DNA from: Shigella phage vB_SboS_Gloob | DNA length: 64,000 nucleotides | Sequence record: OL615011 | Strand: one strand, 5' to 3' | Shown: piece after piece, positions 1 through 64,000 of the stretch | Numbering within the stretch: position 1 is the stretch's first letter | Layout: each line of letters starts with the position of its first letter | The notes under the pieces: generated by a model | What the model was told of the DNA's origin: nothing | The model's input: only the letters and a program-made list of their open reading frames with translations | Databases searched by the model: none | Made by a program: the position numbers and the translations under genes

Positions 1-159
1 ACCCTCTTGGCAGATCATGCCGATGCCATATTCCTCCCAGATTTTACGATTGTCAAAGAACTCCAGAGTCTGCTCCGGACTCAGCTCAATCGCTTGTTTG
101 GTGTGGCACACCTGTTTGGTGGCCTGCACCAGGCCAGCCATAAAATCATTGTGTAACAT
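1..159 (-). CDS. hypothetical protein, 3' end truncated by window edge
   Basis: Minus-strand ATG at 157-159 opens frame MLHNDFMAGLVQATKQVCH... that runs off the window start; lies directly downstream of gp41 in the same orientation. Confidence 0.35.
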   Translation of the reverse strand, partial: MLHNDFMAGLVQATKQVCHTKQAIELSPEQTLEFFDNRKIWEEYGIGMICQEG

Positions 160-221
160 GATGTGCTCCTGGTTTAACATTCAGATCATAGAATTATACC
201 CTATGACCCACTATATTGAAT

Positions 222-1655
222 TTAACCGAAATTCCAATTATTGACTGTTTGGGCTTTCTGCTCATCGCTCGCCGCCGAACCTGACTTGTTGAGGTCATGT
301 TTGATGTGTACATTCTCAACATATTTGGCCTCAGCCTCAGTCAGGTCCTTCTTAACTTCATTCCAATCCAGGTCAAACAGGATCTGTTTGTCTTGGTCCA
401 TACCAAACAGGAATGACTTCAGCTTTTGCTTGTTGGCATAACGGTTCTTGAGTATTGAGGCTCGGGCTTTCTTGACCGCCGCCAGTTCGTCAGGAGCATA
501 GAATGCCATGATGAAGTCGGCCACCTTCGGGATACCGATAGCATCTGCCAGGTCACTGATTCCACCATCCGTGCTATTCTGATTCTCACGATTGAACTGC
601 ATGCCAGTCCATACAGGGACATCAAACTCAAATCCCAGCGCACGAAACTCACGAGCCACAGACGTGTAATAGACGTTTGTGTTCTGCATCAGGTGGGCAG
701 GCAGGCGCGAGGAAGCAGCTTCACCAAGGTAGTCAATGATGATGACGTCAGGGGCGCGGCCTGTTGCTTGGATGTACTCAAGGATGTCGCGGCGGAATAA
801 ACCTGTGTGCCCAGCGCCGGACGGATATTCCTTGATGACGATATCACCCTTGGGTGCACCATCTTGGCGACTGCGGAGCTTCTCTATCGTGGCGATGTAC
901 TCGTGCCTTGTGAGTTTCTCTAAAGACTCAAAGTCGCGACGCATGATACGGGCATCAAGACGGTGTCGCCAGACGTTCTCGGCCACTTCGAGGGTGAATA
1001 CAAAGACGTTCAGCCCCTGCTCCGAGTACCCTGCGGTCAGGTCAATCAGCGTTGTGGTCTTACCTGCGTTGATCGCGCCTGTTACGATGTTCAGTGTCTT
1101 CTTACCAACGCCGCCGCGCGTCGCCTTGTTGAAGATCTCAACCGCGAACGGGATCTTGGCCTCGTTGGAGTTCATATGGTCATACTGCTCTGCCGCCATC
1201 TCCCAATAGATGTGGCCGAGGTATGAATCAAACCGGATCGCCAGGGCTTCCTGCAACAGGGTCGGGATGTTGTTCATCTCGTCCTTGCGCTTCTCATCCC
1301 CATAGATGTTGACGGCGGTCTTGATTGCGTTATGTACAGCCTTTTGCCGCGCCCAGGTCTCTGTTTCCTTCGCCAGCCACTCTTCATTGAAGGTGTTGTC
1401 GTTGATGTTCTCCAGGGCAGATACCGCCTGGTCAAACACATATTCGTTCAGCTTTGTCCGTTCAAGAATGATAGACAGTGCTTCGATGGACGGACGGGCA
1501 TTGTACTCTGCGGCATAACTGTCAATCAGGCCAAAGATAACCTTTTCGCCTTCGTTGTCAAAATAATCGGCTTTCAGGTACGGCAGGATCTTTCTTTGAT
1601 AATCTTCATTGTAAATCAACTGTGAAAGCACGACAGATTCGAGTAACATTGGCAA
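222..1655 (-). CDS. 41: DnaB-like replicative DNA helicase (T4 gp41 family)
   Basis: 477 aa; Walker A GAINAGKTT and RecA-like core; size matches T4 gp41; sits next to uvsX as in T4. Confidence 0.9.
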   Translation of the reverse strand: MPMLLESVVLSQLIYNEDYQRKILPYLKADYFDNEGEKVIFGLIDSYAAEYNARPSIEALSIILERTKLNEYVFDQAVSALENINDNTFNEEWLAKETETWARQKAVHNAIKTAVNIYGDEKRKDEMNNIPTLLQEALAIRFDSYLGHIYWEMAAEQYDHMNSNEAKIPFAVEIFNKATRGGVGKKTLNIVTGAINAGKTTTLIDLTAGYSEQGLNVFVFTLEVAENVWRHRLDARIMRRDFESLEKLTRHEYIATIEKLRSRQDGAPKGDIVIKEYPSGAGHTGLFRRDILEYIQATGRAPDVIIIDYLGEAASSRLPAHLMQNTNVYYTSVAREFRALGFEFDVPVWTGMQFNRENQNSTDGGISDLADAIGIPKVADFIMAFYAPDELAAVKKARASILKNRYANKQKLKSFLFGMDQDKQILFDLDWNEVKKDLTEAEAKYVENVHIKHDLNKSGSAASDEQKAQTVNNWNFG

Positions 1656-1985
1656 CTACCCCACCAAAAATTTATTGTATTCCTGAGCATTACGCTGCAT
1701 GAGGGTTACAAGGATATCCCCTGTCACCTCAGTGAACAAGTCATTTTCTTTCAAATTCACAAACATCAGACGTAATGGTTTCTTCAATATATCGGTCACG
1801 AAAGACAGGCGGGGTTCGCCGTCCACTTCGTTGATGGCAACCTTGCCGAACCGGAATTGAACGCCACGGAATTTGCCAGAAGTGATCTTGATGATCGCCA
1901 GCTGATCAGCACCAGGGTCGATGATTGTGTAGTTATTGGGGGAGTTGCCTCCCCCTCCGTTGTCACTCGGATGTGTTGATAACAT
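1656..1985 (-). CDS. hypothetical small protein in the position of T4 gene 40
   Basis: ORF between uvsX and gp41; likely start at MLSTHP overlapping the uvsX 3' end; no recognisable motif. Confidence 0.35.
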   Translation of the reverse strand: MLSTHPSDNGGGGNSPNNYTIIDPGADQLAIIKITSGKFRGVQFRFGKVAINEVDGEPRLSFVTDILKKPLRLMFVNLKENDLFTEVTGDILVTLMQRNAQEYNKFLVG

Positions 1986-3048
1986 GGTCCATCTGCTCCA
2001 GCATGTTCGCAGGCATAACAGTACCGTTAGAAACACCGAACATCTTCTTCACGTCATCGGCGAAGTCGACATTCTCCAGAAGCGGATACCAGAAATCATC
2101 ATCCATCTGACGCTTCTGATATTTCTTTTCCTTCTCAGGATCGAAGCCGCCCTTGGCTGTACGCACATACCAGCCGGAAGACGGCATATCAACGTAACCC
2201 AGAGCACGAGCGATCTCAAGCAGGCCGCTCCAGCGGTCAATGCCACCGTCGTACAGCACCGTCACAGGGAGCTTGGCTTTCTCTTTGACATGGCGACCTT
2301 TCATGATGCCGATATTGAAGTTCCAGCCCAACAGATCTTTGTCTTCCTTCACCTGAGAACGGGTGATGAACCAGATCAGGTTGGACGACAGGAAGCCCTG
2401 CTTGCCGCCTTTGATGTTAGGCTCGGCATACTGGTTGCCGATCTCGTCATAGTAGGAGTTGATCCACACCAGAACGAGTTCTTTGCTGTTGATTTCGGGA
2501 GTAATGACACGCCAGAAGCTGTTGAGAGCACGGGCGCGGGTCATATCCTGTGTATCTTTACCAGCGATGGCGTCTTCAACTTCTTTGGTAGACGGCAACT
2601 GGCTGATTGAGTCGATGAACACGATGACCTTGTCACCCTTCTTGACTTCCTGAAGGATTTGCAACAGGCGGATCTTGGTCTGCTCAACGTTGTCAATCGG
2701 CACGTACAGGACGCGATCCATGTCAATACCCATAGACGTCCAGTAATCGGCGTTGGCACCCTTTTCCGAGTCCGCAAAGACGCAAATAGCATCAGGGAAC
2801 TTGTCCATGTACGCCTTGACATCTACCAGACCGAACATCGTTTTGAAGGTACGGGAATCACCCACCATCATCTTGATACCGGAGATCAAGCCGCCGTCAA
2901 TACGCCCAGACCAGGCGATGTCAATCAGGGGAATACCAGTAGAACAGATGATAGACGGTTCCAGCGCGTCGGATTGGGACAGCACTGAAGCCTGGTCGTC
3001 ATGTTTCTTGGCAACCTTCAGCATGCGGTCCATTAATGAACTGGCCAT
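1963..3048 (-). CDS. uvsX: UvsX RecA-like recombinase
   Basis: 361 aa; Walker A-like GDSRTFKT, RecA-fold core, conserved position upstream of gene 41. Confidence 0.9.
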   Translation of the reverse strand: MASSLMDRMLKVAKKHDDQASVLSQSDALEPSIICSTGIPLIDIAWSGRIDGGLISGIKMMVGDSRTFKTMFGLVDVKAYMDKFPDAICVFADSEKGANADYWTSMGIDMDRVLYVPIDNVEQTKIRLLQILQEVKKGDKVIVFIDSISQLPSTKEVEDAIAGKDTQDMTRARALNSFWRVITPEINSKELVLVWINSYYDEIGNQYAEPNIKGGKQGFLSSNLIWFITRSQVKEDKDLLGWNFNIGIMKGRHVKEKAKLPVTVLYDGGIDRWSGLLEIARALGYVDMPSSGWYVRTAKGGFDPEKEKKYQKRQMDDDFWYPLLENVDFADDVKKMFGVSNGTVMPANMLEQMDHVINTSE

Positions 3049-3575
3049 TTCACTTCCTCTTTATTGTTGATCGTCGTTAATAATTCTACACCCATAACCT
3101 TCTGGGACAAAATGTTAACCGCCTCTTGGATGCTCTTCAGAGACATCATCTCAACAGGCGACGGTGCGTCATTATGTCGGTCGGTTAGGTACATATTGCG
3201 CAGATTGTTGTAGTTCGTGCGGTTGATGCACGCAGCGTTCAGCGCAATATTCAGGATATACATCATCTGTTCAATGGTTACATCCTTTGGCATGGCGTGG
3301 ATGTAATAGATCGAACCTTCGAAGTAGACGTCCACCAGTTCCTCTGGTATCTCGACGCCACCGCTGGCATACTCTTCGATCATCCTGAACAGAGACTCTG
3401 GTTGCTCGCTGGCGATCTTATGCGTGACAGTCGCCGAAAGACCATCACCCAGTTTAACAGGCCTGGTGTATTCAGTGATGAATACATTATGACCGCCGCC
3501 GATGATGTGCTCGGCGAAATTAGCGGATGCGTTCGCCGCGTTGTCTGCATGATATGAAACGACGACTGTAAACAT
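3033..3575 (-). CDS. hypothetical protein
   Basis: 181 aa from MFTVVVSYHADNA; start overlaps stop of upstream gene (TAATG), so translationally coupled to the nucleotide-metabolism genes. Confidence 0.45.
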   Translation of the reverse strand: MFTVVVSYHADNAANASANFAEHIIGGGHNVFITEYTRPVKLGDGLSATVTHKIASEQPESLFRMIEEYASGGVEIPEELVDVYFEGSIYYIHAMPKDVTIEQMMYILNIALNAACINRTNYNNLRNMYLTDRHNDAPSPVEMMSLKSIQEAVNILSQKVMGVELLTTINNKEEVKWPVH

Positions 3576-4120
3576 TAGAACTCCAGGGTCAGAGGGGTTT
3601 CTGTGGACTTGTCGTAATCCGCGCCGCCAGCAGCACGCAGACGATTGCGATCGTTCTTGCGCTTGTGTGCCAGCATGTAGGTTTCGGCATCCAGTCCCAA
3701 ATAACCACAAGCATACGCAAGGAAAGCAGCCAGCACATTGCGCTCTGGATGAGACATAAAATGCGTGAACAGATTTGTCACATGGAGGAAATCTGGCTTT
3801 CTCTGAATAGGTTGGTCAGACACATAACCCGTCATGTCGTACATATCATGCGGCTCCGCTTCTTTTTGTATAACGGCACACAGCATGAAGTGGACGACAT
3901 CGACCAATTCGTAAACCGCATTGACTTGGTGCCATTGCTGGTCTTTACCATAGATCTTCCAGCTGGTCGAAACTTCGTCAAGGAACTCTGCCCACTCGCG
4001 GTAGATAGAGTTTACCACCGCGACTTCGGTCCAATGCTTCTGCCACTCTTCCCCAAAGTAGGCCACGTTGGTGGCCTTTTGGAGTTCGAGCAGGCTTTTG
4101 ATATGCCCTGCTGTGATCAT
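3575..4120 (-). CDS. MazG-like all-alpha NTP pyrophosphatase (candidate dCTPase/dUTPase/dTTPase, T4 gp56 analogue)
   Basis: 181 aa; acidic metal-binding motifs EFLDE and ELVDVVHF typical of MazG/HisE-type NTP-PPases; overlaps both neighbours. Confidence 0.5.
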   Translation of the reverse strand: MITAGHIKSLLELQKATNVAYFGEEWQKHWTEVAVVNSIYREWAEFLDEVSTSWKIYGKDQQWHQVNAVYELVDVVHFMLCAVIQKEAEPHDMYDMTGYVSDQPIQRKPDFLHVTNLFTHFMSHPERNVLAAFLAYACGYLGLDAETYMLAHKRKNDRNRLRAAGGADYDKSTETPLTLEF

Positions 4121-4686
4121 TTACGTTCTCCGTAGAATTTAACGAACGGTGCCCAACCATCAAATGGATTGAGGAATTCGTAGTCCACTTCCATCTTATC
4201 AATGAAAGCCTCTATATCGTCCTCTATGATACCAGCGCGGTCGGCCTTTGAAATGCGGGTGATAGGACATTTCGTACTCAGCGCCCACTCATATTCCTGA
4301 GGGGTGCGCAGATCGCTCACGATATAATGTACATGAGGGTTCTGCTCCACCAGAGGAAGCTGGAAGCGCTTGAAGAATGCCAGGAACAGATCAGGCTGTA
4401 CGTAACGCAAGCCCGTATCGCTGCCGAGATGAAGCCAGATCTGCCGTGGGGTTAAGCCCTTGGGGTTATCAGGGTGGATGTAAGGAACGTCCTTCACGGC
4501 ATCCTCTACCTCCGCTGGCAGCCACGGGTAAATGTAGTTGGCGACCCGGCGCAGTTCATCTGAGAACGAAAGGCGCTGGATATCCATATCACCCTGTAGA
4601 TGGTGATAGCTGATGAGGGACTCCAAACAGAAGTCCTTACCGGAGCGCTTGCGCCCCGTAAAGAATTCAAGGTTCGGGTACATCAT
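4117..4686 (-). CDS. deoxynucleoside monophosphate kinase (T4 gp1 family)
   Basis: 189 aa; P-loop GRKRSGKD characteristic of T4-type dNMP kinases; start/stop overlaps with neighbours. Confidence 0.7.
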   Translation of the reverse strand: MMYPNLEFFTGRKRSGKDFCLESLISYHHLQGDMDIQRLSFSDELRRVANYIYPWLPAEVEDAVKDVPYIHPDNPKGLTPRQIWLHLGSDTGLRYVQPDLFLAFFKRFQLPLVEQNPHVHYIVSDLRTPQEYEWALSTKCPITRISKADRAGIIEDDIEAFIDKMEVDYEFLNPFDGWAPFVKFYGERK

Positions 4687-5729
4687 ACCACACCTTCCAG
4701 GAACTTAGGATCAACAATCTTGCGGTCAACCGGAGAATGGGTGAGCGCAATGTTCAAACCATGATCCTGAATCCGGTTCATGTTGATGAGCTTATCGTTC
4801 AGTTTGCAGTACAGGCAGTATGCCATTTGCATGATCAAGCCACGATCAGCATCATATTCCTTCAGGTGAGCAACCAAAGTTTCCCACGGGCTACCGATAT
4901 CACAATGATGAAGTACACCAGTGAACAGATTGCGGATATGGTTCTGGTTGGTCACGTTCTTGAAGTGGATCATGGAGTTGATGAACCCAGCTTCTACTTT
5001 GGTGTCCTTCGTGATCTTACCCAGCTGCTTCTGGCTGACTTCATTGTTGTAGTAATGAAGATTGTTGGAGAAGAGCTTGTACTGACCGACATCAACATCC
5101 AGCACCTGAGCAATCACTTCTTGAAGAATAGAGAACTCAATGAAGTTGATTGAACTCATACCCCACAGAACATCTTGCGAGCGGTTGATGACCGTCAGGT
5201 TCAGGCGACCTTCAACGATGGCGAACAACAGAGCCAGGTTACACACCATGTCTTTAGTCTTCGCTTCGCCACTCTCGCTGAACTTCGCCAGGCCAGCATC
5301 TGAATCCAGAGCCGGGTCATAGATGGTGAGGTACGCCTGGCGAGTGTTTGGGTTCTTGCGCAGACGGTTGATGACGCTATCCAGCTGGCCATGGGCGTAC
5401 AGACGCGGACCATAAGCGGCTCGCCATGTTACCCCATCATCCGAAAAGTTAGCAGCGCGAGGCAATACGCGTGACAGGAACTTTATGTCGTTGCGGCCTG
5501 ACAACACCCAGAAGGTCTCCCCAATAGCTGCGATAGCCGATGAGTTGCGACCTTCAACGGAGAGCCAGCGGTCACGAATATCGGAAACAGTGATCGTCAC
5601 ACCATCAAGGAAGCGGGTGCCGTCCGTGTTGATCTCCGCGTTACCAGGGTCCGACTCAATCCCGTATTCGCGGATAGCCAAGACAGCCTGTTTCAGCATG
5701 TCATTGTTGTTAATTGCTTTGATTTCCAT
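4683..5729 (-). CDS. thymidylate synthase-family pyrimidine hydroxymethylase (dUMP or dCMP hydroxymethylase candidate)
   Basis: 348 aa; TS-fold motifs ETFWVLSGRN (cf. ELLWFLKG), nucleophile Cys in VCNLALLF, NRSQDVLWG (cf. YQRSxDxxLG); lacks canonical ThyA PCHxxxQF context. Confidence 0.7.
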   Translation of the reverse strand: MEIKAINNNDMLKQAVLAIREYGIESDPGNAEINTDGTRFLDGVTITVSDIRDRWLSVEGRNSSAIAAIGETFWVLSGRNDIKFLSRVLPRAANFSDDGVTWRAAYGPRLYAHGQLDSVINRLRKNPNTRQAYLTIYDPALDSDAGLAKFSESGEAKTKDMVCNLALLFAIVEGRLNLTVINRSQDVLWGMSSINFIEFSILQEVIAQVLDVDVGQYKLFSNNLHYYNNEVSQKQLGKITKDTKVEAGFINSMIHFKNVTNQNHIRNLFTGVLHHCDIGSPWETLVAHLKEYDADRGLIMQMAYCLYCKLNDKLINMNRIQDHGLNIALTHSPVDRKIVDPKFLEGVV

Positions 5730-6403
5730 TAATCGATACTCCCAAAATCACGACAGAGGAATGCCATTACAGCCTGGTCTACTGTTAGACCGTGAGACTT
5801 CATCATACCTGCGGCCACCGTAGGGAACAAGCCTTTATGGCGCTGGCGATGGTCTTGAACACGCTCCCACTTCTCTACCACGAGGCTTTCATTGAAGTCC
5901 GCGCCGCCGTTGCGTGATTTAACACGGGCGATGCACGTTTCAAGAGGGGTGTCCATGAAGAGAACAACCAGTTCGCGCGGTGGGCGCGTCAGGCGGGGGA
6001 TCCAGGAACTCAGTAGAGTTGAAGGGATGATGCCTTCGAAGATCACATCGTATACCTGATATTCAGGTAGATCAGCGATGCTCAGGGCGAAGAGCATTTG
6101 TTCAGTGTCCTTCAGGGAATCAACTCCCTTGGACTTTGACTTGTCATATTTGCCGATACACACCACGTTGAATGACGGGCAGACCGTCAACATAATCTTG
6201 CCGTCATGTGTCACAACATACGCCTGAGGATCCCTCTCCGCCAGCTGAGACGGTACGGTGGATTTGCCGCTACCATTGGAGCCTTTGACGTAATAGAGTT
6301 GCCCTCGTGCTGGGTAGATCCCCTTTACGACGGGTGGTTTAATGAATGTGTGGACGGGGCGCTTGAGCAACCCCTTGAGGGAGTAGGACATAGACTGCTC
6401 CAA
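5729..6403 (-). CDS. P-loop kinase (candidate 5-hydroxymethyl-pyrimidine DNA or nucleotide kinase)
   Basis: 224 aa; Walker A GSNGSGKST; first gene of the overlapping operon. Confidence 0.45.
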   Translation of the reverse strand: MEQSMSYSLKGLLKRPVHTFIKPPVVKGIYPARGQLYYVKGSNGSGKSTVPSQLAERDPQAYVVTHDGKIMLTVCPSFNVVCIGKYDKSKSKGVDSLKDTEQMLFALSIADLPEYQVYDVIFEGIIPSTLLSSWIPRLTRPPRELVVLFMDTPLETCIARVKSRNGGADFNESLVVEKWERVQDHRQRHKGLFPTVAAGMMKSHGLTVDQAVMAFLCRDFGSID

Positions 6404-6465
6404 TAAACAAAAGGAGCTGCTATTATAGCAGCCCCTTCATCTATTGAACAGCTTCTGAACTTAAA

Positions 6466-7331
6466 TTACGCGGCGGCTTTCGCTTCGGCCAGCGCCTGAG
6501 GCAACCATGCGTTGATTGCTTTGACCAGAGACTCAGCATCGGCCTCTTTGATCTTCTGGCGTTTGGTGAAGGACTTGCCGTTCACGTACAGACTGAAGCC
6601 CCAGCCGCCGGAAACGATAGGCGCGACGTCAACGTATGTGTTGGTGCGGGCGTGCAGGTTTTCAGGGTTGGCCAGTTCGGTGACCGGGAACTGGAACCAG
6701 CGCATGTCTGGGTTCACGTAGCTCAGGAACACACCTGGGACAACTCCTGCTTCAATCGCAGCCAAGACCGGACCGTGGGTAGATGCACGGGCGGCGTCAA
6801 CCATTTCTTCACGTTTGGTATGACGGCGTTTACGCTCTTCCAGCGCCGCCTGCGGGGTCAGGGTCTTACCCTTCGCCGCTTCTTTCAGCATAGAAGACGC
6901 CAGGGAACCTACTTTCGCGTCGGACGGCTGATTACCTTCTTCCAGCGCTGCGTTGACTGCGTCTTTAACCGCGTCTACCGGGGCGTCAGACACTGGGGCT
7001 TCACCTGCGTCGGCGTTACCAGCACCAGCGGTTGCGTCGGCAGAGATCGGCGCTTCAGCATCAACGGTTTCAGCGTCTTTCAGGGATACTTCAGCGTGGG
7101 CTTGCTCTTGGGCTTGCGCCAGAGCCTGCTGAGTTTCTTCCTTCTCTTCAGCGCTCAGACCTTCAATCAGTTCGAAGCCGTTGGCGGACTGAAGAACGCC
7201 TTCCACCATACGGCGCAGGGTAACGTTGCCGATCATCAGGCCTGCTTCTTTGATTTCAGCCTGGATAGCCGTAACGTCTTTGCCTTCAATTTCAATTTTG
7301 GTTCCAGAATCTACATGAAGAATATATGACA
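6466..7331 (-). CDS. hypothetical protein with acidic Ala-rich low-complexity linker
   Basis: Likely start MSYILHVDSG; central Ala/Glu/Asp-rich segment; sigma70-like promoter upstream. Confidence 0.5.
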
Positions 7332-7399
7332 TAATAAAAACCCTTTCGTTATTAAGACCGTCTTCGCGGCATATTGCTGTTCTGACCGTGTAGTGAGAA

Positions 7400-7432
7400 C
7401 ATAATATACTGCATTTTTCATAAATGTAAACC
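7400..7432 (-). promoter_or_regulatory. sigma70-like early promoter (TTTACA, 16 nt spacer, TATATT)
   Basis: Read on minus strand upstream of CDS 6466-7331. Confidence 0.35.
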
Positions 7433-7508
7433 ACTTTTTATTGAAAAGAAGTTTACACCTTAGTGTTAAACCGCGCCCAGCCAAGCGGAGCGCGAACTTG
7501 CGTGAATA

Positions 7509-7802
7509 TTAACTTTCAACGTCAATATTGAAAACCATTTCCGGTGGCCAACAAGTTGTTAGCTCGACTTTTGCGAACCGTGGTTGGCAGTACGCATCAA
7601 CTGACTCATCAAACAGACAGTGTTCTACATTTGCGACCATCAGATCATCATCCAGCACTTCAACAGAATGGACAATGATCTTGTGGTCATACGTCAGGCA
7701 ACCGTCTAAATGCATGTTGTCAGCGCGGAGGTGCTGCATGATGAAATACTCTATGATCGACTCAAGGACAGTCGTCAGCTTCAGATAACGTTTCATACAC
7801 AC
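7509..7802 (-). CDS. hypothetical protein
   Basis: 97 aa ORF in operon orientation. Confidence 0.4.
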   Translation of the reverse strand: MCMKRYLKLTTVLESIIEYFIMQHLRADNMHLDGCLTYDHKIIVHSVEVLDDDLMVANVEHCLFDESVDAYCQPRFAKVELTTCWPPEMVFNIDVES

Positions 7803-7816
7803 CTCACACAGTGGGG

Positions 7817-8566
7817 TTATTTGGACAGGTAGAAGTTTGGAACTTCAGGGAAATGCTCTGGTAGACATTCCCCCAGAATATCCTGCTTCACCTTCCCTTC
7901 GATATCTTCGCGGATCCGACGAATTACGTCTTCCTGTTGTTCTATCGCCATCACTTCTTCCATGGCGGAGTACAAGTTGTCTAGAATGACACCTACGTAG
8001 TTGTGGATGGCACGACAGGAGTTCTGGTCATACTCCATATCTGGATGAATCGCCAGGTCGACCTGATCACGCCCTACCAGCAGATGTCCAGACACCAGAT
8101 TTATCGGGTATTGGAATACTTCACCAGATTTGACAGCAACTCCGTCGGCTTGCTTCAGCAGGAATTCGGTTTCAGAGAAGCGTTCAAGTAGTTCCGGTGG
8201 GAATACCATATCGAGATTCTGACGCTTGCGACTAAAGAAGTACAGACAATGCGCCAGTTTCAGGCATGCATCGGTGGCCATCTTCATATGTGCTTTAGCG
8301 TGTTCATAACCAGCGATCACATCACGGACATAATCGTACAGGTCGGCATGACCAAAACGGATGTCCTCTTCGAAGCGGATTGCCGCCTCGCTGTCTGATT
8401 TCAAACCCAGCACGTCAAAGATGTTGTGTTCACGGACGGATCTGCCTTTGCGATCAAAGCCTAGAACACAACCGACTTCGAATCCACTCTTTTCAAAATT
8501 TGGGAGTTTCATATCAAGGCGAGCTGGGGTGAATTCCAACCCGAACATACGATAAATTTGTGACAT
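7817..8566 (-). CDS. hypothetical protein
   Basis: 249 aa ORF, no recognised motif. Confidence 0.45.
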   Translation of the reverse strand: MSQIYRMFGLEFTPARLDMKLPNFEKSGFEVGCVLGFDRKGRSVREHNIFDVLGLKSDSEAAIRFEEDIRFGHADLYDYVRDVIAGYEHAKAHMKMATDACLKLAHCLYFFSRKRQNLDMVFPPELLERFSETEFLLKQADGVAVKSGEVFQYPINLVSGHLLVGRDQVDLAIHPDMEYDQNSCRAIHNYVGVILDNLYSAMEEVMAIEQQEDVIRRIREDIEGKVKQDILGECLPEHFPEVPNFYLSK

Positions 8567-8629
8567 GTTATAGCCTCATTGTTGAAGGATTACCCGTTCA
8601 CGAATTATCCCTCGGAACGGGTTATAGAA

Positions 8630-9334
8630 CTATTTCTTCTTATGCATCCGACGCGCATCTTTCCAAACAGACATCTGACTCTGTTTCTGGAAGCGAGCGG
8701 TGCGCATGAAGAGGACGATCTCCCAGTACTGTGGCTCGATCTCATAGAGCTGAGTGCGGAAGCGGTCGGCGCGGTACAGCTTCACACAGTGATTGTACAG
8801 CGGGTGGTTGGCGAACCGCTTCAGAGCATCCCAAGTGAGCTTCAGACGCGTCTTTGAGCGGTACGCCCGTTCGTTGCGCAACTTGATGAGATCTTCGAAC
8901 ACTAACAGCCTGAGCTTCGGTGGGAGGTAATGCATGTTCAGTCCCCAGAGGTATGTCACGCCCTTCTCTCCAAAGGTGATTCCATCACCCTTGGCAAAGT
9001 TGAAGAAGAACACCAGAGGATACATATCCCAGTACGGCAGTTCGTCCTTCGTCAGAGCATCGTATTTGAAATAGAACATGCGCCCGACCATATACCGCAC
9101 ACCCTGTACGGGACGCTTGTGATCAGCGAACGCCTGTTTCATATGGTTGGGAGTCAGGTTGGCGTCCTTAGACACACGCTCCATGAACCACACATGCGAA
9201 CGGCGGATGTTGCGCTTCGCCTCTGGACCGAAGTGTTGGCGGTACTTTCGGATGTATCGCTTGACGAGTTCAGGGGCGTCCATCTCGGCCGGAAACAGCA
9301 ACGGATCTTCTTCGCCAGCTGCATTCTTTGCCAT
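8630..9334 (-). CDS. conserved hypothetical protein
   Basis: 234 aa; basic termini; divergent from gp54-like gene. Confidence 0.5.
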   Translation of the reverse strand: MAKNAAGEEDPLLFPAEMDAPELVKRYIRKYRQHFGPEAKRNIRRSHVWFMERVSKDANLTPNHMKQAFADHKRPVQGVRYMVGRMFYFKYDALTKDELPYWDMYPLVFFFNFAKGDGITFGEKGVTYLWGLNMHYLPPKLRLLVFEDLIKLRNERAYRSKTRLKLTWDALKRFANHPLYNHCVKLYRADRFRTQLYEIEPQYWEIVLFMRTARFQKQSQMSVWKDARRMHKKK

Positions 9335-9344
9335 TTGTCAACTC

Positions 9345-9352
9345 CTATAAAT
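9345..9352 (+). promoter_or_regulatory. T4-type late promoter TATAAATA
   Basis: Exact TATAAATA 36 nt upstream of GTG start at 9388, with GGAG RBS between. Confidence 0.6.
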
Positions 9353-9387
9353 AACAACAGTTATCTTATTTAAGTGGAGTCCTCACC

Positions 9388-10332
9388 GTGGAAGACTATC
9401 GCAATTTTATCACACAGATGTTACAGCGGGGCTTGTCACGCAAGAACCGCTTCAGAGTGACCATCCCTCTGCCACCAGGGATCTTTGACTCCAATGCCAC
9501 TCTGGCTAATGACGGAAAGGCGTACAGCACCAATTCATCTTTCGGTGACTTGTTTAAGCAGTCAGCCCGTATTGTAAACGCTTTCTTTGGAGGGACAAAC
9601 CAGACTTCCCGTTCCCTTCAGATGATGTGTATGGTTGCCTCATTGCCAGGGGTTGGTATTGACACCACCCCAATGACGAACAACGGCAACCACATCAAGA
9701 TGCCGAACAACAAGTCCAACGTCGACCTCGACCTGTCATTCCTGTTGGCCAATGACTATTACGAGAAATCCGTAATGGACAAGTGGAAGAGTCTGATCTT
9801 TGATCCATACACTACCAAGATGGGCTATTACGAAGACTTCGTCACCGACATCTGCATTGAACAGCTTGATACTGAAGACCAGGTGGTTCACCGCGTCTAC
9901 ATCGTCGAGGCTCATCCGATCAACTTCAGTTCCATCGAGCTGGACAAAGGTGCCACCGATCAGTTCAACCAATACAACATCTCTTTCTCTTACAACAAAG
10001 TGCTCTCGGAGACAGAATATGAAACACGCAGCCTTTCCAGCGATTTTCTTCCTCTCGGTATTGCTGACGCTCTTACCAGTGGTGACTGGGAAACTGCGGC
10101 CTCAAAAGCCGGACAGCTTTATCGGAAAGTCAAAGAAGGAAACTTCACAGGAGAGGCTCTCCTGGCTTACAAACAGCTTGACCAACTTGTAAACAACCTG
10201 GCTGGGATCAGCCTACAGGACTTCGAGCGCATCTCGGTGGGTATCTCTCGTGACATCATGGGCAACGATAACCTGACGGCGGCGGAGAAGACAAACCTGT
10301 TGGGGATATTGCAAGACGTGATGGGCAAATAA
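9388..10332 (+). CDS. baseplate tail-tube initiator/cap protein (gp54/gp48-like)
   Basis: 314 aa, GTG start with GGAG RBS; N-terminal NRFRVTIP resembles tail tube/initiator family; late promoter upstream. Confidence 0.55.
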   Translation: MEDYRNFITQMLQRGLSRKNRFRVTIPLPPGIFDSNATLANDGKAYSTNSSFGDLFKQSARIVNAFFGGTNQTSRSLQMMCMVASLPGVGIDTTPMTNNGNHIKMPNNKSNVDLDLSFLLANDYYEKSVMDKWKSLIFDPYTTKMGYYEDFVTDICIEQLDTEDQVVHRVYIVEAHPINFSSIELDKGATDQFNQYNISFSYNKVLSETEYETRSLSSDFLPLGIADALTSGDWETAASKAGQLYRKVKEGNFTGEALLAYKQLDQLVNNLAGISLQDFERISVGISRDIMGNDNLTAAEKTNLLGILQDVMGK

Positions 10333-10358
10333 AAAGCCCTCCGAAGAGGGCTTGTTCA

Positions 10359-11405
10359 TTAGTTAGACTTGAGGTACTGCTCGAAGTCGTCGATGGAAGC
10401 CGTGTTCTTGGCGTCCGGTGTAGACTGAGACTGAATTTGAGTCTGAGTCTGTGACGGCGCGGCCTGCTGTTGTTTCAGGCTGTCTTGAGCAGTTGGCTGC
10501 TGGTTGACGGGCTGCTGGTGAGCAGTCTGGGTATTAGGGGCATGTGCCATCGTGGCCGCACCACCTTCAACCAGAGGCTGGTCATCAGGGATTGCCAGAA
10601 CTTTACGCAGACGCTTTTCCAGAGAGTCGTAGTCTTTGAAGTTAGCCGGATTGAAGAATTCAAACAGGCTGTGTTCACGAGACCACACGTCTTCCATGTA
10701 GGCTTCGTCGTCGCTCAGTGGAGCCGGAGCAGCCCAACTGACGTTGGAGAAGTTAGCCACCAGACCTTCCCAGTTCCCAAACTTCTTCTGCTCACCAAAG
10801 AGCTTCAGGTTCAGGTTGGCACCTTCCCACAGATCGAACGGATCGAATTTAGGGTCGGTTGGGAACTTAGGATTCTGCGCCTGATCCAGGATTTTCTTGA
10901 TGGCGTTACCAAACTCCAGCAGGAAGACCTTGCCGTTGTTTTCCGGTACGTTGACATCGTTGATCACCAGGATGTTGGCGTAGTATTTGGTGTCAGGCAG
11001 ACGTTTCTTCAGGATGTCCTTCAGCTTTTCGTCGTTCGTTTCTTTCTGCTGCGCCCACAGCGGACGGTCATGGTCGCGCACCGGATCGTCGTTGCCGAAC
11101 GTCTGAGGTGAGTTCTCAATGTACCAACCACCAGGTCCCTGGAACTGATGCTTCATGATCATGGCGCAAGGGGTCAGGATCTGATCTTTATCGATCGTTC
11201 CTTCTTCCTGTGCCTTGATGTCTACCAGTGGGACTGGCAGGAAGCGGATGGTGTTCTCGGAGATGCCATCTTTGTTCCAAGTCCATTTCCAGATGCGAGG
11301 ATCCTTCTGGAAGCCGGACTTCTGGCCTTGCTGTGCAAGACGCGCCTGCATTGCGTCAGCTTGCTGGCCACGGGACGCTTTCAGACGATCGAATAAATTA
11401 CCCAT
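10359..11405 (-). CDS. 32: single-stranded DNA-binding protein gp32
   Basis: 348 aa; N-terminal region with IRFLP motif as in T4 gp32; acidic Gln/Pro-rich C-terminal tail. Confidence 0.85.
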   Translation of the reverse strand: MGNLFDRLKASRGQQADAMQARLAQQGQKSGFQKDPRIWKWTWNKDGISENTIRFLPVPLVDIKAQEEGTIDKDQILTPCAMIMKHQFQGPGGWYIENSPQTFGNDDPVRDHDRPLWAQQKETNDEKLKDILKKRLPDTKYYANILVINDVNVPENNGKVFLLEFGNAIKKILDQAQNPKFPTDPKFDPFDLWEGANLNLKLFGEQKKFGNWEGLVANFSNVSWAAPAPLSDDEAYMEDVWSREHSLFEFFNPANFKDYDSLEKRLRKVLAIPDDQPLVEGGAATMAHAPNTQTAHQQPVNQQPTAQDSLKQQQAAPSQTQTQIQSQSTPDAKNTASIDDFEQYLKSN

Positions 11406-11469
11406 TTCTTAATTCCTCTGTTTCCGCCCCTCAGGGCTATTCTGTTACATGTATTTTCAGTTTTGTTAC

Positions 11470-11487
11470 AAGCGGGGTAATTATACC
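11470..11487 (-). promoter_or_regulatory. hairpin in gp32 5' leader (possible translational operator or upstream terminator)
   Basis: Palindrome CGGGGTA-ATTA-TACCCCG about 65 nt upstream of gp32 start. Confidence 0.3.
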
Positions 11488-11503
11488 CCGATACTACATT
11501 GAT

Positions 11504-11743
11504 TTAACCTTTAAGCACTTGATTTGCTGGGTCAATTTCAATAATGTCGAACACGTCCGAAAACGTCTTCTTGCCTTCCTCGTGGGTATGGTACTCAACG
11601 ACATATGAGCGACCATCAGGGGTAACGTAACGAATACGATCTGTCTGGTCGGCATGCTCGTTCAGGCTACCCACTCGCCAGCGCATTGCGCCAGGAAGAA
11701 ACTCGGCAGCTTTCATTGCGCTGTAAATTGATTCTTTGCTCAT
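11504..11743 (-). CDS. hypothetical protein
   Basis: 79 aa ORF. Confidence 0.4.
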   Translation of the reverse strand: MSKESIYSAMKAAEFLPGAMRWRVGSLNEHADQTDRIRYVTPDGRSYVVEYHTHEEGKKTFSDVFDIIEIDPANQVLKG

Positions 11744-11750
11744 AATAAAC

Positions 11751-11996
11751 CTACACTAATTTCTTGGACTTCAGCGTGTCTTTGATCAGGCGCGCATCGG
11801 AGCACTCAGCTGTCAGTCGCGACAACAACGGTGCTGTAATCATCTTTCTGACTTTGGTTTCGTCTATGTCGTTCTCTTCACAGACAGCAGCCAGAGTCTC
11901 AAGGATACTATCCTTGGTTTGGGCGGCGCGCAGTAGGACAATTTCAGAAAATGATTCTGGTGTCATCACAAGCGCTGGTAGTTTTTCGTCAGACAT
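11751..11996 (-). CDS. hypothetical protein
   Basis: 81 aa ORF. Confidence 0.4.
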   Translation of the reverse strand: MSDEKLPALVMTPESFSEIVLLRAAQTKDSILETLAAVCEENDIDETKVRKMITAPLLSRLTAECSDARLIKDTLKSKKLV

Positions 11997-12234
11997 CGAT
12001 CGTGTTCCCCTTGCCCGAACCCTTCTTTATCGTGCGCAAGACGTCCTTGAAGCCGTCTGGAGCCGATTGTGGTCCCTTCACCCCAGAGACAATCTTGGGA
12101 GCACCCACCACCATTTTAATCTCCCCTCCGCACTCAGTGCAGGGGTTGGATTCAGGCTCATGGCGATCTGCAATAGATTTACGCAGTGACATCGCGCTAC
12201 CACAGCCCTTGCATTGATAATCATACAGCGGCAT
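11989..12234 (-). CDS. zinc-ribbon protein
   Basis: 81 aa; CxxC (CKGCG) and CxxC (CTECGG) pairs. Confidence 0.5.
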   Translation of the reverse strand: MPLYDYQCKGCGSAMSLRKSIADRHEPESNPCTECGGEIKMVVGAPKIVSGVKGPQSAPDGFKDVLRTIKKGSGKGNTIDV

Positions 12235-12532
12235 GGAACACCCCCACAGTTGTCAGTACAAAACGAGCCATAATGATAACCAGCAACGCCACTGTAGAAA
12301 ACACGATACGCTTGATCATTTTGTCACGGATCTGAATGAACTGATATGAGAGGATAGCCTCGGCCTGTTGATCGGCACGAACGTTCGTGTCACGATGTGG
12401 TGACAGTGTGTAGAAGTTGATCTGGTACACATACGCATGAACCAGAGTGAAGAACGACTTCACCCAGACCAAGACAACCACTAACAACAAAGCGAACGTC
12501 AGGAAGTTCGCCAACAACCAGTAATCGACCAT
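12221..12532 (-). CDS. small membrane protein
   Basis: 103 aa; two long hydrophobic segments. Confidence 0.45.
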   Translation of the reverse strand: MVDYWLLANFLTFALLLVVVLVWVKSFFTLVHAYVYQINFYTLSPHRDTNVRADQQAEAILSYQFIQIRDKMIKRIVFSTVALLVIIMARFVLTTVGVFHAAV

Positions 12533-13122
12533 TATACACCTCTGTTGAAGTCTGGATTATTCTCAATGAAGCAAGAGCCACAAGCCATTATCGCAAACGA
12601 ATCCACGAGGTCATCGATTGGCTTGGGATCCTTAACTTCCAACATGTCCATTATACCGCGCATATTAACATTGAACAGCGACTCGAAGTGAGCGATCATG
12701 GCGTGTTTATCCGCGTTGCCCTTGTCGGTGAACATCTTCTTCACATGGGATGGCGTCACGATCTGGAAGTCGAAATTGTTACGGCGCAGGGCTTGCTTCA
12801 ACAGAGAGGTATTCTCTGCGGTCTGGCAGATGTTGTTGGAGTTCTTAGAGTTCCCCATGGCATACCCTTCAAGAGTGATCGCATCCGGCTTCTCGGTCAA
12901 CAGGACAGCCTCAGCCCATTTACAGATGTTATAGAAGCGCTCTTCTGGGGTCTCCCACTTCGGCTGCTTGAGGATCAGGATGTTCTGGCGAATTTGGGAG
13001 CAGTACTTCTCCACGGTGTAATACGCGTAGAAGTTCAGGTGATCAAAATCAAGAGGGTCTTTGTCGTCCCAGATACAGATGGACGGGCAACCGTAGGAGT
13101 AGTCGATTCCGCAATATTTCAT
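12532..13122 (-). CDS. RuvC-like Holliday junction resolvase
   Basis: 196 aa; N-terminal CGIDYSYG (RuvC GIDxG-like), later acidic residues in ITLEGYAMG and DDLVDSFAI. Confidence 0.5.
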   Translation of the reverse strand: MKYCGIDYSYGCPSICIWDDKDPLDFDHLNFYAYYTVEKYCSQIRQNILILKQPKWETPEERFYNICKWAEAVLLTEKPDAITLEGYAMGNSKNSNNICQTAENTSLLKQALRRNNFDFQIVTPSHVKKMFTDKGNADKHAMIAHFESLFNVNMRGIMDMLEVKDPKPIDDLVDSFAIMACGSCFIENNPDFNRGV

Positions 13123-13173
13123 GTAAATAGCCCATAACGAAGTTTCATTGGTGTATGGGCTATTTACGCCGGG

Positions 13174-13665
13174 TTAACGGGTGATGATTTTGCTATCAGG
13201 CAGGATCAGACCAGGGTGGTCCAGGTTCTTCTGCATCTGCTGGATGCTCTGCAGGATCACGGTAGTGTCAATGTGGCGTTTCACTTTGCGTGCCTCATCA
13301 CCATAAGAGACCTGCCCCTGAGGATCGATGTAATGAGCTGACACAACCTGCAGGTCATACCCGCATTTCATCAGGTACTTGGCGATGTTGCTGACTTCCA
13401 GCGACAGGGATTCACCGTCAACACCGATGTTGGCTGAGTAGACGATAGCGCCGTTTTCTGCTGCTGTCGGGTCAAACAACACCATACCAGCGATCGTCTG
13501 GATCAAAGGAACTCCCTCTGTATCGAAAGCCACCTGATCGAACGCACCGATGAACTCATCCGGCACTTTACCTTCGGCATCAGAAACTGTATGTTTCATC
13601 AGGTCCAGGACGTGTTGTTGTACTTCCTCAATCGGAGCACGTTCAACGGGTTTTTCGTTTTGCAT
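13174..13665 (-). CDS. hypothetical protein
   Basis: Likely start MQNEKPV; no recognised motif. Confidence 0.4.
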   Translation of the reverse strand: MQNEKPVERAPIEEVQQHVLDLMKHTVSDAEGKVPDEFIGAFDQVAFDTEGVPLIQTIAGMVLFDPTAAENGAIVYSANIGVDGESLSLEVSNIAKYLMKCGYDLQVVSAHYIDPQGQVSYGDEARKVKRHIDTTVILQSIQQMQKNLDHPGLILPDSKIITR

Positions 13666-14173
13666 TACTTTTCTCCAGTTCATAATCGCGCTCCACAACA
13701 TATTGGTAGACACGCATCTTAATATAGTCGGCACCACCTGCTGAAGACAGCACCCTCCATCCACTACTAAGGACATTCATCTTATATTGACCAACACCCT
13801 CTTGAAAATAACTTTTAATCTGTTCCAGCTTTCGCCCACGATGATAATACGAGATGAGTTCACCGATAACAATACAATCGGGATAATGTTTGTCAAGGGT
13901 ATCAATATTTCGGTGGACGTAGACAGGCAACACGTCTTCATCGTCGATAGGGCTGTAGTACGGGTCTACGATGACCACCTGTAGATCATACGACAATAAA
14001 TCCTTGACGCCCATACGACAGAACTTATAATCTTCGTGCTTCATTGCCACCTGGAGGATATTCTCTTTCTTGGCATAATCGGTCAGGAAGATAAAGAAGT
14101 CTGTGTTGGGATCGGGATATTGTATAGACAGTTCTTTGCCTATTTCACTAAAACAAAATCCGCGCATTTTCAT
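13643..14173 (-). CDS. hypothetical protein
   Basis: 176 aa ORF. Confidence 0.4.
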   Translation of the reverse strand: MKMRGFCFSEIGKELSIQYPDPNTDFFIFLTDYAKKENILQVAMKHEDYKFCRMGVKDLLSYDLQVVIVDPYYSPIDDEDVLPVYVHRNIDTLDKHYPDCIVIGELISYYHRGRKLEQIKSYFQEGVGQYKMNVLSSGWRVLSSAGGADYIKMRVYQYVVERDYELEKSNAKRKTR

Positions 14174-14216
14174 TCCTCGTTATAATTACTCTTACAATAT
14201 ACCGTGGAGATACATT

Positions 14217-15023
14217 ATGAATTTGCCATCATTGCCCAGAACAGAAAAGACATATAAAAGCGACTTTTGGCCTACTGTGATCAAATATCGCGCCTTTACT
14301 GCGGGGCAACAAACTTTATTACTTCAGGTGTCAGATCCGCAAACGCCGATTGAAGAACGCGCGGCCATGATGGAGAGCCTCTTCAGCGAGTGTGTAAATG
14401 CAGGTGCGCCTTTCAGCAAACTGCCAATCGGTGTTGTTGAGGAAGTGTTCATCCGTATGCGCATGATCGCCATCGGCGAATTGATGAAGATTCGCTACAA
14501 GTGCAATAATCAGGTTGAAGAAACGATCGATCTAGGGGATGGTCAAGAAAAGCGCCAGATGGTTCCCTGTGAGCAGGAACTGACTCTACCTATCCCGCTG
14601 AACAATGTAAAATGCATTGCTCAGGACGGCTTCCAGGAGACGTTTGACCTGCCGGGTGGCTATCACCTCAAGATGCGCCAACCTTCCTTCTCGGACGCTA
14701 CGGCGCTGTCTGATGCTGCAAGTGTTGAGATGATGCTGGCCACCTTTATCGACTGCCTGTACGATGATGACGGTCAGGTGTGGAAGGTTGAGAATCCTGA
14801 AGAAATCGGGATCACTCCGGAAGAGGCTACCGAGCGCCGCCGTGTGAAAGAAGCATTTGTTGAGTGGGTGAAGGATAACATCGAATCAGATGTCATCGAC
14901 AGCATTACGAAGAACTTCTTCCACAAAATACCGCGCATCCACTACAAGAGTTCAATCAAGTGTCCGAAGTGTGGTAAGGAACACAAGATCGAATTCAATA
15001 GCATTAATGAAATTTTCATCTAA
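14217..15023 (+). CDS. putative baseplate/virion protein with C-terminal zinc ribbon
   Basis: Start MNLPSLPRT with GGAG RBS; C-terminal CPKCG; immediately upstream of gp5 and gp25. Confidence 0.45.
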   Translation: MNLPSLPRTEKTYKSDFWPTVIKYRAFTAGQQTLLLQVSDPQTPIEERAAMMESLFSECVNAGAPFSKLPIGVVEEVFIRMRMIAIGELMKIRYKCNNQVEETIDLGDGQEKRQMVPCEQELTLPIPLNNVKCIAQDGFQETFDLPGGYHLKMRQPSFSDATALSDAASVEMMLATFIDCLYDDDGQVWKVENPEEIGITPEEATERRRVKEAFVEWVKDNIESDVIDSITKNFFHKIPRIHYKSSIKCPKCGKEHKIEFNSINEIFI

Positions 15024-15172
15024 TGTTTGAAACTGATTTACTATCCTACTTCGTGATGTGTGATGAATTGAAGTTACACGGCTATAGCATATTTGAAATC
15101 AACGAGTCGATGCCGTGGCATCTTGACTTGTTAACCGAAGCCCTCAAGGTCAGGTTGTCTAAGAAACAGTAA
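15023..15172 (+). CDS. small hypothetical protein (49 aa)
   Basis: ATG overlaps upstream stop (TAATG); MFETDLLSYFVMCDEL...; followed directly by terminator. Confidence 0.35.
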   Translation: MFETDLLSYFVMCDELKLHGYSIFEINESMPWHLDLLTEALKVRLSKKQ

Positions 15173-15196
15173 TCCCGCTTCGGCGGGATTTTTATT
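15172..15196 (+). terminator. rho-independent terminator
   Basis: ATCCCGC-TTCG-GCGGGAT hairpin followed by TTTTATT. Confidence 0.6.
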
Positions 15197-15491
15197 GGCT
15201 TAACTGTAAAACAGGTTAACGCGTGCTCTCTTTACCTGAAATTGTTATAATGGGCCTGTTCCTGAGTCATTTGTTGGGGATCGTCTATTTTGAATCAGAT
15301 TGTCAGTAAAATACCATTTTTCAAGGAGTGTTCTGAGGTGTACAGTTATTGCCTCGCTCTTATGCCTCCATGGCATTGGAATGGTGCTGCCTGCATAAGG
15401 CGGTGTGATGAGCGAAGCGAATAGGATCGAATAACAAATAAAATGAACGGAAGCAGAGCTTCCTATAGTATATAAGGCAAAATCCGCTGCG

Positions 15492-15499
15492 CATAAATA
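15492..15499 (+). promoter_or_regulatory. near-consensus late promoter CATAAATA upstream of gp5
   Basis: One mismatch to TATAAATA, 35 nt upstream of gp5 ATG. Confidence 0.3.
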
Positions 15500-15533
15500 C
15501 CTTCAAATCCTTGTTTGACAACCGGAATTCACT

Positions 15534-17141
15534 ATGTTAGACAATATGAGATGGTTTTATGGCACCGTTGAAGATGTCAACGATCCAGACCAAAACGGGC
15601 GCGTCGCCGTCCGCATCTATGGCGTCCACACTGATGACACCGTCCTCCTGCCTACGGATAAACTCCCATGGGCGAAGGTACTGATGCCTGCTTCAAACGC
15701 CTCCTCTGCTGGTTTAGGTTGGTCTCCAACGGGTATCATTCCCGGCACTGAGGTTATGGGGTTCGCCCTTGACGAAGCATACCAGAACCTGCGTATCACT
15801 TGGACTTGGCCTGGGGCAAATCCCACTGATGGGGCAGACACGAATCCACTGGCTCTCGGACAGGTCGTTCAATCGGTAGAACGTCAGGCGTACAACGCCG
15901 TCACTGACGTTCCTGTGAAACAAGAAGACGAACCACAACCAGATCCACAACCACCTGTTGGTGGGTATGATCCTGAAAAATGGATGACCATCGCTCGTGG
16001 TGAGCTGGGTGTCAAGGAGTACGCCGGAAAGTTCAACAACAACCCGCGCATTATAGAATATCACAAGACAACCTCCCTTGGTGCTTCTGAAGATGAAGTG
16101 TCGTGGTGTGCGGCGTTCGTGGGCTGGGTTATGTTGCAGGCTGGATACACGTCTACGCGCTCCGCTCTTGCCCGATCTTACCTTACATGGGGTAGTGCAC
16201 TGTCAGCACCACAATATGGTGCTATCGTAGTCTTCCGGCGCGGTAACAACCCTACATTTGGACACGTGGCGTTTGTACAGAAGTTCGATGCAAACTATGT
16301 CTGGTGTATCGGTGGCAACCAATCCGATTCAGTGAAGGTCAGCCGCTTCAGCCGTTCGTCAGTCCTGGGCTACCGCTGGCCTGGTCCTGCTAACACAGCC
16401 ACAGCCGCGCCTGCGCAGCAGAATGGTAAATGGTCAGAACCTATCCCAGATCGTACTCCAAAGGAACAACCGACTCCGGCTCCTACAGGGCGCGTCCAGG
16501 ATATTGATAACACGGGCGAAACTATGGTTCCGGCAGCGGGTGGCTCCAAGTACCCGTACAACAACGTCATGGCGTCCCGAGCAGGTCACATAATGGAGGT
16601 GGACGACACTCCTGGTGGTGAGCGTCTTCATTGGATGCACATGTCCGGCTCCTACAAACAGATGCTCCCGAACGGCGACGTCGTCAACAAGTCAGTGAAG
16701 GATCATTATGACCTGACCATGTTTGACAAGCGCTATTATGTCGGCGGGGACCACAACCTGACGGTCAAAGGAACTGAAGTTCAGCGCAAGACTGGTGAGG
16801 TCTATCACCTTCACTCCAACAACTACTCAAATGTGGTTGCTGGTACAGCGCTTATGAAGTTCAGCAACCTAGCAGAGATCCAAGCCCAGAATATCCTGCG
16901 CATCATCTGTGAGACTCTGGAAGTTGGTGGAACTCTCAAGGTGCCGAAGATCCTGGCCACTGAGATCATCGCCGACAAACTGTCGGTCGCTCAGACGATT
17001 GATGGCAACATCAAATATGCCGAGGGTGCAGGTCGTGCTTCTTCTCTGTCTGGTGCTACCCCTGCAACCCCATCGGGTCCAGGCGAGATAGATATTAAGG
17101 CAGAATTAAAAGACAATGGTGGTAATTTCGGCACCGAGTAA
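15534..17141 (+). CDS. 5: baseplate hub/cell-puncturing protein gp5 with CHAP/NlpC-P60-type peptidoglycan hydrolase domain
   Basis: 535 aa; N-terminal OB-fold WFYGTVEDVNDPDQNGRVAVRIYGVH as in T4 gp5; central domain with conserved Cys (WCAAFVGW) and His (FGHVAF) instead of a lysozyme domain. Confidence 0.75.
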   Translation: MLDNMRWFYGTVEDVNDPDQNGRVAVRIYGVHTDDTVLLPTDKLPWAKVLMPASNASSAGLGWSPTGIIPGTEVMGFALDEAYQNLRITWTWPGANPTDGADTNPLALGQVVQSVERQAYNAVTDVPVKQEDEPQPDPQPPVGGYDPEKWMTIARGELGVKEYAGKFNNNPRIIEYHKTTSLGASEDEVSWCAAFVGWVMLQAGYTSTRSALARSYLTWGSALSAPQYGAIVVFRRGNNPTFGHVAFVQKFDANYVWCIGGNQSDSVKVSRFSRSSVLGYRWPGPANTATAAPAQQNGKWSEPIPDRTPKEQPTPAPTGRVQDIDNTGETMVPAAGGSKYPYNNVMASRAGHIMEVDDTPGGERLHWMHMSGSYKQMLPNGDVVNKSVKDHYDLTMFDKRYYVGGDHNLTVKGTEVQRKTGEVYHLHSNNYSNVVAGTALMKFSNLAEIQAQNILRIICETLEVGGTLKVPKILATEIIADKLSVAQTIDGNIKYAEGAGRASSLSGATPATPSGPGEIDIKAELKDNGGNFGTE

Positions 17142-17160
17142 AGTCTTGGTATAGTTTAGT

Positions 17161-17190
17161 GGCAGAGGGGCAGCACTTCCCTCTGCCCCT
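17161..17190 (+). other. GC-rich hairpin between gp5 and gp25 (no U-tract)
   Basis: GCAGAGGGG-CAGCACTTC-CCCTCTGC. Confidence 0.3.
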
Positions 17191-17219
17191 TCTAGTCATC
17201 CTGAGAGGGGGTCACGCAA

Positions 17220-17600
17220 ATGAAAGAGTACAAAGATGTCGATCTGAAGTTCGGCATGCACCCGGTGACCAAAGATGTCACCATGAAATCAGGCGTATAC
17301 GCTGTCTTGCAATCTGTGCGGAATATCGTCATGTCTTCAGTCGGGGACTGGCCCACTTATCCTGGGATCGGTGCAGGGTTGTATAATCTCCTTGGAGAGA
17401 ACACCACCCCAACGATTCAGGTAGATGTGAAGAACAAAGTTGAAGATGCTATTGCTCTGTATGAACCGCGAGCCGAGGTAGAAGAAGTCACGGTGAGTCT
17501 GTCAGAGGATTACCATTCTCTGGGCGTGACCATCACATTCTATGTGGTCAACAATCCAGATCCAATAACAGACACCGTGTGGTTGAAAAGGACGAATTAG
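17220..17600 (+). CDS. 25: baseplate wedge protein gp25 (GpW/gp25 family)
   Basis: 126 aa; size and adjacency to gp5. Confidence 0.65.
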   Translation: MKEYKDVDLKFGMHPVTKDVTMKSGVYAVLQSVRNIVMSSVGDWPTYPGIGAGLYNLLGENTTPTIQVDVKNKVEDAIALYEPRAEVEEVTVSLSEDYHSLGVTITFYVVNNPDPITDTVWLKRTN

Positions 17601-17947
17601 AATTTCGTCCTGAATGCCGGAGCCACGACTAACATGAAGTGGCTCAATAACCTGAACATCTCTTTACCGTTGAAGTGGTAGAGGATAATCATCGGTCTGA
17701 CATCAACTACCGAACCATCCAGCTTCTTGTTCAACACAAATCTGGAACCGACACTAACCTTCCCACGCTCTTCGTCTCCTGGTTTGTCGTAGACCACGCA
17801 ACTGGTGGCATAACCGATCTGAGATCCATCCTCAGACCGCAATGGTAGCATGTGCCCTTCAGACATCAGATGATGCAGGTTCTGGTATAAACCTTTGTCT
17901 GGTATGGGCACTGCCAGCTGCATGCTCAGCTCTTTGTAATCTTGCAT
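17597..17947 (-). CDS. hypothetical protein
   Basis: 116 aa ORF convergent with gp25. Confidence 0.4.
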   Translation of the reverse strand: MQDYKELSMQLAVPIPDKGLYQNLHHLMSEGHMLPLRSEDGSQIGYATSCVVYDKPGDEERGKVSVGSRFVLNKKLDGSVVDVRPMIILYHFNGKEMFRLLSHFMLVVAPAFRTKF

Positions 17948-17952
17948 GGCGT

Positions 17953-18486
17953 CTACTCCGTCAGGGTGATCACAACCATATTTAAGACTGTGTCGATAGC
18001 TCGGGCTGTTTCCTCTTCATGGAGGGTTTCGGCGCGGAGGTGAACGTCTGTGATGAAATTGTCGATGTGCATTGACGTCAGGTACGGGCGGTGCTGGCTG
18101 ACCGGACGGTTGATCAGTACATAGTTACGCAGTGTGTTGAAGTCCTGCTGAGAGCACCCTGTGGTATCAATACGCAGGAAGCGTTCATTGTGGCTTGTCT
18201 TCAGTTCAGTTACTTTGCCGAGGTAGACCAGAGGTCCATTGCGACCGATACGGAACATAACATCAACAACAGACTTGAAGATTTCGCGTTCAATCAGTGC
18301 GGTGGGTGACCAGCAGATCTCTTCTTTGTCATCGGCGTACAGGGTGTCGATCACCAGAGGGAGTTGAATGTAACCGAAGTTGTGCAGTGGGTTGGTGAGT
18401 ACTTTGTTTGTCATGATATAGTTCCCGCTTTCAATTTGTGGCGAATGCCAATGAATTACTGGGAAGTATAGGGGAGGGCGTTTCAA
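17953..18486 (-). CDS. hypothetical protein
   Basis: ORF; true start possibly MTNKVLT near 18414. Confidence 0.4.
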   Translation of the reverse strand: MKRPPLYFPVIHWHSPQIESGNYIMTNKVLTNPLHNFGYIQLPLVIDTLYADDKEEICWSPTALIEREIFKSVVDVMFRIGRNGPLVYLGKVTELKTSHNERFLRIDTTGCSQQDFNTLRNYVLINRPVSQHRPYLTSMHIDNFITDVHLRAETLHEEETARAIDTVLNMVVITLTE

Positions 18487-18490
18487 AAGT

Positions 18491-18513
18491 AAAGCCCCTC
18501 ATTGAGGGGCTTT
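18491..18513 (-). terminator. terminator hairpin after glutaredoxin gene
   Basis: AAAGCCCCTC-ATT-GAGGGGCTTT. Confidence 0.45.
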
Positions 18514-18519
18514 GGCTTG

Positions 18520-18744
18520 TCAGCGTTTGAGGCTGGCGGCGAGTCCACTAACGTCGGTCACGGTCTGGTCAGCGAGGACGATTACAGGCATCGACATGCG
18601 CTGTTTACCCGTCAACTTCTGAAGTTCTTCCAGCTGGTAGTCTTTGTCCAGCTTGAGGATCTTGTGTTCCAGCCCTTTCATCTTGCACAGATTTTCGGCT
18701 GTTACACACTGAGCGCAACCTTGTTTGGAATAGATCGTAATCAT
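18520..18744 (-). CDS. glutaredoxin/NrdH-like redoxin
   Basis: 74 aa; CxxC active site CAQC; next to nrdB. Confidence 0.7.
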   Translation of the reverse strand: MITIYSKQGCAQCVTAENLCKMKGLEHKILKLDKDYQLEELQKLTGKQRMSMPVIVLADQTVTDVSGLAASLKR

Positions 18745-18753
18745 TTCTCACCT

Positions 18754-19857
18754 TTAAGCGAATTTGAGGCCGTCGGATACTGAACCAGTCAGTACACCCA
18801 TAAGATAATCAGGAGCTTCAGCTTCCTGCAACGCGTACTGCATTGTCTTATTATTTAGCCACTCGTTGATCCATGGCACTGGGCATTCCTTACGTGGTTC
18901 CCCAGGATACGGGTGTCCGATAGCGCCCATGCGGTGGGTGAGCAACCAGTCTACCATATGGTGTAGGATCTTCGCGTTCAGGCCAAGCATGGAGCCGTCC
19001 TGGAACAGATAGTCAGCCCATTGCTTCTCCTGATTGCCCACGTCCAAGAACATCTGGGTCATCTCACCGCGCAGTTCCTCACGGATGATTTCGAAGTCAG
19101 GGTCCATACCAGGCAGGCGGTTCAGCAGAGTCTGGGTCAGGATCAGGTGATCTTGCTCATCACGGGCGATCTGGCGAATGATTTTAGCATTGCCTTCCAT
19201 CTTCTTCTGGAACTGTGTGAACGCCCAAGAGCACGCAAAGGACACGTAGAAGCGGATGCCTTCCAGTGTGTTGGCAGCAAACAGAGCACGCCAGAATGCA
19301 CGTTTGGCATTCATCATGTCTTCACGGGTAAAGGCGCGACCAGCCATACGCATGCCACTGTAACGAACCATATCGTCATAGTGAGTACTAATCTGATGCG
19401 CGCAATCCACGATCTCTGCAACGTCCAACACGTGGTCAAATACGATACCAGGATCGTTCACAGTATTACGCAGGATGTGGGTGTAAGACAGAGAGTGGAT
19501 GGCCTCCTGGCGCGTCCATTCAAGGACAGCGAACTGCATTTCAGGGGTAGATGCCCATGGACCAAACGCTTCAAACGGAGCCGCACCCTGGATAGAATCC
19601 AGCATGGTCTGGCGCTTCAGGTTGCTCTCATAGATGCGCTTTTCAGCAGGTGTGAGGGTTGCATAGTCGGCCTTGTCCTTGGTGATGTCTACTTCTTCCG
19701 GACGCCAGAACTGACTGAGGCCTTTCTCATACCACTTCTGTACGAAAGGCCACGCCACAATATCATAGCGCTGGATGCTCACTGGGTCACCGAAGAACGG
19801 CAGACCAGTGTTGTTCGAGCTTGGGTCGAATACGGAGAATTGTTTCTGTTCGCTCAT
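18754..19857 (-). CDS. nrdB: ribonucleotide reductase small subunit NrdB
   Basis: Class Ia R2 fold; likely start MSEQKQF; no intron. Confidence 0.9.
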   Translation of the reverse strand: MSEQKQFSVFDPSSNNTGLPFFGDPVSIQRYDIVAWPFVQKWYEKGLSQFWRPEEVDITKDKADYATLTPAEKRIYESNLKRQTMLDSIQGAAPFEAFGPWASTPEMQFAVLEWTRQEAIHSLSYTHILRNTVNDPGIVFDHVLDVAEIVDCAHQISTHYDDMVRYSGMRMAGRAFTREDMMNAKRAFWRALFAANTLEGIRFYVSFACSWAFTQFQKKMEGNAKIIRQIARDEQDHLILTQTLLNRLPGMDPDFEIIREELRGEMTQMFLDVGNQEKQWADYLFQDGSMLGLNAKILHHMVDWLLTHRMGAIGHPYPGEPRKECPVPWINEWLNNKTMQYALQEAEAPDYLMGVLTGSVSDGLKFA

Positions 19858-19858
19858 G

Positions 19859-20152
19859 TTATGCCTTGCCTTCGTGGAGTTTGATCTGTTCGGTGGTAAT
19901 GTAATTCTTGATGTTAGCAACAAAATCCCGGCGTTTGTCTTCAGGTAATTTGCTGAGGTCTAGAAGGAAGTGGGTACGGTTCACAGTGTCCATTGGATCC
20001 GTGTAGTTCAACGGGATAGCCGTGACTTCGCCGCCGTTGTGCCAAGCAGTGGCCACTTTCACGTTGCGCAGAACATTCTCCGCTTCCATTTTGCTGTTGT
20101 GTTCGAGCAAGATACCTGGTTGGCCAGGGACCAACAATAACGTCTGGAACAT
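19859..20152 (-). CDS. hypothetical protein
   Basis: Small ORF between nrdA and nrdB. Confidence 0.35.
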   Translation of the reverse strand: MFQTLLLVPGQPGILLEHNSKMEAENVLRNVKVATAWHNGGEVTAIPLNYTDPMDTVNRTHFLLDLSKLPEDKRRDFVANIKNYITTEQIKLHEGKA

Positions 20153-20171
20153 ATAGAACTCCTGATGAATA

Positions 20172-20191
20172 AGGGGTGATATCTCACCCCT
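20172..20191 (-). terminator. hairpin downstream of nrdA
   Basis: AGGGGTGA-TATC-TCACCCCT. Confidence 0.35.
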
Positions 20192-20222
20192 GATGATATA
20201 ACGGTAGCAGGTTTAGACCAAC

Positions 20223-22502
20223 TCACACCACACAGGTGTCACAAACTTCTTCAGCCTGTTTCAGCTCTTCGTCTTCCTTGGCGTCCTTGTTCGTGTTGTA
20301 ATACAGAGTCTTGCCACCCCACATATAGAACGACAGGATATCCTGCATCATCTTAGCACGAGGGATCTTGCCGTCTGGGTACTTCTCTGGGTCATACCAC
20401 GTGTTGGTACTGATGGACTGGTCAACCCAGCGCTGGATGACAGCGGCGGTCTTCAGGTACTCGATGCAGTCCAGGTCCCACTTGAGGTCATACAGCGGTC
20501 CAAGGGTCTCTACATCCGGAACAACCTGCTTGTACGTGCCGTCCTTGCTGCCCTTAATGCTTACCAAGCCCTTCGGTGGCTCAATGCCGTTCGTTGCGTT
20601 GAGGACTTGTGAGGAGCTTTCGGTAGGGGCTACTGCCAGCAGGGTGGCATTGCGGATACCATAGGTCTTCAGGTCATCCTTCAGGTCATCCCAGTCCAGC
20701 CCATATGCCATGCCTTCCGGCTTCTTACCATTTGGCAGGATGTCAAGCGGAAGCGGCTGAAGATCGGCGGTGACCTGTCCCATACCATGGATAGTTCCGC
20801 GTTTACACGCCCCGAACTTCATAGCCAGACGGTTGGATGCCTTGACCAGATAGAAGTGAAGGTGTGCCATCCACGCATCCAGCATCTCGAGGCCAGCTGG
20901 TGAACCGTAGCCCGTGAAGTTCTTGGCCAGGAAGTGAGCCACGTTCACGATACCAACACCCAGAGGACGATAGTCTTCAACAGCCTTGCGAGCCTGAATC
21001 GCTGGATAGTCCTGATATTCAAGCAGCATGTCCAGCGCAGACACCAACACGAACGCCACGTCTTCCATTTCGGTCGGGTCTTCGAATGCTGTCAGGTTGA
21101 AGGAAGCCAAGGTGCACAGAGCCACGCGCCCGTTTTCATCGTTGTACTGCTCGAACTCACGGGTCGGCAGGGCGATTTCAAGACACAGGTTGGAGCTGTA
21201 GATGGTGTCGAGGTTGAATGGGCTGTATTCATTCATGTGATCGACAAATGCGATGTAGATGCGGCCTGTGTCTGAACGCTGGTCTAACAGCATCTGGAAC
21301 ACTTCTTCGGCCTGCAGCTTCTTAGAACGTACCAGGCCTGCATCGGCGGCCTTGATCATGTTCTCATACAGAGTACGGAACTTGTCAACGTCGGCGAAGT
21401 ATGCTTCGTACATTTCACGGTTGTCTTTCGGGTCGAACAGATACAGAGGCTGCTTGGCAACCAGGCGCTCAAACATCACGCGGTTGATCTGAATACCGTA
21501 GTCGATACGGCGTTCGCGGTTTTCTTCAGTGCCACGGTTATTCTTCAGTACAACGACGTCATCGAACTGGTAATGCCACAGAGGGATGTACGCTGTCGCC
21601 GCACCACCACGAATGCCGCCCTGGGAGCAAGACTTGAGCGCCCCAGTGAGATACTTGATGAATGGGATCAGGCCTGTGTGAACCATCTCTCCGCCGCGAA
21701 TAGGACTGCCAATCCCACGGATAGCCCCGACGTCAAAGCCGATACCCGCACGTTTGGACACATAGTCAACGATGGTCTTGGCCGTTGCGTTGATAGAGTC
21801 CAGGGTGTCACCAGTTTTGATCAGGACACAGGAACTGAACTGACGGGTAGGAGTACGAACACCTGCCATAATCGGGGTGGGAAGACTGAACTTGCCTGTG
21901 CTGGCATATTCATAGAACTTCTTCACCATCTCCAGGCGGCTGTCTTTGTCCCAGTTAGAGAACAACGCCATGGCGATTCCCATGTACATGACCTGTGGGG
22001 TTTCGTAGAAGATCTTGCTGTCTTTCTTGGAACGGTCGCGCAGCAGATACTTCTCTGTCAGCTGGCCCATGGCCGCCCACGTGAAGTTCTTATCGCGTTT
22101 GTGGTTAATGACATCGTTCAGCTCGTTGAACTCTTCTGTCGTGTAGAGATCAAGGAACTCACGATCATACACGCGCTGTTTGATGTTCTTGACGAAGATA
22201 TCCAGCAGGTGAGGCGGCTTGTACTGGCCATAGACAGCCTTGCGCAGATCATATGACTTCAGACGAGCAGCCACATACTGGTAATTGGGTTTGTCTACAG
22301 AGATCAGTGAAGCAGCAGCCTGGATGAGGATATCCTGAATGCGATCTGTTCTCATGTTGTCGGTGAACTGAATCTTCGATGCAGCGATCACCTCTGACAT
22401 TGATACACCAGTCAGGCCGTCACATGCGCGGTCTACGACTGCGTGTAGTTTCTCAATATCAAAGGGGACAGAAGATCCGTCCCGCTTAATGACGTTAATC
22501 AT
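20223..22502 (-). CDS. nrdA: ribonucleotide reductase large subunit NrdA
   Basis: 759 aa; N-terminal ATP-cone, class I RNR catalytic core. Confidence 0.95.
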   Translation of the reverse strand: MINVIKRDGSSVPFDIEKLHAVVDRACDGLTGVSMSEVIAASKIQFTDNMRTDRIQDILIQAAASLISVDKPNYQYVAARLKSYDLRKAVYGQYKPPHLLDIFVKNIKQRVYDREFLDLYTTEEFNELNDVINHKRDKNFTWAAMGQLTEKYLLRDRSKKDSKIFYETPQVMYMGIAMALFSNWDKDSRLEMVKKFYEYASTGKFSLPTPIMAGVRTPTRQFSSCVLIKTGDTLDSINATAKTIVDYVSKRAGIGFDVGAIRGIGSPIRGGEMVHTGLIPFIKYLTGALKSCSQGGIRGGAATAYIPLWHYQFDDVVVLKNNRGTEENRERRIDYGIQINRVMFERLVAKQPLYLFDPKDNREMYEAYFADVDKFRTLYENMIKAADAGLVRSKKLQAEEVFQMLLDQRSDTGRIYIAFVDHMNEYSPFNLDTIYSSNLCLEIALPTREFEQYNDENGRVALCTLASFNLTAFEDPTEMEDVAFVLVSALDMLLEYQDYPAIQARKAVEDYRPLGVGIVNVAHFLAKNFTGYGSPAGLEMLDAWMAHLHFYLVKASNRLAMKFGACKRGTIHGMGQVTADLQPLPLDILPNGKKPEGMAYGLDWDDLKDDLKTYGIRNATLLAVAPTESSSQVLNATNGIEPPKGLVSIKGSKDGTYKQVVPDVETLGPLYDLKWDLDCIEYLKTAAVIQRWVDQSISTNTWYDPEKYPDGKIPRAKMMQDILSFYMWGGKTLYYNTNKDAKEDEELKQAEEVCDTCVV

Positions 22503-22587
22503 AGCGATCCTCGGTTTGTGTTATAAGCAGGTTTTATTATACGCCGCCCTCGTAGATTGAAGGCGGCGGGGAGTGTTGGTGAGTTAC

Positions 22588-23463
22588 TTAAATGTCGTAC
22601 AGATCGTTGACTTCCAGCATCAGGCGGGTGAAGTCGCCACGCCCGTTGCGGTCGGATTTATCGAACTCAATGATGCTGAACGGTTGAACCCAATCAGGGT
22701 ATTCATCACCGACGCCAACACCATCGATCTTCAGGGTTCCGGCCTCCAGCTTGGCGTTGAAATCGCGGAAGGATTGAACGTACTTTTCCAGGGCGCTATC
22801 ACGCAGGCGCTTGTTGGACTGTTTGATGTCACCGTTGACAAAGATGTAGGTTGAATCAGATGCGCGGGTCAGCAGGTTCTTCAGCTGCTCCATATCGCAT
22901 TCCTGCGCTTCTTCGATGATCAGGAAGGTGTCGTCAAAGGTCATACCCTTGATGGTCTCCAGATCCTGTATCTCGATGATCCGCTTCTCCCACAGATAGT
23001 TGAAGAAACCGTCGCTCCCTGTGTCGGTCTTCAGCACCTTCTTCAACGTCTGAATCAGGGGCATCAGGTATGGCATGAGCTTTTCGTACGTGTCGCCAGG
23101 ACGGAAGCCTGCTGTCTGGCCTGTTGGCAGCGGAGAGCGCGTGATGACAATCTTGCTGACAACTTTATCGATCAGGAGCTTGGCGGCGGCTGAGGCACCG
23201 CAGTACGATTTACCTGTACCAGCAGGACCGATTGCGATGGTGAGGTTTTCTTCAAGAGCAGATTGATATGCGAGGTTCTGATTCTCTGAGAGGCCATTGA
23301 ACGGAGCGATTCTGAAGTCACCTTTGGAGAACTTCATCCAGTCATCTTCTTTCTGAACAGTCTCCTTCTTACGTGCTGACTTGGTCTTGCCCGCTGGCTT
23401 CATACTTACAACTTTGGTGGCAGATTGCATGGGAACCTTCCTATATCTCAGGGGTGTCATCAC
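22588..23463 (-). CDS. phoH: PhoH-like ATPase
   Basis: Walker A GPAGTGKS, Walker B FLIIEEAQ. Confidence 0.85.
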   Translation of the reverse strand: MMTPLRYRKVPMQSATKVVSMKPAGKTKSARKKETVQKEDDWMKFSKGDFRIAPFNGLSENQNLAYQSALEENLTIAIGPAGTGKSYCGASAAAKLLIDKVVSKIVITRSPLPTGQTAGFRPGDTYEKLMPYLMPLIQTLKKVLKTDTGSDGFFNYLWEKRIIEIQDLETIKGMTFDDTFLIIEEAQECDMEQLKNLLTRASDSTYIFVNGDIKQSNKRLRDSALEKYVQSFRDFNAKLEAGTLKIDGVGVGDEYPDWVQPFSIIEFDKSDRNGRGDFTRLMLEVNDLYDI

Positions 23464-23500
23464 CTTTAATTAAGGCGACACACCCAGCATACCCGAGGGG

Positions 23501-23531
23501 TGGATAAAGAAAAAGGCCGTTTCCGGCCTTT
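23501..23531 (-). terminator. rho-independent terminator after endolysin gene
   Basis: AAAGGCCG-GAAA-CGGCCTTT followed by TTTCTTTAT on minus strand. Confidence 0.65.
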
Positions 23532-23534
23532 GAG

Positions 23535-24347
23535 TTAACTGAAACTCTTGTATGCAGCAGCGAGCTTCGTGTCGTACTGGTTCTTGGCATACGCCGGACC
23601 ATTATAGCGCCGCGCAAACTCAGCCCAGTTCTTGTCCTTCAGAGCCTGCCAGAGCTTGGCGTCGGCCTTGATGAACTTCACGAATGCCATCAGATGGGCG
23701 CGTTCGCCTGTCAAGAAGTCATTGAACATCTCCTTGGCGTTGGCGTACCCACAGACCTGGCAGTTGAAGCCCATGATCTGGAAGAGGCCGTATGAAGCGC
23801 TCTCGTACGCACAATCCTCATCGATGTTGATGGCCGCATGAAGTCTATCCAACTCTGCATCGCCGCCCGTGTACCCGCCTGCCACTGGACTGACAAGGGT
23901 TGGATACATCTGACCAGCAGCATTCGCCCGAGCCTGCCCGAACTTCGCCATCATCTTCTTGTACATGATGTGACGCTCAAACAACGTCTTGATCTTACCA
24001 GACTTGGTGAAGCCAGTGCCACGGGATTCAACCTGATTGACTGCCTTCACAGAGGCGAGGTCAACCCCCAGCTGGTTGGCTGCATCGATAAGGTCAGCCT
24101 CAGTCAGGTGATCCTGATGGGCGTCTCCGGCGTTGCGAATAGCATAGGAGGTCTTTGGACCCACAATACCATCAATGACAAGCCCCGCACCCGCCTGAAC
24201 GGATTTGACAGCGTTCTCTGTTGCCTTACCAAAGATGCCGTCAGCGACGAGGGTGAAGCCGATTTTGTTGAGGCTCTGCTGAAGTGCCTTCACTTCAGTG
24301 CCACGGTTGCCAAGTTTTAGAATGGCCATAAGAAAATACCTCCGCAA
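23535..24347 (-). CDS. endolysin: N-terminal peptidoglycan-binding domain plus N-acetylmuramidase-like catalytic domain
   Basis: PG-binding-like N-terminus; C-terminal LFQIMGFN motif of muramidase family; start possibly MAILKLGN. Confidence 0.7.
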   Translation of the reverse strand: MRRYFLMAILKLGNRGTEVKALQQSLNKIGFTLVADGIFGKATENAVKSVQAGAGLVIDGIVGPKTSYAIRNAGDAHQDHLTEADLIDAANQLGVDLASVKAVNQVESRGTGFTKSGKIKTLFERHIMYKKMMAKFGQARANAAGQMYPTLVSPVAGGYTGGDAELDRLHAAINIDEDCAYESASYGLFQIMGFNCQVCGYANAKEMFNDFLTGERAHLMAFVKFIKADAKLWQALKDKNWAEFARRYNGPAYAKNQYDTKLAAAYKSFS

Positions 24348-24397
24348 TGAATGCGAAGGTATTTAAAGTGAAAGTGAACTACTTGAGGGAGTGTGTA

Positions 24398-24733
24398 CTA
24401 CATTTCTTTGAGCAGCGTTGCCATAAATTCCACCTTCTTGCGCAAACTGATGTACGCTTCCGGAGCCGATTTGCCACGCCCTTCTAATGAATCCCACCCG
24501 ATGATTTTCGCCGACCAAAGTTTCTCATACTGATGGTAGGTCATCAAAAACGACTTACGACACATTTTGATGTCTGCGCCTTCTATGTTTCTGAGTATTT
24601 CCCAGTCCACCTGGCCCAAAGAAATTTTGAGTTCATACAGAGCCAATCTTGACAATTCCAAGTTATTCTTTGGAGTGCCTTCTGGTTTACCTGGCTCTGT
24701 TATGGCCAAAGCCTCTTGTTTTGTTAGTTTCAT
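24398..24733 (-). CDS. hypothetical protein
   Basis: 111 aa ORF. Confidence 0.4.
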   Translation of the reverse strand: MKLTKQEALAITEPGKPEGTPKNNLELSRLALYELKISLGQVDWEILRNIEGADIKMCRKSFLMTYHQYEKLWSAKIIGWDSLEGRGKSAPEAYISLRKKVEFMATLLKEM

Positions 24734-24918
24734 CTTGCTACCACCACTGGCATAACTTCTCTGAAGGACGTACGAACTTCGACGTCGTACCCGTATTTTT
24801 CAAGGACTGCCAGCATCGCCTGCTCGAGTTCCTCTTGGAACTGAGGGAAGACTTTGTTCGGAATGCGGTCGGCAACCCAGAGAGCGCCTGAAGAGGCTTG
24901 GATGACAGCGCGGGACAT
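24730..24918 (-). CDS. hypothetical protein
   Basis: 62 aa ORF overlapping downstream gene start. Confidence 0.35.
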   Translation of the reverse strand: MSRAVIQASSGALWVADRIPNKVFPQFQEELEQAMLAVLEKYGYDVEVRTSFREVMPVVVAR

Positions 24919-24930
24919 AATGGTCTCCTA

Positions 24931-24965
24931 CCAAAAATCTGAATAAGGAGGGGAGTTTCCTCCCC
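24931..24965 (-). terminator. rho-independent terminator
   Basis: GGGGAG-GAAA-CTCCCC followed by TCCTTATTCAGATTTTTGG on minus strand. Confidence 0.55.
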
Positions 24966-24972
24966 CTTTCGA

Positions 24973-25462
24973 TTAAGCCAGTTTACCCACCAGGGTCTGA
25001 ACGTCTTTGGCGGTCAGTTTACCCATTTTGACGTACTGAGCTTTTGCTTCACCACCAGCCGCTTTCACGATGTCTTCGTTTGCGTAGCCTTTCTTAGGGA
25101 AGACCATCACAGAGAAGGAACCGTTGTTCAGCGGGTTCAGCTGGATGCGACCTTTACCAACTACGATGGTGCCGTAAGTTTCGGTATTCGCTTCGACGAC
25201 GTGGATGTCGTGACCCAGGTCTTTCAGCATGCCAACTTTGTCGGCAGTCTTAGCAACCACAGCTTTGTCAACCACAACCTGCTCTACCAGGGTGAAGCCG
25301 TTGGTCGCTTTTACTTTGCCGTTCAGCAGGTTCATGAAGGAAGTTTTACCACCAGTGAAGCCAGCTGCCTGAGCGATGCGGAACATTTCAACTTTAGCAA
25401 CTTCGGTGTTCAGTTCGAAAGAGATGGTGCCGTTGGTGATCAGAGTTTTGGTAGTAGCCATG
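24973..25462 (-). CDS. hypothetical Lys/Gly/Val-rich protein, monocistronic between terminators
   Basis: Start MATTKTLITNG; flanked by terminators on both sides. Confidence 0.5.
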
Positions 25463-25596
25463 ATGTAATTCCTCATAATGTAGTTGGTTCGTTTCACTTT
25501 TCATTCGGCGGTGTGTTGCCGCCCTATGTGAACTATAATAGTGCATCATTATTGAAGAGTAAAGTCTTTTTCAATAAATTTTTAAAATAATTTTGA

Positions 25597-25628
25597 AGTA
25601 TTTTAAAAGGCCTCATTCGACGAGGCCT
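25597..25628 (-). terminator. rho-independent terminator
   Basis: AGGCCTC-GTCGAAT-GAGGCCT followed by TTTAAAAT on minus strand. Confidence 0.55.
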
Positions 25629-25656
25629 GGAGGGAGGTGATGTGAAGTAAAAAGTT

Positions 25657-25863
25657 TTAGCTCGGGCGAACTCTTACAAACTCGCGAGCCAATTCGGCCT
25701 GCTCAGCACTGATGGGAACCCCATGGAAGTCCACCTGGCCATTCTTCCAGCCGTGGATGAAACTCGGGGACTCTTCCCCAGATAGGACATACCCCTCACG
25801 AGATTTCAAGTATCCCCGCACGATCTCCCCGTCGTCCAGTTTGTTCAGTTCTTCTAACGTCAT
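25657..25863 (-). CDS. hypothetical small protein
   Basis: 68 aa ORF downstream of primase. Confidence 0.4.
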   Translation of the reverse strand: MTLEELNKLDDGEIVRGYLKSREGYVLSGEESPSFIHGWKNGQVDFHGVPISAEQAELAREFVRVRPS

Positions 25864-26918
25864 TTCACTTTCCTCAGTTCAGCGAATTGCAATGAAGCAG
25901 CCATACCCTGGTAGACGTTCTTGGCGATCAGCTTCAGGAGGTCTTGTATCGGCATGTTGCCCTTTGACGGCATGACCATGTCGTTGATATCCTTCCACGG
26001 AACGTCCGGTGGGAACAGCACGACCTTGACACCTTTATCTATCATCTTCTGAATACCGTCACACACCTGCGGGTTCCGGTACTGATTATCAGGGATATAG
26101 ATGTCGCCCTTCACGCTCAACAAGTCGGCATCTGCTGACGCCATACAATTCGGCAGGAAGAGGCTATCAATCGGACCTTCCACCACCAGCTTGGTCTTGT
26201 GAATGTTCACCCGGTCTTCCCCATAGACTTTGGTGTCCTCGTCCTTGGGCTTGACTGTCGCGTATCGCAGGGTCGCGTTCTTGTCGAATGCACGCCCCTG
26301 AACGACCTTCATCCGCCCGTCTTGCGTCCAGAATGGAATCACCAGCCGTTCGTCATCAGGGATCTTCAGTTGCTTTTCGGGGTCTGTTTCAAACAGCTTC
26401 AGGTCTTCACGAAAGCGCTGTGTGTAGTACAGTAAGGACCAAGTGCTCTCCGGCAGCCCTCGCCACTGTACGTACTGTCGAGCCTTATGGTCAGGCGGTA
26501 GTAGATCAAGCCGGAGCATATTGCCGAGGAGGCTCTCGTCGCGTTTTGCCGCCACTGAGCCAATACGGGCGGTCTGTGTCAGCTTTGGCAACGGCTTCAG
26601 GGAAGGAAGTGGTCTGCCCGACGTATCACCCAGCAGGCGGAACTTCTCCATGTTGTACTCTGTTGAGAGGCGCTCATCGAACTTCTTCAGCCAGAACTCA
26701 AATGACCAGCCATTCATCTGGTTGCAGTTGTGGCACTTGAACCGGAAGCAGTCATGATCCCGATCATAGAAGAAGTATCCACGGCGCTTGTTAGCAGACT
26801 TCGTGGAGTCACCACACAGGGGACAACGGAAGTTTGCGACAGTACCAACGCGCTCCCACTTGAACTTGTCAAGGCGGGGCGACACGTTGTTGATAAATTG
26901 CTCGTCAAGAAATTTCAT
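25860..26918 (-). CDS. 61: DNA primase gp61 (zinc-binding domain plus TOPRIM)
   Basis: 352 aa; CPLCGD...CHNC zinc ribbon; TOPRIM VVEGPIDSLFLPN. Confidence 0.85.
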   Translation of the reverse strand: MKFLDEQFINNVSPRLDKFKWERVGTVANFRCPLCGDSTKSANKRRGYFFYDRDHDCFRFKCHNCNQMNGWSFEFWLKKFDERLSTEYNMEKFRLLGDTSGRPLPSLKPLPKLTQTARIGSVAAKRDESLLGNMLRLDLLPPDHKARQYVQWRGLPESTWSLLYYTQRFREDLKLFETDPEKQLKIPDDERLVIPFWTQDGRMKVVQGRAFDKNATLRYATVKPKDEDTKVYGEDRVNIHKTKLVVEGPIDSLFLPNCMASADADLLSVKGDIYIPDNQYRNPQVCDGIQKMIDKGVKVVLFPPDVPWKDINDMVMPSKGNMPIQDLLKLIAKNVYQGMAASLQFAELRKVK

Positions 26919-27189
26919 TTATCCACCCGGTACGGAAAAGGATAGATTTATACTCTTCCACCATGTCCTGGTCGTAATCAGTTTGACGGGAATACGATTG
27001 GGCTTCAGCACAATCAGCGCCAAGTTCCACAGAAGCCATAGCGGCTTTCATGTTCAATTTATTTTTGTACTCAGAAACCATCCCATGTCTTTCCAAATAT
27101 TCACTTGCCTGGATAAATCGTTTTTCTCTGGCGAACATTAGACCATAGTTGATTTCTGAAAACTCTCTGTTGTATGCTTCTAATGACAT
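26905..27189 (-). CDS. hypothetical protein
   Basis: 94 aa ORF. Confidence 0.4.
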   Translation of the reverse strand: MSLEAYNREFSEINYGLMFAREKRFIQASEYLERHGMVSEYKNKLNMKAAMASVELGADCAEAQSYSRQTDYDQDMVEEYKSILFRTGWINEIS

Positions 27190-27198
27190 AATGACCTC

Positions 27199-27810
27199 TT
27201 AAATCGCTGGCCTCTGGAACACTTCGGTCACAGTATAGTCTACACCACGACTTTGAGCTATACACAGTTGGCGCCAAGCCCCATACAGGATATTCTGTTC
27301 CCCAGCCGTGTTGCGCTCAAAGTGGGCGAAGCCGTCCAGGAGATCCATGTAGCTGCGCATATGCCGGGTAACGGTTCTTCCTCTCTTGATCTGTTCATCA
27401 AGATACTTCTGATAATGCTCTGGTGATGACAATGAAGAGTACTGCATGTCTGGCACATGAACTGGCATCAGGGACTTGCGGGGTGTGAAGTAGAACAACC
27501 CCCACTTTGGTGGCAGGTCTTCAACCCTGATCACATCCTGAGGGCAGACATAAAAGCGGTATGCACCCATCCCTGTTGTGGGGTCCATCCGATGGGGCTT
27601 CTTCTTGTCGGTGAGGAAGTCGGCGCGGGACACCTTCACTTCCATCAGGACAGAGCACCCACCTGAACGAAACCCGATGGCATCAGGTGATTCTTTGTTG
27701 TCAAACGAATTTGGCTCGATGAAGACAGCGCCGCAGTTCATGCGACCGCGCAGGTAGTTGGCCGCGATCTCACATCCTTCACGATGTGTCGGGGTAAAGA
27801 TTTTGCTCAT
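27199..27810 (-). CDS. PD-(D/E)xK nuclease-fold protein (MmcB-like)
   Basis: Start MSKIFTP; motif PDAIGF...VLMEVKVSRADF consistent with D...E.K catalytic triad. Confidence 0.45.
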   Translation of the reverse strand: MSKIFTPTHREGCEIAANYLRGRMNCGAVFIEPNSFDNKESPDAIGFRSGGCSVLMEVKVSRADFLTDKKKPHRMDPTTGMGAYRFYVCPQDVIRVEDLPPKWGLFYFTPRKSLMPVHVPDMQYSSLSSPEHYQKYLDEQIKRGRTVTRHMRSYMDLLDGFAHFERNTAGEQNILYGAWRQLCIAQSRGVDYTVTEVFQRPAI

Positions 27811-27867
27811 TGTCCTTTCCTTTCGGTGAATAATGAGCAAAATTATATGCCTTTATTTCGTATTGAC

Positions 27868-28221
27868 TTACGACAGCTGCTTCAGTTTGTAGATCGTCTG
27901 ATAGCACAGCGTCTTGATTTCATCAAGCGTGTTCTGAAGGTGGGAGTCGCACTGCCTGTAGATGCCATCGACGTCTATCACCACGCTGTTGACATAGGAG
28001 ATAGGGTCTGGGTTATAGAGCTTGATGTTCTCAAACGACGGAACGTACTGGCCACCCGCACCGATGTATGCTTCGGTAAACGTGTCCAGCAAGTCCTCCA
28101 GTTCCCCGTAGAACTCCCCGAGAGCTTTGTGCTTGGCGTAGGACGTTGTAACGAAGTGCAGGGCATGAGAGTGGGCTATAGCAAGCAGTCCACGGTTGAT
28201 GAAAATACTCGCGTTAACCAT
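27868..28221 (-). CDS. hypothetical protein
   Basis: 117 aa ORF. Confidence 0.4.
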   Translation of the reverse strand: MVNASIFINRGLLAIAHSHALHFVTTSYAKHKALGEFYGELEDLLDTFTEAYIGAGGQYVPSFENIKLYNPDPISYVNSVVIDVDGIYRQCDSHLQNTLDEIKTLCYQTIYKLKQLS

Positions 28222-28310
28222 GATTTGTTTCCTGTATTGTGAACCATCTAGTATTTAGTGTTAATGGGTCCATGAGGTACTATATAGAATAATATAACTG
28301 GAGAACGAAA

Positions 28311-28916
28311 ATGAAAACTTTTCAAGACTTTTTGACCGAAGCCGCGCCGCCGATGTCTGTTCATATCAAGGCAGACAAGATCGGCAAGTCCACCGAAGAC
28401 AATATCGGTACTTTCTTGCGAGTTAGTGTTAGTGGCGACAAAGCTACTTTTGAAACCCCAGACGGGCGCAAGATAATCCTGACCAATGCCAAAGACATCA
28501 TTTCCGCATCTGGCCTGAAAGATGGCCAGTTTGCCAGTGCCCAGATGATTGACAAGGTTGATACTGACACCGCTGTCAAGTACAACAAATCAGGCAAATA
28601 TATTGACTTGTTGGATGTCAAATCAGGTATGGGCAATTCCTTTATCTCCATTGACGGTAACAAGCAATGGAAAGAAATGACCGAAGGTGGTTGGTATGCG
28701 TATAAAGGCGGTCGCCCCGGCTTGGCTCGTTATAAGATCGCCATGGTTATGGGACCTCATGCGGGTATGCCATCTCCTGGGGAAGATATTGAATACGAGT
28801 TACCGAATGGCGGCAAAGAACGCGGAACCGTCATGAAACTGAATGGTGCATCCAAGCTGATGGACGTCAAAAACGAAAAAGGTAAGAAAGTACAAGTCAG
28901 TATGTATGTGAAATAA
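28311..28916 (+). CDS. internal head protein with capsid targeting sequence (IP-like)
   Basis: N-terminus MKTFQDFLTEA closely matches T4 IP capsid targeting sequence MKTYQEFIAE (prohead-protease site after Glu). Confidence 0.65.
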   Translation: MKTFQDFLTEAAPPMSVHIKADKIGKSTEDNIGTFLRVSVSGDKATFETPDGRKIILTNAKDIISASGLKDGQFASAQMIDKVDTDTAVKYNKSGKYIDLLDVKSGMGNSFISIDGNKQWKEMTEGGWYAYKGGRPGLARYKIAMVMGPHAGMPSPGEDIEYELPNGGKERGTVMKLNGASKLMDVKNEKGKKVQVSMYVK

Positions 28917-28920
28917 CAAA

Positions 28921-28940
28921 AACCCCGCCGAAGCGGGGTT
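28921..28940. terminator. bidirectional terminator between convergent IP genes
   Basis: AACCCCGC-CGAA-GCGGGGTT flanked by A-run and T-run. Confidence 0.65.
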
Positions 28941-28944
28941 TCTT

Positions 28945-29427
28945 TTATGGCTTGACCAGAGTCATCTTGACGGTTTCACCCGTGTCGGTGTCTGTCAGGG
29001 TCATGACGTCTTGTGCGTTCACAGACTTCACTTTCCCTTGTCGCTTGTCGCCGTTGCGGTTGTAGTAGTCGATCAGTTCGCCTTTGGTTGGGCGGCCAAC
29101 ATCGGTGATGTCATACTGGCCGCGCTTCCCCAGCGCCCGGTGATCCACGCCTTCGGTCTTTAGATTCTTAACCCCCTCCAGGAATGCTTTGAGTAGATCG
29201 CCTGGGATAGGGGGCAGCTTCAGCTTCTCGGCCAATTCCTGTGGCTCACCTTTGATGGTCGAACCACTAGGGGACTTGTGCCCGTAGAACGTACCAGGAG
29301 TCTTGCCTTGATAGATTGAATAGCTCGGACCTTTGCTGTCGTACACAAGGGAACAAGTCCATTCAGTCTTGACTAAACGCCAACCAACTTGCTTGACCTC
29401 CGTTAGGAAGTCCTGGAACCCTTTCAT
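28945..29427 (-). CDS. internal head protein with capsid targeting sequence (IP-like paralogue)
   Basis: N-terminus MKGFQDFLTEV. Confidence 0.6.
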   Translation of the reverse strand: MKGFQDFLTEVKQVGWRLVKTEWTCSLVYDSKGPSYSIYQGKTPGTFYGHKSPSGSTIKGEPQELAEKLKLPPIPGDLLKAFLEGVKNLKTEGVDHRALGKRGQYDITDVGRPTKGELIDYYNRNGDKRQGKVKSVNAQDVMTLTDTDTGETVKMTLVKP

Positions 29428-29435
29428 ACATCCCC

Positions 29436-30005
29436 CTAGACAGGCTTAACGCCGAGGAACTTGGCAATGTCAGCAGCCAGGTTTTTACCCTTGCTGATAT
29501 CCTGCTCCTTGCCGTTGCAGGTGACGATCACATACGGGTCATCTTCACCACCGAAGTTCACGGTGATCGCCTTGCCGATGCCAGGGATGCCAGAGTATTC
29601 GAACTCAGTGCGACCACTCTTGCGGGACTTGCCAACACCCAGTGCTTTACCGATCATCTTGTCCATGTTCGCCAGTTCCTGAGCATAGGCTTCGGTCACC
29701 TGGCCTTTGTCGGCAGACTTGCCAAAGAAGAATTCGAAGCCGTCATGGACAGCAACGACTTCCTGACCTTGGGAGATACCGTGAGTCTGGTCTGGGGTCA
29801 GCTTCACCTTGATGTTGTTGCCGTTGGTTAACTCCAGGTTGTAGACATCCGCCTGATTGTCAGGAGTGATCTGGGTCACGGTAGCACCGGAGCACCACTG
29901 AGTGCCGTCAGCTTGCTTGGTGATGGATACGCTTTTGCCCTGGACACCAGCATGGGTCTGAGGCTGAGCAGCTTGTTCTTTAAAGTATTGAAGGAACGGT
30001 TTCAT
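29436..30005 (-). CDS. internal head protein with capsid targeting sequence (IP-like paralogue)
   Basis: N-terminus MKPFLQYFKEQA; late promoter immediately upstream. Confidence 0.55.
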   Translation of the reverse strand: MKPFLQYFKEQAAQPQTHAGVQGKSVSITKQADGTQWCSGATVTQITPDNQADVYNLELTNGNNIKVKLTPDQTHGISQGQEVVAVHDGFEFFFGKSADKGQVTEAYAQELANMDKMIGKALGVGKSRKSGRTEFEYSGIPGIGKAITVNFGGEDDPYVIVTCNGKEQDISKGKNLAADIAKFLGVKPV

Positions 30006-30030
30006 CTTGAATCTCCTCGGGGATTTCAGT

Positions 30031-30038
30031 TATTTATA
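30031..30038 (-). promoter_or_regulatory. T4-type late promoter TATAAATA (minus strand)
   Basis: Plus-strand TATTTATA is TATAAATA on minus strand, about 25 nt upstream of IP gene start at 30005. Confidence 0.55.
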
Positions 30039-30056
30039 AGCCCCCGAAGGGGCTTT
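30039..30056 (-). terminator. terminator hairpin after large virion protein gene
   Basis: AAGCCCC-TTCG-GGGGCTT on minus strand. Confidence 0.45.
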
Positions 30057-30062
30057 AGATGA

Positions 30063-32441
30063 TCAGATCTTAATCTGCATGTTGCCGCCCAGGGACTGCT
30101 CATACTCACTGTATGCGCTCTCCCCGTCGTCTTTCGCCCACTGGTCAGACTGCTGGGCGCGAGCCAGAGTCATCAGGTTTGGTTCAGTCGGGTTGTAACC
30201 CTTGGACTTCGCATCCTGGTACAGAGTCTGCAGGTACTGGTTGGCGCGGTCAATCTGAGCTTTGAACTCGCGATATGCACCTTCAGTTGTATTGCGGCGG
30301 AAGGTGATATCCCAGTCCACGTTCAGAGTCTGACCATCACGGCTTGCATAGATCTGCCAATCCAGGTCGCGACCTTTTGGAGCGTTGTCGCGGATGGAAC
30401 CAGCGTATGTTGCAAGGTCAACACCAGTCTTCTTAGCAGTATCCGGTTCTTTATCCAGGCGTTCTGTTTCTTTGGACAGGATACCCAACATAAATTCATT
30501 GGTGCGGCGATCCGCCATGTCGTGCCCGCGCCAAAGGACTGAACCGTTGTTGTCAACAAAAATGTCGTCCAAAAATACTTGTTTCGGATTATGTGACGTG
30601 CTGTTCAGAGTTTGCATATTCCGAGATATCATTTCCATTTTAGAAGAAATTTCATCGATCACGGCCTGAACAATATCTTTCTTCAAAGGAAGTTCATATG
30701 TCTTCGGATTGTTCAACAGTCGCCCTTTCTGAGAGATCATCGGCGTGAACGCGACTTTTCCTTTGTCGTAGTAATAGGTCACATTCGTGGTCAATACAGC
30801 ACCATCATACTTCCCAGTTTTCGGGAAATTGACACCAGACCAAGTGATGGACATACCGTTGACAGTCTCACCAAACACCATGGCGTTGCGCGGCATCTTC
30901 AGGGTTCCAGAGTTGACCAGATCAGCGCCCTGGGCATTCAGGTCGATAGAACCATAGATGGTCCCGCTACGATCTTTCAGCATCAGGGTCTTGTCGCCCT
31001 TCTCTGGGATGATTTCCAGCAGGTGCTTGCCGCGCAGAGGCTCTTTGTTGAGTTCCAACAGAGCAGTGTTCCCTGGCTTCACACGATTCAGGACAGCGTC
31101 GGACACTTTCAGAGTCCAGTTTGCGGTTTCCACATAACCCCAGCCCTGAGAATGACGGATGGCCTTGATAGGGTATGGGGCACTCATTGGCACTGCGCTG
31201 ATTTCCCATTCGCCGCGATACTGATGTTCAGCGACGTATGTGATCGTTTCCATGATTTCGTTTGCCACCCGACGAGCATCGCCAGAGATGACACCAGGCT
31301 GAGTTTCGATTTCAGAGAACACGTTGTAGGTCAGATTCTTGCCATCGACTGAATCGAAGCTGACGATGATCACCAGACCACCTTTAGTTTGATAACGCGC
31401 CTGTCCGATCTTCTTAATGCTTTCCCCTGGGAGATAGCTTGCTTTCTGGTCAATGTTGGTATCAATGATACCCAGAACACGAGCGATGAAACCGCTGTCA
31501 CGCAATTGATCGATACTGGTTGCCCCGATTGTGGTGTTGGAGTCAGCTGGCGCGGTCTTCTGCTGAGAACCTTTCCAAAATTTTGTGGACGCCGTGGTGA
31601 AATCATTCAAGATACTGATAGGGACTTGCGGTAATTTCAACTGACGAGCAATGAAATCAGCACTTTGCCCACGCACAGATTTCTCATTCATGTATGCGCC
31701 AACATACACGCCTGGCTCATTGTAGTGGGGAGCGATATTTGCCGTGTTCATGCGGCCTCTCTCCTTACCAACCCATATCAACATGGGTTGATCCCCGTTT
31801 GAAGTTAATTTCCATCCGTTGGAATCATCAACAGAAGATGAAGCCCCCACATCTGGGGTATTGTCTTGAACCGGAACGTCACCGACCTTGTCTGGGTCAT
31901 CCCAGGTGATACCCTGCATCTTCGGACCGTCGAATACCTGAGCAGGATCTTTGCCCTTACGGACCAACCACACATAACCACGGTCGGGGACGGGCGCATA
32001 GGTCAGGTCCATGACGTTGAGTTTCTGCTTCAGACCGGACTGGCGGATGATCTTAGGAATCAGGGTCATCCCGCGTTCCAGCGCTTTCTTAGAGAAGTTG
32101 ACAGCATAGCCATCGATAGTCTTGCCAAGAGGGGTCGCCAGGAACTGCTTGGTAGCTTCGATCATGGAAGCAATAACGCGCATTGGGTTCTTGAAGCGAG
32201 CGATGGCATCAGGATAGACAGAGCCGCGCTTCTGGCCGATGAAGACCTGACGAACGTTCTTGCCCAGCCCCTGAGGGGTATAGAACTGAATGCGGTATTC
32301 CTTTTCATCTTCGTCGATGAAGGTGAAGAACACATCGCCTGCGTTCTTCTTGCCCATGGTCAGCTCATACGGAGCAGAGTTGAACGCTTCGTCCAACTGA
32401 TCCTTTTCCTGCATGAACTGAAGGAAATTTGGCTTTGACAT
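30063..32441 (-). CDS. large putative packaged/internal virion protein
   Basis: About 793 aa from MSKPNFLQFMQE, a loose capsid-targeting-like N-terminus; adjacent to IP paralogues; no catalytic motif recognised. Confidence 0.5.
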   Translation of the reverse strand: MSKPNFLQFMQEKDQLDEAFNSAPYELTMGKKNAGDVFFTFIDEDEKEYRIQFYTPQGLGKNVRQVFIGQKRGSVYPDAIARFKNPMRVIASMIEATKQFLATPLGKTIDGYAVNFSKKALERGMTLIPKIIRQSGLKQKLNVMDLTYAPVPDRGYVWLVRKGKDPAQVFDGPKMQGITWDDPDKVGDVPVQDNTPDVGASSSVDDSNGWKLTSNGDQPMLIWVGKERGRMNTANIAPHYNEPGVYVGAYMNEKSVRGQSADFIARQLKLPQVPISILNDFTTASTKFWKGSQQKTAPADSNTTIGATSIDQLRDSGFIARVLGIIDTNIDQKASYLPGESIKKIGQARYQTKGGLVIIVSFDSVDGKNLTYNVFSEIETQPGVISGDARRVANEIMETITYVAEHQYRGEWEISAVPMSAPYPIKAIRHSQGWGYVETANWTLKVSDAVLNRVKPGNTALLELNKEPLRGKHLLEIIPEKGDKTLMLKDRSGTIYGSIDLNAQGADLVNSGTLKMPRNAMVFGETVNGMSITWSGVNFPKTGKYDGAVLTTNVTYYYDKGKVAFTPMISQKGRLLNNPKTYELPLKKDIVQAVIDEISSKMEMISRNMQTLNSTSHNPKQVFLDDIFVDNNGSVLWRGHDMADRRTNEFMLGILSKETERLDKEPDTAKKTGVDLATYAGSIRDNAPKGRDLDWQIYASRDGQTLNVDWDITFRRNTTEGAYREFKAQIDRANQYLQTLYQDAKSKGYNPTEPNLMTLARAQQSDQWAKDDGESAYSEYEQSLGGNMQIKI

Positions 32442-32518
32442 TTTGTATCTCCTGATGGAATTATGGCGGTTTCTTCTAATTAGCGAAACCAAAAGAGAGC
32501 CGAAGCTCTCTTGTCAGA

Positions 32519-32890
32519 TCATGCCCAGGTGGATTTACTTACGGAAAGGTAGTGATCTTTAGACTCGATCAGTTCTTTACCGGATTTGACGATGGCGTCC
32601 ATGGAGTAGAATCCAATCTGGAACCCATCTTTCAGGAAGATCGTGTGGTGCATGTGGTCAACTGGCAAACCATTCACTGGGGAATTTTTGAAATTCCAAC
32701 CTTCAGCCAGGAATTTTGCGTGGACCGCTTTCATCGTAGCGTCGCGATCACCGTTTGTCATGATACCCATTTCAACGTTGTCTACCAAACCACGGTCAAC
32801 AATCTGACCTTCGAGGGTTACAACGCCGAAGCCAAGGGATTCAAGGATAGACATTTCTGGTTTGGTGAAATCTGTTTTGATCGCGTTCAT
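32519..32890 (-). CDS. hypothetical protein
   Basis: Likely start MNAIKTDF. Confidence 0.4.
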   Translation of the reverse strand: MNAIKTDFTKPEMSILESLGFGVVTLEGQIVDRGLVDNVEMGIMTNGDRDATMKAVHAKFLAEGWNFKNSPVNGLPVDHMHHTIFLKDGFQIGFYSMDAIVKSGKELIESKDHYLSVSKSTWA

Positions 32891-32997
32891 GATATAGTTC
32901 CTTCGTTTCAAGTTGGTGTCGTACTGCTTATGGAATGAAGTATAGGGAAGGATATTGAAGAAGTAAAGGGGCGAAAGCCCCTTTTATTGAATTATTT

Positions 32998-33636
32998 TTA
33001 CGGCGTTGGGTTCACCACAGGAATATGGAATCTGATCCCGGCGATGATATCCTTCAGCTGAGGCTTCCATCCATCCACCAAACGGGGGAGAGCGATAGCA
33101 CCAGGCTGAACTAAAATGATGTCGCTGCCTGTGATATTGTGCTGAGGGAACTGGGCAAGGTACTGCTCCATGGTGACACCCTCATCAATCAGAACCGCAC
33201 CGACGTCAGACGATGCGTAGGTTGCACCCAGACCGTCAACGCCCCACGCCAAGATGCCCCAGTCAGGGATGTTGGCTTCAGATGTGATGGTGAATCCAAA
33301 CACGGTGTTCAGCGAGGTGAAGGAATAGACATCGTGAGTTATGTCATACACCAGATACCCCTTGGCCAGCATATCGGCAAAGATCGCGTCCGTATCTCCC
33401 GCCGCCAGAGTCGGTACAGTAAACAACAGCTCGCCCTCAGGAGGGGCAGGATACGTGCCGAGGGCATAGAGGCACCATGCATCAATGCACTTCTTAATGA
33501 ACGCCTCGGGTGCGACGTAATCGGCAAGGCGCACAGTCCCCGAGTACTCGGATACGATGATTCCTTCCTTCGCGCCCTGTAGAGCGATGAAGACCAAGAT
33601 ATGTTCATATCCGGTCTGAGATGGAGTGATGTTCAT
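32998..33636 (-). CDS. hypothetical protein
   Basis: Likely start MNITPSQ overlapping upstream stop. Confidence 0.4.
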   Translation of the reverse strand: MNITPSQTGYEHILVFIALQGAKEGIIVSEYSGTVRLADYVAPEAFIKKCIDAWCLYALGTYPAPPEGELLFTVPTLAAGDTDAIFADMLAKGYLVYDITHDVYSFTSLNTVFGFTITSEANIPDWGILAWGVDGLGATYASSDVGAVLIDEGVTMEQYLAQFPQHNITGSDIILVQPGAIALPRLVDGWKPQLKDIIAGIRFHIPVVNPTP

Positions 33637-34250
33637 TATCTTGTCCTCTTCAGTTTCTCTATCGTGCGCTTGTTCATGGCGATCACCCGAGGATCTACCT
33701 CGGAGATGGTCCGGCCTTTGAAGGACACACATTTCTGAAGATATTTAGCTTTCTTCACGACGTCAGCGGCATAAGCGTTCGATGCGGGATTACGGGCGAA
33801 GCCAGCATTGTAAGAGGAGAGGGATTTGCGTACATTCTGCTTGTGATAGGTCAGCCAGAACTGCATCTCATCGAGGGCGGCTTGCGCGGCATATTCTTGG
33901 TCGGTCAGCAACTTTATGGCGACATTGGCATAGCACTTGCGATTCTTACAACCTTCGCGATCACCAACTGTCTTCACCTTGTTCTGAAAGGCTCCCATGT
34001 TGGCCGCCTTGAGACCGTAGCGCATTGACACTACATCTTCACCAGCACGGCTCTCTCGCCAAGATATGGCAGCCAGGGTGTAACCAAGATCTTGTGTCTT
34101 GCCTATGTGATAGGCAGTTGCCAGCGTATTAAGTTGTTGCTCAGAGAAATCATAAACACATTGACTTGTATTTTGGGAAGCGTGCACATTCCCGCTGGCA
34201 ATGGTAAAGGTCACGGACAAGGCCATGGCCTTCAACGTTGTCATCGTCAT
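33636..34250 (-). CDS. secreted/periplasmic protein with signal peptide
   Basis: N-terminal signal peptide MTMTTLKAMALSVTFTIASGNVHAS; several Cys. Confidence 0.5.
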   Translation of the reverse strand: MTMTTLKAMALSVTFTIASGNVHASQNTSQCVYDFSEQQLNTLATAYHIGKTQDLGYTLAAISWRESRAGEDVVSMRYGLKAANMGAFQNKVKTVGDREGCKNRKCYANVAIKLLTDQEYAAQAALDEMQFWLTYHKQNVRKSLSSYNAGFARNPASNAYAADVVKKAKYLQKCVSFKGRTISEVDPRVIAMNKRTIEKLKRTR

Positions 34251-34349
34251 GATGGCGTTCCTTATGTGGATTGTCGACTTGCAGCTCGCTTGAGCCTCCT
34301 GACAGGGGTTAAAAGATAAAGGGCACGTGGTATTTAGTGCCCTTTGGCC

Positions 34350-34628
34350 TCATTCATAGATGAGGTGGTAGGATTCTTCGATGCACTCCAGCCAGCCGTA
34401 GACGAACTGTAGAGGGTCATCCCAGTCACACGCCTTGCCGATCGTGAACTGACCGTCTAGACAATCCCCGCGCTCGTAGAAGTTCACGGTGCCATCAATC
34501 GTGATAACGTTTCCAGTCTGCATCACTGCTTTGACACCAACCGCAACCTTGTGGTGTTTATGTTTCGCATTCCAGGTATCAGCAGCAATCTGGCCTGCCG
34601 AAAACAGTTCAACGTTGTCTTCTTTCAT
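34350..34628 (-). CDS. hypothetical protein
   Basis: 92 aa ORF. Confidence 0.4.
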   Translation of the reverse strand: MKEDNVELFSAGQIAADTWNAKHKHHKVAVGVKAVMQTGNVITIDGTVNFYERGDCLDGQFTIGKACDWDDPLQFVYGWLECIEESYHLIYE

Positions 34629-34939
34629 ACGTTTGTCTCAGGTGTTCAGTAAAGGATTTACCCAGCTTGCGGAATAGTTTAATACGACCAATGACTTTGA
34701 CGTAAACATCTCCGTGGCAGGGGCGTGGCTTACACCAGCACCCCAAGATCTTCCCGTCAAGCTCAAGGAGTTCATCCTCGGTGATATCCCCTTCAATCAG
34801 GCGCACATACAGGTCTTCTTCAAACAGTTCGATGCAGACGCCTCGTCCATGGTCTTTGACCTCGAACGGGTTCCCCCATTTACCAGGCCGACCAATGTAG
34901 ACATCGTATGGATCCTTCTTGAAGTGTACGACTTTCACA
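34609..34939 (-). CDS. DUF4326-like protein
   Basis: Motifs GRPGKWGNPF and GCWCKPRPCHGDV; probable GTG start overlapping upstream stop (ATGTGA). Confidence 0.45.
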
Positions 34940-35249
34940 TATCCTCCAGGTCGTCCCCTACCACAACCATGAATTCTAAGCCCCTGTCCATGATCAAGTC
35001 TATCGCTCTGGTGCTGCCGCTCCCCTGAACACACCAGTATTTGAATGGTCCAAAACGGTGTAGAATCTTGATGATCATCAACTGCATGCTTTTGTGGGCG
35101 TCATTGTAGCGCGACTTGTACTTCTTGGAGAACCATCCGTGGTTCAGGCTTTTGTAACGGTAAAGGAACCACAGGCGAACAGCCTTGTACAAACGCTTTT
35201 TCGCGCCTGTGGAATCCTTTGAAACCCTGATTACTTTGTTCATGATCAA
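34935..35249 (-). CDS. hypothetical basic protein
   Basis: 104 aa, Lys/Arg-rich; overlaps gp46 stop. Confidence 0.4.
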   Translation of the reverse strand: MIMNKVIRVSKDSTGAKKRLYKAVRLWFLYRYKSLNHGWFSKKYKSRYNDAHKSMQLMIIKILHRFGPFKYWCVQGSGSTRAIDLIMDRGLEFMVVVGDDLEDM

Positions 35250-37582
35250 TCCTTCTTGATAACTTCGGTCAGGCCGTTGCGCAGGCCATAGCGGATGTTG
35301 TGAGGGAAGTACTCTTGGAACTCCTGCTCACGCTGACTGATGACAAACAGGTTGTTCCCGCCGAACTTATGCTTCAGCATCTCAACCGATTCCTGCACCC
35401 CGCGCTCGCTCATGTTCTCAAGGATTTCGTCCAGGACAAACAGGTTACATTGCACCGATGCCTTGAGGTTAGCCACGTCGCGCAGAGCCAGTGTCACAGC
35501 CAGGTTCAGGCGGCTCCGCTGGCCAGTAGACAGGGAGAAGATGCTCTGCCCCTTGCGACCTGCTGCACTCATGGTGATCTCAAAGGTATCGTCAACAACG
35601 ATGTCCAGGAACATGTTGAGGGCTTCAAGATACTCGTTGATCTTGCTATTGAGGAATGGCAAGTACAGGGCGATGATGCGCGCCTTGGTCTGGTCATCCT
35701 TCAAGAAGAACAGCAGGTGCTGTAAGTCCTGGAGTTCCTCATCTGCATCTTCACGGAGTTCATACAGAGCCTCCAGTTCACCTTCCAATGCAGCGATAGA
35801 GTTCTCCAGGTCGGCGGTAGGCGTCGGCTGTACAGCCAGTTTACGCTCCAGATCGGCAATGGACGCCACGAGAGGAGCACGACGGGCTTTCAGCTCGGCG
35901 ATCTTATCATCGACGGCTTTAATCCCGCTGACGGCATTCTCTCGCGTCTGTTGCAGCGACGCAGTGATGTCTTCAAAACGAACGTTCAGCGCCTTGCGGA
36001 TGTCAAGGATCTTCTGTTGGCATTCACGGTTCAGCGAATTACACTCAATCGTGGCCGCTTCATGGAACCCCTGAATGTCACGGTGCAGCTGCTTGATGTT
36101 GTCAACGATTTCGTCGGCCTGCTTGCGCATTGCATCCAGTTCGGCATCTAACACAGCAATGTCAGCAACCAGCTTGTCGTCCTGAGCCTTGTGACCATCA
36201 ATCAGGGCGGTGACATCGGCAGTGACCTTATCCAGCTGATCCAACTTCGCCTGCAGTTCCTGTATCTGAGGGTTGTACTTGCTCTCAATGCGCGCCTTGG
36301 TATCATCAGACACCAGCTGGGTGCATGTTGGGCAAGTCCCCATATCGTGGAAGCGCTTGATGGCCGCTTGATGACCATCCATTTCTGTTTGGAAACGGAT
36401 ACGGAAGTTCTCACCCTGTTGGCGGCGCTGGATAGCAGCGTTCAGAGTGTCCAGGTTGGCGTTGCGTTCGGTGAGCAGGGTGTTCTTGCTCTCGGCTACT
36501 GTAAAGGCGCGGTCGCGCAATACCTGGAGATCATGCTCCGCAGTAGACACTTCGATGCGCTCATAATCGTCAGCCTTGTCCTGAGCGGCATCCTTCACCG
36601 CCTGGATCTTGGTATCAAAGTCTTTCTTGACAGCCTCGATCTCCACCATGGATTCGTCATGAAGGCGGCTTTCCACCGTCTTCATTTCCTGAGTGGCTTC
36701 GAATTCCACGGCAGTGAGACGGGTGCGCTCCTCATTCTGCGCGGCAATGTCAGCGTCCAGCGATACCAGGGCTTCCTGTTGCTGTACAAGGATATCGGCC
36801 GACTGCTGTTGGATAAGGGCATTGGATTGCTCTATCTGCTGCAGCTGCGTCTTCTTGTTGGTGTGGTCAACAACCTTCAACGCACATTCATTCGCGATCG
36901 TGTCCAGCTTTTCGTTCGCTTTCTTGATGGATGCCTTGACATCTTCGTTCATCAGGCTGAAGAAGCCCAAGTCCCAGATAGTCTCCACCATCGCGCGACG
37001 GTCGGCGGTGTACATCTCCGTGAACGGAATGAACTTCTCTTTGCCCAGCACCAGAGAGTTCTCAAACATCTTCTGGTCCACGCCGATGAGGTTCACGATG
37101 TACTTGTTCATGTCGGCTTTGGCTGCTTCATTATCGATCTGCAACCACTTGCCGTCCACCATCTGGTAGACTTCAACAAAGTCAGGTTTAATGCCACGGC
37201 GAACCTTCCATTCGCTACCACGGCAGGCAAACTCCACCTCACCCACACATTCCTTGCGGCTCTGTGAGTTTACCAGGCCTGCCTTCTTCTCCTTCTTACT
37301 GTACGTGTCGTTGTACAGTACGAAGAACAGCAGCCACACCAGCATCGTGGATTTACCCGCGCCGTTATCGTCAGACGTGACGAGGGTAGCCGGGTTGCGC
37401 TGGTAATCAATCTCCATGAACTGATTACCGATGGAGCGGAAGTTCTTGGCGCGGCCTTTGCGGAAGGTCAGTTTGTGCGTAATGTTGTCACGCACTTCAA
37501 ATGGGACTTCGACCTCAACCGGAGTGTCGGCTTCCTTCAAAAGATTGCCAAATTTGGCCAGGATATCTGTGCTCTGAGTCAT
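35246..37582 (-). CDS. 46: recombination ATPase gp46 (Rad50/SbcC-like)
   Basis: 778 aa; Walker A NGAGKST, long coiled-coil, C-terminal signature SLSTGQRSRL and Walker B FVLDE. Confidence 0.9.
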   Translation of the reverse strand: MTQSTDILAKFGNLLKEADTPVEVEVPFEVRDNITHKLTFRKGRAKNFRSIGNQFMEIDYQRNPATLVTSDDNGAGKSTMLVWLLFFVLYNDTYSKKEKKAGLVNSQSRKECVGEVEFACRGSEWKVRRGIKPDFVEVYQMVDGKWLQIDNEAAKADMNKYIVNLIGVDQKMFENSLVLGKEKFIPFTEMYTADRRAMVETIWDLGFFSLMNEDVKASIKKANEKLDTIANECALKVVDHTNKKTQLQQIEQSNALIQQQSADILVQQQEALVSLDADIAAQNEERTRLTAVEFEATQEMKTVESRLHDESMVEIEAVKKDFDTKIQAVKDAAQDKADDYERIEVSTAEHDLQVLRDRAFTVAESKNTLLTERNANLDTLNAAIQRRQQGENFRIRFQTEMDGHQAAIKRFHDMGTCPTCTQLVSDDTKARIESKYNPQIQELQAKLDQLDKVTADVTALIDGHKAQDDKLVADIAVLDAELDAMRKQADEIVDNIKQLHRDIQGFHEAATIECNSLNRECQQKILDIRKALNVRFEDITASLQQTRENAVSGIKAVDDKIAELKARRAPLVASIADLERKLAVQPTPTADLENSIAALEGELEALYELREDADEELQDLQHLLFFLKDDQTKARIIALYLPFLNSKINEYLEALNMFLDIVVDDTFEITMSAAGRKGQSIFSLSTGQRSRLNLAVTLALRDVANLKASVQCNLFVLDEILENMSERGVQESVEMLKHKFGGNNLFVISQREQEFQEYFPHNIRYGLRNGLTEVIKKD

Positions 37583-37583
37583 G

Positions 37584-38699
37584 TTATGCGTCCAGTTTGT
37601 TCAGGCGTTGTTGGGCAGCATTGTAGAAGTGCTCTGCAAGTTTACAGACGTTTTCAGGGCGCTGGATGTTGTTCCCGGCGCGGATATCCTTCTTCAGGAC
37701 TTCCACTGCATCGGTTGCCACCATCTCTTCGGTGACCTCAACCTTCTCAGCCGCCACGGTGATAGTCCGGTCGATGAAGTTGTAGTCAATGCACTTGCAG
37801 CGCTTCATGGCATCACAGAACTTTTCATAATGCTTAGCATTGTCGCGGTTCTGTACGATAACCTTAACGATTTGCCCTTCAATACCCAAGCCTGTGTTCA
37901 GCCATTCTGGGTCGATCCAGTTACCCTCATCGTCTGAGGACAACTTGGTGTAGTCATACTCCACATAGCGGAACAACGTCTGGTGCTCGCTGTTGGGGAT
38001 GAATACCTCTCCGCCGCGCATGTCGTCCACATAGAAGCCACGGTTGGTGCCGTCTTTGTAGTCTTCCCAATTCAGGTGATACGGAGTCCCAAGATACTGA
38101 ATGTTACCTTCCATCGAACGGGTATGGAAATGCCCCGTGTCGACCCTGTCAAACTTGGAAAGGAGCGCAACGTCGATCTGACCGTGATCACAAGTAGAGG
38201 ACTGGTACATTTTGAACCCCGCCAACTCCAGATGCGCAAAACAGTACTTGGCGTCCGTAGCGTGTATCGCCGCAATAGATGCATCGTAGTTTTCCTTATT
38301 GATCCACGGTAGGAGCAGAGTCTTGACACCCTCGATCATCACTTCGGTCGGTTCGCTGTAGTAGCAGTACACATCTGGGTCGAGTTCGTTCAGGTAGGAT
38401 GGCCAGTTGATGCGGTTGGACTCTTCCAGGGTGATGTCGTGGTTGCCAACAATGCCATTCCACTTGATACCAGCCTCTTTCAGCGCCGGAGTCAGCTCAT
38501 CTTTCAACCAGTCCTTGTCACGACCGTACATGAATTTGCGGACATCAAATGTGTCACCAAACTGCCACACCTCATGGATGTCGGAGGCGACAAGTTCAGG
38601 GATGAAATAATTGATGAGGTAGTTCTTGATGAAGTCGCGAACGTAACGGGAACCATTACGGCTCCCGATATGCAGATCGCCGATTTTAGCAATCGCCAT
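37584..38699 (-). CDS. 47: recombination nuclease gp47 (Mre11/SbcD-like)
   Basis: 371 aa; phosphoesterase motifs DLHIG and GNHD. Confidence 0.9.
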   Translation of the reverse strand: MAIAKIGDLHIGSRNGSRYVRDFIKNYLINYFIPELVASDIHEVWQFGDTFDVRKFMYGRDKDWLKDELTPALKEAGIKWNGIVGNHDITLEESNRINWPSYLNELDPDVYCYYSEPTEVMIEGVKTLLLPWINKENYDASIAAIHATDAKYCFAHLELAGFKMYQSSTCDHGQIDVALLSKFDRVDTGHFHTRSMEGNIQYLGTPYHLNWEDYKDGTNRGFYVDDMRGGEVFIPNSEHQTLFRYVEYDYTKLSSDDEGNWIDPEWLNTGLGIEGQIVKVIVQNRDNAKHYEKFCDAMKRCKCIDYNFIDRTITVAAEKVEVTEEMVATDAVEVLKKDIRAGNNIQRPENVCKLAEHFYNAAQQRLNKLDA

Positions 38700-39427
38700 T
38701 ATTCTGTTTCTCCTTCGGTTTCGTCCAAATCGAATTGGGTTTTGCCGAAGTCCTGATCTGAATTGTCTTCGGCCTGCGCTGTTACCGTATTCTTAGCCTG
38801 CGCCATGTATTGAAGTATGCCTTTCGCAATCTTTTTATTCGATTCTGCGAGACGAGCTGCCTCCACCTTCTCTCGCTCCTTCTGCCTTTGAGCGTCCTTT
38901 TTGTTCTCAAAGTTGCCGATACGTTCACGGAAGTCCATGCCAATCCCTGTCGCATCAACAAAGATCTCTTGTTGGAAATCGGGATCGTCTGCCAGCCCTG
39001 CGAACCCACCCGCCTCTTCAAATGAGCGCAATTTGATGTACGTATGTTCTTCTTCGATATTCAGTTTACGAGCAAATGAGCGATCCGCACACATGGTCAC
39101 CCAAGAGAAGAAGTTGATCTTCCCTTTCTTTCCAATGTGGTCGACGTCAAAGGTGTGGAGGTAACGCAGGATGTTGACGATTGCTTCAGAGACCATGTCT
39201 TCACGGAAGGGATAGTCGCGATAGTTGTAGCGGGTGCTCATCTTGGTGATGATGCGCTGGACCTGTAGAGCAACATAGTTGGGGATCTTTGGAAGCCTGG
39301 TGCCTTCAGCCAGAGCCTTCTTACGAGCAGGGATCCAATCACGAAGGATACTGATGACACGCTCGTTATCTTCGTCCGTGAAATATTTGACGACATTCTC
39401 GCCACGATCAACATAATTCATACCCAT
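38699..39427 (-). CDS. 55: late transcription sigma factor gp55
   Basis: Region ISILRDW...YVALQVQRIITKMSTRYNYRDY aligns by eye with T4 gp55; T4 order 55-47-46 preserved. Confidence 0.65.
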   Translation of the reverse strand: MGMNYVDRGENVVKYFTDEDNERVISILRDWIPARKKALAEGTRLPKIPNYVALQVQRIITKMSTRYNYRDYPFREDMVSEAIVNILRYLHTFDVDHIGKKGKINFFSWVTMCADRSFARKLNIEEEHTYIKLRSFEEAGGFAGLADDPDFQQEIFVDATGIGMDFRERIGNFENKKDAQRQKEREKVEAARLAESNKKIAKGILQYMAQAKNTVTAQAEDNSDQDFGKTQFDLDETEGETE

Positions 39428-39438
39428 TGTGGGAACCC

Positions 39439-39966
39439 TCAGATACCGATAAATTCATCAAAAGATCCAACAACCTTCTTCACTGAGATCTTGTCATTCT
39501 CAATCAGGAAGTTGCTGTCGTTTTTGGCTGCTGTGGCCCAGTCATCGGCAAGTTCGTTACCTTCGTGCCCCGCATGACCCTTAACCCATTTTAGTTCAAC
39601 TTCACAAATTGAACAAACGAGATCATAGATTCTGAACAGATCTTTGATGAGTTCAACGTTCTTGTCTGGGAAGCCCTGATACTCCCACTTCGCTCGCCAT
39701 TCGGTGACGCTCTTGATGGTGTATTGGCTGTCAGACCAAATTGTTGCCTTTGGTATTCTGCGCTCACCCTTTCCTGAGAATGCCCACAGCAGCTTCAATG
39801 CGTTGGTCACACCCAACAACTCGGCGATGTTGTTGGTGGACGGGGGAGGCAGGTGACCGAAGAACACCTTCCATTGCATACCCGATATTGGCCTGATGAC
39901 AAATGCCCATCCTGCGGCCTGGTTGGTCTTCGGGTTAGAACCCCCGTCAGAATAAATTTCTATCAT
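39439..39966 (-). CDS. rnhA: RNase HI
   Basis: Start MIEIYSDGG; motifs SDGG, TNNIAEL, WSDSQY, WVKGHAGHEGNELAD. Confidence 0.8.
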   Translation of the reverse strand: MIEIYSDGGSNPKTNQAAGWAFVIRPISGMQWKVFFGHLPPPSTNNIAELLGVTNALKLLWAFSGKGERRIPKATIWSDSQYTIKSVTEWRAKWEYQGFPDKNVELIKDLFRIYDLVCSICEVELKWVKGHAGHEGNELADDWATAAKNDSNFLIENDKISVKKVVGSFDEFIGI

Positions 39967-39968
39967 GA

Positions 39969-39976
39969 TATAAATA
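39969..39976 (+). promoter_or_regulatory. T4-type late promoter TATAAATA
   Basis: Exact TATAAATA 27 nt upstream of ATG at 40003, with AGAGGA RBS. Confidence 0.6.
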
Positions 39977-40002
39977 TCCCAAACTGGTTTTATAGAAAGA
40001 GG

Positions 40003-40779
40003 AATGAAACTATGGCACCCCGCGCATATCGTTTCAGTCTCACCGCCCCGCAGATTGAGCAATTGCTCCTTTCTATCAATGATGCTATCAAGTCAGAAGA
40101 TATCATCTATGATTATGCTGCAGGTGGGACTGTTGGGCAAGTCGCAGCAGCGTCTGCCGTCAAGAACATGTGGTTGAAGCTCAACGAGATGGTAACAGGC
40201 CAAGGCCTCAAAGATGCCATCAACGCTGCAGAAGACAGCAACGTGTTCACCGACTATTATAAGTCTTTACTGGATCGCGAAGGCTGGAAATTTATTGGGT
40301 CTCCGGCAGATGAACTTGAGCGAGGCGACATCGACACCGCGAACTTCACGGGTGGTGAGGTCATTCTACTTCAGAAGAACGCTTCAGGCAACCCCGAATT
40401 CCAATACTGGAAGCGTACCCCGGTTGCTGGGGGTGATCCTACCTTTGCATGGGCTTCGGTCTATGAAGGGAACTCCAATGACTCTTCCATTGAGATCCCT
40501 GTGGTTGGCACCAGCGTACTCAAGGACATCCCCAAGGCGCTCTTCCATATGATCGAGTTCAGAGTGCATGTCTACGATGAGACACTGGGTCATTGGCAGG
40601 ACACCGACGGAAAAGTAGGGTATCGTGGCGAGGATCTGTTCTACAGCGTCTACAACCATGTTCAGACCAAACCTCTCGCCACCATTGACTTCAGTCAAGA
40701 CACAGATAGCATGACAGTCTCTGTTACTTCCCTGGAGCCGAATGTCAAATGCCATCTGTCGTTTATCGCTGGTTACTAA
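40003..40779 (+). CDS. late-expressed putative virion protein
   Basis: Start MAPRAYRF; late promoter upstream; function unknown. Confidence 0.5.
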   Translation, partial: NETMAPRAYRFSLTAPQIEQLLLSINDAIKSEDIIYDYAAGGTVGQVAAASAVKNMWLKLNEMVTGQGLKDAINAAEDSNVFTDYYKSLLDREGWKFIGSPADELERGDIDTANFTGGEVILLQKNASGNPEFQYWKRTPVAGGDPTFAWASVYEGNSNDSSIEIPVVGTSVLKDIPKALFHMIEFRVHVYDETLGHWQDTDGKVGYRGEDLFYSVYNHVQTKPLATIDFSQDTDSMTVSVTSLEPNVKCHLSFIAGY

Positions 40780-42494
40780 ACCTCGAACACGGCATCAGTA
40801 AACCAAGCGGGGAAGAACTCTGGGTTGCGCATCATCAGTGATTCAAAAGAAGAATCAAGGATGTATGTCGCAGCCCAGTCATTCACGCCCCTGACCGAAC
40901 GCCCGCACATCTGAACGATACGCAGTACCGCCATCCTGAAGTACGCCGATGGGTCTACACTGTTGACGTGAGCCACCAGAGGATCACCAAGGTAATCGTA
41001 TGGAACCTTGATCAAGATCTGAAATCGGCTGTAATCGCCTTTGAAGTCATACCCCTCTTCCATAGCCGGACTGGCGATGACACAAGGCGTCTTGGTCCGG
41101 AACGCGTGTTCCATGATGTCCATCAGAGCCTTACGAGTACGAGGAACGTGAATCATATTCCGGTACTTACTGAACTTCTGTAGAGCCAGGGCGCGGTCAT
41201 AACTTACTGTGTGAATGATGCCAGACTGCCCAGGGTGGAATGCGATGATTTCATCCACGTATTCGGCCAGCTTCTTCATCTCATAGTCACCCATGTTCGC
41301 CGTCATCTTCATGATGGGCATGTAGTTGACTTTCCGGTTCTCAATCGGGATAGGGTTTCCGATCTGAATCTTGTGGTACTCGCCCTCACGGATACCCAGT
41401 GACCGAGCGTACGAGTCAATCCCACAAATGGTCGCCGACATGTGAACGTGGTAGTCACCCTTGCGGAACAGGCCGAACTGGGATACATCAGATGCGATGA
41501 CAGGCTTGAACTGAATCATGCCCTTGTCCTTCTCCTGTACGATGAAGGTGCTGGCGTTGGTCTGCCCCATGATCCCACAGTAGTCGCTGAGGTTGTGAAG
41601 GGTGTCAATGATGTCCGACAACTTCATCACCTGGGCTTCAGTCAGGCGCTCGTCCTCTACCAGTTCCTCAAGGGTTTCCAGCAGGGCTTCAACCTTGTCA
41701 TGCAGGTCGTCAAATATCGAATGCATCTCACCAGACAGGGAATACAGCTTGCCCAATTCATAGTTCTCTGTGCGGATGATGATATCCTTGATGAGTTCCA
41801 CGATAGGCACTCCCTCGGGGATCGTAAGCAACCCTTCCACAGCCTTTATGCTGTATTCCATGATCGTGTGCTCTAGGAGCGTAGAGGGCATTTTATGGCA
41901 CTCGTCAAGGATCAGCATATCGGCGCGGTTTTCGGGCTTCATGCAGATCGTCGTGCACATCTCCACCATCATGGCGGCGTTGGTGCAGCGCAGGGAGGAG
42001 ACGTCTGTCCACTGACGACGCGCCTGAACATATGGACAACGATTCTTGTTACAGTGGCCATCTCGGCATGCCATACGGCACTGGATAGCGTTGTAATACA
42101 GGTCAGGGCTGATATGACAACGATAGTTCTTCTTGCCCTTCAGGATGTCTATCGCCACTGCCCTTTCAGCCGCATACTGATCTTGTAACCCTTTGGTCGG
42201 TGTTGTGATAGACGTGCGGAACTGACCATATGGGTTGCGCTCAAGAACCAGATGGCGAAGCACGTTATGGATGGTAGTGCCGATGAGGGATTTACCCACG
42301 CCCGTCGGCGCCTCGATGATCACGTGTTTGAATTTCTTATTCACAAGGGCATCAACGGCTTCAACGATGCACTCCATCTGGCCGGGGTTGGCGGTGTCGT
42401 ATGGGAAGGACTCAGTGGCAAGAGACTTGATGCGGTCTATGCTAACTGGTCCGACGCCATCAAGCGCCTTGGTATATTGGTTGAATGCTGTCAC
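40776..42494 (-). CDS. DinG/XPD-like SF2 helicase with Fe-S cluster
   Basis: 572 aa; Walker A APTGVGKS, Walker B DECH, cysteine cluster CHISPDLYYNAIQCRMACRDGHCNKNRCPY between them. Confidence 0.7.
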   Translation of the reverse strand: MTAFNQYTKALDGVGPVSIDRIKSLATESFPYDTANPGQMECIVEAVDALVNKKFKHVIIEAPTGVGKSLIGTTIHNVLRHLVLERNPYGQFRTSITTPTKGLQDQYAAERAVAIDILKGKKNYRCHISPDLYYNAIQCRMACRDGHCNKNRCPYVQARRQWTDVSSLRCTNAAMMVEMCTTICMKPENRADMLILDECHKMPSTLLEHTIMEYSIKAVEGLLTIPEGVPIVELIKDIIIRTENYELGKLYSLSGEMHSIFDDLHDKVEALLETLEELVEDERLTEAQVMKLSDIIDTLHNLSDYCGIMGQTNASTFIVQEKDKGMIQFKPVIASDVSQFGLFRKGDYHVHMSATICGIDSYARSLGIREGEYHKIQIGNPIPIENRKVNYMPIMKMTANMGDYEMKKLAEYVDEIIAFHPGQSGIIHTVSYDRALALQKFSKYRNMIHVPRTRKALMDIMEHAFRTKTPCVIASPAMEEGYDFKGDYSRFQILIKVPYDYLGDPLVAHVNSVDPSAYFRMAVLRIVQMCGRSVRGVNDWAATYILDSSFESLMMRNPEFFPAWFTDAVFEV

Positions 42495-42537
42495 TTTCTT
42501 CCTCCTATGGGATTCACCTTTAGTTTAACCGATTCCC

Positions 42538-42572
42538 AGGAACGAAAAAGCCGGAGTACAATGCTCCGGCTT
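42538..42572 (-). terminator. rho-independent terminator after HU gene
   Basis: AAGCCGGAG-CATTGTA-CTCCGGCTT followed by TTTTCGTTCC on minus strand. Confidence 0.6.
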
Positions 42573-42623
42573 TCTCTTTTGTCACGCCCCCGAGTTGCAG
42601 AGGCCGGACCGAACCAGGTTGAA

Positions 42624-42902
42624 TTACTTGCCGTTGGCAGCGTTCTTCAGACCTTCGCCCACTTTAAATTTCACAACGTTTTTCGCTTCGATCTGAATGG
42701 TCTGGCCGTTCAGAGGGTTACGACCTTCACGAGCTTCCTGGTGCTTCACTTCGAACGCGCCGAAGCCGACCAGCTGTACAGATGCGCCTGCAGCAACTGC
42801 AGTTTTAACGCCGTCGATAAAGGATGCCACTACTTTCTCCGCTTCGCCTTTGGTGATGTTCTGGGTCGAAGCAATGTGGGCAACAAATTCAGTACGATTC
42901 AT
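42624..42902 (-). CDS. HU/IHF-family histone-like DNA-binding protein
   Basis: 92 aa; HU signature LVGFGAFEV...EGRNPLNGQTIQIEA. Confidence 0.8.
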   Translation of the reverse strand: MNRTEFVAHIASTQNITKGEAEKVVASFIDGVKTAVAAGASVQLVGFGAFEVKHQEAREGRNPLNGQTIQIEAKNVVKFKVGEGLKNAANGK

Positions 42903-42992
42903 CTGGATTTCTCCGTTGGGTTAATGTTTACTTTCATGTTCACTACAAGAGGACTACAGTTTAACTAACAAATTTTATTGAATAAAGCGGAA

Positions 42993-43277
42993 TTATTGGG
43001 TGTTTCCTTTGGAGATGAATGATTCCATGTCTTCCCGAGAAATAATCGTTTCTACACGATCTTCATCGATCAACATTTCGTTCAGAAGGTCATAGCCCAG
43101 GACTTTCACACCACGCACACCCCAAGACTTTTCCCTCAGCTCTGACTCAATACTGAGAACTCTCTGAACCGTCAGGCCACCAGAAGAGAATGGGACCGGA
43201 AAGAAAGCAGAACACACTTGGGCACACCCATTCACGCTGTATCGAACCAGCAGGACATCACACCATACGCCAGCCAT
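42993..43277 (-). CDS. hypothetical protein
   Basis: 94 aa ORF. Confidence 0.4.
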   Translation of the reverse strand: MAGVWCDVLLVRYSVNGCAQVCSAFFPVPFSSGGLTVQRVLSIESELREKSWGVRGVKVLGYDLLNEMLIDEDRVETIISREDMESFISKGNTQ

Positions 43278-43278
43278 G

Positions 43279-43962
43279 TTACACCTCCACCGCGTGAGAC
43301 TTCAGGAGTTCATCAATCGCTTTCTGTCCCATATAAGAGAATGGGGTGCGCTGGTAGAACGCCCACAGAACCAACTGAACGACAGCGCGGGAACGGGTTT
43401 CGGCCGTCATCACCAGGTCGCTGAAATGAGGAGACTGTGCCGTCCACTGAATCACTTCGCCCAGGTCTTGATTACAGGTCACGGAGATGCGGAACTTGTT
43501 GCACAGATTGTCGACTTCTTTGTACGCATCGGTAGACACCCGAAGTTGGTCTGCATGCGCCCATGGTGTCGTGACGATTCTTTCACCCATCACTTTATCA
43601 GAGATAAACCAATCAATGGATTCAACAAACTTGCCGAAATGGTCGATGCGATAAATGCAGTCTCCCCCTTCCATAGAACGCATGGCATGATAGCGAGCGT
43701 CGATTTCGTTGTTGTGCATCGCGTTGAAGTCGATGAACACGCGACGCGCCAACACAACATCTTCCGGCTCCAGAGGGATGTATTCCCCTTCGTTGCTAGA
43801 CCTCCGGATGTTCGGATAATGTAGAATGCCGCTTAAATGCCCAGTGCAATATACATAACGAGGTCCAACACCCCCGACACGAGCATGAGCGACATAGGAT
43901 GGTTCTGTGAATCGCAAGTGGCCTTGATCGGCACCGACGATAATAGAATAAAGTTTTTCCAT
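43279..43962 (-). CDS. hypothetical protein
   Basis: Likely start MEKLYSIIVGADQGH. Confidence 0.4.
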   Translation of the reverse strand: MEKLYSIIVGADQGHLRFTEPSYVAHARVGGVGPRYVYCTGHLSGILHYPNIRRSSNEGEYIPLEPEDVVLARRVFIDFNAMHNNEIDARYHAMRSMEGGDCIYRIDHFGKFVESIDWFISDKVMGERIVTTPWAHADQLRVSTDAYKEVDNLCNKFRISVTCNQDLGEVIQWTAQSPHFSDLVMTAETRSRAVVQLVLWAFYQRTPFSYMGQKAIDELLKSHAVEV

Positions 43963-44019
43963 GATATAGTCTCTCAAATGAAAAGGGCGACCTTATGATA
44001 AGTCGCCCGAGGTTATTGA

Positions 44020-44928
44020 TTATTGGAAATCACCAACATACATGTTCAGCTTGTCGTCCCAGTTCAGAACAACACGGATCGTTGCGGTATCTTCTGGGAA
44101 GGTCAGTTTGTCACACATGGCGCGATTAACATAAGTCCCACTCTGGTTCACGTTGTAGTCCTTGCCTTGCATGATACCAAAACGCTTGAAGTCGCGTGTC
44201 ACCATCATGTTCAGGGTCGCCCATGGGAGTGATTCACGCAATGCTTTACACAGGATAATCTTTCCATTCGGCCTGAATGATACAAACAACTCATTAGCAA
44301 CCCGGCGGCGGGTGGGTGCCTCGAGTTCACGCAGGGAGATAAATTCAGAGGGATCGTCCAATGCACCCAGGGTGATCATGTCTTCGCGAACTTTATTGAC
44401 AATTTCAGTTACTGCTGACACGACTTCAACTGCCGGATTCGTCTTAAATGGCTCAACAGTCGTGGACATCTTGGATACAGACATCCCGCTGCCGTTGCGC
44501 TTCTCCGCATATTGCTCGACGGACTTGTCACTCACTGGAGGCAGTTTGGTGGCAGGAGTTATGACCGGGCTTGCATCTGGTTTCGCCTTTGGGGTACTCC
44601 GAGCCGCACGCAGCTTTTCCTGGGCTTCCAGAATGCGCTCTTGACGAGAAAGTGGAGCCTTTGGGGTGATCTTCGTACTGAAGTCAGAAACGCCGACCCA
44701 GTCACCCTGGTCATTACGCTTGGCGACCAGAGTCAGTTTGTGGATGATGCCCTGAAGTTTGCTCTCACGCAAGTTGTCGGCATACCAGAACTTCGCACCC
44801 ATCTCGAACTTCTCGGCGAAGATCACGCGAGCGTCTTCGTGTACCAACATAACTTTGGCTGTGTTGGGGGCAAAAGCCTTATTCTTTTCGATAATCGCCG
44901 CAGCGATTGATTTGGTCAGGAGCATCAC
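44020..44928 (-). CDS. hypothetical protein
   Basis: 302 aa ORF. Confidence 0.45.
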   Translation of the reverse strand: MMLLTKSIAAAIIEKNKAFAPNTAKVMLVHEDARVIFAEKFEMGAKFWYADNLRESKLQGIIHKLTLVAKRNDQGDWVGVSDFSTKITPKAPLSRQERILEAQEKLRAARSTPKAKPDASPVITPATKLPPVSDKSVEQYAEKRNGSGMSVSKMSTTVEPFKTNPAVEVVSAVTEIVNKVREDMITLGALDDPSEFISLRELEAPTRRRVANELFVSFRPNGKIILCKALRESLPWATLNMMVTRDFKRFGIMQGKDYNVNQSGTYVNRAMCDKLTFPEDTATIRVVLNWDDKLNMYVGDFQ

Positions 44929-44976
44929 AGTGTATTCCTTCAGTTCACAATGTAGGGCTAAATTTTAACCCGAAAC

Positions 44977-45294
44977 TTATTTTTGAAATCCGACAAAGTC
45001 CTGGGCAATCCCCCGACAATACATCAGGTCTTTCTTCGTTTGTGGGCTGTTTTCGGCCGCAGACATCATCATTGGTAGGTCCAGCGCATTCTCTATCTGA
45101 TCAACACTGAACAGATCAAGGCGCTTCAGCTCTCCCTCGAAGTCAGACAGGAGGATAGATGTATCTTTGTCGTCCGGATGGAATTGCTGATACGTCTCCA
45201 TCCAGGCGGCGCAGGTATTCAGTTTAGACGGTGGTGTGGCGTTTACACACCCGGCCATCAGTAACAGCAGGAGTAGGATTTTACCTTTCATCAC
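44977..45294 (-). CDS. outer-membrane lipoprotein (o-spanin-like candidate)
   Basis: Lipobox LLLLLMAGC; 105 aa; start overlaps upstream gene. Confidence 0.45.
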   Translation of the reverse strand: MMKGKILLLLLLMAGCVNATPPSKLNTCAAWMETYQQFHPDDKDTSILLSDFEGELKRLDLFSVDQIENALDLPMMMSAAENSPQTKKDLMYCRGIAQDFVGFQK

Positions 45295-45977
45295 TCGTTC
45301 TCCTTCATCATATTGTCGCAGTCAACACGAGTCTGCTGGAGTTCGCGCGACATGCGAGGATCATCAAGGTTCACGCTCAGATTCGTGGCCAGGTCTTTCA
45401 GGCCGTTCTGAACCCTGTCTTCAAAGTAATAATCGTTCTCCACCAACCATGCCCTGAGGCCAAGAGCGCGAGTGCGCCATTCCTTCTTCAGGGCGCGATC
45501 AGAGGTCTGCGTAGCGCTGTATTCGAATACTTTGATGCACTGATTGCCATCGTTGATGAGGTTCAGGTGACGGCGGCCTATCTGCACACCCTTCTGTAAT
45601 GCCGGAGAAGGGAGAGAACGGCACTGTCTGACTGTCATTCGGCCTTGGGTGCCCATACGCCCAGTCATGATAAGATCGCCAGCCTCCATGCCGCCTCGAT
45701 TAAATTCGTCGTCATTGAGGTAGCCCTTGAGGTTATAGGCTCCCTGTTTGTATCGGTTGAACTCAATCCCAGCATTGACCACAGCAGTGGAGACGTTGCC
45801 CGTGTTCCAGAGTTCAGCAAAGTTCTCTATGGAACCAGACTTGTCGATGGCGACTGCCTGGGAGAACCCAGCACAGTAGGAAAGATCAGACCACAGTTTG
45901 TCACCTGTGGAGTTCAGCTTGGCGGCGGCGGGTAATGCCAGACCAGCCAGCACAACCCCGAGGATTAAACGTTTCAT
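45291..45977 (-). CDS. periplasmic or signal-anchored protein (i-spanin-like candidate)
   Basis: N-terminal hydrophobic segment MKRLILGVVLAGLALPAAA; overlaps lipoprotein gene. Confidence 0.4.
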   Translation of the reverse strand: MKRLILGVVLAGLALPAAAKLNSTGDKLWSDLSYCAGFSQAVAIDKSGSIENFAELWNTGNVSTAVVNAGIEFNRYKQGAYNLKGYLNDDEFNRGGMEAGDLIMTGRMGTQGRMTVRQCRSLPSPALQKGVQIGRRHLNLINDGNQCIKVFEYSATQTSDRALKKEWRTRALGLRAWLVENDYYFEDRVQNGLKDLATNLSVNLDDPRMSRELQQTRVDCDNMMKENE

Positions 45978-46056
45978 GGTGATTCTCCTTATTTCATTGG
46001 ATGAAATGATAGGCGGCTCACCATGTTGAGTAAAGGGTTTCAATAAACTATCGTAT

Positions 46057-46515
46057 TCAGAAGCGAGCGTCAGACACGGTTCTGAACTTCACACCCTTGA
46101 ACTGCTTGGCGACCTTGACGAACTCCATCGCTGGCATGTCCACTTTGTAGACCTTGATGCGCTGTCGGTCATCCATGTTCAGGGCGGCGACATAGCGGTG
46201 TGAGCCGTCGACCACGTAGTTATCAGAAGACACCCAAACCCGACCCATGGGCTTCTTGTTTCTGATGTTCTTCATGATCTTCCAGACCTTCATCTTGTTG
46301 ATTTCGTTCTGGGTGAGACGGAGCGATTTGATAGGAACCTGGCCAGCGTCGATGGTGATGCCGAGTTCCTCCAGGTAGTCATGGAACGCCTGCTGCTTGT
46401 CATCGTCGATCTGTGGCATAGAAGAACGAGAAAGCCCGAGGTTTCCAACAGGAATCCTCAGGCCGTTGATAATGTTCAACCAGTCTATGAAGGAAGACAT
46501 GAACATGAGATTCAC
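46057..46515 (-). CDS. ParB/Srx-fold nuclease-like domain protein
   Basis: Motif VDGSHRYVAA (ParB-like DGxHR). Confidence 0.45.
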   Translation of the reverse strand: MNLMFMSSFIDWLNIINGLRIPVGNLGLSRSSMPQIDDDKQQAFHDYLEELGITIDAGQVPIKSLRLTQNEINKMKVWKIMKNIRNKKPMGRVWVSSDNYVVDGSHRYVAALNMDDRQRIKVYKVDMPAMEFVKVAKQFKGVKFRTVSDARF

Positions 46516-46538
46516 CTCGGGATATGGATTATCCCTTA

Positions 46539-46650
46539 GTTAGGCGTGAAATGTCTTACACAGTACGGCTCCGAGATATTCACACAACAAAACGAGCAAG
46601 ACACCCAATGAACATCCAATAAGCCAACCCCAAAATTCAATGTCCACCAT
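46539..46650 (-). CDS. small hydrophobic membrane peptide (36 aa)
   Basis: MVDIEFWGWLIGCSLGVLLVLLCEYLGAVLCKTFHA; ATG overlaps upstream stop (ATGA); not in supplied ORF track. Confidence 0.3.
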
Positions 46651-46937
46651 CACACCTCGTCTTCTTCAGGTCCACCGTCAATCAGGATGCGAGCGGTGTC
46701 GAAAGTTTCCCCGCCCGTGTTCAGCAGCTTGGTTAGATCGTCAAGATATCGGACCGTGCCAAGATCAGATGACCGCGATATAAACTCCAGCATACCATAC
46801 AACGCTGATTGGAATCGGCCATTGTCGATATGATTCTTGACCTCCATCAGGCGCAAGATGTTCTCTGACTGAGTATGGCCAACACACGCCTTGTCTCTGA
46901 TCATCTCCTTGATAGAACTTCTCTCTGATGGTGTCAT
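46650..46937 (-). CDS. hypothetical protein
   Basis: 95 aa ORF. Confidence 0.4.
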   Translation of the reverse strand: MTPSERSSIKEMIRDKACVGHTQSENILRLMEVKNHIDNGRFQSALYGMLEFISRSSDLGTVRYLDDLTKLLNTGGETFDTARILIDGGPEEDEV

Positions 46938-47308
46938 AACGTACCCCCGACAGAGATCAAGAACTCTTCTTCAATGGTCGTGACCGGGCGGCGGTTGCGG
47001 GTTTCGATCATGAAGCCCCAGCCGCCGTCGGCGACGTTGCCAAAGGTCTTGACGCCAAAGGTCTTCTTCCCGTTGGAGCAGGCATAGAAGTCCAGGATGA
47101 ACGGGCTACCCTGATTGTCGATCCCACGGTTTACGCCGTCCGCTACACAGCGCTCAATCATCTTCCCGTTCTTATACAGAACGAGGTCTTGGCCATACGC
47201 CTTGAAAGCATAAACGCCGCTGGTAGACACTCCGGTGATGACAGGAGGAGCGGAAACAGCAGAGAAGGAAGCGCCCAGCAGGGCAACAGCGAGGATTAAC
47301 TTTTTCAT
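46934..47308 (-). CDS. secreted protein with signal peptide
   Basis: MKKLILAVALLGASFSAVSA signal peptide. Confidence 0.45.
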   Translation of the reverse strand: MKKLILAVALLGASFSAVSAPPVITGVSTSGVYAFKAYGQDLVLYKNGKMIERCVADGVNRGIDNQGSPFILDFYACSNGKKTFGVKTFGNVADGGWGFMIETRNRRPVTTIEEEFLISVGGTL

Positions 47309-47367
47309 GATATAGTCTCTTGGTTTCAAATGGGCGGGGTAATCATACCCCGCCGGAGTTTATAGAA

Positions 47368-47613
47368 TTAGCTGATGTGCTTCAGAAGAGCGAAGAGGAT
47401 CGCGGCCTTGGCTTTCACCTTGCCGACGACGCCTGTCTCAACATCGACTTCTTCAGCAACCCACTCTTTGCCCTTCTTGCTGATGATAACGTCACGGCGC
47501 TGGGCATATACCTCTTTGGTCGCGTACACGCGGCGGAACCCTTTGGCGCGGAGTAGTCCCCAATTGCGGTCAATTTCTACGGAGGTTTCGACCATTTTGT
47601 TCTTATTTGACAT
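47368..47613 (-). CDS. hypothetical protein
   Basis: 81 aa ORF. Confidence 0.4.
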   Translation of the reverse strand: MSNKNKMVETSVEIDRNWGLLRAKGFRRVYATKEVYAQRRDVIISKKGKEWVAEEVDVETGVVGKVKAKAAILFALLKHIS

Positions 47614-47791
47614 CTGTGACCTCGATCACGTTAGCAACGTTGCGCCAGAATTCACGTCCTTCGGAATCAACGACCAAAATTTGTTTGTTGCTGCGAGCCT
47701 TAACTGTCAGGACAGGAGCAGTTCCGAACTCACCTACCCATTTGGTTTCTTTTACTTTCGATCCAGACATGATCATAATGTAATCCTTCAT
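47603..47791 (-). CDS. hypothetical protein
   Basis: 62 aa ORF. Confidence 0.35.
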   Translation of the reverse strand: MKDYIMIMSGSKVKETKWVGEFGTAPVLTVKARSNKQILVVDSEGREFWRNVANVIEVTDVK

Positions 47792-47859
47792 CTCAATCTG
47801 GTGAACCCCATCGTTCGCCAGTTATTGAATAATAGGATATTCCTTAGAGGAAGTAAACC

Positions 47860-47892
47860 CCTAAAAGTAAAAATCCCCAACAAACGTTGGGG
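47860..47892 (-). terminator. rho-independent terminator after ACP-like gene
   Basis: TCCCCAAC-GTTT-GTTGGGGA followed by TTTTTACTTTT on minus strand. Confidence 0.65.
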
Positions 47893-47899
47893 ACTTCTG

Positions 47900-48226
47900 T
47901 TATTTGCGCAGGGCAACCACGAGTTCAGCGAGTTCACCCATGGTCGGGTCATCGCCTTTACTACCCAGCCAACCGTCGTCGATTTCGACCTGAAACTCTT
48001 CTTCGAGGTCCATTACAATTTCGATAGCGTCCAGTTCATCACCGCCGAGATCCTTCTTGGCGCGGAGGCCTGCAAACTTGTCCAACGCATCGTCTGTGGC
48101 AACTTCACCGTCAATCATTTTCTTGACGTTTGGGTATTTCACCTCGTCTGCATCTAAGTTCAGATTGTCAGTGGCGTACTGAGCCAGATGACGCATGACT
48201 TCAACATATGTTGGTTTACTGCTCAT
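47900..48226 (-). CDS. acyl-carrier-protein-like small acidic protein lacking the phosphopantetheine Ser
   Basis: LGGDELDAIEIVMDLEEEF resembles ACP helix II (DLGADSLDxVELVMALEEEF) but has Glu where the Ser should be. Confidence 0.45.
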   Translation of the reverse strand: MSSKPTYVEVMRHLAQYATDNLNLDADEVKYPNVKKMIDGEVATDDALDKFAGLRAKKDLGGDELDAIEIVMDLEEEFQVEIDDGWLGSKGDDPTMGELAELVVALRK

Positions 48227-48231
48227 GCTAC

Positions 48232-48262
48232 TTCTCCCAAAGAAAGGCGGGTTGCCCCGCCC
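48232..48262 (-). terminator. terminator hairpin between vWA gene and ACP-like gene
   Basis: GGGCGGGG-CAAC-CCGCC followed by TTTCTTTGG on minus strand. Confidence 0.45.
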
Positions 48263-48268
48263 GTTGGA

Positions 48269-50512
48269 TTAGATTTTGATCTCTTTCTCTGCCAGTTCGG
48301 CAGTGACCTTGTACTTCACACCATCCACTTCAACTTCCATGGTGGACTCTTCCAGGTCGAGGTCGGTGAACCAGCCGTGGCCAGCAACGATACCATAAAC
48401 CACTTTAGACAGCGTCTTGTTCAGGGCGCGGACTTCGGTGATGGCCGCCTTGGCAGCAGCGTCGATCCAGTTTTCGATCAGCTGTTTCTGTACGGCTTCA
48501 GGCACGGCAGTGATCGCAGGAGACTTCACGAATGCTTCGTATTCCTTCAGAGCATTGGCGATGAACAAGTCACCCGCATTGAGTTTCTTGTTCTCGGCAA
48601 TCTTCTTCTGTACTGCCGCGATGCTCGGCAGAGAAGACGCTCCAGCGATCTTAACGTTCAGCTCACGGCTCATGTAGACATCCGTGGAGTCCTTCAGTTC
48701 GGTCTTCGGTGAGAAGCCGTAATCACGGATGCCGTAGGAGGACAGGAACTCAGCCGCCTCAGCGCCGTACTGTACTGCCAGGCCTTTGGCGTTGCCTTTG
48801 CCAACCAGTTCATCACGGAAGAACTTCAGCACCTTCTGCTTGCCTTTCAGGGCTTCCAGACGGACATTATCCGCAAAGAACTGAGCAGCACTGATGTTCT
48901 TGACCATGGCGCGGTTGACCAGCGGTACGCTTTCCAGGTTCAGGACAAACACTTCCGGACCACCGAACACATGGACGCCCATCTGGCACAGATTGGTTAC
49001 AACTTCAACATCAGCCCTGAACGGCAGAGTCTTCACGTTGATGATGCCGTCTTTGACGATGGTGTAGTTGCGCCATTGGAAAGTATCCAGTTCTTCAGGC
49101 AGACCGAACTTCTTCTGCACGAACTCCGGAATCGCCACAGTGCCGTGCTGGACAGTGCGTACACTGATATTAGGGCGTTCGGAGTTATAGACCAAATCGC
49201 TGATTGGCACAACACCCAGATCGTTGGTAGGTTCGAACGTCGGGTTCCACTCTTCGTGCTCGGCCAGCTTGAGAGCCAGGGCTTTGCGCTCTTCTTTGGA
49301 CTCGGCGTTCGCGATCTGTTCTGCCAGCTTGTCTTCGGTATCGTCCAGTTTCTGAGCCGTACCGCGACCGATGCTCTTGTAGGAGAACATAGGATGTTTG
49401 GTGGCAACACACACGCCAGCTTCAGCCAGATACGTCAGCACGTCAACGACGGTCGTCGCATCTTCAGCCGGGACCAGGTCATAGTCAATACCGTCAACGC
49501 CGCGCAGCTGGTCATCAACGATGGCCTGGGTCAGATCAACTTTGATGTTGGAGTAGTCCTGCTTGGTGAAGCAGTTGCTGTACTGTTTGATGAAGCGGAC
49601 GTCGCCCGTTTTCTTCAGTGCAGCCCACACCAGGTCTGCGTCCATGATGTGTACGCCGTAGAACGCCAGCACGTATGCCGCCTGGATGTCCGCCAGCGCA
49701 TCAAGTTGGTCGATCATGTTAGGATTGACGACCCACAGCTTCGTGACGCTCTCAGGGATGCTCACGTGGCCAACGGGATGCTCTGCGTCTGCCTGTACCG
49801 CCAGAACAGTTGCTACGCCGTTTTCAACGTAGATGGCATGATCATACAGCAACGGAACATCAACAACCACCTTCGGAACTGAGGACTTCAGCACGGTTTC
49901 CAGCTCGGCCTGATACTCAACCTGACCTTCGGCAAACACGTGAGTCGCACCGGAGCGCTCAGACATCAGAGCCAGCAGTTCGCGGTTACAGTACCAGCCG
50001 TATTCGATGAAAGTGACGTTGTCGAACGCGGAAGGAAGTTTTTCGGCGGTGTCCAGGATCTCATTGGAGCGCCAGCAGTTGTCATAACCATCGGTCATGA
50101 ACGCCAGGTTGTTGACGTAGCCGGGTTTCTTCAGGTCACGCGCAGTATCCATCGCCAGTTTCAATGGCTCAACAAAACCAGTACAGCCGGACGGTTGTAG
50201 GAAGCGGTCGATCAGTTTGTTCAGCTCGCTCAGGTCAGATGCTGCACTAACCTGACGGCCAGCGAACACAGTACCAAAGTCGCCACGGGATGAGAAATAC
50301 AGAACACTCACAGTGTCTTCCGGTTTCACCAGAGAAGGCAGGTTCTCCTTCAGATGCTTACGGACTTCAGGGAGCGCCCGGTACATTGAACCGGAAATGT
50401 CTACAACGATTACATGGTTGGACGGAGCAGCAGTCGCAACCACATTCTTAAATTCTAATGATTCAATCATTGTTCTCTTCGCCTTTTGCGTAAGGGTTAA
50501 GTTCAGACTCAT
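48269..50512 (-). CDS. von Willebrand factor A (vWA) domain protein with MIDAS motif
   Basis: 747 aa; N-terminal VVVDISGSM (DxSxS MIDAS); large C-terminal region of unknown function. Confidence 0.6.
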   Translation of the reverse strand: MSLNLTLTQKAKRTMIESLEFKNVVATAAPSNHVIVVDISGSMYRALPEVRKHLKENLPSLVKPEDTVSVLYFSSRGDFGTVFAGRQVSAASDLSELNKLIDRFLQPSGCTGFVEPLKLAMDTARDLKKPGYVNNLAFMTDGYDNCWRSNEILDTAEKLPSAFDNVTFIEYGWYCNRELLALMSERSGATHVFAEGQVEYQAELETVLKSSVPKVVVDVPLLYDHAIYVENGVATVLAVQADAEHPVGHVSIPESVTKLWVVNPNMIDQLDALADIQAAYVLAFYGVHIMDADLVWAALKKTGDVRFIKQYSNCFTKQDYSNIKVDLTQAIVDDQLRGVDGIDYDLVPAEDATTVVDVLTYLAEAGVCVATKHPMFSYKSIGRGTAQKLDDTEDKLAEQIANAESKEERKALALKLAEHEEWNPTFEPTNDLGVVPISDLVYNSERPNISVRTVQHGTVAIPEFVQKKFGLPEELDTFQWRNYTIVKDGIINVKTLPFRADVEVVTNLCQMGVHVFGGPEVFVLNLESVPLVNRAMVKNISAAQFFADNVRLEALKGKQKVLKFFRDELVGKGNAKGLAVQYGAEAAEFLSSYGIRDYGFSPKTELKDSTDVYMSRELNVKIAGASSLPSIAAVQKKIAENKKLNAGDLFIANALKEYEAFVKSPAITAVPEAVQKQLIENWIDAAAKAAITEVRALNKTLSKVVYGIVAGHGWFTDLDLEESTMEVEVDGVKYKVTAELAEKEIKI

Positions 50513-50678
50513 CAGCGGCTTCGATGCGCGCCTTTACAGAGTCCAGCATATTGTTGATAAACTCACGAGACTGCTCCAGCTGAGCCAAGAGCACATCCTT
50601 TGGAGCATAGTTCTGAATGCAAGCCGGAATACTTTCAGACGTCGCCTTCAGGTCGGTAAAACATTCTTTCAGTACCAT
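50463..50678 (-). CDS. hypothetical protein
   Basis: 71 aa ORF. Confidence 0.35.
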   Translation of the reverse strand: MVLKECFTDLKATSESIPACIQNYAPKDVLLAQLEQSREFINNMLDSVKARIEAADESELNPYAKGEENND

Positions 50679-50744
50679 TTGATCTCACTTAACAGAGACG
50701 ACGCCCTGTTGGATTTAATAGCGGTCTTCACAGACATCAGGTTT

Positions 50745-50772
50745 ACCTCAAAACAGGGGAGTCTCCTCCCCT
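50745..50772 (-). terminator. terminator after NAMPT-like gene
   Basis: AGGGGAG-GAGA-CTCCCCT followed by GTTTTGAGG on minus strand. Confidence 0.5.
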
Positions 50773-50779
50773 TCGGTTA

Positions 50780-52444
50780 TCAGATTTGTGATGCCAATTC
50801 TGCCACCAGAGGAGCAGCACGAACACGCGCATCTTCCAGAGTCTGGGTGTTGAAGAACTTGCCGTCACGATACACCAGCTGGTGCTGGTTGTCGGCGTCT
50901 TGCACCTGATCAAAGGTGATACCGTCAACCAACACTAGTTTACCCTGAGAGTCTTTAATGACTTTAAGGAAACCACGCGCAGACTTTTTAGTCCCGCCTT
51001 TGTCGGTCTTCGGCTCTTTGAAGATCTCACGGAATTCGCCGTTCACTTTACCAGCCGTTGCTTTCACTGCCGTGCCAGTACTGTCACGGGTGTTCATCTG
51101 GTAGGTGTAGGAACCGATACCGAACACCACGTTGATGGAAGCAAAGTTCCGGCCAGCCAGACGACCAAAGATCTGGTCTTCACGTGCCAGGGTGATGGAG
51201 TCGCCGTAAATCAGACCGATGTGTTCGTCCAACAGGAAGTGACCAGTTTCGGTCTGGGTCCCGCCAAAGATCTCCCACAGGCGCTGGATAGAGCCGACCG
51301 CTTCTGAACGACTGATGATATTGCGGTCATCTGCCATCAGAGAGTTGATCGTGCCTTCGCCTGTAATCAGGTGATAGGTGTTCGTCTCTTCGATGTGAAT
51401 GACTTCGGTGCTGCTAGACACGCCGCTGATGTTCAGCATAGCGCGGTCTTTGAACCCCTCAATGCGGTAGCCGCCGACGATATGAACTGGGTCGCCCGAG
51501 TCAGGGCGGATCACGACTTTGCCGTTGCGTGCCATGATAATATCTTTCAGGCGCGGCAGATAGTCGTCGATGACCTGCCAGTAATCCCACGCATCAGACA
51601 CGATGCTGACGATGCCATCAGGATACACGTCCTGCACCAGGCGGCGGAAGGTTTCGAATTCACCATCCTTCGTACCCATACACATCACGGCGTGTTCGGT
51701 AGCCGCAACAGAACCAGCAACGACATAGTCTTCGTCGATGTCTGCGCCATAATACTCTTCTACGAAGTCCAGGGCAGGGTTGGTATCGGTGCCTTTGAAG
51801 AACACCAGATGACCGGAACCGGAAGACGCCGCGTCATGCCACCCACTCATACCACGGAAGGAGAAGTCGTGGCCTTGGTAGTCGATGAACCAATGGTCCG
51901 GCGACACGCCTGTAGCGAGGGCAGCTTTCACCATCAGTGCCTTGTAATGCAGAGCGATGGTGGCGTTCGTCATCGGCTTCCAGATCTCAGAGCTGAACAC
52001 AGTCTCCAGATAGTTGGTCAGCCAGTAGAACTCCGGCAGGGTGTTGAACATCACATACACCGGAACGCCATATGGGCACATGGTGCCTTCAGGCAGAGCA
52101 CGGACTTCGATAGGCAGGTAGCCGAGGTCATGCAGGGCTTCAATATGCTCTGTGCCGACGCGGCCTGGACCCAGGACTTTGTTCATGCGACGGGCATACT
52201 TCTTCAACACCTTGGCCTTTGGGCGCTGGAAGAATGCTTCGTCAAACAGTTCGTGGAACCAGGTCATGAAGCCCTGGATGCCCCAGACCACCACGCCGTT
52301 CTTCGGCAGGTGAGAGTTGAACAGTTTGTTGGAGCGCGGAGTTCCGTTGGAGAACACCAGCTCGCTGCCTTCAGGGAACTGATAGATGTGCCCTGATTTG
52401 TAGAAGTCGATTGCATGGATTGGATCTAAGTGGCGCATGCTCAT
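50780..52444 (-). CDS. nadV: nicotinamide phosphoribosyltransferase family protein (NAMPT/NadV or Namat)
   Basis: 554 aa; motifs FKGTDT, VAGSVAATEHA, RPDSGDP. Confidence 0.8.
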   Translation of the reverse strand: MSMRHLDPIHAIDFYKSGHIYQFPEGSELVFSNGTPRSNKLFNSHLPKNGVVVWGIQGFMTWFHELFDEAFFQRPKAKVLKKYARRMNKVLGPGRVGTEHIEALHDLGYLPIEVRALPEGTMCPYGVPVYVMFNTLPEFYWLTNYLETVFSSEIWKPMTNATIALHYKALMVKAALATGVSPDHWFIDYQGHDFSFRGMSGWHDAASSGSGHLVFFKGTDTNPALDFVEEYYGADIDEDYVVAGSVAATEHAVMCMGTKDGEFETFRRLVQDVYPDGIVSIVSDAWDYWQVIDDYLPRLKDIIMARNGKVVIRPDSGDPVHIVGGYRIEGFKDRAMLNISGVSSSTEVIHIEETNTYHLITGEGTINSLMADDRNIISRSEAVGSIQRLWEIFGGTQTETGHFLLDEHIGLIYGDSITLAREDQIFGRLAGRNFASINVVFGIGSYTYQMNTRDSTGTAVKATAGKVNGEFREIFKEPKTDKGGTKKSARGFLKVIKDSQGKLVLVDGITFDQVQDADNQHQLVYRDGKFFNTQTLEDARVRAAPLVAELASQI

Positions 52445-53295
52445 TTTACACGTCCTGTATTTTCAGTTTTGAAAGGAAGGCCGTCGGTGGTGATATTCTC
52501 CCACCAGACAGTGTCGGCATACACAGCATCATAGATCCCGTCGAAAACAGAGAGACCTTTGCTGAAGATGCCATGGGTGACGAAGAGCGTCATGTGCTTA
52601 GGCTCGTGCTTCTGAAGCTCTTTACCCAGCTCAACAAACGTGCGCCCGCCATCGCAGATATCATCAACCACCACCAGATAGCGGTCTTTGATCAGTTCAG
52701 GGTTTGTAATGCTCACCCCAATGATCTCACCAGTCTTGGTGTCACGGTTCTTGTGGCCGTAGACAACAGGAACACCATCCAACGACAGGCTGAGGGCTTC
52801 GGTCTTCTTCGCCGCGCCGCCGTCAGGGGCTACTAGCACAGCGTTGTTCCCACGGATGAACCAGCCCAGATACTGCCGCACGATGTAATCTTGCGGGACA
52901 ACATGGACGTTGTTGATCAGAGAAGACACGACATGGCTGTGAGGGTCTTTGATCGCCACGCGGTCAAAGTTCATGCTATTGATGAACTCAGCCGCCCACT
53001 TCACGGACAGAGGCTCGCCGAAGTCGCAATGGCGGTCCTGGCGAGCATACGGGAAGTAAGGGATATACGCATGGAAGGTCGTCAGACGGTCCACGTTACC
53101 CAGGCCGCGCACGGCGTTTACCAGAAGCGCCAGCTCAATGAAGTCGGCTGATGATTTGATGTGGGCATCAATCACAACCGTCTGAATCTTACCGACAGGA
53201 ATACCAGCCTTTTGGATCTTGATATGTTCCTCACCACCTGGGAAGGTGAAGTGTTTGTAGAACACATCTTGGTCGTTCAATTTCAAACGAAACAT
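52441..53295 (-). CDS. ribose-phosphate pyrophosphokinase (Prs) family protein, candidate ADPR-PP synthetase
   Basis: 284 aa; Prs hallmark IPYFPYARQDR and PRPP-binding loop VVVDDICDGGRT; overlaps NAMPT-like gene. Confidence 0.75.
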   Translation of the reverse strand: MFRLKLNDQDVFYKHFTFPGGEEHIKIQKAGIPVGKIQTVVIDAHIKSSADFIELALLVNAVRGLGNVDRLTTFHAYIPYFPYARQDRHCDFGEPLSVKWAAEFINSMNFDRVAIKDPHSHVVSSLINNVHVVPQDYIVRQYLGWFIRGNNAVLVAPDGGAAKKTEALSLSLDGVPVVYGHKNRDTKTGEIIGVSITNPELIKDRYLVVVDDICDGGRTFVELGKELQKHEPKHMTLFVTHGIFSKGLSVFDGIYDAVYADTVWWENITTDGLPFKTENTGRVK

Positions 53296-53401
53296 AATGT
53301 AGCCTCATGGTGTATTGTACAGCCGTATTATACTGTGATGCACAAATTGAAACACCCAGCAAATATACTGGGCGTCATTGATATTGAAGGAGTTTACTGA
53401 T

Positions 53402-53770
53402 TCAGGTTTTGGATTGTTCACATACCTCGGCCACCTTGCGACACATGTCGATATCGAACAAGCCAATATGACACTCACGCTTCTTTATCCCCAGCTTATG
53501 CGCCAGCCAACTGTAAGCGTCGCTCCTGCTCCTCTCTCCGCTTTTCCACAATGGGTCAAACGATCTGCTTCTCGGCACGGAGAGCGGCATTCGCCATCCT
53601 TCCCAGAGGTTGTCTGCCGTCGCCATGGGCATGGCAACCGACACGAGCGTCACATGGAGTGCATACCCAGAACTTCAGATTGCGGAGGTCAGGGCGATGA
53701 GGGTGGAGGACGTCACCACCGATGAATTCGGCTGGGAGGCCGCAGTAATCACAGATGACAGGTTTCATAT
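53402..53770 (-). pseudogene. DUF3268-like zinc-ribbon protein split by a +1 frameshift
   Basis: N-terminal ORF (CDYCG...CTPCDARVGCH...PLGRMANAALRAEKQIV stop) and C-terminal ORF (RSRSFDPLWKSGERSRSDAYSWLAHKLGIKKRECHIGLFDIDMC) together form one domain of about 120 aa; frame change near 53570-53590. Confidence 0.4.
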
Positions 53771-53774
53771 TCTT

Positions 53775-53806
53775 TGTCCAAAAGAAACCCCGCACATGGC
53801 GGGGTT
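53775..53806 (-). terminator. rho-independent terminator
   Basis: AACCCCGC-CATGT-GCGGGGTT followed by TCTTTTGG on minus strand. Confidence 0.6.
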
Positions 53807-53828
53807 GCTCAGGCCGAGGCCAACAGGG

Positions 53829-54200
53829 TTATTTCAGCAGCGCTTCCAGTTCTTCAACAGATTTGCCTTCCAGCTCCTGCTGTTTCTTACGCTGGATCAG
53901 CTCCAGGATAACCTGGTTGTTCGCCTTACGCTCTGCCGCGTCTTTGCTGTCGTCACGCTCTTTCAGCTTAACGCCGATGATGTGCTTGACAACGTCGAAG
54001 CGCAGCTGCAGTTCGGAGTCAACGTTGCTTTTGGTGCCGATGAAATCTTCTTCATCGGTTTCCGCTGCCTTCACCTGACGGCTCAGACCTTTCGCCATTT
54101 CGTTCAGGGCAGTCAGGCTCAGGTCCCAGACCTGCTCAACAGACAGCAGACCTTTGTTAGACTCGAAGCGCAGTTTCAGACGGGTTGCTTTATCAAACAT
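53829..54200 (-). CDS. hypothetical charged protein
   Basis: 123 aa ORF. Confidence 0.45.
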   Translation of the reverse strand: MFDKATRLKLRFESNKGLLSVEQVWDLSLTALNEMAKGLSRQVKAAETDEEDFIGTKSNVDSELQLRFDVVKHIIGVKLKERDDSKDAAERKANNQVILELIQRKKQQELEGKSVEELEALLK

Positions 54201-54244
54201 TTTACTATCCTCAATGATGAATGGGTTACAGTTTCAAATCAGGT

Positions 54245-56263
54245 TTAGAAAACAACTTTCACAGTGCGGTTGAAAGAGCCGCTCACCTTCACGAACACGT
54301 GGTTGCGTTGGGTGGTAGAGAAGCCCAGACCGGACAGCTGCTCAGTGCTTGGCTGTACTTTAATCTTACCGCCCAACATTTCAAAAACCTTGCGGTGTTT
54401 ATCAAGTTCCGGCTTCAGATACTCGTTATAGAAGCCACGAGTGCCGACAGGGTTAGCACAACCTTCCAGAATGAAGAACACGTGCTTGTTGCCTGTCTGT
54501 TCGCCATCCCAATGGTTTGGTGAGTTCAGAACCAGCTGTACCTTCTGGAAGACAGCGGTCTTGATACCCCAGATTTCCTGGGAGCGAGCATCGTCCTTCA
54601 GGGTAGAACGGATGTCTACCACTTGTCCAGCGCGGACATCAATCACAACAGCCAGAGTGCGATCTTTGTGCTTCAGGCCAGGATGCGAAAAACGCTTGGT
54701 CTGGCCTTTGTATTCAACTTCGATTTCGAAGCCCATATCACAGGTTTCACGCTGGCTGAAGTTAGTGACATAGAACTCGTACAGACCATCACGCAGCTTG
54801 CGTTCATCGCTGAAGAAGATGTTCTCCACCGGGCGGCGGTTGGGGTCAATACCGTCCATACCGTTCATGTCGATATCCAGGGTTGCGCCAGTTGCCGAAC
54901 GACGGTTGTGATAATACACGTGGTTGTGAAGAGGATCGTTCAGGCTCAGATCCAGGTCATCGTTGTTATGCCACGCCAGGGACACACGGAGGAAACCGTC
55001 AACGTTGCCGCCTGCCGTCTTCACGCGCTCTTTGATGGAGTCGGCCACTTCACCGTTGTATGACCAGCTGAAGCCGTTGTTCCACTTGAACAGGTTAGGA
55101 GCACCTGCCGTAGCCGGAGCGATCAGGGACATCAGGTTGCCAGTGTGAGAGTTTTCAACCAGCACTTCCAGGGAATGCGCCTTTGGCAACACGTTGGTCA
55201 GGAAGTCGTCGATGGTGATCTCTTCAACCTTGTCCAGGGACTTGGTCGGAGTCTTCACTTCAGACGCCAGCTGAGCAAACGGGTCCATCTTCTTCTGTGC
55301 TGCCAGGTCGGCAAACAGAACGTTGTTGATGGTCAGATCGTCATACACGGCATAACGGCGACCCAGTGAATCAGTCAGACCCAGCGCTTCGACTTCTTTC
55401 TGCGCGTTTTCAATCATGGACTTCGTGACCAGCGCGGTTGGGCGCTTGTAGTTCGTCGGAGCGACTTTGGCTTCAAAGGACTTCACGGCGGTTTCCAGAT
55501 CCCGACCTTCATTGAGGTCTACCAACAGAGAGCCAATCACGGTATTGCGGATGCCGTGAGGGGTGTGTCCGTTTGCACGGTAGCCAGTACGCCAAGCCCA
55601 CAGAGCGCGTTTCTCTTCTGCAGTTTGTTCGTACAGGGTCTTGCTCGTCACGAACGCCTGCACAGCAGCTTTGTGCTCTTCACCACGATACAGAGAATTC
55701 TGATCAATCAGTTCCAGAACGATTTCGGCCGATTCCAGAGACAGTTCACGCAGGCCGCGCTCAAACACTTCAATCGCCTGGCGGATTTCACCCTTCTTAG
55801 AAGCGATGGCATCAGCCCGCAGAACATAGCTGGGCAGCAGGTCGGTGTGGAAGTGGTTGTAGGTGCGGACATTACCGTCTTTCATTTCGTGATTCGACTC
55901 AACGCCGACTTTCTTGGTATCGTTGAAGTACACGTCGACGATTGCGTGTTGCTTGACATACGCAGACAGCGCCGCAGCGACAACGTCGTATTCGTTACCC
56001 AGCTGAATGTTATCCCAGATAGAGATCACGTTCAGGTCGGCGTCGATGGTCACCACACCGCCGATGTTACGGATGAATTGTTTACAGCAGGTGCAGTCGT
56101 GCTCGGTGCGCTCACGGTAGAGCGGGTTGGTGCCAGCAGGGAAAGAGTTCAGATACAGATCCCACAGAGCATCTTTATCGATGTTGGTCATGAACAGACC
56201 AGTTGCTGACATGGCCAGCACATTATTGTTTACGGCTACTGCGAAGGGCTTAAATTCTGACAT
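54245..56263 (-). CDS. large hypothetical protein (672 aa)
   Basis: Long uninterrupted ORF; Cys cluster HDCTCCKQF; no recognised catalytic motif. Confidence 0.55.
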   Translation of the reverse strand: MSEFKPFAVAVNNNVLAMSATGLFMTNIDKDALWDLYLNSFPAGTNPLYRERTEHDCTCCKQFIRNIGGVVTIDADLNVISIWDNIQLGNEYDVVAAALSAYVKQHAIVDVYFNDTKKVGVESNHEMKDGNVRTYNHFHTDLLPSYVLRADAIASKKGEIRQAIEVFERGLRELSLESAEIVLELIDQNSLYRGEEHKAAVQAFVTSKTLYEQTAEEKRALWAWRTGYRANGHTPHGIRNTVIGSLLVDLNEGRDLETAVKSFEAKVAPTNYKRPTALVTKSMIENAQKEVEALGLTDSLGRRYAVYDDLTINNVLFADLAAQKKMDPFAQLASEVKTPTKSLDKVEEITIDDFLTNVLPKAHSLEVLVENSHTGNLMSLIAPATAGAPNLFKWNNGFSWSYNGEVADSIKERVKTAGGNVDGFLRVSLAWHNNDDLDLSLNDPLHNHVYYHNRRSATGATLDIDMNGMDGIDPNRRPVENIFFSDERKLRDGLYEFYVTNFSQRETCDMGFEIEVEYKGQTKRFSHPGLKHKDRTLAVVIDVRAGQVVDIRSTLKDDARSQEIWGIKTAVFQKVQLVLNSPNHWDGEQTGNKHVFFILEGCANPVGTRGFYNEYLKPELDKHRKVFEMLGGKIKVQPSTEQLSGLGFSTTQRNHVFVKVSGSFNRTVKVVF

Positions 56264-56378
56264 GATGTAGTCTTCCTGTTTCAGTTCAAATGTGCGCCCC
56301 GTTTGCCAGAGCGCTTCGTTTAAGTGAGGTCAATAATACGTTGAAAAAGGTTATTGAAGAATGAAGTAAAGGGAATCT

Positions 56379-57599
56379 TTATTCAGGTTTCTTCAAACGG
56401 TCCAGCAAATTGACGGAACCACGTTTGAGCACGACTTCATCACAGCGCTTTTTGTATTCCCCGCCGCCGTCATAGCTGACCTTGCCCCGAGGTTTTTCAC
56501 CGCGCCCAACCGCCTCAACACAGCGAGTGTACTTGCTCAGTTCACAGAACATGTTCTCCAGCTGCATGACGTTCATGCACTGATCTACAGGCTCTTCGGC
56601 TGACCAGAATTGCTCGCGAACATACCCATATTGGGAGTATACTGCGTCCTGATTATCCCGTAGCCAGAATATGCATTCTTCGTGAGTCATGCCGTCTTTG
56701 TTCAGGAACAGCAGATCAATACCTGCGCGACAGCCCGGTCCGGCTATCGTGAAGTGGTTCTCACTGAACGGATAACCAGGCATGTACGTGAAGTCAACCC
56801 AGATCTGGTATGCCAGGAATGGACCAAGACCTTCGATGTCGTCGTACATGCGCTGGTATACTTCCAGAGGAGTACCAAGGCGCAGCAGGTCATGGAAGTA
56901 ATTTGGATACTTGTTGACGAATGCCTTCAGGGAACGGATGACACGCATTGGCATGTACGGCTCCCAGCCTTCGATGGTGTAGAAGTCCGGCTCCGCTTCA
57001 GCGATGGCCTTGGCTTCCTTATAATCCATGTTCTGGGTCGAACCATCTTTGCAGATCAGGTTCACCATCATCCCACCGAAGCGCTGCTCTTTGTGGTTGA
57101 CAACCAGCTCAGGGAAAGCCAGGCATTGCTTCAGACCGCCCGTGTTGAAGGCATTGGTGAATACTTTACCGCCGTCGGCCTCGAACTTCTGAAGTCGTTC
57201 GCGGGTTGCGTCAAGGTTGATCTTGGCGAATTCTTTGATCGTCATCGCGCCGCCGATAGCCTGGATCGGATCCCAGAGGTTGAACATGCGGAACAGCACG
57301 CAGTTAAACATCTTGTCTGCCATACCCAGAGCATCGTTGTTGACGATGTTGTTGATCAGGTTAAGAGACTGCCTGTCGTGCTCTCTCCGGACGTTACAGA
57401 ACTTGACCTGCCGTAGTATAGGATTATTCGTCCAAGGGGCAGGAAGACGCTGGACGTCCTTCTTGACGTGGATCTTATAGCGCTCGCTCATCCATTCGTA
57501 AGACAGGCGGGTATGGGTCGGACTGAGAACCGGTTTGGCCGACTTTATCTTTTCTTCACGGACACCGCAGTACGGGACGTCCAGGGCTTTATCTTTCAT
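56379..57599 (-). CDS. hypothetical protein (406 aa), candidate nucleic-acid modifying enzyme
   Basis: Long ORF; no motif assigned by eye. Confidence 0.5.
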   Translation of the reverse strand: MKDKALDVPYCGVREEKIKSAKPVLSPTHTRLSYEWMSERYKIHVKKDVQRLPAPWTNNPILRQVKFCNVRREHDRQSLNLINNIVNNDALGMADKMFNCVLFRMFNLWDPIQAIGGAMTIKEFAKINLDATRERLQKFEADGGKVFTNAFNTGGLKQCLAFPELVVNHKEQRFGGMMVNLICKDGSTQNMDYKEAKAIAEAEPDFYTIEGWEPYMPMRVIRSLKAFVNKYPNYFHDLLRLGTPLEVYQRMYDDIEGLGPFLAYQIWVDFTYMPGYPFSENHFTIAGPGCRAGIDLLFLNKDGMTHEECIFWLRDNQDAVYSQYGYVREQFWSAEEPVDQCMNVMQLENMFCELSKYTRCVEAVGRGEKPRGKVSYDGGGEYKKRCDEVVLKRGSVNLLDRLKKPE

Positions 57600-57610
57600 G
57601 GTATCCTCTT

Positions 57611-57645
57611 AGAATACGAAAAACAGAGGCCATTATAGCCTCTGT
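57611..57645 (-). terminator. rho-independent terminator
   Basis: ACAGAGGC-TATAATG-GCCTCTGT followed by TTTTCGTATT on minus strand. Confidence 0.6.
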
Positions 57646-57668
57646 TGTTTAGTGAATAACTGTATATC

Positions 57669-58538
57669 TTAATCGATACGGGACAGCTGAGTGATAGATG
57701 ATTGCACTGGGCTGGCCACATAGATACGGACGTTGGCTTTCCACGTACCCCACAGGAGAGGCAGAGTCGGGAAGTTTACTTCGTTCAGCTCAAATACAGG
57801 GATGTAACTCTCCAGCGCTTCCCCAGAATACGCCTGGAAGCCCATCTCGGCGTACTGAAGGATCTCTTCTGGGAAATCGAAAGGTGCGTATGCAACGCCC
57901 ATGGATTCGTTCATGCCCATTCGACCCGCAGTGGCAGTGCCCGTCAGAATGATTTCGGTGATCTGGCGCTTAGGCTCGGTGGTCAACATATCAGAGAAGT
58001 CCGGCTCTTTGAATGCTGCCATGTTCTTCAGGAACTTGCCAGCCGGGTACTCTTTGCCGTCGACGGTGATGGTGTCTACCACTTTGATGCACGCCTGAGG
58101 GAATTCCCCTTCGATGCGTAGACTTTCGCGTGGGAAGCCTTTGTTGTAGTAGTAATCCAGTGCAGGCACAACTTCACCTTCATTACGGATGAACTTGCTC
58201 ATGTTGGAAGCATAAACGCGCTGTAGGCACTCATCGCCGTCGAAACCAGCAATGTGAGCCACGCCGTCATTGACGGTGGTGATATCACCCTGAGCGTCCA
58301 TGATGTCCTTCAGGATTTCCTGAATGGTTCTGGTCTGGTAAGGTTCTTGTTTAGGTGTGAGCACCAGATCCAGTTTCACATCGCAATCGTAGTACGCCGC
58401 CTCCAACAGTTCGCGGGTCTCTTCCAGCACCAGTTTCGCCTGATTGCGAATCTTACCAAAGTCGGGCGATGTGACATCGCCCTTTGCATTACCGAAAGCC
58501 AGATTCAGATTCACGTTCTTAGAAAATGTAGTTGTCAT
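57669..58538 (-). CDS. hypothetical protein (289 aa)
   Basis: ORF immediately downstream of regA. Confidence 0.5.
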   Translation of the reverse strand: MTTTFSKNVNLNLAFGNAKGDVTSPDFGKIRNQAKLVLEETRELLEAAYYDCDVKLDLVLTPKQEPYQTRTIQEILKDIMDAQGDITTVNDGVAHIAGFDGDECLQRVYASNMSKFIRNEGEVVPALDYYYNKGFPRESLRIEGEFPQACIKVVDTITVDGKEYPAGKFLKNMAAFKEPDFSDMLTTEPKRQITEIILTGTATAGRMGMNESMGVAYAPFDFPEEILQYAEMGFQAYSGEALESYIPVFELNEVNFPTLPLLWGTWKANVRIYVASPVQSSITQLSRID

Positions 58539-58554
58539 GATTTAGCGACTCCAG

Positions 58555-59019
58555 TTATTCGCTTTTGGCCTTTGTAGGCCGGATAATGTATTTTGGGACC
58601 AGCTTCCATTCAGGAACCTGATCGTGTTTAACCACTTTAATGCGTGACATATCGGCGGCTTCGGTGACCTGCTCGGGGTGAATGACCTTCACCATGTTCC
58701 ACTGCTCAAGCAGCTTGATGATGCGGTTCATCCTCAGGACATCTTCGCGGTTAAACCCGTTGTAATGCCCGTCCAGCATAAACAGATGCTTGAAGTGGAC
58801 GATATAATACTTGCCATACTTATGAAGAATATGACAAGTCTGATACAGAGTATTCGGCTCTTGGCGCGTGTTTACCCCAATTCGGCTCAGTGTTTCCTTG
58901 ATCCCCAGGAATATTCCTGGCCGATCTTGGTTCAATTGAACTTCAACCATACAATCAACGATGCTGGCCTCATCGTTGACGGCTGAAATGTTCAATATGT
59001 CTAGCGTATTGCGCGCCAT
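58555..59019 (-). CDS. regA: translational repressor RegA
   Basis: LYQTCHILHKYGKYYIVHFKHLFMLDG and EWKLVPKYIIRP match T4 RegA. Confidence 0.85.
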   Translation of the reverse strand: MARNTLDILNISAVNDEASIVDCMVEVQLNQDRPGIFLGIKETLSRIGVNTRQEPNTLYQTCHILHKYGKYYIVHFKHLFMLDGHYNGFNREDVLRMNRIIKLLEQWNMVKVIHPEQVTEAADMSRIKVVKHDQVPEWKLVPKYIIRPTKAKSE

Positions 59020-59048
59020 GACTCATTCCCCTTTTACAATAGTTTGAA

Positions 59049-59471
59049 CTACTTAGCCTTGCGCGGTTTCGCTTTGGCGTTCAGCTCAGTACGTCCCATC
59101 TTCTCGCGTATCTCGGCCAGGACTTCCTTCGGCAAGAAACGGACGTACTCGGATGCCTTCTCCATGCTGATGTAGAAGTACTCGGAGAGTAACTTCACGT
59201 CAGGATCAATCGGACCTTTCTTAGACCATTTGTCGTAGCGTTTCCGCGCCGGAATGGTGTGAAAGGCATATGACCATTGCATCCATGGAGTGACAGCATG
59301 CAGCTTGTTCATCTGCTGTGCAGTCACCAGAGTGTCTTTGCTCTGAGCTAAACCACGCCGCGTCATAAACGGGTCGAATCCTTTCAACACTTCTGGGTCA
59401 TCAGACTGCAGAAGGTTTTCTTTGCTGCTGTTCAGAGCAGCCAGGTAATCGAACAATCCAGGGGCGGCCAT
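59049..59471 (-). CDS. 62: clamp loader small subunit gp62
   Basis: 140 aa; PARKRYDKWSKK resembles T4 gp62 RGKRYGKWAK; position between gp44 and regA. Confidence 0.7.
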   Translation of the reverse strand: MAAPGLFDYLAALNSSKENLLQSDDPEVLKGFDPFMTRRGLAQSKDTLVTAQQMNKLHAVTPWMQWSYAFHTIPARKRYDKWSKKGPIDPDVKLLSEYFYISMEKASEYVRFLPKEVLAEIREKMGRTELNAKAKPRKAK

Positions 59472-59475
59472 AGTA

Positions 59476-60519
59476 TCACTTCCACTTGATGTTGAGCATG
59501 ACGTTTGTCAGGAAAAACACAGCATGCAGCCAGACATCGCCGACCTGACGGTGTTCAATCTGAGACTGACCACATACGCATACCAGATCAGGGATAGACT
59601 CATTCTGAACCAGCATCGGCTTCTCTTTATCCTGTGGTACACAGAACTGGAAGAAGCGGGAATAGAAGTCTTCGGTGATGTAGTTCTGGTTGTCAGTCAC
59701 CCACTGCTTCATGCCAGCCCAGTCATTGCCTTTCAGCATATCAACCAACACACCCATGTCGGCAGATTTCAATACGGCGAGGGCGCGTTCATCGATCTTG
59801 CCGTAGGTGGTGACGTTATCCTGTAGGGCACCCATGATGCGGCGGTTATCGGGGAAATGACGTTTGACAATAGCAGCCAACACAGGAGGGTCATACTCAA
59901 CACCTTCGCTGCGAAGGATTTCAGCACAGCGGCGCATGAACTGAAGTTTTACCTCATCAGCCTCGGTCTCATTCCAGATAAAGTCGATTTCACGACAACG
60001 AGAACGCAAAGGTTCGTTCACGCGCTGCTTGGCGTTGGTGGTCAGGATGAACGAGCAGTTCTTGGAGACCTTCTCCACAATACCCTTCAGCGACTCCTGT
60101 GCCGCCATAGACAGACGCTCTACTTCGTCGAGGATAACGACTTTGCGACCACCGAATACACTCACACCAGTAGAGTACTGAATCACGCGGTCACGGATAA
60201 CGTCGATGCTGTTGTCCAGGGATGCGTTGATCATCAGTGGTTGCTTACAGCCGATTTCATTACACACGGCCAGGGCAGAGGTAGTCTTGCCAGTACCAGG
60301 CTGAGGGGAGTAGAACAGCATAGACGGGATGTTGCCGTTGCCGCTGGTAATGTAGCCATGGATTTTAGCGCGGACGTCTTGAGGGATGATGATCTCGTCC
60401 AGGTTGTCAGGGCGGTACTTGTTTTCCCATGCGTACTGGTCGGAAACGATAGTGATATTAGACATTTCAGCCTCGTGTAGAAGAATCATTTCAAATGGGC
60501 GGGAAACCCCCGCCCACAC
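59476..60519 (-). CDS. 44: clamp loader large subunit gp44 (AAA+ RFC-like)
   Basis: Walker A PQPGTGKTT, Walker B ILDEVE, sensor motifs; likely start MSNITIV. Confidence 0.9.
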   Translation of the reverse strand: MWAGVSRPFEMILLHEAEMSNITIVSDQYAWENKYRPDNLDEIIIPQDVRAKIHGYITSGNGNIPSMLFYSPQPGTGKTTSALAVCNEIGCKQPLMINASLDNSIDVIRDRVIQYSTGVSVFGGRKVVILDEVERLSMAAQESLKGIVEKVSKNCSFILTTNAKQRVNEPLRSRCREIDFIWNETEADEVKLQFMRRCAEILRSEGVEYDPPVLAAIVKRHFPDNRRIMGALQDNVTTYGKIDERALAVLKSADMGVLVDMLKGNDWAGMKQWVTDNQNYITEDFYSRFFQFCVPQDKEKPMLVQNESIPDLVCVCGQSQIEHRQVGDVWLHAVFFLTNVMLNIKWK

Positions 60520-60544
60520 ATTATAACATCAGGCTGGAGATTGA

Positions 60545-61213
60545 TTACTCAATCTGTGCGCCGACGAAGTAATTGATCGTCGCGTCGGATGATTGGAAGT
60601 TCACCATCTGCAGCTCAGCGCAGGCACGCAGAGTGTAGTTGCCTTCGATCATCTTCAGGTTAGCAACGTCCAGTGGCATGACGAAGTCCGGCAGCGCGGT
60701 TTCACCCAGCTCAACGGTGTAGTTGTTGGAGTTGTCCAGGGTAGTGGTGGTTGCAACCAGGCGAGTTTTGCCACCCTGAGCAACCAGGCGCACAGTCTTG
60801 TGACCGAGGGTAGAACAGGCGCGGGTCAGTTCTTTCATCTTCTCTGGAGTGATGATCGCTTCAAAGTCGACAGACGGCAGTTCAATGGTGTCAGCCGGAA
60901 CAACAGTGAGTTCTTTAGCAGAACGCCAGAATTGCAGCTGAGAGCTTTCGCCTTTCAACAGGATGTAGTCCTGATGGAATTCGGCTTTACCGCCTTTGAA
61001 GGAAGGCAGGCGCTGGATGGCCAGAAGTTTGGTCAGGTCCAGGATAGGGAACTCAAACGGGAAGTCTTCTTCGATCTGAGCCACGGCGATAACAGTAGAC
61101 GAATCGTTAATGCTGCGCAGCATCTTACCCGGTGTCAGAACGATAGATGGGTTGATGGTCTCAAAGTTGGCCAGCAACTGGAGTGTACGTTCGGAGAGAG
61201 TGATCTCTTGCAT
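60545..61213 (-). CDS. 45: sliding clamp gp45
   Basis: 222 aa; size and N-terminal similarity to T4 gp45; adjacency to gp44/62. Confidence 0.8.
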   Translation of the reverse strand: MQEITLSERTLQLLANFETINPSIVLTPGKMLRSINDSSTVIAVAQIEEDFPFEFPILDLTKLLAIQRLPSFKGGKAEFHQDYILLKGESSQLQFWRSAKELTVVPADTIELPSVDFEAIITPEKMKELTRACSTLGHKTVRLVAQGGKTRLVATTTTLDNSNNYTVELGETALPDFVMPLDVANLKMIEGNYTLRACAELQMVNFQSSDATINYFVGAQIE

Positions 61214-61319
61214 TTATGTATCCTCAAAATATAGTGGGGTTCAAGTCATGTTTGACGCAATCTAGTATCGCTGTGTTGTGCTTATAGAACAAGTGGCAAA
61301 TTGCGCTACGCGTTATTAA

Positions 61320-61337
61320 TAAATGCCTTCGGCATTT
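61320..61337. other. perfect hairpin in AT-rich divergent intergenic region
   Basis: AAATGCC-TTC-GGCATTT within 340-bp non-coding region. Confidence 0.35.
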
Positions 61338-61394
61338 ATGGACTTTATTAAAGATAATAACCTTTATTAATCCTATTCGCTTCGCTCATAAAAC

Positions 61395-61428
61395 AAATAC
61401 TCGTTGTTCGTTAACACTCACAACTCGT
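61395..61428 (+). promoter_or_regulatory. sigma70-like promoter (TTGTTC, 18 nt spacer, TATAAT)
   Basis: Upstream of plus-strand ORF at 61554. Confidence 0.3.
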
Positions 61429-61553
61429 ATAATACCACGCCATTTGTTCAACAGGAAAGCAATTTTTATTCAACAGCAAAATTAATTTATTTGGTCTAAA
61501 CATGCACGCGAAATAATATGTATGTCATGTTAACCAACACACGAGAGTAATAT

Positions 61554-61931
61554 ATGAAACAGTTCGTAGGATTATATGCGGTCGGATGCAGTAAGCCAGA
61601 CGCCATCCTCACCGCAGGGCAATTTGTCACAGGCACCCCAGTTTATCTGGCGCAGCTGGCGTCAGACAAGAACTTACCATCGGAGCCGCGATTTGTCCCT
61701 CTGGGTTTGATGGCAGGCCTGAAAGTTGGTCTGTATGTCGGTGTGGTGACGTTTGAAAACGGCGTCGAAGCGAAGGTTCTGCCATTTAAATTGGGCAGCG
61801 AACAAATGCTGAAGGACACTATCAGTGAACACCTGAACGCACAATGTCTGGTTTCTCTGGACAAATTGTTCGGCACAGTATCTGATGAAGGCGAGGCCAC
61901 CCCCGCCTATGTGAATCAAGATCAGTCGTGA
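61554..61931 (+). CDS. hypothetical protein
   Basis: 125 aa plus-strand ORF between gp45 and uvsW. Confidence 0.45.
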   Translation: MKQFVGLYAVGCSKPDAILTAGQFVTGTPVYLAQLASDKNLPSEPRFVPLGLMAGLKVGLYVGVVTFENGVEAKVLPFKLGSEQMLKDTISEHLNAQCLVSLDKLFGTVSDEGEATPAYVNQDQS

Positions 61932-63430
61932 TTACCCAGCGCCACCTTCATGAACTCCACAGGGTGGCGCTCTGTCAGGTAGAACTTGTAACGCTCATGA
62001 GAGTGCCTGATAGCGTGGTTCGTGCTGGCGTTGTACGACACATCATCCACTAAGTCCCATATCCACGCGACGTCCTTGGAGGAGTGCTGACGCATCAGAC
62101 GACCCAATGTCTGTATGACGCGGATATATGACTTGCTCGGGTGCGCCAGTACAAGGTGGTGTAGCTTCTTGATTGACACACCCTGTTGCATTGTCCCGTA
62201 TGAAGCCAACAACGTGATATCCTCTCCATCCTCCATCGCTTTCTGTATGCGGCGGCGGTCTTCGATCTTCACTTCCCCGTTGATGACAAACACGTTGGGC
62301 TTGACTGCGCTCAGCATATCGTACACAACCATCATGTGGGCGTCAATACGCTCGAACATGATGGCCACGTTCCCTTTCAGATTCAGTGCCATCTTGGCGA
62401 TCAGTTCGTTGCGGGACTGGTGTGTAATAAGGTATTCTATTTCCTTGGCATAATCCCCGTCCAGACCAACAGCATCCGCCGGAGTGTGCTTCAGCTGAAT
62501 CATCTTCACTTTGATGTCAGTGGCGTACCCGAGATTGATAAGGTCGCGAGCTGTGATGATCTTATGGTACGCCCCGAAGTGAGCCACCACCTGAAGCCCG
62601 GCAACTTTGGTGTTCGACAGCGTACCTGTAACCCCCAGGCGCTGGTCGGCGTAGATGCAGTTGTTGAGGATGTAGGACAGTTTCTCAGACTTGGAGGTAT
62701 GCACTTCATCCACCACGATGTCACCGAACTGGTGGAACCATTCTTTCGGCTGGTCTTGAATGCCCTGCCATGTACTGATGACGATTGGTTTGCTGATTTC
62801 CTTTGTCGCGCCCTCAAAGATCAACTGAGTGTTGACAACGGGCTTCCAATCACTGCCGTGTGCGTACTCTTCAAAGTTGTCGTACAGCTGAGTGACCAGG
62901 TGAATCGACGGCACCACGATAAGCGTCTTCAGAGGACTTTCGAGAGCTTCTCTGCGCTGCCTGTAGTACCGCGCCATGACATACAGAATAAAGGACTTAC
63001 CAGCACTTGTAGCCAGTTCACAGACGCATCTGGTTTGACGCATAGCCTTGGCGATGGTGTCGTACTGATAGTCACGGGTCTCAGCATCGATGTATTCGTG
63101 ATTTTCGGTGCGGATCTTTGGATGGAGACTGTCGATGAAGTCATGGATTTCTTGATCTGGGATGTCCTGAATGTACTTCAGAGCCGGATCCAGTTCAATG
63201 GTGTATTTGTTGTTCTTGCAGAACTTGAACACCTCAAACAGTAGGCCGATATCAATCAGGCCGGATGACTTGGTGAATAAGCGAACAACCCCGTCCCATT
63301 TAGAGAAGGGGTTGGGAACGAAGTTCGGGTCTTCGAATTTGAAGTAGTCATTCAGCTCTTCCCTGATAGAAAGATCTGCGATGCAACGCATGCGGACTTC
63401 GTTAACCTTAACAATCTGAATGTCTGCCAT
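61922..63430 (-). CDS. uvsW: UvsW-like SF2 DNA helicase
   Basis: Start MADIQIV; Walker A ATSAGKS, DEVH box, TGT motif. Confidence 0.75.
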   Translation of the reverse strand: MADIQIVKVNEVRMRCIADLSIREELNDYFKFEDPNFVPNPFSKWDGVVRLFTKSSGLIDIGLLFEVFKFCKNNKYTIELDPALKYIQDIPDQEIHDFIDSLHPKIRTENHEYIDAETRDYQYDTIAKAMRQTRCVCELATSAGKSFILYVMARYYRQRREALESPLKTLIVVPSIHLVTQLYDNFEEYAHGSDWKPVVNTQLIFEGATKEISKPIVISTWQGIQDQPKEWFHQFGDIVVDEVHTSKSEKLSYILNNCIYADQRLGVTGTLSNTKVAGLQVVAHFGAYHKIITARDLINLGYATDIKVKMIQLKHTPADAVGLDGDYAKEIEYLITHQSRNELIAKMALNLKGNVAIMFERIDAHMMVVYDMLSAVKPNVFVINGEVKIEDRRRIQKAMEDGEDITLLASYGTMQQGVSIKKLHHLVLAHPSKSYIRVIQTLGRLMRQHSSKDVAWIWDLVDDVSYNASTNHAIRHSHERYKFYLTERHPVEFMKVALGNHD

Positions 63431-63458
63431 ACAAAATCTCCCAAGATATATGGGGTAT

Positions 63459-63962
63459 TTAGCGATCCGGCCAGACTCCGTTCTGTTCTTTATCCATGCG
63501 ATGGTACAGACGAACACGCTCAAACATCTTTGTCAGGATGTCATCGCGGTTGAACTCTATGATGGTTGGCGTCAACGATGACTCGTTGGCAATCACATTG
63601 ATGAGGCGGGTGATCTTGACACCGAACATCTGCTGGAACATAACAGAGTACAAGCACAGCTGGATACTGTAGTCCTCGATCATTCCCCGCGTCTTCATGG
63701 TGTTCGATGTCTTGAAGTCGATGATAGCAGGCTTACCCTCATAAACCCCGATAAGGTCCACTCGACCTGCGAGACCAAGCACCTCGCTATATAACGGGAT
63801 CTCCTGAGCATAGATCTTTGTCATCTTGTTCAGATAGGGGAACAGCTGCTTGAACATGAACATGTATTCGCCAGCCGCTTCCAACACTTCTTTCATTGGG
63901 CGGTTCTTCAAATACAGTTCACATGCAAGGTGCAGCTTCTCCCCTCGGTCAGCGCAACGCAT
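63459..63962 (-). CDS. PD-(D/E)xK nuclease-fold protein
   Basis: Motif RVDLIGVYEGKPAIIDFKTS (D...E.K); true start may lie further upstream. Confidence 0.45.
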   Translation of the reverse strand: MRCADRGEKLHLACELYLKNRPMKEVLEAAGEYMFMFKQLFPYLNKMTKIYAQEIPLYSEVLGLAGRVDLIGVYEGKPAIIDFKTSNTMKTRGMIEDYSIQLCLYSVMFQQMFGVKITRLINVIANESSLTPTIIEFNRDDILTKMFERVRLYHRMDKEQNGVWPDR

Positions 63963-64000
63963 GGTCTCAAGGTCGGCGGCCTCTGCACCCAGCTTCTCCC

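Follow-up and report, generated by a model that had tools for sequence, protein, structure and literature searches.

Organization of the A–D locus

The window analyzed here (the whole stretch of DNA under study, 64,000 nucleotides in length) is Agtrevirus (Ackermannviridae) genome sequence that shares ~98% identity with the Shigella phages Ag3 and MK-13; the locus described below, taken by itself, is also ~98% identical to that of MK-13. Four genes lie side by side at this locus: gene A (28311–28916, plus strand, 201 aa, N-terminus MKTFQDFLTEA), gene B (28945–29427, minus strand, 160 aa, N-terminus MKGFQDFLTEV), gene C (29436–30005, minus strand, 189 aa, N-terminus MKPFLQYFKEQA) and gene D (30063–32441, minus strand, 792 aa from the ATG following AGGAG, MSKPNFLQFMQEKDQLDEAF). 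All four ORFs are real and agree in coordinates, strand and N-terminus with an initial annotation of this DNA; a Shine–Dalgarno sequence is present before the ATG of each. The convergent genes A and B are separated by a bidirectional hairpin terminator (28918–28943) with terminator-like matches on both strands, and the B start codon lies 8 nt beyond the stop codon of C. At the far end of the locus, the mechanically defined ORF of D reaches a TTG at 32492, at the foot of a terminator-like hairpin (32493–32512, minus strand) that belongs to the gene upstream and separates it from D. This TTG, adjoining the hairpin, is the D start in some records.

An exact T4-type late promoter box, TATAAATA, was located at 30031–30038 (minus strand), 26 nt upstream of the C start, in agreement with the earlier report of a late promoter just upstream of one of the genes. 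It comes directly after the D terminator hairpin, and the same succession of hairpin and box was found in 5 of 21 related loci; in Kuttervirus loci GCTAAATAC stands at the position of the box. There are three copies of TATAAATA in the 64 kb (0.54 expected), and none, as an exact match, before A or D. The copy at 30031–30038 would drive C and B. The phage family has late sigma factor machinery: Ag3 encodes homologues of gp55, gp33 and gp45 (PMC3121705).

The N-termini of A–D resemble the T4 capsid-targeting leader

The proteins encoded by A, B, C and D have in common the N-terminal motif M-K-x-F-x-[DEQ]-[FY]-[LF]-x-E, encoded at 28311–28340 (plus strand) in A (MKTFQDFLTE, with predicted cleavage after E10), 29398–29427 (minus strand) in B (MKGFQDFLTE) and 29976–30005 (minus strand) in C (MKPFLQYFKE); in D the motif is displaced by two residues and a second site, L-D-E, is also present. 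When the M-start ORFs in all six frames of the window (minimum length 50 aa) were searched with the motif as a regular expression, only A–D matched. The corresponding T4 N-termini, read from NC_000866, are MKTYQEFIAEA for ipII and ipIII and MKTFKEFTSTT for ipI, and the A leader is identical to the former at 7 of 11 positions, the remaining four being conservative changes. The first 11 residues of 1,827 candidate ORFs (~162 kb, comprising those of the window and those from the rest of the MK-13 genome) were also scored against the T4 tag by ungapped BLOSUM62 comparison. A ranked first with a score of 42 (background −2.5 ± 6.7), above the 29 that the leader of T4 IPI itself obtains on the same scale, B ranked third (31) and C, a weaker match to T4, ninth (18). 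The resemblance of the A–D leaders to the T4 tag exceeds chance, and the three T4-like N-termini initially proposed for A, B and C are confirmed by the ORFs, the motif and the ranking.

The conserved positions coincide with those mapped functionally in T4, where residues 4 and 7 of the leader carry targeting and residues 8 and 10 processing (reviewed in PMC9026906). A, B and C each have F4, F/Y7, L/F8 and E10, as in 25 distinct ten-residue leaders of small proteins from relatives, in which M, F and E stand without exception at positions 1, 4 and 10, position 7 is F or Y (H once), position 8 is L, F or I, and positions 3, 5 and 9 vary freely. Since these 25 leaders were gathered with a pattern that already demanded most of the conserved features, the independent support is the retention of the leader in every homologue found through similarity of the body. 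C, for example, was present with its leader in 21 of 21 IMG/VR loci and in all GenBank loci examined, and its homologues in Klebsiella phages begin with MKTFLEFFTEQ.

The leader is predicted to be helical. An alternative is that the common N-terminus does not signal packaging or cleavage but stems from a shared translation-initiation region or a recombination hotspot, or is a structural helix that is never cleaved, with a convergent likeness to T4. The leaders are indeed short, and the DNA that encodes them could be where recombination occurs in the module shuffling described below. However, the conservation is at the level of amino acids, since A, B and C use different codons; it concerns those residues that have a function in T4, and the Glu stands in an [L/F/M]-x-E context, as at gp21 sites. 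Together with the presence of homologues in virions and of a cognate protease and scaffold in MK-13 (see below), these features make this alternative highly improbable.

A constant leader precedes exchangeable bodies

The initial annotation regarded A, B and C as three paralogues, which is upheld for A and B and not for C. The A and B bodies are related (Smith–Waterman z = 6.2 against shuffles), and the small β-barrel domain at the C-terminus of A aligns with B and with the 79-aa proteins of relatives, with 18 invariant columns. The C body, by the same comparison, shows no relationship to either (z < 1), leaving the leader alone in common. The mature proteins differ in charge: A (20.7 kDa, pI 9.3, 12.6% Lys) is close to T4 IPIII, and A, B and the 79-aa protein are all basic (pI about 9.3, 12–13% Lys), like T4 IPII and IPIII, whereas C, which belongs to the function-unknown group phrog_4048, is mildly acidic (pI 5.9).

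Alignments with relatives identify B as the long form of the 79-aa leader-plus-barrel protein, with an inserted module X (about aa 12–88) and a C-terminal Tudor/SH3-like barrel (about aa 100–160). In the AF2 model of B (pLDDT 78) the leader forms a helix at residues 4–10, and the barrel superimposes on Tudor domains with 1.0–1.6 Å over ~45 residues. Relatives of B consist of the leader and X alone, the leader and barrel alone, or the leader, X and another domain, and the C leader followed by half of C is found joined to the barrel. In these architectures the leader is the constant part, and the cargo modules behind it are exchanged by shuffling.

Gene D and the N-terminal domain of Alt

The adjacent large protein with a looser leader-like N-terminus, described in the initial annotation as a co-located virion protein, is D; a protein of identical sequence is encoded by phage Gloob. 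Comparison of its N-terminus with those of 120 close homologues and 89 distant family representatives defines a putative propeptide of 18 residues (MSKPNFLQFMQEKDQLDE, 32388–32441, minus strand) that contains the leader-like F-L-x-F-M-x-E and ends at the invariant L-D-E↓A-F-N-S-x-P-Y, the predicted cleavage site (arrow). Aligned with this site is L-N-E↓V-F-D, with which the T4 Alt family begins; in T4 Alt the first six residues, MELITE, are removed (GenBank X15811 annotation). The domain that follows (aa 19–190, 31872–32387, minus strand) is near-invariant in the family and homologous to the Alt N-domain. Profile–profile comparison of 84 D-type N-domains with nine Straboviridae Alt N-termini in hhalign gave a probability of 95.5% and E = 1.6e-8 over 159 columns, the two profiles running colinear from the cleavage motif onward, against E = 0.04–0.7 for reversed and column-shuffled controls; pairwise BLASTP between D and Alt was not significant, and the kinship rests on the profile–profile comparison. 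No Pfam model covers this N-domain. In 93 representative clusters (279–1677 aa) the D-type N-domain is always N-terminal, and we infer that it serves as a head-packaging or retention module.

The C-terminal part of D (aa 191–792 and the stop codon, 30063–31871, minus strand) is a string of β-sheet-plus-helix modules that differs between phages by cassette-type insertions and deletions. No ADP-ribosyltransferase (ART) domain (PF03496) and no recognizable enzyme were found in it. Among the 89 family representatives, an Alt-type ART domain follows the D-type N-domain in seven, and one has a weak ATLF match. The description of D as a virion protein can be made more precise: by its N-domain and predicted cleavage site, D belongs to the T4 Alt family, though it lacks the ART domain. 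We propose that it is an Alt-family carrier in which other modules have taken the place of the ADP-ribosyltransferase.

Virion association and the head-assembly machinery

The direct results of this study are sequence features, homologies and the assembly machinery of a near-identical relative; virion presence is taken from the literature, on homologues. The confirmed structural proteins of LIMEstone1 virions include ORF080 (the homologue of C) and ORF081/082 (D, 23 + 4 peptides). In Sajous1 virions, gp214 (D) is one of the five most abundant proteins, with 196 spectra, and gp215 (C) and gp216 (the 79-aa form of B) were detected with 32 and 20 spectra, respectively. These data, covering C, D and the 79-aa form of B, show virion association. 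Two neighboring proteins, DUF5856 and DUF7270, are also found in virions of relatives though they carry no leader, and virion association here therefore does not require one.

One virion mass spectrometry paper interpreted these homologues as tail proteins. A–D would then be tail or baseplate proteins, with D, C, the 79-aa protein and the ferritin-like DUF5856 protein forming an iron/molybdate-carrying tail operon for 'Ferrojan horse' entry, as proposed for Sajous1 gp214–217. Some homologues of D are annotated as a 'tail completion protein'; no homology of D to any known tail completion or tail terminator family was found. S117 tailocin constructs from which the portal or capsid gene has been deleted are already available. 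We consider a tail location very improbable.

The head gene module, which sits outside the window, was read from MK-13. Its genes are in T4 order (portal, two small core proteins, Peptidase_S77, T4_CASP, Gp23), with matches to a gp21-type protease (Peptidase_S77, 2e-30), a gp22-type scaffold (T4_CASP, 5e-44) and the Gp23 capsid protein (5e-124); the last of these carries N-L-G-E↓S at residue 51. The reading of A–D as probable head-packaged proteins with T4-type capsid-targeting leaders, as first suggested for this locus, is well supported by the leader positions, the swapping of cargo behind them, the virion spectra of homologues and the MK-13 protease and scaffold.

Comparison with the T4 internal proteins and a proposed mechanism

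The cluster shares with the T4 internal proteins a ten-residue leader (aromatic at positions 4 and 7, aliphatic at 8 and Glu at 10) set before mutually unrelated bodies, and small proteins of mostly basic, Lys-rich character. In both, gene content differs from one related phage to another, expression is late, and the partners are a protease of gp21 type and a scaffold of gp22 type. D is further comparable with T4 Alt, a head-packaged, gp21-processed and ejected protein (PMC9026906; GenBank X15811): both are large virion proteins built of a propeptide, an N-domain and then cargo, with [L/I]-x-E↓x-F-[D/N] at the start of the homologous domain. [quoted passage not shown]

In the mechanism we propose, the four proteins would be made late in infection with the N-terminal amphipathic leader M-K-x-F-x-D/E-F/Y-L/F-x-E, in D in a longer variant ending in L-D-E. 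The leader (in D, with the Alt-type N-domain) would dock each protein on the gp22-type scaffolding core during prohead building, and the gp21-type S77 prohead protease would then cut after the Glu, to give the predicted new N-termini A11 (A), V11 (B), Q11 (C) and A19 (D). The mature proteins would remain in the capsid with the DNA as cargo and, when a host is infected, pass down the tail into it, with the leader kept constant while cargo is exchanged through module shuffling.

The differences from T4 lie in the arrangement, the cargo and the DNA. Four leader genes stand side by side here, and the processing and ejection of their products are predicted. The cargo is made of shuffled modules (module X and the Tudor/SH3-like barrel), and the A–D bodies have no similarity to T4 IPI, IPII or IPIII (Smith–Waterman against shuffles; versus IPI, z < 1.1 for all four), so that an IPI-like anti-GmrSD activity is not to be assumed. 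The B model likewise matches Tudor/SH3-like barrels and not the IPI-like fold, described as two β sheets flanked by terminal helices (PMC3012670). Finally, the phage belongs to another virus family, the Ackermannviridae, with a 5-NeOmdU-type thymidine modification in its DNA instead of glucosyl-hmC.

Possible roles of the packaged proteins

The observation made in the initial annotation is confirmed; its interpretation is partly supported. By analogy with T4, A–D may act in counter-defence or anti-restriction, and for the basic, Lys-rich A and B a role in DNA packing is equally possible; the probable binding partner of these two proteins is DNA or a host target met early.

A purely physical job for the proteins packaged by the T4 route, in which they neutralize or organize the packed DNA or form an assembly core and are ejected incidentally, has several points in its favor: the composition of A, B and the 79-aa protein, the contacts of T4 internal protein lysines with DNA phosphates (PMC3012670), the Tudor/SH3-like barrel, a fold common among nucleic-acid binders, the abundance of D in Sajous1 virions, and the presence of C and D in every relative examined. 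However, A is confined to 14 phage records from three genera, the small-protein slot of related loci is variable (79, 80, 142 or 160 aa, or empty) and D differs by whole cassettes between phages, a turnover that fits conflict-driven accessory genes better than housekeeping packing. In addition, C is acidic, and toxin-type ART domains occur among the relatives of D. On balance, a solely physical job appears rather unlikely.

A broader reading, offered tentatively, is that the Alt N-domain may be a general capsid-loading and delivery module carrying interchangeable cargos, and the cluster an injected-effector toolbox; the cleavable propeptide and Alt N-domain would jointly define a polymorphic family (93 clusters at 50% identity, 279–1677 aa), with ADP-ribosyltransferases as ~8% of its cargos. 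If this is true, in Ackermannviridae the Alt-N family works beside small leader-bearing proteins built of similar swappable modules, and the injected effectors probably serve counter-defence or host takeover in phages with 5-NeOmdU-modified DNA, to which they are suited. The MuF polymorphic head proteins and phage polyvalent proteins described by the Aravind group similarly combine a conserved head-associated N-domain with highly variable C-terminal effectors, which presumably enter the host together with the DNA (PMC5512222, PMC9503650), although the carrier here is Alt-N rather than MuF and most Alt-N cargos have no recognizable enzymatic domain.

Beyond the A–D locus, MK-13 has an extra leader-bearing gene in its tRNA cluster; in T4, ipI lies beside the tRNA cluster.

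Organization of the gene cluster

When region 28000-32600 of the window was used as a megablast query, 274 phage records were matched, the best of which all belong to the Ackermannviridae; identity was 97.5-98% to the Shigella phages Ag3 and MK-13 (Agtrevirus) and ~82-84% to Salmonella phages of the genus Kuttervirus. The Ackermannviridae are distantly related to T4 and have a T4-like core of replication and morphogenesis genes. Reading of the ORFs confirmed the four neighboring genes at the positions reported in the initial annotation, here called A (28311-28916, plus strand, 201 aa), B (28945-29427, minus strand, 160 aa), C (29436-30005, minus strand, 189 aa) and D (30063-32441, minus strand, 792 aa), each with a Shine-Dalgarno sequence before its ATG. 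D matches GLOOB_92 of Shigella phage vB_SboS_Gloob with 100% identity; the longer 809-aa version in the Gloob record, whose TTG start abuts the base of a terminator hairpin, is unlikely. A and B are convergent with a bidirectional terminator between them, and B is probably co-transcribed with C, since it starts 8 nt past the C stop codon. In the reference records of Ag3 (L001:4149-6528) and LIMEstone1 (L005:4416-6012) D is broken into two or three ORFs, apparently by frameshifts that mask the full-length protein.

A T4-type late promoter had been proposed just upstream of one of the genes, and the exact box TATAAATA (three copies in the window vs 0.54 expected) is indeed found 26 nt before C, where it immediately follows the terminator hairpin of D; the exact box is absent from A and D. 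Across 21 loci of relatives (L010-L030), TATAAATA directly follows the D terminator hairpin, ~30 nt upstream of the C homologue, in five, while the Kuttervirus loci carry GCTAAATAC at this place and the others AATTA-type variants; the late-promoter consensus of the Ackermannviridae may be less strict than that of T4. Homologues of the late transcription proteins gp55, gp33 and gp45 are encoded by Ag3 (PMC3121705).

The N-terminal leaders

The resemblance of the N-termini to the T4 capsid targeting sequence (hereafter the leader, or T4 tag) held up both on alignment with T4 ipI, ipII and ipIII and on scoring of 1,827 candidates. In the T4 record the first residues are MKTYQEFIAEA for ipII and ipIII and MKTFKEFTSTT for ipI; the leader of A, MKTFQDFLTEA, is identical to the former at 7 of 11 positions and conservatively substituted at the remainder. 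When all M-start ORFs of ≥50 aa in the six frames of the window were scanned for the motif, A-D alone matched. The first 11 residues of the 1,827 candidates, drawn from the window and the remaining ~94 kb of MK-13, were then scored against the T4 tag: A ranked first (score 42), B third (31) and C ninth (18), against a background of -2.5 ± 6.7 and a score of 29 for T4 IPI itself.

The relatives supplied 25 distinct leaders of ten residues, in which M1, F4 and E10 never change, an invariance that is partly built in because the set was gathered by motif; position 7 is F or Y (H once), position 8 is L, F or I, and positions 3, 5 and 9 are free to vary. The leader is also kept in every homologue recovered by similarity of the body. 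The first 10 residues of T4 IPIII are enough for packaging, residues 4 and 7 of the T4 tag being the main targeting determinants and residues 8 and 10 acting in processing (PMC9026906); the leader positions conserved here are those that are functional in T4. Both AlphaFold models predict the leader to be helical.

MK-13 supplied two more genes with a leader, neither of them in the window. The first, a fifth leader gene, of 65 aa (MKTFGDFIAEWDG..., 60512-60709, minus strand; L009:3013-3210) lies within the tRNA gene cluster and is the second-best T4-tag match in the genome (score 34); T4 ipI likewise adjoins a tRNA cluster. The other, of 77 aa (MKGFQDFLED..., 34578-34811, minus strand; L008:25579-25812), adjoins a structural gene with Ig domains (Hoc-like), has Asp instead of Glu at leader position 10 and lacks a clear Shine-Dalgarno sequence. 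With Asp at that position, the T4 tag still permits packaging but is no longer cleaved. Within the window, a 74-aa ORF at 44977-45201 (minus strand) that begins METYQQFHPDD scores 27, although it has neither Glu at position 10 nor a Pfam match, and its resemblance to the T4 tag may be due to chance.

A constant leader with shuffled cargo

The three smaller proteins had been described as diverged paralogues, and this holds for A and B, whose bodies are related once the leaders are removed (z = 6.2 against shuffles), but not for C, whose body is unrelated to either (z < 1). In Ag3, S117, XF4, LIMEstone1 and Sajous1 the place of B is taken by a 79/80-aa protein, which has in common with A and B both the leader and, at the C-terminus, a domain of ~65 residues (the barrel) in which 18 alignment columns are invariant; B equals the 79-aa protein with a module of ~80 residues, module X, inserted directly after the leader. 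Metagenomic relatives combine the same parts in other ways: the leader with X alone (93-94 aa), with the barrel alone (89 aa) or with X and a different C-terminus (142 aa), and a C-type leader with the C-terminal half of C and the barrel (169 aa). C served as the anchor for 21 IMG/VR loci, in which C (21/21) and D (20/21) each carry the leader; the third slot is either empty or filled by a protein of 79, 80 or 142 aa, and the presence of A is sporadic. In GenBank, A occurs in only 14 phage records (Agtrevirus, Kuttervirus and Taipeivirus) and D in 356. The reshuffled bodies, variable third slot and sporadic A thus identify the leader as the constant element and the cargo as the part that is shuffled.

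Word-indexed homologue searches gave seven matches with B and five with the D N-terminal domain, and neither Pfam nor PHROGs yielded a functional assignment for A-D; the sub-threshold matches to Myosin_N, TOBE, TruB-C_2 and T4SS-DNA_transf were taken as noise. No A, B or C modules were detected by BLASTP within D homologues. Module X of B resembles D residues 207-295 (z = 5.7), and a relationship between the two is probable, not proven. In the model of B (pLDDT 78), module X is well predicted, with four strands and two helices, and is followed by a disordered linker and a five-stranded barrel that superimposes on Tudor domains with 1.0-1.6 Å over ~45 residues. The Tudor-like barrel is a generic fold, frequent in nucleic-acid or peptide binding.

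After the predicted cleavage, A would have a mass of 20.7 kDa, a pI of 9.3 and 12.6% Lys; B (pI 9.3) and the 79-aa protein (pI 9.35) are similarly basic, and C is mildly acidic (pI 5.9). T4 IPII and IPIII resemble A, B and the 79-aa protein in charge, and IPIII also resembles A in size, but no similarity was found between the bodies of A-D and T4 IPI, IPII or IPIII, and an IPI-like anti-restriction activity cannot be claimed.

Protein D and the Alt family

The close homologues of D, 531 to 1208 aa in length, have in common a nearly invariant N-terminal domain (aa 15-190), followed by cassette-type insertions and deletions at ~aa 198/208, 298/307, 500 and 668. An exhaustive HMMER search with D residues 1-199 returned 93 representative clusters (proteins of 279-1677 aa), with the domain N-terminal in 93/93; its first residues fit [L/I/V]-x-E-[A/S]-F-[N/D]-S-x-P-Y, and a variable propeptide, 0-50 residues long, lies ahead of them. 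An ADP-ribosyltransferase (ART) exoenzyme domain, PF03496, is present in 7 of the 89 members scanned, six of which are matched directly by the catalytic region of T4 Alt. T4 Alt has the same layout as these relatives, an N-terminal region without a Pfam model and PF03496 at 374-614.

The D N-terminal domain and Alt gave no significant match in pairwise BLASTP, and BLASTP, the D-family HMM and hhalign against the single T4 Alt sequence revealed only weak, unconvincing similarity. The link is clear only with an Alt-family profile: when 84 D-type N-domains were compared with nine Straboviridae Alt N-termini (T4, RB69, Thanatos-2, Aeromonas L9-6, Konradin, Ac42, Serratia SP1, Klebsiella K65 and Yersinia P8), the profiles aligned over 159 colinear columns with a probability of 95.5% and E = 1.6e-8, against E = 0.04-0.7 for reversed and column-shuffled controls. 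The alignment begins at the cleavage motif, Q-L-D-E↓A-F-N-S in D and L-N-E↓V-F-D in the Alt family. As judged from this profile comparison, D is an Alt-family protein, and the Alt N-terminal domain appears as a carrier that occurs with many non-ART cargos. GenBank X15811 lists MELITE, the first 6 residues, as removed from T4 Alt; a review counts 7 and also reports C-terminal processing and ~40 copies per head (PMC9026906). The D profile matched PDB sequences, bromodomains, at chance level only, and the D N-terminal domain was poorly modeled (pLDDT < 50) because its alignment is nearly invariant.

Head machinery and virion association

The head genes fall beyond the window and were read from MK-13, where their module follows the T4 order of portal, two small core proteins, protease, scaffold and capsid protein. 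The module includes a Peptidase_S77 protease (gp21 family, 2e-30), a T4_CASP scaffold (gp22 family, 5e-44) and a Gp23 major capsid protein (5e-124) whose Gp23 domain comes just after an N-L-G-E↓S site (residue 51). The prohead core protein at the gp68 position contains F-A-D-F-L-A-S-R-M-D-E near its N-terminus (L009:36121-36426) and the scaffold protein begins MKPELQKLFE (L009:37148-38020); their likeness to the leader motif hints at a common core-binding helix.

Homologues of the cluster have been detected in virions of two relatives. In LIMEstone1, whose annotated record shows ORF080 to be the C homologue and ORF081+082 to be D split by a frameshift, both rank as confirmed structural proteins, and ORF081+082 yielded 23 + 4 peptides (55% coverage). 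Sajous1 virions yielded 196 spectra for gp214, among the five most abundant proteins, 32 for gp215, 20 for gp216 and 10 for gp217 (PMC10892097), which map on the genome record to D, C, the 79-aa protein and the neighboring DUF5856 protein, respectively. The Sajous1 authors assigned gp214 to tail completion and placed it in a proposed 'Ferrojan horse' tail operon, but tonB and feoB mutants were infected normally (PMC10892097). We regard a tail operon as very improbable, as it has no homology support and leaves both the leaders and the relationship to Alt unexplained.

An alternative to that published reading, and the most economical explanation of the cluster, is that it corresponds, in the Ackermannviridae, to the T4 IP/Alt system. 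This explanation is based on the sequence logic and homologies described here and on the head machinery found in MK-13, with virion association of the homologues taken from the literature; from these we infer a location in the head interior, cleavage, ejection and function for A-D. The leader would dock each protein onto the scaffold core, the S77 protease would cut after Glu, and the mature protein would stay in the head and be delivered with the DNA. The T4 head-loading mechanism (leader, scaffold core and gp21 cleavage) would thereby be carried over to the Ackermannviridae, in which genes of the A-D type are annotated as hypothetical, 'structural' or, wrongly, tail proteins. Neither targeting sequences nor internal head proteins are mentioned in the Ag3, CBA120, LIMEstone and Sajous1 papers or in the 2024 Ackermannviridae review, and a full-text search found no open-access text containing 'capsid targeting sequence' and 'Ackermannviridae' together.

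The patchy distribution of A, the turnover in the small-protein slot, the D cassettes and the ART-bearing D relatives point towards the small proteins and D being conflict-driven effectors. The basic, Lys-rich composition of A and B and the barrel fold fit a role in DNA packing equally well. As candidate injected proteins, A-D would be on hand ahead of phage gene expression, the right timing against host defences. Ackermannviridae are widely used in biocontrol of Salmonella, E. coli O157, Shigella, Klebsiella and Dickeya. The results suggest that the ten-residue tag could load foreign proteins into their capsids, as has been done in T4.

Flanking genes

The ferritin/Dps-like DUF5856 protein (27868-28221, minus strand) directly adjoins the cluster and is annotated elsewhere as 'starvation-inducible transcriptional regulator' or MobD.6; though leaderless, it is found in LIMEstone1 (ORF078) and Sajous1 (gp217) virions. 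The DUF7270 protein (32998-33636, minus strand; E = 5.6e-112), also leaderless, is the homologue of LIMEstone1 ORF085, a 'confirmed structural protein'; mechanical listing extends its ORF upstream to 33732, overlapping the next gene. The leader is therefore not required for virion association here. That next gene (33636-34250, minus strand) encodes a homologue of proteins named 'putative RegB' or 'RNA endonuclease', with an N-terminus resembling a signal peptide and a lytic transglycosylase (SLT) match close to threshold (E = 3.7e-4); the RegB annotation looks doubtful. Its Sajous1 homologue, gp211, accounts for 31 virion spectra.

Follow-up and report, generated by a model that had tools for sequence, protein, structure and literature searches.

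Known iron-sulfur helicases and the phage locus

The SF2 helicase E. coli DinG (PDB 6fwr/6fws), which carries both an Fe-S and an Arch insertion, is established as an enzyme of 5'-3' polarity that unwinds R-loops and D-loops. It also aids replication across transcribed regions (PMC2770101). In the EndoDinG of Finegoldia magna (FmaDinG; PDB 9kqh), density for the Fe-S cluster was seen, two Arg of the FeS domain were found to bind DNA, and disruption of the cluster was tied to C289/C294 (PMC13650095). CasDinG (Csf4) of type IV-A systems (8e2w, 7xf0, 8s35) unwinds RNA/DNA hybrids (PMC10450177), and the archaeal and eukaryotic relatives are represented by XPD (Rad3; e.g., 2vl7, 3crv, 4a15, 5fmf). 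Within the XPD/DinG family, a role in repair does not preclude one in replication restart. In the literature searched, we found no characterised virus-encoded Fe-S-cluster helicase, and no biochemical, genetic, expression or essentiality reports on an Ackermannviridae or any other viral XPD/DinG helicase.

The locus studied here lies in a window of 64,000 nucleotides (the whole stretch of DNA that was analysed) from Shigella phage vB_SboS_Gloob (OL615011), which is an Agtrevirus (Ackermannviridae; ViI/Ag3-type) with 98.5% nucleotide identity to the Shigella phages MK-13/Ag3. On the minus strand, at 40776..42494, it carries a complete helicase gene of 572 aa with a GTG start and a TAG stop, a call that combines the ORF list, PHROG 2488, Pfam, and a structural model with its fold matches. 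An initial sequence-only reading had proposed a 572-aa ORF with APTGVGKS and a DECH box, and both motifs were indeed found, at aa 62-69 and aa 194-201, respectively. A tRNA scan and an Rfam scan of the 64-kb window were both empty.

Family assignment and domain architecture

The proposed XPD/DinG assignment was borne out by profile and fold comparisons. With 46.7 bits, Pfam Helicase_C_2 (PF13307) exceeded its gathering cut-off of 25.3 and covered the C-terminal part of motor domain 2 (aa 465-565; 40800..41102, minus strand), and ResIII and DEAD were also matched. Pfam DEAD_2 (PF06733), the XPD/DinG N-terminal motor/FeS signature, gave no match at E<=1 in the phage helicase; its threshold was passed by a Trueperaceae relative (24.9 bits vs 21), and the homologue P0066 also has a precomputed DEAD_2 match. 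When the profile was compared with PDB sequences, E. coli DinG was the best match among solved structures (3.9e-20), followed by Finegoldia DinG (1.5e-17), T. acidophilum XPD (6.6e-14), Rad3/XPD (about 1e-11) and FANCJ (9e-11). Foldseek searches with the AF2 model (pLDDT 90.1, pTM 0.88) returned DinG, XPD, CasDinG or Hna without exception at ranks 1-43, with E. coli DinG on top (1.3e-27, TMq 0.65-0.67), and near full-length structural alignments (480-528 residues) were obtained with DinG/XPD only. Alignment and fold thus led solely onto the Fe-S XPD/DinG family and never onto a helicase family without Fe-S, and the protein is almost certainly an SF2 member of the XPD/DinG (Rad3) Fe-S superfamily.

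Membership in the superfamily does not extend to orthology with any of its named representatives, as every curated cut-off was missed: the DinG equivalog NF008729 of NCBIfam scored 67.3 bits against a cut-off of 598, the YoaA equivalog NF053712 57.8 against 680, TIGR00604 (rad3) 24.7 against 246.95, and TIGR03117 (Csf4) 11.6 against 400. Identity to E. coli DinG is 16-18%, and the phage protein is shorter (572 aa vs 716 aa), with a much more compact Fe-S module and a smaller Arch. It differs from archaeal and eukaryotic XPD in the missed TIGR00604 cut-off, in the absence of DEAD_2 and in a genomic setting that lacks TFIIH or NER partners, and from FmaDinG, which bears an N-terminal PD-(D/E)XK nuclease domain, in having no extra domain. 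The protein is instead a member of a large, distinct and compact clade and is orthologous to neither DinG, YoaA, XPD nor CasDinG. Its closest profile is PHROG 2488 'DNA helicase' (3.3e-259, 862.5 bits), a match that pairs aa 19-572 with positions 3-579 of a profile of 579. Apart from this, the best named-model match was PADLOC PDLC01439 ('typeIV_DinG; CAS-IV-A; associated'; 170.6 bits, 1.4e-50, end to end), which scored even higher on the homologue of Methanobrevibacter acididurans (279 bits) and on a Trueperaceae gene in housekeeping context (238 bits); because these other members outscore the phage helicase, we regard PDLC01439 as a generic model of the compact clade.

The SF2 motifs Q, I, Ia, II (DExH), III, V and VI are all intact, and the catalytic residues K68, D197, E198, H200, Q528, R532 and R535 were found in 140/140 sequences in a comparison with 139 representatives at 50% clustering. 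From the N-terminus, and with all coordinates on the minus strand, these comprise the Q-motif region FPYDTANPGQ (aa 30-39; 42378..42407), Walker A or motif I (aa 62-69; 42288..42311) with K68, the motif Ia region ITTPTKGLQDQY (aa 96-107; 42174..42209), in which L103, Q104 and Q106 are invariant, motif II LILDECHK (aa 194-201; 41892..41915), motif III HMSATICG (aa 351-358; 41421..41444), which includes SAT355 and served as a clade-specific pattern, motif V (aa 476-490, placed by alignment within 40800..41102), and motif VI VQMCGRSVRG (aa 527-536; 40887-40916). Between motifs II and III, the predicted model places an Arch-like insertion of ~120 helical and beta residues at the position where DinG and XPD have their Arch domain (approx. 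aa 212-335; 41490..41861, minus strand; boundaries approximate, from the secondary structure of the model). It consists of long helices at 226-241, 255-279 and 286-311 and a beta hairpin at 316-331, modelled with pLDDT of about 85-95.

Distribution of the clade

Homologues, which were detected in 497 phage records and in metagenomic clusters by the thousand, put the feature far beyond chance, and the compact clade comprises 4,339 clusters of 50% identity at E<=1e-30. Bacterial and archaeal viruses host it and, unexpectedly, so do chromosomes of Trueperaceae and Methanobacteriales, with the Trueperaceae copies sitting in housekeeping context. Among the viral carriers are haloarchaeal and methanogen viruses and, outside Straboviridae, large myoviruses that have T4-type replication genes (e.g., Ackermannviridae and Pootjesviridae). 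PhiW-14 gp70, the 'Rad3-related helicase' of HF2/HSTV and the 'ATP-dependent helicase' of Rhizobium and Vibrio phages are true family members, with 27-46% identity over 95-99% of the length.

Genomic neighbourhood and proposed role

The sequence-only reading had placed the gene beside RNase HI and gp55-47-46 and had drawn from this a role in replication-fork or R-loop processing. These neighbours are present, namely RNase HI (type 1 RNase H; 39439..39966, minus strand; PF00075 2.9e-25, phrog_531) and genes like those for the late sigma factor gp55 (phrog_234), SbcD/gp47 (phrog_100) and SbcC/gp46 (phrog_77), but RNase HI is not directly adjacent, as a 255-aa late gene without assigned function (phrog_3833; 40012..40779, plus strand) lies between the two on the opposite strand. 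This gene is preceded by a T4-type late promoter motif, TATAAATA (39969-39976, plus strand), and meets the helicase gene tail to tail with stop codons that overlap by 4 nt. No late-promoter motif was found upstream of the helicase, in contrast to its convergent neighbour, and a sigma-70 promoter scan of the same upstream region gave no convincing coding-strand site. The helicase would be made before late transcription. Upstream lies an HU-family gene (42624..42902, minus strand), and between this gene and the helicase start a GC-rich hairpin flanked on either side by T-runs (42547..42573) probably acts as the terminator of the upstream gene; its counterpart is annotated 'terminator' in phages Marshall/Maynard.

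RNase HI and gp55-47-46 are a weak guide to function, because the convergent late gene stands between RNase HI and the helicase and because only related Vibrio and Aeromonas phages retain the arrangement. It is absent from PhiW-14, haloviruses and YerA41, and the link with RNase HI is not operonic. No universal partner gene emerged among six distant carriers examined, and in the carriers examined the helicase always lies among DNA-metabolism genes.

The window encodes a gp41-like helicase (225-1649), UvsX, gp32, primase and UvsW (61925-63430), and the gene inventory of the phage includes a gp59-like loader together with gp41 and primase. A T4-type replication core is present, although the phage belongs to Ackermannviridae and is not strictly T4-type. 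No Dda is annotated in the Ag3 genome, and none of the 60 sampled Dda-carrying phage records was from Ackermannviridae. A Dda homologue hidden in the genome was considered and rejected, since a tblastn search of the window and the complete Ag3 genome with T4 Dda as query found nothing better than E = 0.9, where PhoH was matched in its P-loop only. The comparison with T4 Dda made in the sequence-only reading therefore proved apt, with gp41 and UvsW present and no Dda homologue in Ag3 or the window. Because gp41, gp59, primase and UvsW are all there and Dda is not, an accessory-helicase role is best supported. A replicative-helicase reading was likewise rejected, as gp41-like, gp59-like and primase genes already exist in the phage. 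T4 Dda would thus be a functional analogue, i.e., an accessory 5'-3' helicase beside gp41 and UvsW, although the two proteins belong to unrelated superfamilies (SF1B vs SF2 Fe-S) and share no sequence similarity.

Overall, we consider it probable that the gene encodes an active SF2 Fe-S helicase, most likely an accessory 5'->3' one of a T4-type replication/recombination system, and we hold the accessory role in replication or recombination, which is argued from the gene inventory, with moderate confidence. Polarity, substrate and cluster binding are ascribed to the phage helicase entirely by homology, and it is expected to share the 5'-3' polarity and the R-loop/D-loop unwinding of DinG. Mechanistically, it would load on single-stranded DNA, move 5'->3' with ATP and unwind duplex DNA, as its homologues do, and RNA:DNA hybrids and D-loops would probably be unwound as well. 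Beside gp41 and UvsW, the helicase might clear R-loops, D-loops or protein roadblocks, or join repair. A more specific and tentative extension, which we rate as rather doubtful, is that in the viruses that carry it the clade stands in for Dda in T4-type replisomes as a non-orthologous substitute. As a redox-active Fe-S accessory helicase, it would remove R-loops and transcription complexes ahead of forks with RNase HI and would tie phage DNA replication to Fe-S assembly and the iron/oxidative state of the host.

Some carriers point in another direction. In Rhizobium phage I1_9 and halovirus HSTV-3, genes for DenV endonuclease V and an ERCC4 nuclease lie near the helicase and suggest repair. 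The protein could be a dedicated XPD/FANCJ-like repair helicase that verifies, or unwinds DNA around, bulky lesions or crosslinks and hands over to a nuclease, rather than one that assists forks. No nuclease partner is conserved across lineages, however, and no excision-repair gene was found around the phage helicase within the 35.2-46.5 kb examined, and we consider a dedicated repair function unlikely.

The cysteine module

Between motifs Ia and II lies a predicted Fe-S module (aa 126-155, CHISPDLYYNAIQCRMACRDGHCNKNRCPY; 42030..42119, minus strand), delimited by conservation and by DinG alignments. A four-cysteine cluster had been claimed at this place; its position between Walker A and the DECH box was correct, but the count was not, as the segment holds five cysteines. 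Across 119 full-length homologues (35-99% identity), C126, C139, C148 and C153 are invariant, whereas C143 (codon 42066-42068, minus strand) is not conserved and occurs in 42 of the 119. Conservation, on which the original claim depended, thus holds for four of the five. In the wider set, which adds 139 representatives at 50% clustering, 140/140 sequences have C126 and C153, and 130-131/140 have C139/C148. The likely cluster ligands, as judged from these patterns, are C126, C139, C148 and C153 rather than C143, with predicted ligand codons at 42117-42119, 42078-42080, 42051-42053 and 42036-42038 (minus strand), respectively, and a spacing of C126-x12-C139-x8-C148-x4-C153 that spans 28 residues. 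The four cysteines are retained in PhiW-14, in Vibrio, Aeromonas and Rhizobium phages and in halovirus HSTV-3, and also in the chromosomal copies of Trueperaceae; the viral clade members share them except for YerA41, whose homologue has the entire cysteine segment deleted.

In profile alignments, C148/C153 fall on C199/C205 of E. coli DinG, whereas C126/C139 fall on C282/C294 of Finegoldia DinG; among these aligned positions, E. coli C199/C205 and FmaDinG C294 are published ligands. Just after the module follows CPY..ARRQW, in which R159 and W162 are invariant, and this CP[YF]..RR pattern after C148/C153 aligns with CPFFvaRR of DinG.

A module that binds zinc or is purely structural, within an XPD/DinG fold that has no functional Fe-S cluster, would account for several of these features. 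The four cysteines are packed far more tightly than in E. coli DinG, only two of them (C148/C153) fall on cysteines and match ligands of that enzyme in the profile alignment, and a halovirus homologue has been listed among CxxC-motif, zinc-finger-like proteins (PMC7230728). Cluster-less relatives also exist, i.e., YerA41 with its deleted segment and CasDinG, whose FeS domain is described as vestigial (PMC10450177, PMC13650095). On the other side, the position between motifs Ia and II agrees with the Fe-S family, the terminal C-P-Y and the conserved Arg match both E. coli DinG and FmaDinG, C126/C139 align with FmaDinG C282/C294, and the four positions are near-universal over thousands of divergent sequences. 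A zinc-binding or structural module is therefore improbable in our view, and the conservation pattern indicates that a real Fe-S cluster is very probably present in the phage helicase. By homology to DinGs and to archaeal and human XPD, the four cysteines would coordinate a [4Fe-4S] cluster, and this cluster would organise a wedge/pore together with the Arch domain.

Possible links to DNA hypermodification and to defence

A homologue of the helicase is also found in YerA41, the DNA of which we take to be hypermodified. The phage helicase might be tied to hypermodified thymidine (5-NeOmdU), for example by opening freshly replicated 5-hmdU DNA for the enzymes of post-replicative modification or by unwinding bulky modified DNA on which other helicases perform poorly. 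Ackermannviridae DNA carries 5-NeOmdU (PMC11721090, PMC5889632), and the helicase gp70 of PhiW-14 lies near aG/PT-PPlase1 gp72 on the same strand (Table 3 of PMC5889632). In Ag3, by contrast, the YuA-like gene, which is tentatively the counterpart of PhiW-14 gp72 (both noted as 'similar to phage YuA'), sits beside a thymidylate synthase homologue about 34 kb from the helicase. The clade also occurs in haloviruses, Rhizobium phages and Trueperaceae chromosomes, and Lee et al. 2018 mention no helicase (PMC5889632). As the PhiW-14 adjacency is the one supporting observation, and is neither conserved in Ag3 nor brought up in the primary paper, we regard this link as very improbable.

A CRISPR type IV (CasDinG-like) or other defence/counter-defence helicase, as might be read from the PDLC01439 match and from the presence of CasDinG and Hna among the fold matches, was rejected as a far-fetched reading, because PADLOC matched 0/9 neighbours and no cas gene lies among them, the 64-kb window holds no repeat array, canonical Csf4 models reached only 11.6-26 bits, PDLC01439 is generic for the clade, and CasDinG is cysteine-free while the phage helicase keeps its cysteines.

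Implications

ViI/Ag3-type phages find wide use against Salmonella, E. coli O157, Klebsiella and Dickeya. If the prediction is true, these phages rely on an iron-sulfur enzyme for their DNA metabolism, and the locus would reveal how the place of an accessory helicase is taken in T4-type replisomes without Dda. Should the replacement of Dda hold, no phage Fe-S helicase would have been characterised before this one. Its small size and single architecture, the thousands of natural variants and the cluster-less YerA41 homologue make it a convenient minimal model for the function of the Fe-S domain. Current understanding is not overturned by these results, as the gene already carries the label "DNA helicase" in public phage genomes and its identity as a helicase is thus part of public annotation.

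Gene start

The public annotation differs from ours at the N-terminus, as the RefSeq CDS of the helicase in phage MK-13 has 533 aa and starts at M40. A Shine-Dalgarno sequence, AGGAGG, lies at 42501..42506 (minus strand) with a 6-nt spacer to the GTG start, and F30, G38 and Q39, all N-terminal to M40, are invariant in the homologue alignment. For both reasons the 572-aa start is favoured over the RefSeq start; the 533-aa MK-13 annotation cuts off the conserved Q motif and is due for correction.

Family assignment and genomic context of the helicase

The gene at 40776..42494 on the minus strand appears in the ORF listing as a 572-aa protein with a GTG start, and all motifs quoted for it in an earlier sequence-only reading were found in place, namely the Walker A string APTGVGKS (aa 62-69), the DECH box within the DExH string LILDECHK (aa 194-201), and the cysteine string CHISPDLYYNAIQCRMACRDGHCNKNRCPY (aa 126-155). 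The RefSeq record of the close relative MK-13 (NC_049455.1; L001 9777-11378) has an orthologous CDS of only 533 aa that begins at M40, an internal ATG; in most other records the 572-aa version with its GTG is given. Because the shorter version drops F30, G38, and Q39 of the Q motif, residues that do not vary in the family, and because a ribosome-binding site (AGGAGG, 6-nt spacer) precedes the GTG, the 572-aa start is supported as the probable true one.

The helicase region shares 98.5% nucleotide identity with Shigella phages MK-13 and Ag3 and 93-97% with other Agtrevirus genomes; by these matches (93-98.5%) the source phage belongs to the Ackermannviridae, not the Tevenvirinae, and this corrects the T4 framing originally given to the gene. 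A 3-kb query around the helicase was matched over 80% or more of its length by 238 phage records, suggesting that the helicase is a core gene of the Ackermannviridae. Record labels are “DNA helicase”, “ATP-dependent helicase”, and occasionally “ATP-dependent DNA helicase DinG”. The observation is confirmed; helicase annotations of this gene already exist in hundreds of genomes, and the enzyme family is well known.

The proposed membership in the XPD/DinG Fe-S helicases was supported by HMM searches, in which the Pfam DinG/XPD C-terminal domain Helicase_C_2 scored 46.7 bits (cut-off 25.3), ResIII and DEAD were also matched, and PHROG 2488 (“DNA helicase”) aligned end to end with 862 bits. Scores fell far under the curated NCBIfam cut-offs for DinG (67 vs. 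598 bits), YoaA (58 vs. 680), Rad3 (25 vs. 247), and Csf4 (12 vs. 400), which indicates a superfamily member that is an orthologue of none of the four. A profile built from A1, a 57-sequence alignment of the family, matched the solved structures of E. coli DinG (3.9e-20), Finegoldia magna DinG (1.5e-17), and Thermoplasma XPD (6.6e-14), as well as Rad3/XPD, FANCJ, CHL1, and Sulfolobus XPD. The AlphaFold2 model made on A1 was confident (mean pLDDT 90.1, pTM 0.88), and its Foldseek ranks 1-43 against the PDB held only DinG, XPD, CasDinG, S. aureus DinG, and Hna, with RecQ first appearing at rank 44. By sequence and fold, the protein lies about equally far from DinG and XPD, and the evidence supports, at family level, an uncharacterised member of a known enzyme family.

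A compact four-cysteine module

The string first read as a four-cysteine cluster between the Walker A and DECH motifs is present, with five cysteines, not four. Conservation in homologues, on which that reading had been staked, was found for C126, C139, C148, and C153, invariant in 119/119 full-length homologues (35-99% identity); C143, shared by just 42 of these 119, drops out of the conserved set. Delftia phage PhiW-14, phages of Vibrio, Aeromonas, and Rhizobium, and the homologue of haloarchaeal virus HSTV-3 at 27% identity all keep the four. In a wider check of 139 representatives out of a library clustered at 50%, C126 and C153 were present in 140/140 and, by fast alignment, C139 and C148 in 130-131/140. 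Four or more cysteines lay between Walker A and DExH in 133 of the 136 parsable proteins.

The spacing is compact (C-x12-C-x8-C-x4-C). Profile alignment placed C148/C153 on C199/C205 of E. coli DinG, whose “CPFFvaRR” matches the “CP[YF]..RR” of the helicase at this point, and C126/C139 on C282/C294 of Finegoldia DinG. In the latter enzyme, Fe-S density is seen in the FeS domain, two arginines of that domain bind DNA, and the C289A/C294A mutant loses stability (PMC13650095). By homology with the two enzymes, the four cysteines probably bind an Fe-S cluster, and a module that binds zinc or is structural seems improbable. The Yersinia phage YerA41 homologue (L012 5989-7434; 481 aa, ~26% identity) has the whole cysteine segment deleted; it is a clade member that naturally lacks the Fe-S module, comparable to CasDinG with its vestigial FeS domain (PMC10450177, PMC13650095).

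Viral and cellular distribution of the clade

The clade with this short module is compact and very large. Of 1.84 billion cluster representatives, the family profile matched 15,667 at E<=1e-3 and 4,339 at E<=1e-30, the best 150 being mostly 515-640 aa long. Phage carriers include the Ackermannviridae, phages of Vibrio, Aeromonas, Delftia, Rhizobium, Sphingomonas, and Xanthomonas, and haloarchaeal tailed viruses; predicted viral structures that share this fold bear no label beyond “ATP-dependent helicase” or “DinG Rad3-related”. The clade is viral and cellular, not viral alone, with 250 relatives in a scan of species-representative genomes. The best of them are mostly on megabase chromosomes of Trueperaceae/Deinococcales (28-31% identity, full length), and Methanobacteriales relatives (25-27% identity) include one in a complete Methanobrevibacter genome. 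Chromosomal Trueperaceae copies keep the four cysteines, and in several of these genomes (L047 3305-12470; L017-L069) the order lipA, lipB, SpoU methylase, helicase, AsnC regulator, ymdB, PEP carboxylase recurs, a conserved housekeeping neighbourhood. In addition to such cellular relatives and natural cluster-less variants, the clade draws attention because the literature searched appears to contain no study of a virus-encoded Fe-S helicase, and we found no experiments on any viral clade member.

Gene neighbourhood and transcription

The neighbours named in the sequence-only reading were confirmed, RNase HI by Pfam (PF00075, 2.9e-25) and the gp55-like sigma, gp47/SbcD-like, and gp46/SbcC-like genes each by its own PHROG. 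RNase HI does lie in the region, but not directly beside the helicase, since a 255-aa phrog_3833 gene of unknown function (40012..40779, plus strand; “putative structural protein” in the annotation of some relatives) sits between them on the opposite strand. Its ATG is preceded, at a distance of 36 nt, by the T4-type late promoter motif TATAAATA (39969-39976, plus strand), one of 3 copies in 64 kb vs. 0.54 expected. This gene and the helicase converge, and with stop codons sharing 4 nt (40776-40779) and no terminator between the two, late transcription should run antisense into the helicase gene. No such late motif occurs upstream of the helicase, which is thus probably a pre-late gene; a sigma-70 promoter scan of the same upstream region gave no convincing site on its coding strand.

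About 50 nt before the helicase start, a strong GC-rich hairpin at 42547-42573, AAAGCCGGAG-(loop)-CTCCGGCTTT, flanked by T-runs on either strand, looks like a bidirectional intrinsic terminator that closes the HU-family gene directly upstream (42624-42902, minus strand; PF00216, 5.9e-30), and a terminator is annotated in related records under the matched region. The HU-family protein is called “transcription factor 1” in some records; the HU-like TF1 of SPO1 prefers hydroxymethyluracil DNA. DNA of this phage family is 5-hmdU-derived, and the pairing of HU gene and helicase may be meaningful. Further upstream on the minus strand are three conserved genes of unknown function, DUF7425/phrog_5397 (42993-43277), phrog_5426 (43279-43977), and phrog_3828 (44020-44928), which match uncharacterised phage families only and nothing in the defence library.

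Vibrio phage K474 shares the order helicase...RNase H-sigma-gp47-gp46, and Aeromonas phage TSW001 has a loose version of it, but PhiW-14, HSTV-3, and YerA41 do not keep it. As so few carriers keep it, the neighbourhood points to DNA metabolism and little else, and the fork or R-loop role once drawn from it is weakly founded.

Likely role of the helicase

The set of genes present tells more. A gp41-like helicase (225-1649), UvsX, gp32, primase, and UvsW (61925-63430) are all encoded in the window, and Ag3 also carries a gp59-type loader, UvsY, a RuvC-like resolvase, and gp43. With the gp41-like helicase and primase in the window and the loader in Ag3, we rejected a replicative role. T4 uses Dda as an accessory 5'-3' helicase; none is annotated here, and a search of Ag3 and the window with T4 Dda found no homologue, its best hit having E = 0.9. 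Elsewhere, 2,186 phage records carry Dda homologues, with no Ackermannviridae in 60 sampled. Given a polarity that should be 5'-3' by homology, the role of Dda in T4, and the lack of Dda, we infer that the predicted Fe-S helicase is a candidate Dda substitute that would take the same accessory 5'-3' role in replication, recombination, or repair, which is the best-supported reading.

A dedicated XPD-like role in DNA repair is unlikely, although it fits the fold and the neighbours in other viruses, i.e., DenV endonuclease V and a FEN-type RNase H within 3 kb of the helicase in Rhizobium phage RHph_I1_9 (L010 8187-10237) and an ERCC4 (XPF-like) nuclease 4 kb away in HSTV-3 (L011 11740-12204); it also overlaps the accessory-helicase model. 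Much less likely still is a link to thymidine hypermodification, argued mainly from PhiW-14 (L007 5986-8967), where the helicase gp70 lies two genes 5' of gp72 on the same strand, gp72 being the hypermodification enzyme aG/PT-PPlase1 (Lee et al. 2018, PMC5889632). This adjacency is not conserved, as the tentative gp72 counterpart in Ag3, a YuA-like gene, is ~34 kb from the helicase, and the presence of the clade in unrelated viruses and cellular genomes tells against such a link.

We rejected as scarcely credible a CasDinG-like helicase of type IV CRISPR or defence, for which the end-to-end match to PADLOC PDLC01439 (“typeIV_DinG; CAS-IV-A; associated”; 170.6 bits) speaks, since the nine neighbouring proteins gave no defence hits, no repeat array occurs anywhere in the 64-kb window, scores with the canonical Csf4 models are low, and PDLC01439 itself is generic. 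It scores every member of the compact clade at 124-279 bits, higher on a Trueperaceae copy amid housekeeping genes (238 bits) and on the Methanobrevibacter acididurans homologue (279 bits), and is a model of that clade, not evidence of CRISPR function; used alone, it can wrongly assign ordinary XPD/DinG-like helicases to CRISPR systems.

Follow-up and report, generated by a model that had tools for sequence, protein, structure and literature searches.

Two overlapping genes of an Agtrevirus genome (Ackermannviridae, ViI-like Shigella and Salmonella phages), labelled as a spanin in several databases, were found to encode a pair of exported proteins. This pair is tentatively explained, with a probability of roughly 0.4, as translationally coupled, Sec-exported and disulfide-stabilised periplasmic proteins that are not a spanin and that would most likely protect the envelope against secondary phages. 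Judging from the protein sequences, the label "spanin" is probably wrong, since the pair seems to be devoid of the membrane anchors that a spanin needs. The analysis covered a window of 64,000 nucleotides, that is, the whole stretch of phage DNA under study, which is 97% identical to the Shigella phages MK-13/Ag3. The features of the pair were the following:

45291..45977, minus strand: upstream gene, encoding a 228-aa exported protein (phrog_4260), with an ATG start and a TGA stop
45985..45990, minus strand: Shine-Dalgarno sequence AAGGAG of the 228-aa gene, the same as in the SpaninDB row for Salmonella phage Marshall
45977-45921, minus strand: predicted signal peptide of the 228-aa protein (residues 1-19), with putative cleavage between AAA and KLN according to the (-3,-1) rule
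44977..45294, minus strand: downstream gene, encoding a 104/105-aa exported protein (phrog_3843, labelled "Rz-like spanin")
45300..45305, minus strand: Shine-Dalgarno sequence AAGGAG of the downstream gene, within the 3' end of the 228-aa gene

Both ORFs are real genes and not chance ORFs, as indicated by their PHROG matches (E = 6.5e-155 for the upstream protein and 2.2e-54 for the downstream protein), by the presence of both exact protein sequences in public records and by their conservation at related loci. The two overlapping genes of the original prediction were confirmed at their positions, both on the minus strand. The downstream gene can be read from an ATG at 45291 (104 aa) or from a GTG at 45294 (105 aa), and the overlap of 4 nt claimed previously is correct with the GTG start and becomes 1 nt if the ATG is used. 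As the 228-aa gene contains the downstream Shine-Dalgarno sequence near its 3' terminus, the translation of both genes is likely to be coupled. The two genes were adjacent and overlapped by 4 nt (ATGA junction) or 1 nt (TGATG or TAATG) at 31 out of 31 Ackermannviridae-type loci, down to approximately 30% identity, and thus share the embedded, overlapped or adjacent arrangement of spanin genes. This adjacency was kept even where the upstream protein has only 123-176 aa, the "i-spanin" of the Miltonvirus-type phages being a stub of 126 aa.

The hydrophobic segment anticipated at the N-terminus of the upstream protein is indeed present in the 228-aa product, whose N-terminus is MKRLILGVVLAGLALPAAA/KLNST (the slash marks the predicted cleavage point); the mature protein has 209 aa and a pI of 6.8. 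When sequence rules were applied to the upstream family, an uncharged N-terminal stretch of 11-17 residues was obtained in all of the 25 distinct N-termini, ending in a small-x-small motif before a charged or polar residue (AAA/K, ASA/K, AHA/G, AWS/E, ANA/G, AQA/R). In lambda Rz, the uncharged N-terminal stretch comprises 20 residues and lacks a small-x-small site, in agreement with the mEp043 Rz row of SpaninDB. By the same rules, the retained N-terminal transmembrane domain of a type II inner-membrane protein, characteristic of an i-spanin, was not found in the upstream protein. We infer that this family begins with a Sec signal peptide of the cleavable type in all lineages, and not with a transmembrane anchor of about 20 residues. 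Against this inference, T4 RI shows that a predicted signal peptide can instead be an uncleaved signal-anchor-release domain.

The upstream protein also exceeds typical i-spanins in size and in Cys content, as had been noticed before, given its 209 mature residues and its four invariant or nearly invariant Cys. C35 and C147 are invariant, C119 and C220 occur in at least 90% of the aligned upstream-family sequences, and the short upstream forms retain just the C35/C147 pair. In the Marshall orthologue, Jpred predicted 35% helix and 12% strand. The AlphaFold2 model of the 228-aa protein, built on a shallow alignment, was poor (pLDDT 45), and the Foldseek matches of this model were discarded as meaningless for that reason.

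The downstream protein, read from the ATG, begins with MKGKILLLLLLMAGC, and VN follows the lipobox Cys. The lipobox reported in the original prediction was found in the window protein as LMAGC, with Cys15 (codon 45249-45247) and Val at +2. It passes both the PROSITE PS51257-type rule and a strict lipobox pattern, so that in the window the lipoprotein signal expected of an o-spanin is there; this gene is the sole credible lipobox ORF of the 64-kb window. The same N-terminus also contains an alternative signal-peptidase-I site (VNA/TP). The mature domain is acidic (pI 4.5) and carries two invariant Cys, C27 and C92, in its first and last helix. AlphaFold2 modelled residues 23-102 as a compact helical bundle with pLDDT above 90, and Jpred predicted 56% helix in the Marshall small protein. 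Its C-terminus, ending in CRGIAQDFVGFQK, has no hydrophobic segment, and the topology of a unimolecular spanin of the T1 gp11 type was thus not observed.

The lipobox, nevertheless, was not conserved among the orthologues as would be expected of an essential anchor. By the PROSITE-type rule it was found in 11 of the 56 distinct N-termini of the small protein. The 45 variants without it, together with every distant lineage except one ambiguous case, comprise all of the Miltonvirus-type loci, the distant metagenomic ones (where the ambiguous case belongs) and most of the Kuttervirus/Taipeivirus-type loci; these other N-termini end in signal-peptidase-I-type sites (VHA/AP, VLA/AP, ALA/VP, AQA/AG, ARA/DE). 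Furthermore, the protein of P0032, 97% identical to the window small protein, shows LLLMAGS in the place of LLLMAGC, a natural Cys to Ser change. The presence of the lipobox in a minority of the variants and this Cys to Ser variant indicate that the lipid anchor is dispensable. As to the cysteines, spanins use theirs in intermolecular homodimer disulfides, and here four conserved Cys are found in the large protein and two in the mature domain of the small one. These even numbers, the short forms keeping C35/C147 and the positions in the first and last helix suggest intramolecular periplasmic disulfides.

The pair resembles in several respects the two-component spanins (lambda Rz/Rz1, T4 PseT.3/PseT.2 and the "separated" class of SpaninDB), which also consist of adjacent and slightly overlapping genes. 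It has a hydrophobic N-terminus upstream, a good lipobox with a non-Asp residue at +2 downstream and periplasmic cysteines, and it is unlinked to the endolysin, as are the T4 spanins. Accordingly, a genuine spanin made of an uncleaved anchor and a lipoprotein that fuse the membranes, as annotated for Marshall and at least in the lipobox clade, has in its favour this anatomy as well as the existing labels (PHROG "Rz-like spanin", UniProt "I-/O-spanin"). In contrast with spanins, the first protein has the cleavable-type signal described above in all lineages, and the lipobox is mostly absent. The small protein, globular, acidic and modelled as a bundle of helices, contains 5.6% Pro, whereas Rz1 is a Pro-rich extended chain with 24% Pro. 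The typical, although not universal, combination of a coiled-coil i-spanin with a Pro-rich unstructured o-spanin was not found. The original prediction had named the lack of a coiled-coil periplasmic domain in the upstream protein as an observation that would refute a spanin pair, and Pepcoil predicts 0 coiled coils in the near-identical Marshall orthologue. The combined periplasmic length of approximately 300 residues is the largest in SpaninDB, and the 126-aa stub of the Miltonvirus-type phages, the distance to the endolysin and the absence of a nearby T4-type late motif (see below) add to these differences. No homology of either protein to an experimentally tested spanin was detected with Pfam or NCBIfam, and only the PHROG and UniProt names say spanin. 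Similarly, no experimental report of outer-membrane disruption at lysis or of lambda Rz/Rz1 complementation was found in the literature searched.

The origin of the label also speaks against it. The earliest curated record found was the SpaninDB entry for Salmonella phage Marshall (NC_022772; Kongari et al., 2018, Table S1), which is an annotation and not an experiment, stands alone for this family in SpaninDB and places both proteins in singleton families. The curator remarked on this pair "too long... taking his word" (Kongari et al., 2018). The curated 228-aa sequence of Marshall belongs to the same family as the window protein, from which just a few residues set it apart; its small protein is a 108-aa LIAGC form, the Shine-Dalgarno sequences are as in the window and the junction is -1. 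In the same work, ten phages were listed as spanin-less, namely Maynard, Vi01, SFP10, SJ2, SJ3, CBA120, ECML-4, PhaxI, AG3 and Dickeya RC-2014 (Kongari et al., 2018), and all ten carry orthologues of the pair. Maynard and Ag3 even have the lipobox and were yet considered spanin-less by those authors. The value "TMHMM Found Periplasm = FALSE" of the SpaninDB entry was dropped as evidence, because genuine Rz rows show the same value. With all this, the anatomy of an i-/o-spanin pair stands, but the identity as a spanin is not supported, in view of the Sec signal peptide, the mostly absent lipobox and the doubtful SpaninDB entry, and we regard a genuine two-component spanin as highly improbable.

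The mature parts of both proteins are strongly conserved, and the pair has been listed as core in Ackermannviridae (PMC10892097, Table 5). When 1.84 billion representatives were searched exhaustively with HMMER, 10 matches were obtained; on the contigs examined, the full-length matches stood in Ackermannviridae-type contexts, and the profile search likewise retrieved only such contigs. No homologues of the pair were found in 185,579 bacterial and archaeal genomes. As far as these sequence searches reach, the pair is phage-only and specific to Ackermannviridae. Scans of both proteins and their neighbours against Pfam, NCBIfam and PADLOC gave nothing, and neither did a profile search of the PDB (E<=10) for the large protein. 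The PDB profile matches of the small protein to Rab1A were attributed to chance (E ~0.4). When the model of the small protein was compared by Foldseek with the PDB, no match with E<1 was obtained (best TM-score 0.30), and against BFVD only the Erwinia phiEa2809 orthologue was retrieved.

The transcription signals and the neighbouring gene around the pair were also analyzed:

46006..46034, minus strand: sigma-70-type promoter-like site TTTACT-N17-TATCAT, directly upstream of the pair
46038..46047, minus strand: A/T-rich upstream element TTTATTGAAA, adjoining the promoter-like site
44020..44928, minus strand: gene of a 302-aa protein (phrog_3828), 48 nt downstream of the pair
43985..44008, minus strand: intrinsic-terminator-like hairpin, with a 9-bp stem, six G-C pairs and a T-run

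The strict promoter pattern was found three times in the window, always on the minus strand and in intergenic positions, against 0.02 expected. Three exact copies of TTTATTGAAA were located at 7437 (inverted), 25569 and 46038, every one of them directly upstream of a TTTAC(T/A)-N17-TATNAT site. The promoter-like site is kept in Kuttervirus, Agtrevirus and Taipeivirus-type loci, and it appears to drive the pair as its own sigma-70-type promoter. A T4-type late promoter (TATAAATA-like, with at most one mismatch) was not found on the minus strand between 33,000 and 61,314; TATAAATA-like motifs are present directly upstream of baseplate genes and of the endolysin, which is encoded at 23535..24347, 21 kb from the pair. 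The cluster ending in the endolysin is headed by the same class of sigma-70-type promoter. Therefore, the promoter type, considered as an argument to exclude a lysis role, is not decisive by itself.

The 302-aa protein has no hydrophobic N-terminal segment or export signal. Its gene is probably co-transcribed with the pair, and the hairpin is the probable terminator of this transcription unit, which would cover 46034-43985. Since the homologue in Serratia phage 3M is several genes distant from the pair, the 302-aa gene is placed outside the conserved pair. Its identity with the Band_7 protein encoded near the pair in distant relatives was tested, and the two are not the same. A third signal-peptide protein is encoded nearby (47308..46934), and the neighbourhoods of the relatives contain Band_7, P22 gp17-like and Lar-like genes. 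The pair is thus surrounded by an early-region neighbourhood with other exported, host-interaction and host-takeover genes. Nothing usable on Ackermannviridae transcriptomes or lysis genetics was found in the literature searched.

Such a neighbourhood would also suit a different periplasmic role, either on a host target (a protease, a peptidoglycan enzyme or an envelope-stress sensor) or in anti-defence. A pair that is exported, phage-only, strongly conserved in its mature parts and predicted to be disulfide-bonded fits this role, for which no positive evidence emerged, the PADLOC, Pfam, NCBIfam and PDB searches being all empty; we consider it possible, although somewhat unlikely.

A lysis role was considered as well. 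No other recognised spanin exists in Ackermannviridae and, by elimination, the pair stays a candidate for some lysis step. It could destabilise the outer membrane after endolysin action as a periplasmic complex that does not bridge both membranes, as a substitute for a spanin. Ten Ackermannviridae are listed as spanin-less, and other topologies are explicitly admitted (Kongari et al., 2018). The reported core status of the pair, the probable outer-membrane tethering of the small protein in this clade and the promoter class shared with the endolysin cluster are also compatible with such a substitute. Nevertheless, neither the acidic small protein nor the neutral large one resembles the cationic membrane-active peptides, of which phiKT gp28 is one. 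Apart from the signals, no amphipathic or hydrophobic membrane-active segment is predicted, a late promoter is lacking and the early export of an agent that damages the outer membrane would be harmful; this kind of disruption is judged improbable.

A second lysis-related possibility is a lysis-inhibition module, in which a periplasmic sensor or antiholin similar to T4 RI would bind the periplasmic face of the holin and delay lysis upon superinfection. In CBA120, also a member of Ackermannviridae, lysis is delayed in a T4-like, MOI-dependent manner and the bursts become larger; neither a holin nor an antiholin has been identified in it (PMC3184105). A pair reported as core, predicted to be exported and preceded by an early-type promoter agrees with this proposal, and the small protein, a secreted helical domain of RI-like size, resembles RI in being small, periplasmic and probably made from early times. 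In contrast, it has no sequence or fold similarity to the RI-T structures of the PDB, no T-type holin is known in Ackermannviridae, RI acts alone whereas the pair consists of two proteins, and no physical or genetic tie to a holin was found. We consider this module unlikely.

The preferred reading, that is, protection of the envelope against secondary phages, was developed by analogy with T4. Spackle of T4 (Sp, gp61.3) is an early-type, Sec-exported, small, helical and disulfide-containing periplasmic protein. Spackle and Imm are superinfection-exclusion proteins of T4, a myovirus related to the phage studied here, in whose genome a gp5-like tail lysozyme is encoded at 15534..17141. No sequence or fold match to Spackle was obtained for the small protein, although its structure is expected among the solved structures searched, and the pair differs from it in comprising two co-translated proteins. 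Neither the Spackle-like nor the RI-like sequence and fold expectations were borne out (PDB profile and Foldseek searches), and the analogy with both relies on context, because the small protein resembles nothing solved. Superinfection-exclusion genes are usually patchy accessory genes, and the core status of the pair in Ackermannviridae counts against superinfection exclusion in this respect. A further comparison is offered by the MliC/PliC lysozyme inhibitors, in which one mature domain is either lipid-anchored or free in the periplasm; such dual forms of the same domain imply that an anchor is not essential to the activity. These inhibitors are bacterial beta-sandwich proteins, unlike the phage helical bundle, and no homology with them was detected.

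According to the envelope-protection reading, the signal peptide of the 228-aa protein would be cleaved to release a soluble periplasmic protein of about 209 aa, and the exported small protein would fold into a compact, acidic bundle of helices with 80-90 aa. The lipobox would have been gained secondarily in a minority clade, formed by Agtrevirus and the Marshall/Maynard-type Kuttervirus, and would there probably tether the small protein to the outer membrane; in most of the relatives this protein would be soluble. Coupled 1:1 synthesis and strict co-conservation suggest that the two proteins form a periplasmic complex, conceivably a heterodimer. From the early or middle stage of infection onwards, this complex may act on the infected cell's envelope, expressed through the putative sigma-70-type promoter of the pair, and might protect or control the envelope against the attack of a secondary phage as a functional analogue of T4 Spackle/Imm. 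The own conserved tail lysozyme of Ackermannviridae, or DNA transit, would be possible targets. By this analogy, envelope protection against secondary phages is the likeliest function, with superinfection sensing for lysis inhibition as a close second. The superinfection-exclusion or periplasmic role that had been proposed as an alternative to spanins turned out to be the better-supported half of the earlier reading.

The correction of the label would have practical consequences. The spanin name has reached PHROGs, RefSeq and UniProt alike; among the curated records found, the oldest is a single unverified student-annotation entry. The name is applied even to phages whose partner protein is free of a lipobox (S118, bering). 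The error passes on to every pipeline in which the lysis genes of therapeutic phages against Salmonella, E. coli and Klebsiella are counted. The Ackermannviridae are widely used biocontrol phages for which no holin, antiholin or outer-membrane-disruption step has been identified. A broader proposal, which we hold as rather unlikely, is that the pair represents an envelope-control device of the "spanin-less" Ackermannviridae, a soluble or optionally tethered complex with a fold outside the PDB that would serve in lysis inhibition or in a non-bridging disruption; if true, it would define a new class of proteins acting in lysis or in its control. If the pair is not a spanin, the Ackermannviridae remain a genuine spanin-less case, and these two genes would provide one of few concrete leads on lysis inhibition or superinfection exclusion in this family.

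The two overlapping exported-type genes of the original prediction were both confirmed, and only their strand (minus) had been missing from it. The pair and its flanking signals were as follows:

46047-46038, minus strand, TTTATTGAAA, preceding the sigma-70-type site of the pair
46034-46006, minus strand, sigma-70-type site TTTACT-N17-TATCAT, directly upstream of the pair and conserved in close genera
45990-45985, minus strand, AAGGAG of the 228-aa gene
45977..45291, minus strand, upstream gene, 228 aa, ATG start, N-terminus MKRLILGVVLAGLALPAAA followed by KLNST
45291 (ATG) or 45294 (GTG) to 44977, minus strand, downstream gene, 104/105 aa, beginning MKGKILLLLLLMAGC followed by VN
44008-43985, minus strand, strong terminator-like hairpin after the gene next downstream of the pair

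The overlap is 1 nt from the ATG and 4 nt from the GTG, and the AAGGAG of the downstream gene sits within the 3' end of the upstream one. A 7-bp inverted repeat, ATTTCAT-CCA-ATGAAAT (45991-46007, minus strand), was also found in the stretch from the -10 hexamer to the Shine-Dalgarno of the 228-aa gene; both arms were intact in the window's own clade, the 5' arm carried T for C (ATTTTAT, with ATGAAAT kept) in other Kuttervirus-type loci, and the region was replaced in Taipeivirus-type loci.

The window is a segment of an Ackermannviridae genome of the genus Agtrevirus. Positions 44000-47500 showed 97% identity to Shigella phages MK-13 and Ag3 and 96% to ChubbyThor, whose gene order at ~61.5-125.5 kb was colinear with the window. 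Public records already contain the exact sequences of both proteins, which matched phrog_4260 (228-aa protein, E = 6.5e-155) and phrog_3843 (small protein, E = 2.2e-54).

The spanin reading of the pair is not new, being already in databases, and its pedigree is weak. The name "Rz-like spanin" is carried by phrog_3843 and was copied by RefSeq onto the small-protein gene in MK-13, Ag3 and Maynard, among others; "I-spanin" is the UniProt name of many large-protein orthologues, and ChubbyThor is annotated with "putative i-spanin/o-spanin". The earliest curated record found was the SpaninDB table (Kongari et al., 2018; PMC6139136), where Salmonella phage Marshall was the sole Ackermannviridae name among the matches listed. 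Its entry was classed as "separated", with both proteins as singleton families and a combined periplasmic length of 300, the database maximum, and it carried the curators' remark "too long... taking his word" (PMC6139136); the Marshall genome announcement was the product of an undergraduate course and contained no lysis evidence. Table 10 of PMC6139136 gives Maynard, Vi01, SFP10, SJ2, SJ3, CBA120, ECML-4, PhaxI, phiSboM-AG3 and Dickeya RC-2014 as spanin-less, and the pair family was present in all ten; AG3 is a close relative of the window with an identical LMAGC lipobox, yet it is on that list. In the Texas A&M annotation the Maynard small protein is merely a "conserved hypothetical lipoprotein". 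The spread of the label is illustrated by S118 and bering, where the large protein is labelled i-spanin and the small protein lacks a lipobox. The "putative i-spanin" CDS of ChubbyThor (L001, 4292-5894) was annotated from a start further upstream, so that the signal peptide is hidden within a 261-aa product; at this locus a NUMOD3 homing-endonuclease gene, absent from the window, was inserted between this CDS and the ParB-like gene.

The comparison covered 25 distinct large-protein N-termini, with identities as low as about 23-36%; their sources were Kuttervirus, Agtrevirus, Taipeivirus-type and Miltonvirus phages as well as Ackermannviridae-like contigs from metagenomes. An uncharged stretch of 11-17 residues was present in all 25, always ending small-x-small before a charged or polar residue (AAA/K, ASA/K, ATA/K, AHA/G, AWS/E, ASA/A, ANA/G, AHA/T, ANA/E, AVA/Q, AQA/R). 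Such an ending marks a signal-peptidase-I substrate under the von Heijne -3/-1 rule, and lambda Rz has 20 uncharged residues without a small-x-small site. Because the stretch is short and ends in this way, the N-terminus has the signature of a signal-peptidase-I substrate, predicted to be cleaved, and not of a type II anchor.

In the small protein, a lipobox (PROSITE-type rule) was found in 11 of 56 distinct N-termini, eight of them from the LMAGC/LIAGC/LIVGC clade (Agtrevirus and Marshall/Maynard-type Kuttervirus). The remaining proteins showed signal-peptidase-I-type sites immediately preceding the conserved mature start (VHA/APPSKLN, VLA/APASKLN, ALA/VPANNLN, AQA/AGQ, VLA/TPNKLN, ARA/DE), and a variant 97% identical to that of the window had LLLMAGS in place of LLLMAGC. 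Judging from these orthologues, an outer-membrane anchor cannot be essential to the function of the family, since most of them lack it, and the lipid tether is best explained as an optional gain in the window's clade. A six-frame lipobox scan of ChubbyThor, the closest fully annotated relative, detected two further lipobox-bearing annotated ORFs, outside the window and with neither a gene for a type II membrane protein beside them nor a C-terminal transmembrane domain:

L033 21489..21830, plus strand, gp22, 113 aa, lipobox LAFSTTAC/S, Cys-rich mature part
L035, record 129858..130499, plus strand, gp179, 213 aa, lipobox LLLTSC/R, adjoining the tail-completion gene

Residues 23-102 of the small protein were modelled by AlphaFold2 as a compact helical bundle (pLDDT above 90), with one of its two invariant Cys in the first helix and the other in the last; the protein is acidic (pI 4.5) and contains 5.6% Pro, versus 24% in Rz1. 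The large protein was modelled poorly (pLDDT 45; only helices 140-190 at 70-85). It has four conserved Cys, and its disulfides are probably domain-internal, because the short homologues of Miltonvirus-type phages (123-176 aa) kept only the N-terminal domain with the C35/C147 pair. The coiled-coil periplasmic domain whose absence from the upstream protein had been named beforehand as refuting the spanin reading did not appear, as Pepcoil in SpaninDB returned zero coiled coils for the Marshall orthologue; Jpred gave 35% helix and 12% strand for the Marshall large protein. The spanin reading is understandable from the anatomy of the pair, while its defining features fail when orthologues are compared. 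By these membership tests the pair would not be a canonical spanin (probability about 0.85-0.9), and a canonical spanin is very improbable. The best-supported anatomy is a predicted pair of co-translated, exported, disulfide-stabilised periplasmic proteins.

On the searches made, the family is confined to Ackermannviridae-type phages. Ten matches emerged when 1.84 billion representative proteins were searched exhaustively; a scan of 185,579 genomes of bacteria and archaea yielded no relative, and Pfam, NCBIfam, PADLOC and PDB gave no match. The small-protein fold resembled nothing among solved structures, and its sole match in BFVD was the Erwinia phiEa2809 orthologue. In 31/31 loci the two genes were neighbours that overlapped by 1 or 4 nt, even at about 30% identity, and down to that level the neighbourhood was also kept (vWFA protein, acyl carrier protein, ParB-like 150-aa protein, the pair, HU-like protein, helicase). 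The gene immediately upstream (46057..46515, minus strand, 152 aa) matched phrog_2859 (E = 2.8e-45) and, weakly, the ParB-like phrog_1033 (E = 1.7e-4); a gene of 149-155 aa occupied this position in 6/6 relatives whose gene tables were compared. Two genes upstream of the pair, a third exported-type protein (46934..47308, minus strand, 124 aa, beginning MKKLILAVALLGASFSAVSA followed by PPVITG) is Gly-rich with two Cys, belongs to phrog_5474, to which no function is assigned, and is named "membrane protein" in RefSeq; the early region would therefore encode a small cluster of periplasm-targeted proteins. In distant relatives (L004, L031, L032 and Serratia phage 3M, L006/L007) a Band_7/SPFH protein was encoded 1-4 genes past the pair, with a P22 gp17-like gene (PF17420) in 3M and L031 and a Lar-like gene in 3M. 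All three genes are lacking in the window lineage, whose 302-aa downstream gene was considered as Band_7 and rejected as unrelated.

The strict sigma-70-type pattern occurred three times in the window (0.02 expected), each time intergenic and on the minus strand, and a fourth site was a TTTACA variant. These form a repeated leftward promoter class, with A/T-rich TTTATTGAAA (inverted at 7437), 3-5 nt, TTTAC(T/A), N17 and TAT.AT, which resembles T4 early promoters. The exact T4-type late-promoter motif was enriched (3 versus 0.5 expected) and lay upstream of late-type genes, and one-mismatch forms occurred at chance frequency overall:

7401-7446, 25535-25578, 46006-46047 and 47829-47857, minus strand, repeated promoter class, all intergenic
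9346-9353 (plus strand), 30031-30038 (minus strand) and 39969-39976 (plus strand), exact late motif TATAAATA
15492-15499, plus strand, one-mismatch CATAAATA, immediately before the gp5-like hub/tail-lysozyme gene
24360-24367, minus strand, one-mismatch TTTAAATA, about 13 nt before the endolysin ORF

Neither exact nor one-mismatch late motifs were found on the minus strand of 33,000-61,314, which points weakly to non-late expression of the pair; the case is weak because one-mismatch motifs are at chance and a promoter of this early-type class also stands at the head of the cluster ending in the endolysin. In each of the original papers on AG3 and CBA120, the number of sigma-70-type promoters reported was only eight. 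The endolysin (23535..24347, minus strand; PG_binding-like N-terminus, muramidase-type C-terminus) is separated from the pair by about 21 kb, and no holin was evident beside it, since its immediate neighbours lack a transmembrane segment.

The function tentatively favoured, at somewhat less than even odds, is that the pair would guard the envelope during infection, either by excluding superinfecting phages or by protecting the cell from lysis from without, as a proposed functional analogue of T4 Sp/Imm. This role is preferred because the pair is of exported type with a host-type (sigma-70) promoter, sits among other exported and host-interaction genes, and would have a conserved phage-encoded target at hand in the family's gp5-like tail lysozyme. 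A close second, though unlikely by itself, is an action in T4-like lysis inhibition, which has been reported for CBA120 (PMC3184105). Non-canonical outer-membrane disruption is less probable still, and is considered because no spanin has been recognised in these phages (PMC6139136); other periplasmic roles take up the remainder.

The analysis documents an instance of annotation drift and yields a sharply defined, phage-family-specific periplasmic pair. If the pair were the lysis-inhibition or outer-membrane-disruption device of the Ackermannviridae, its significance would be much greater.
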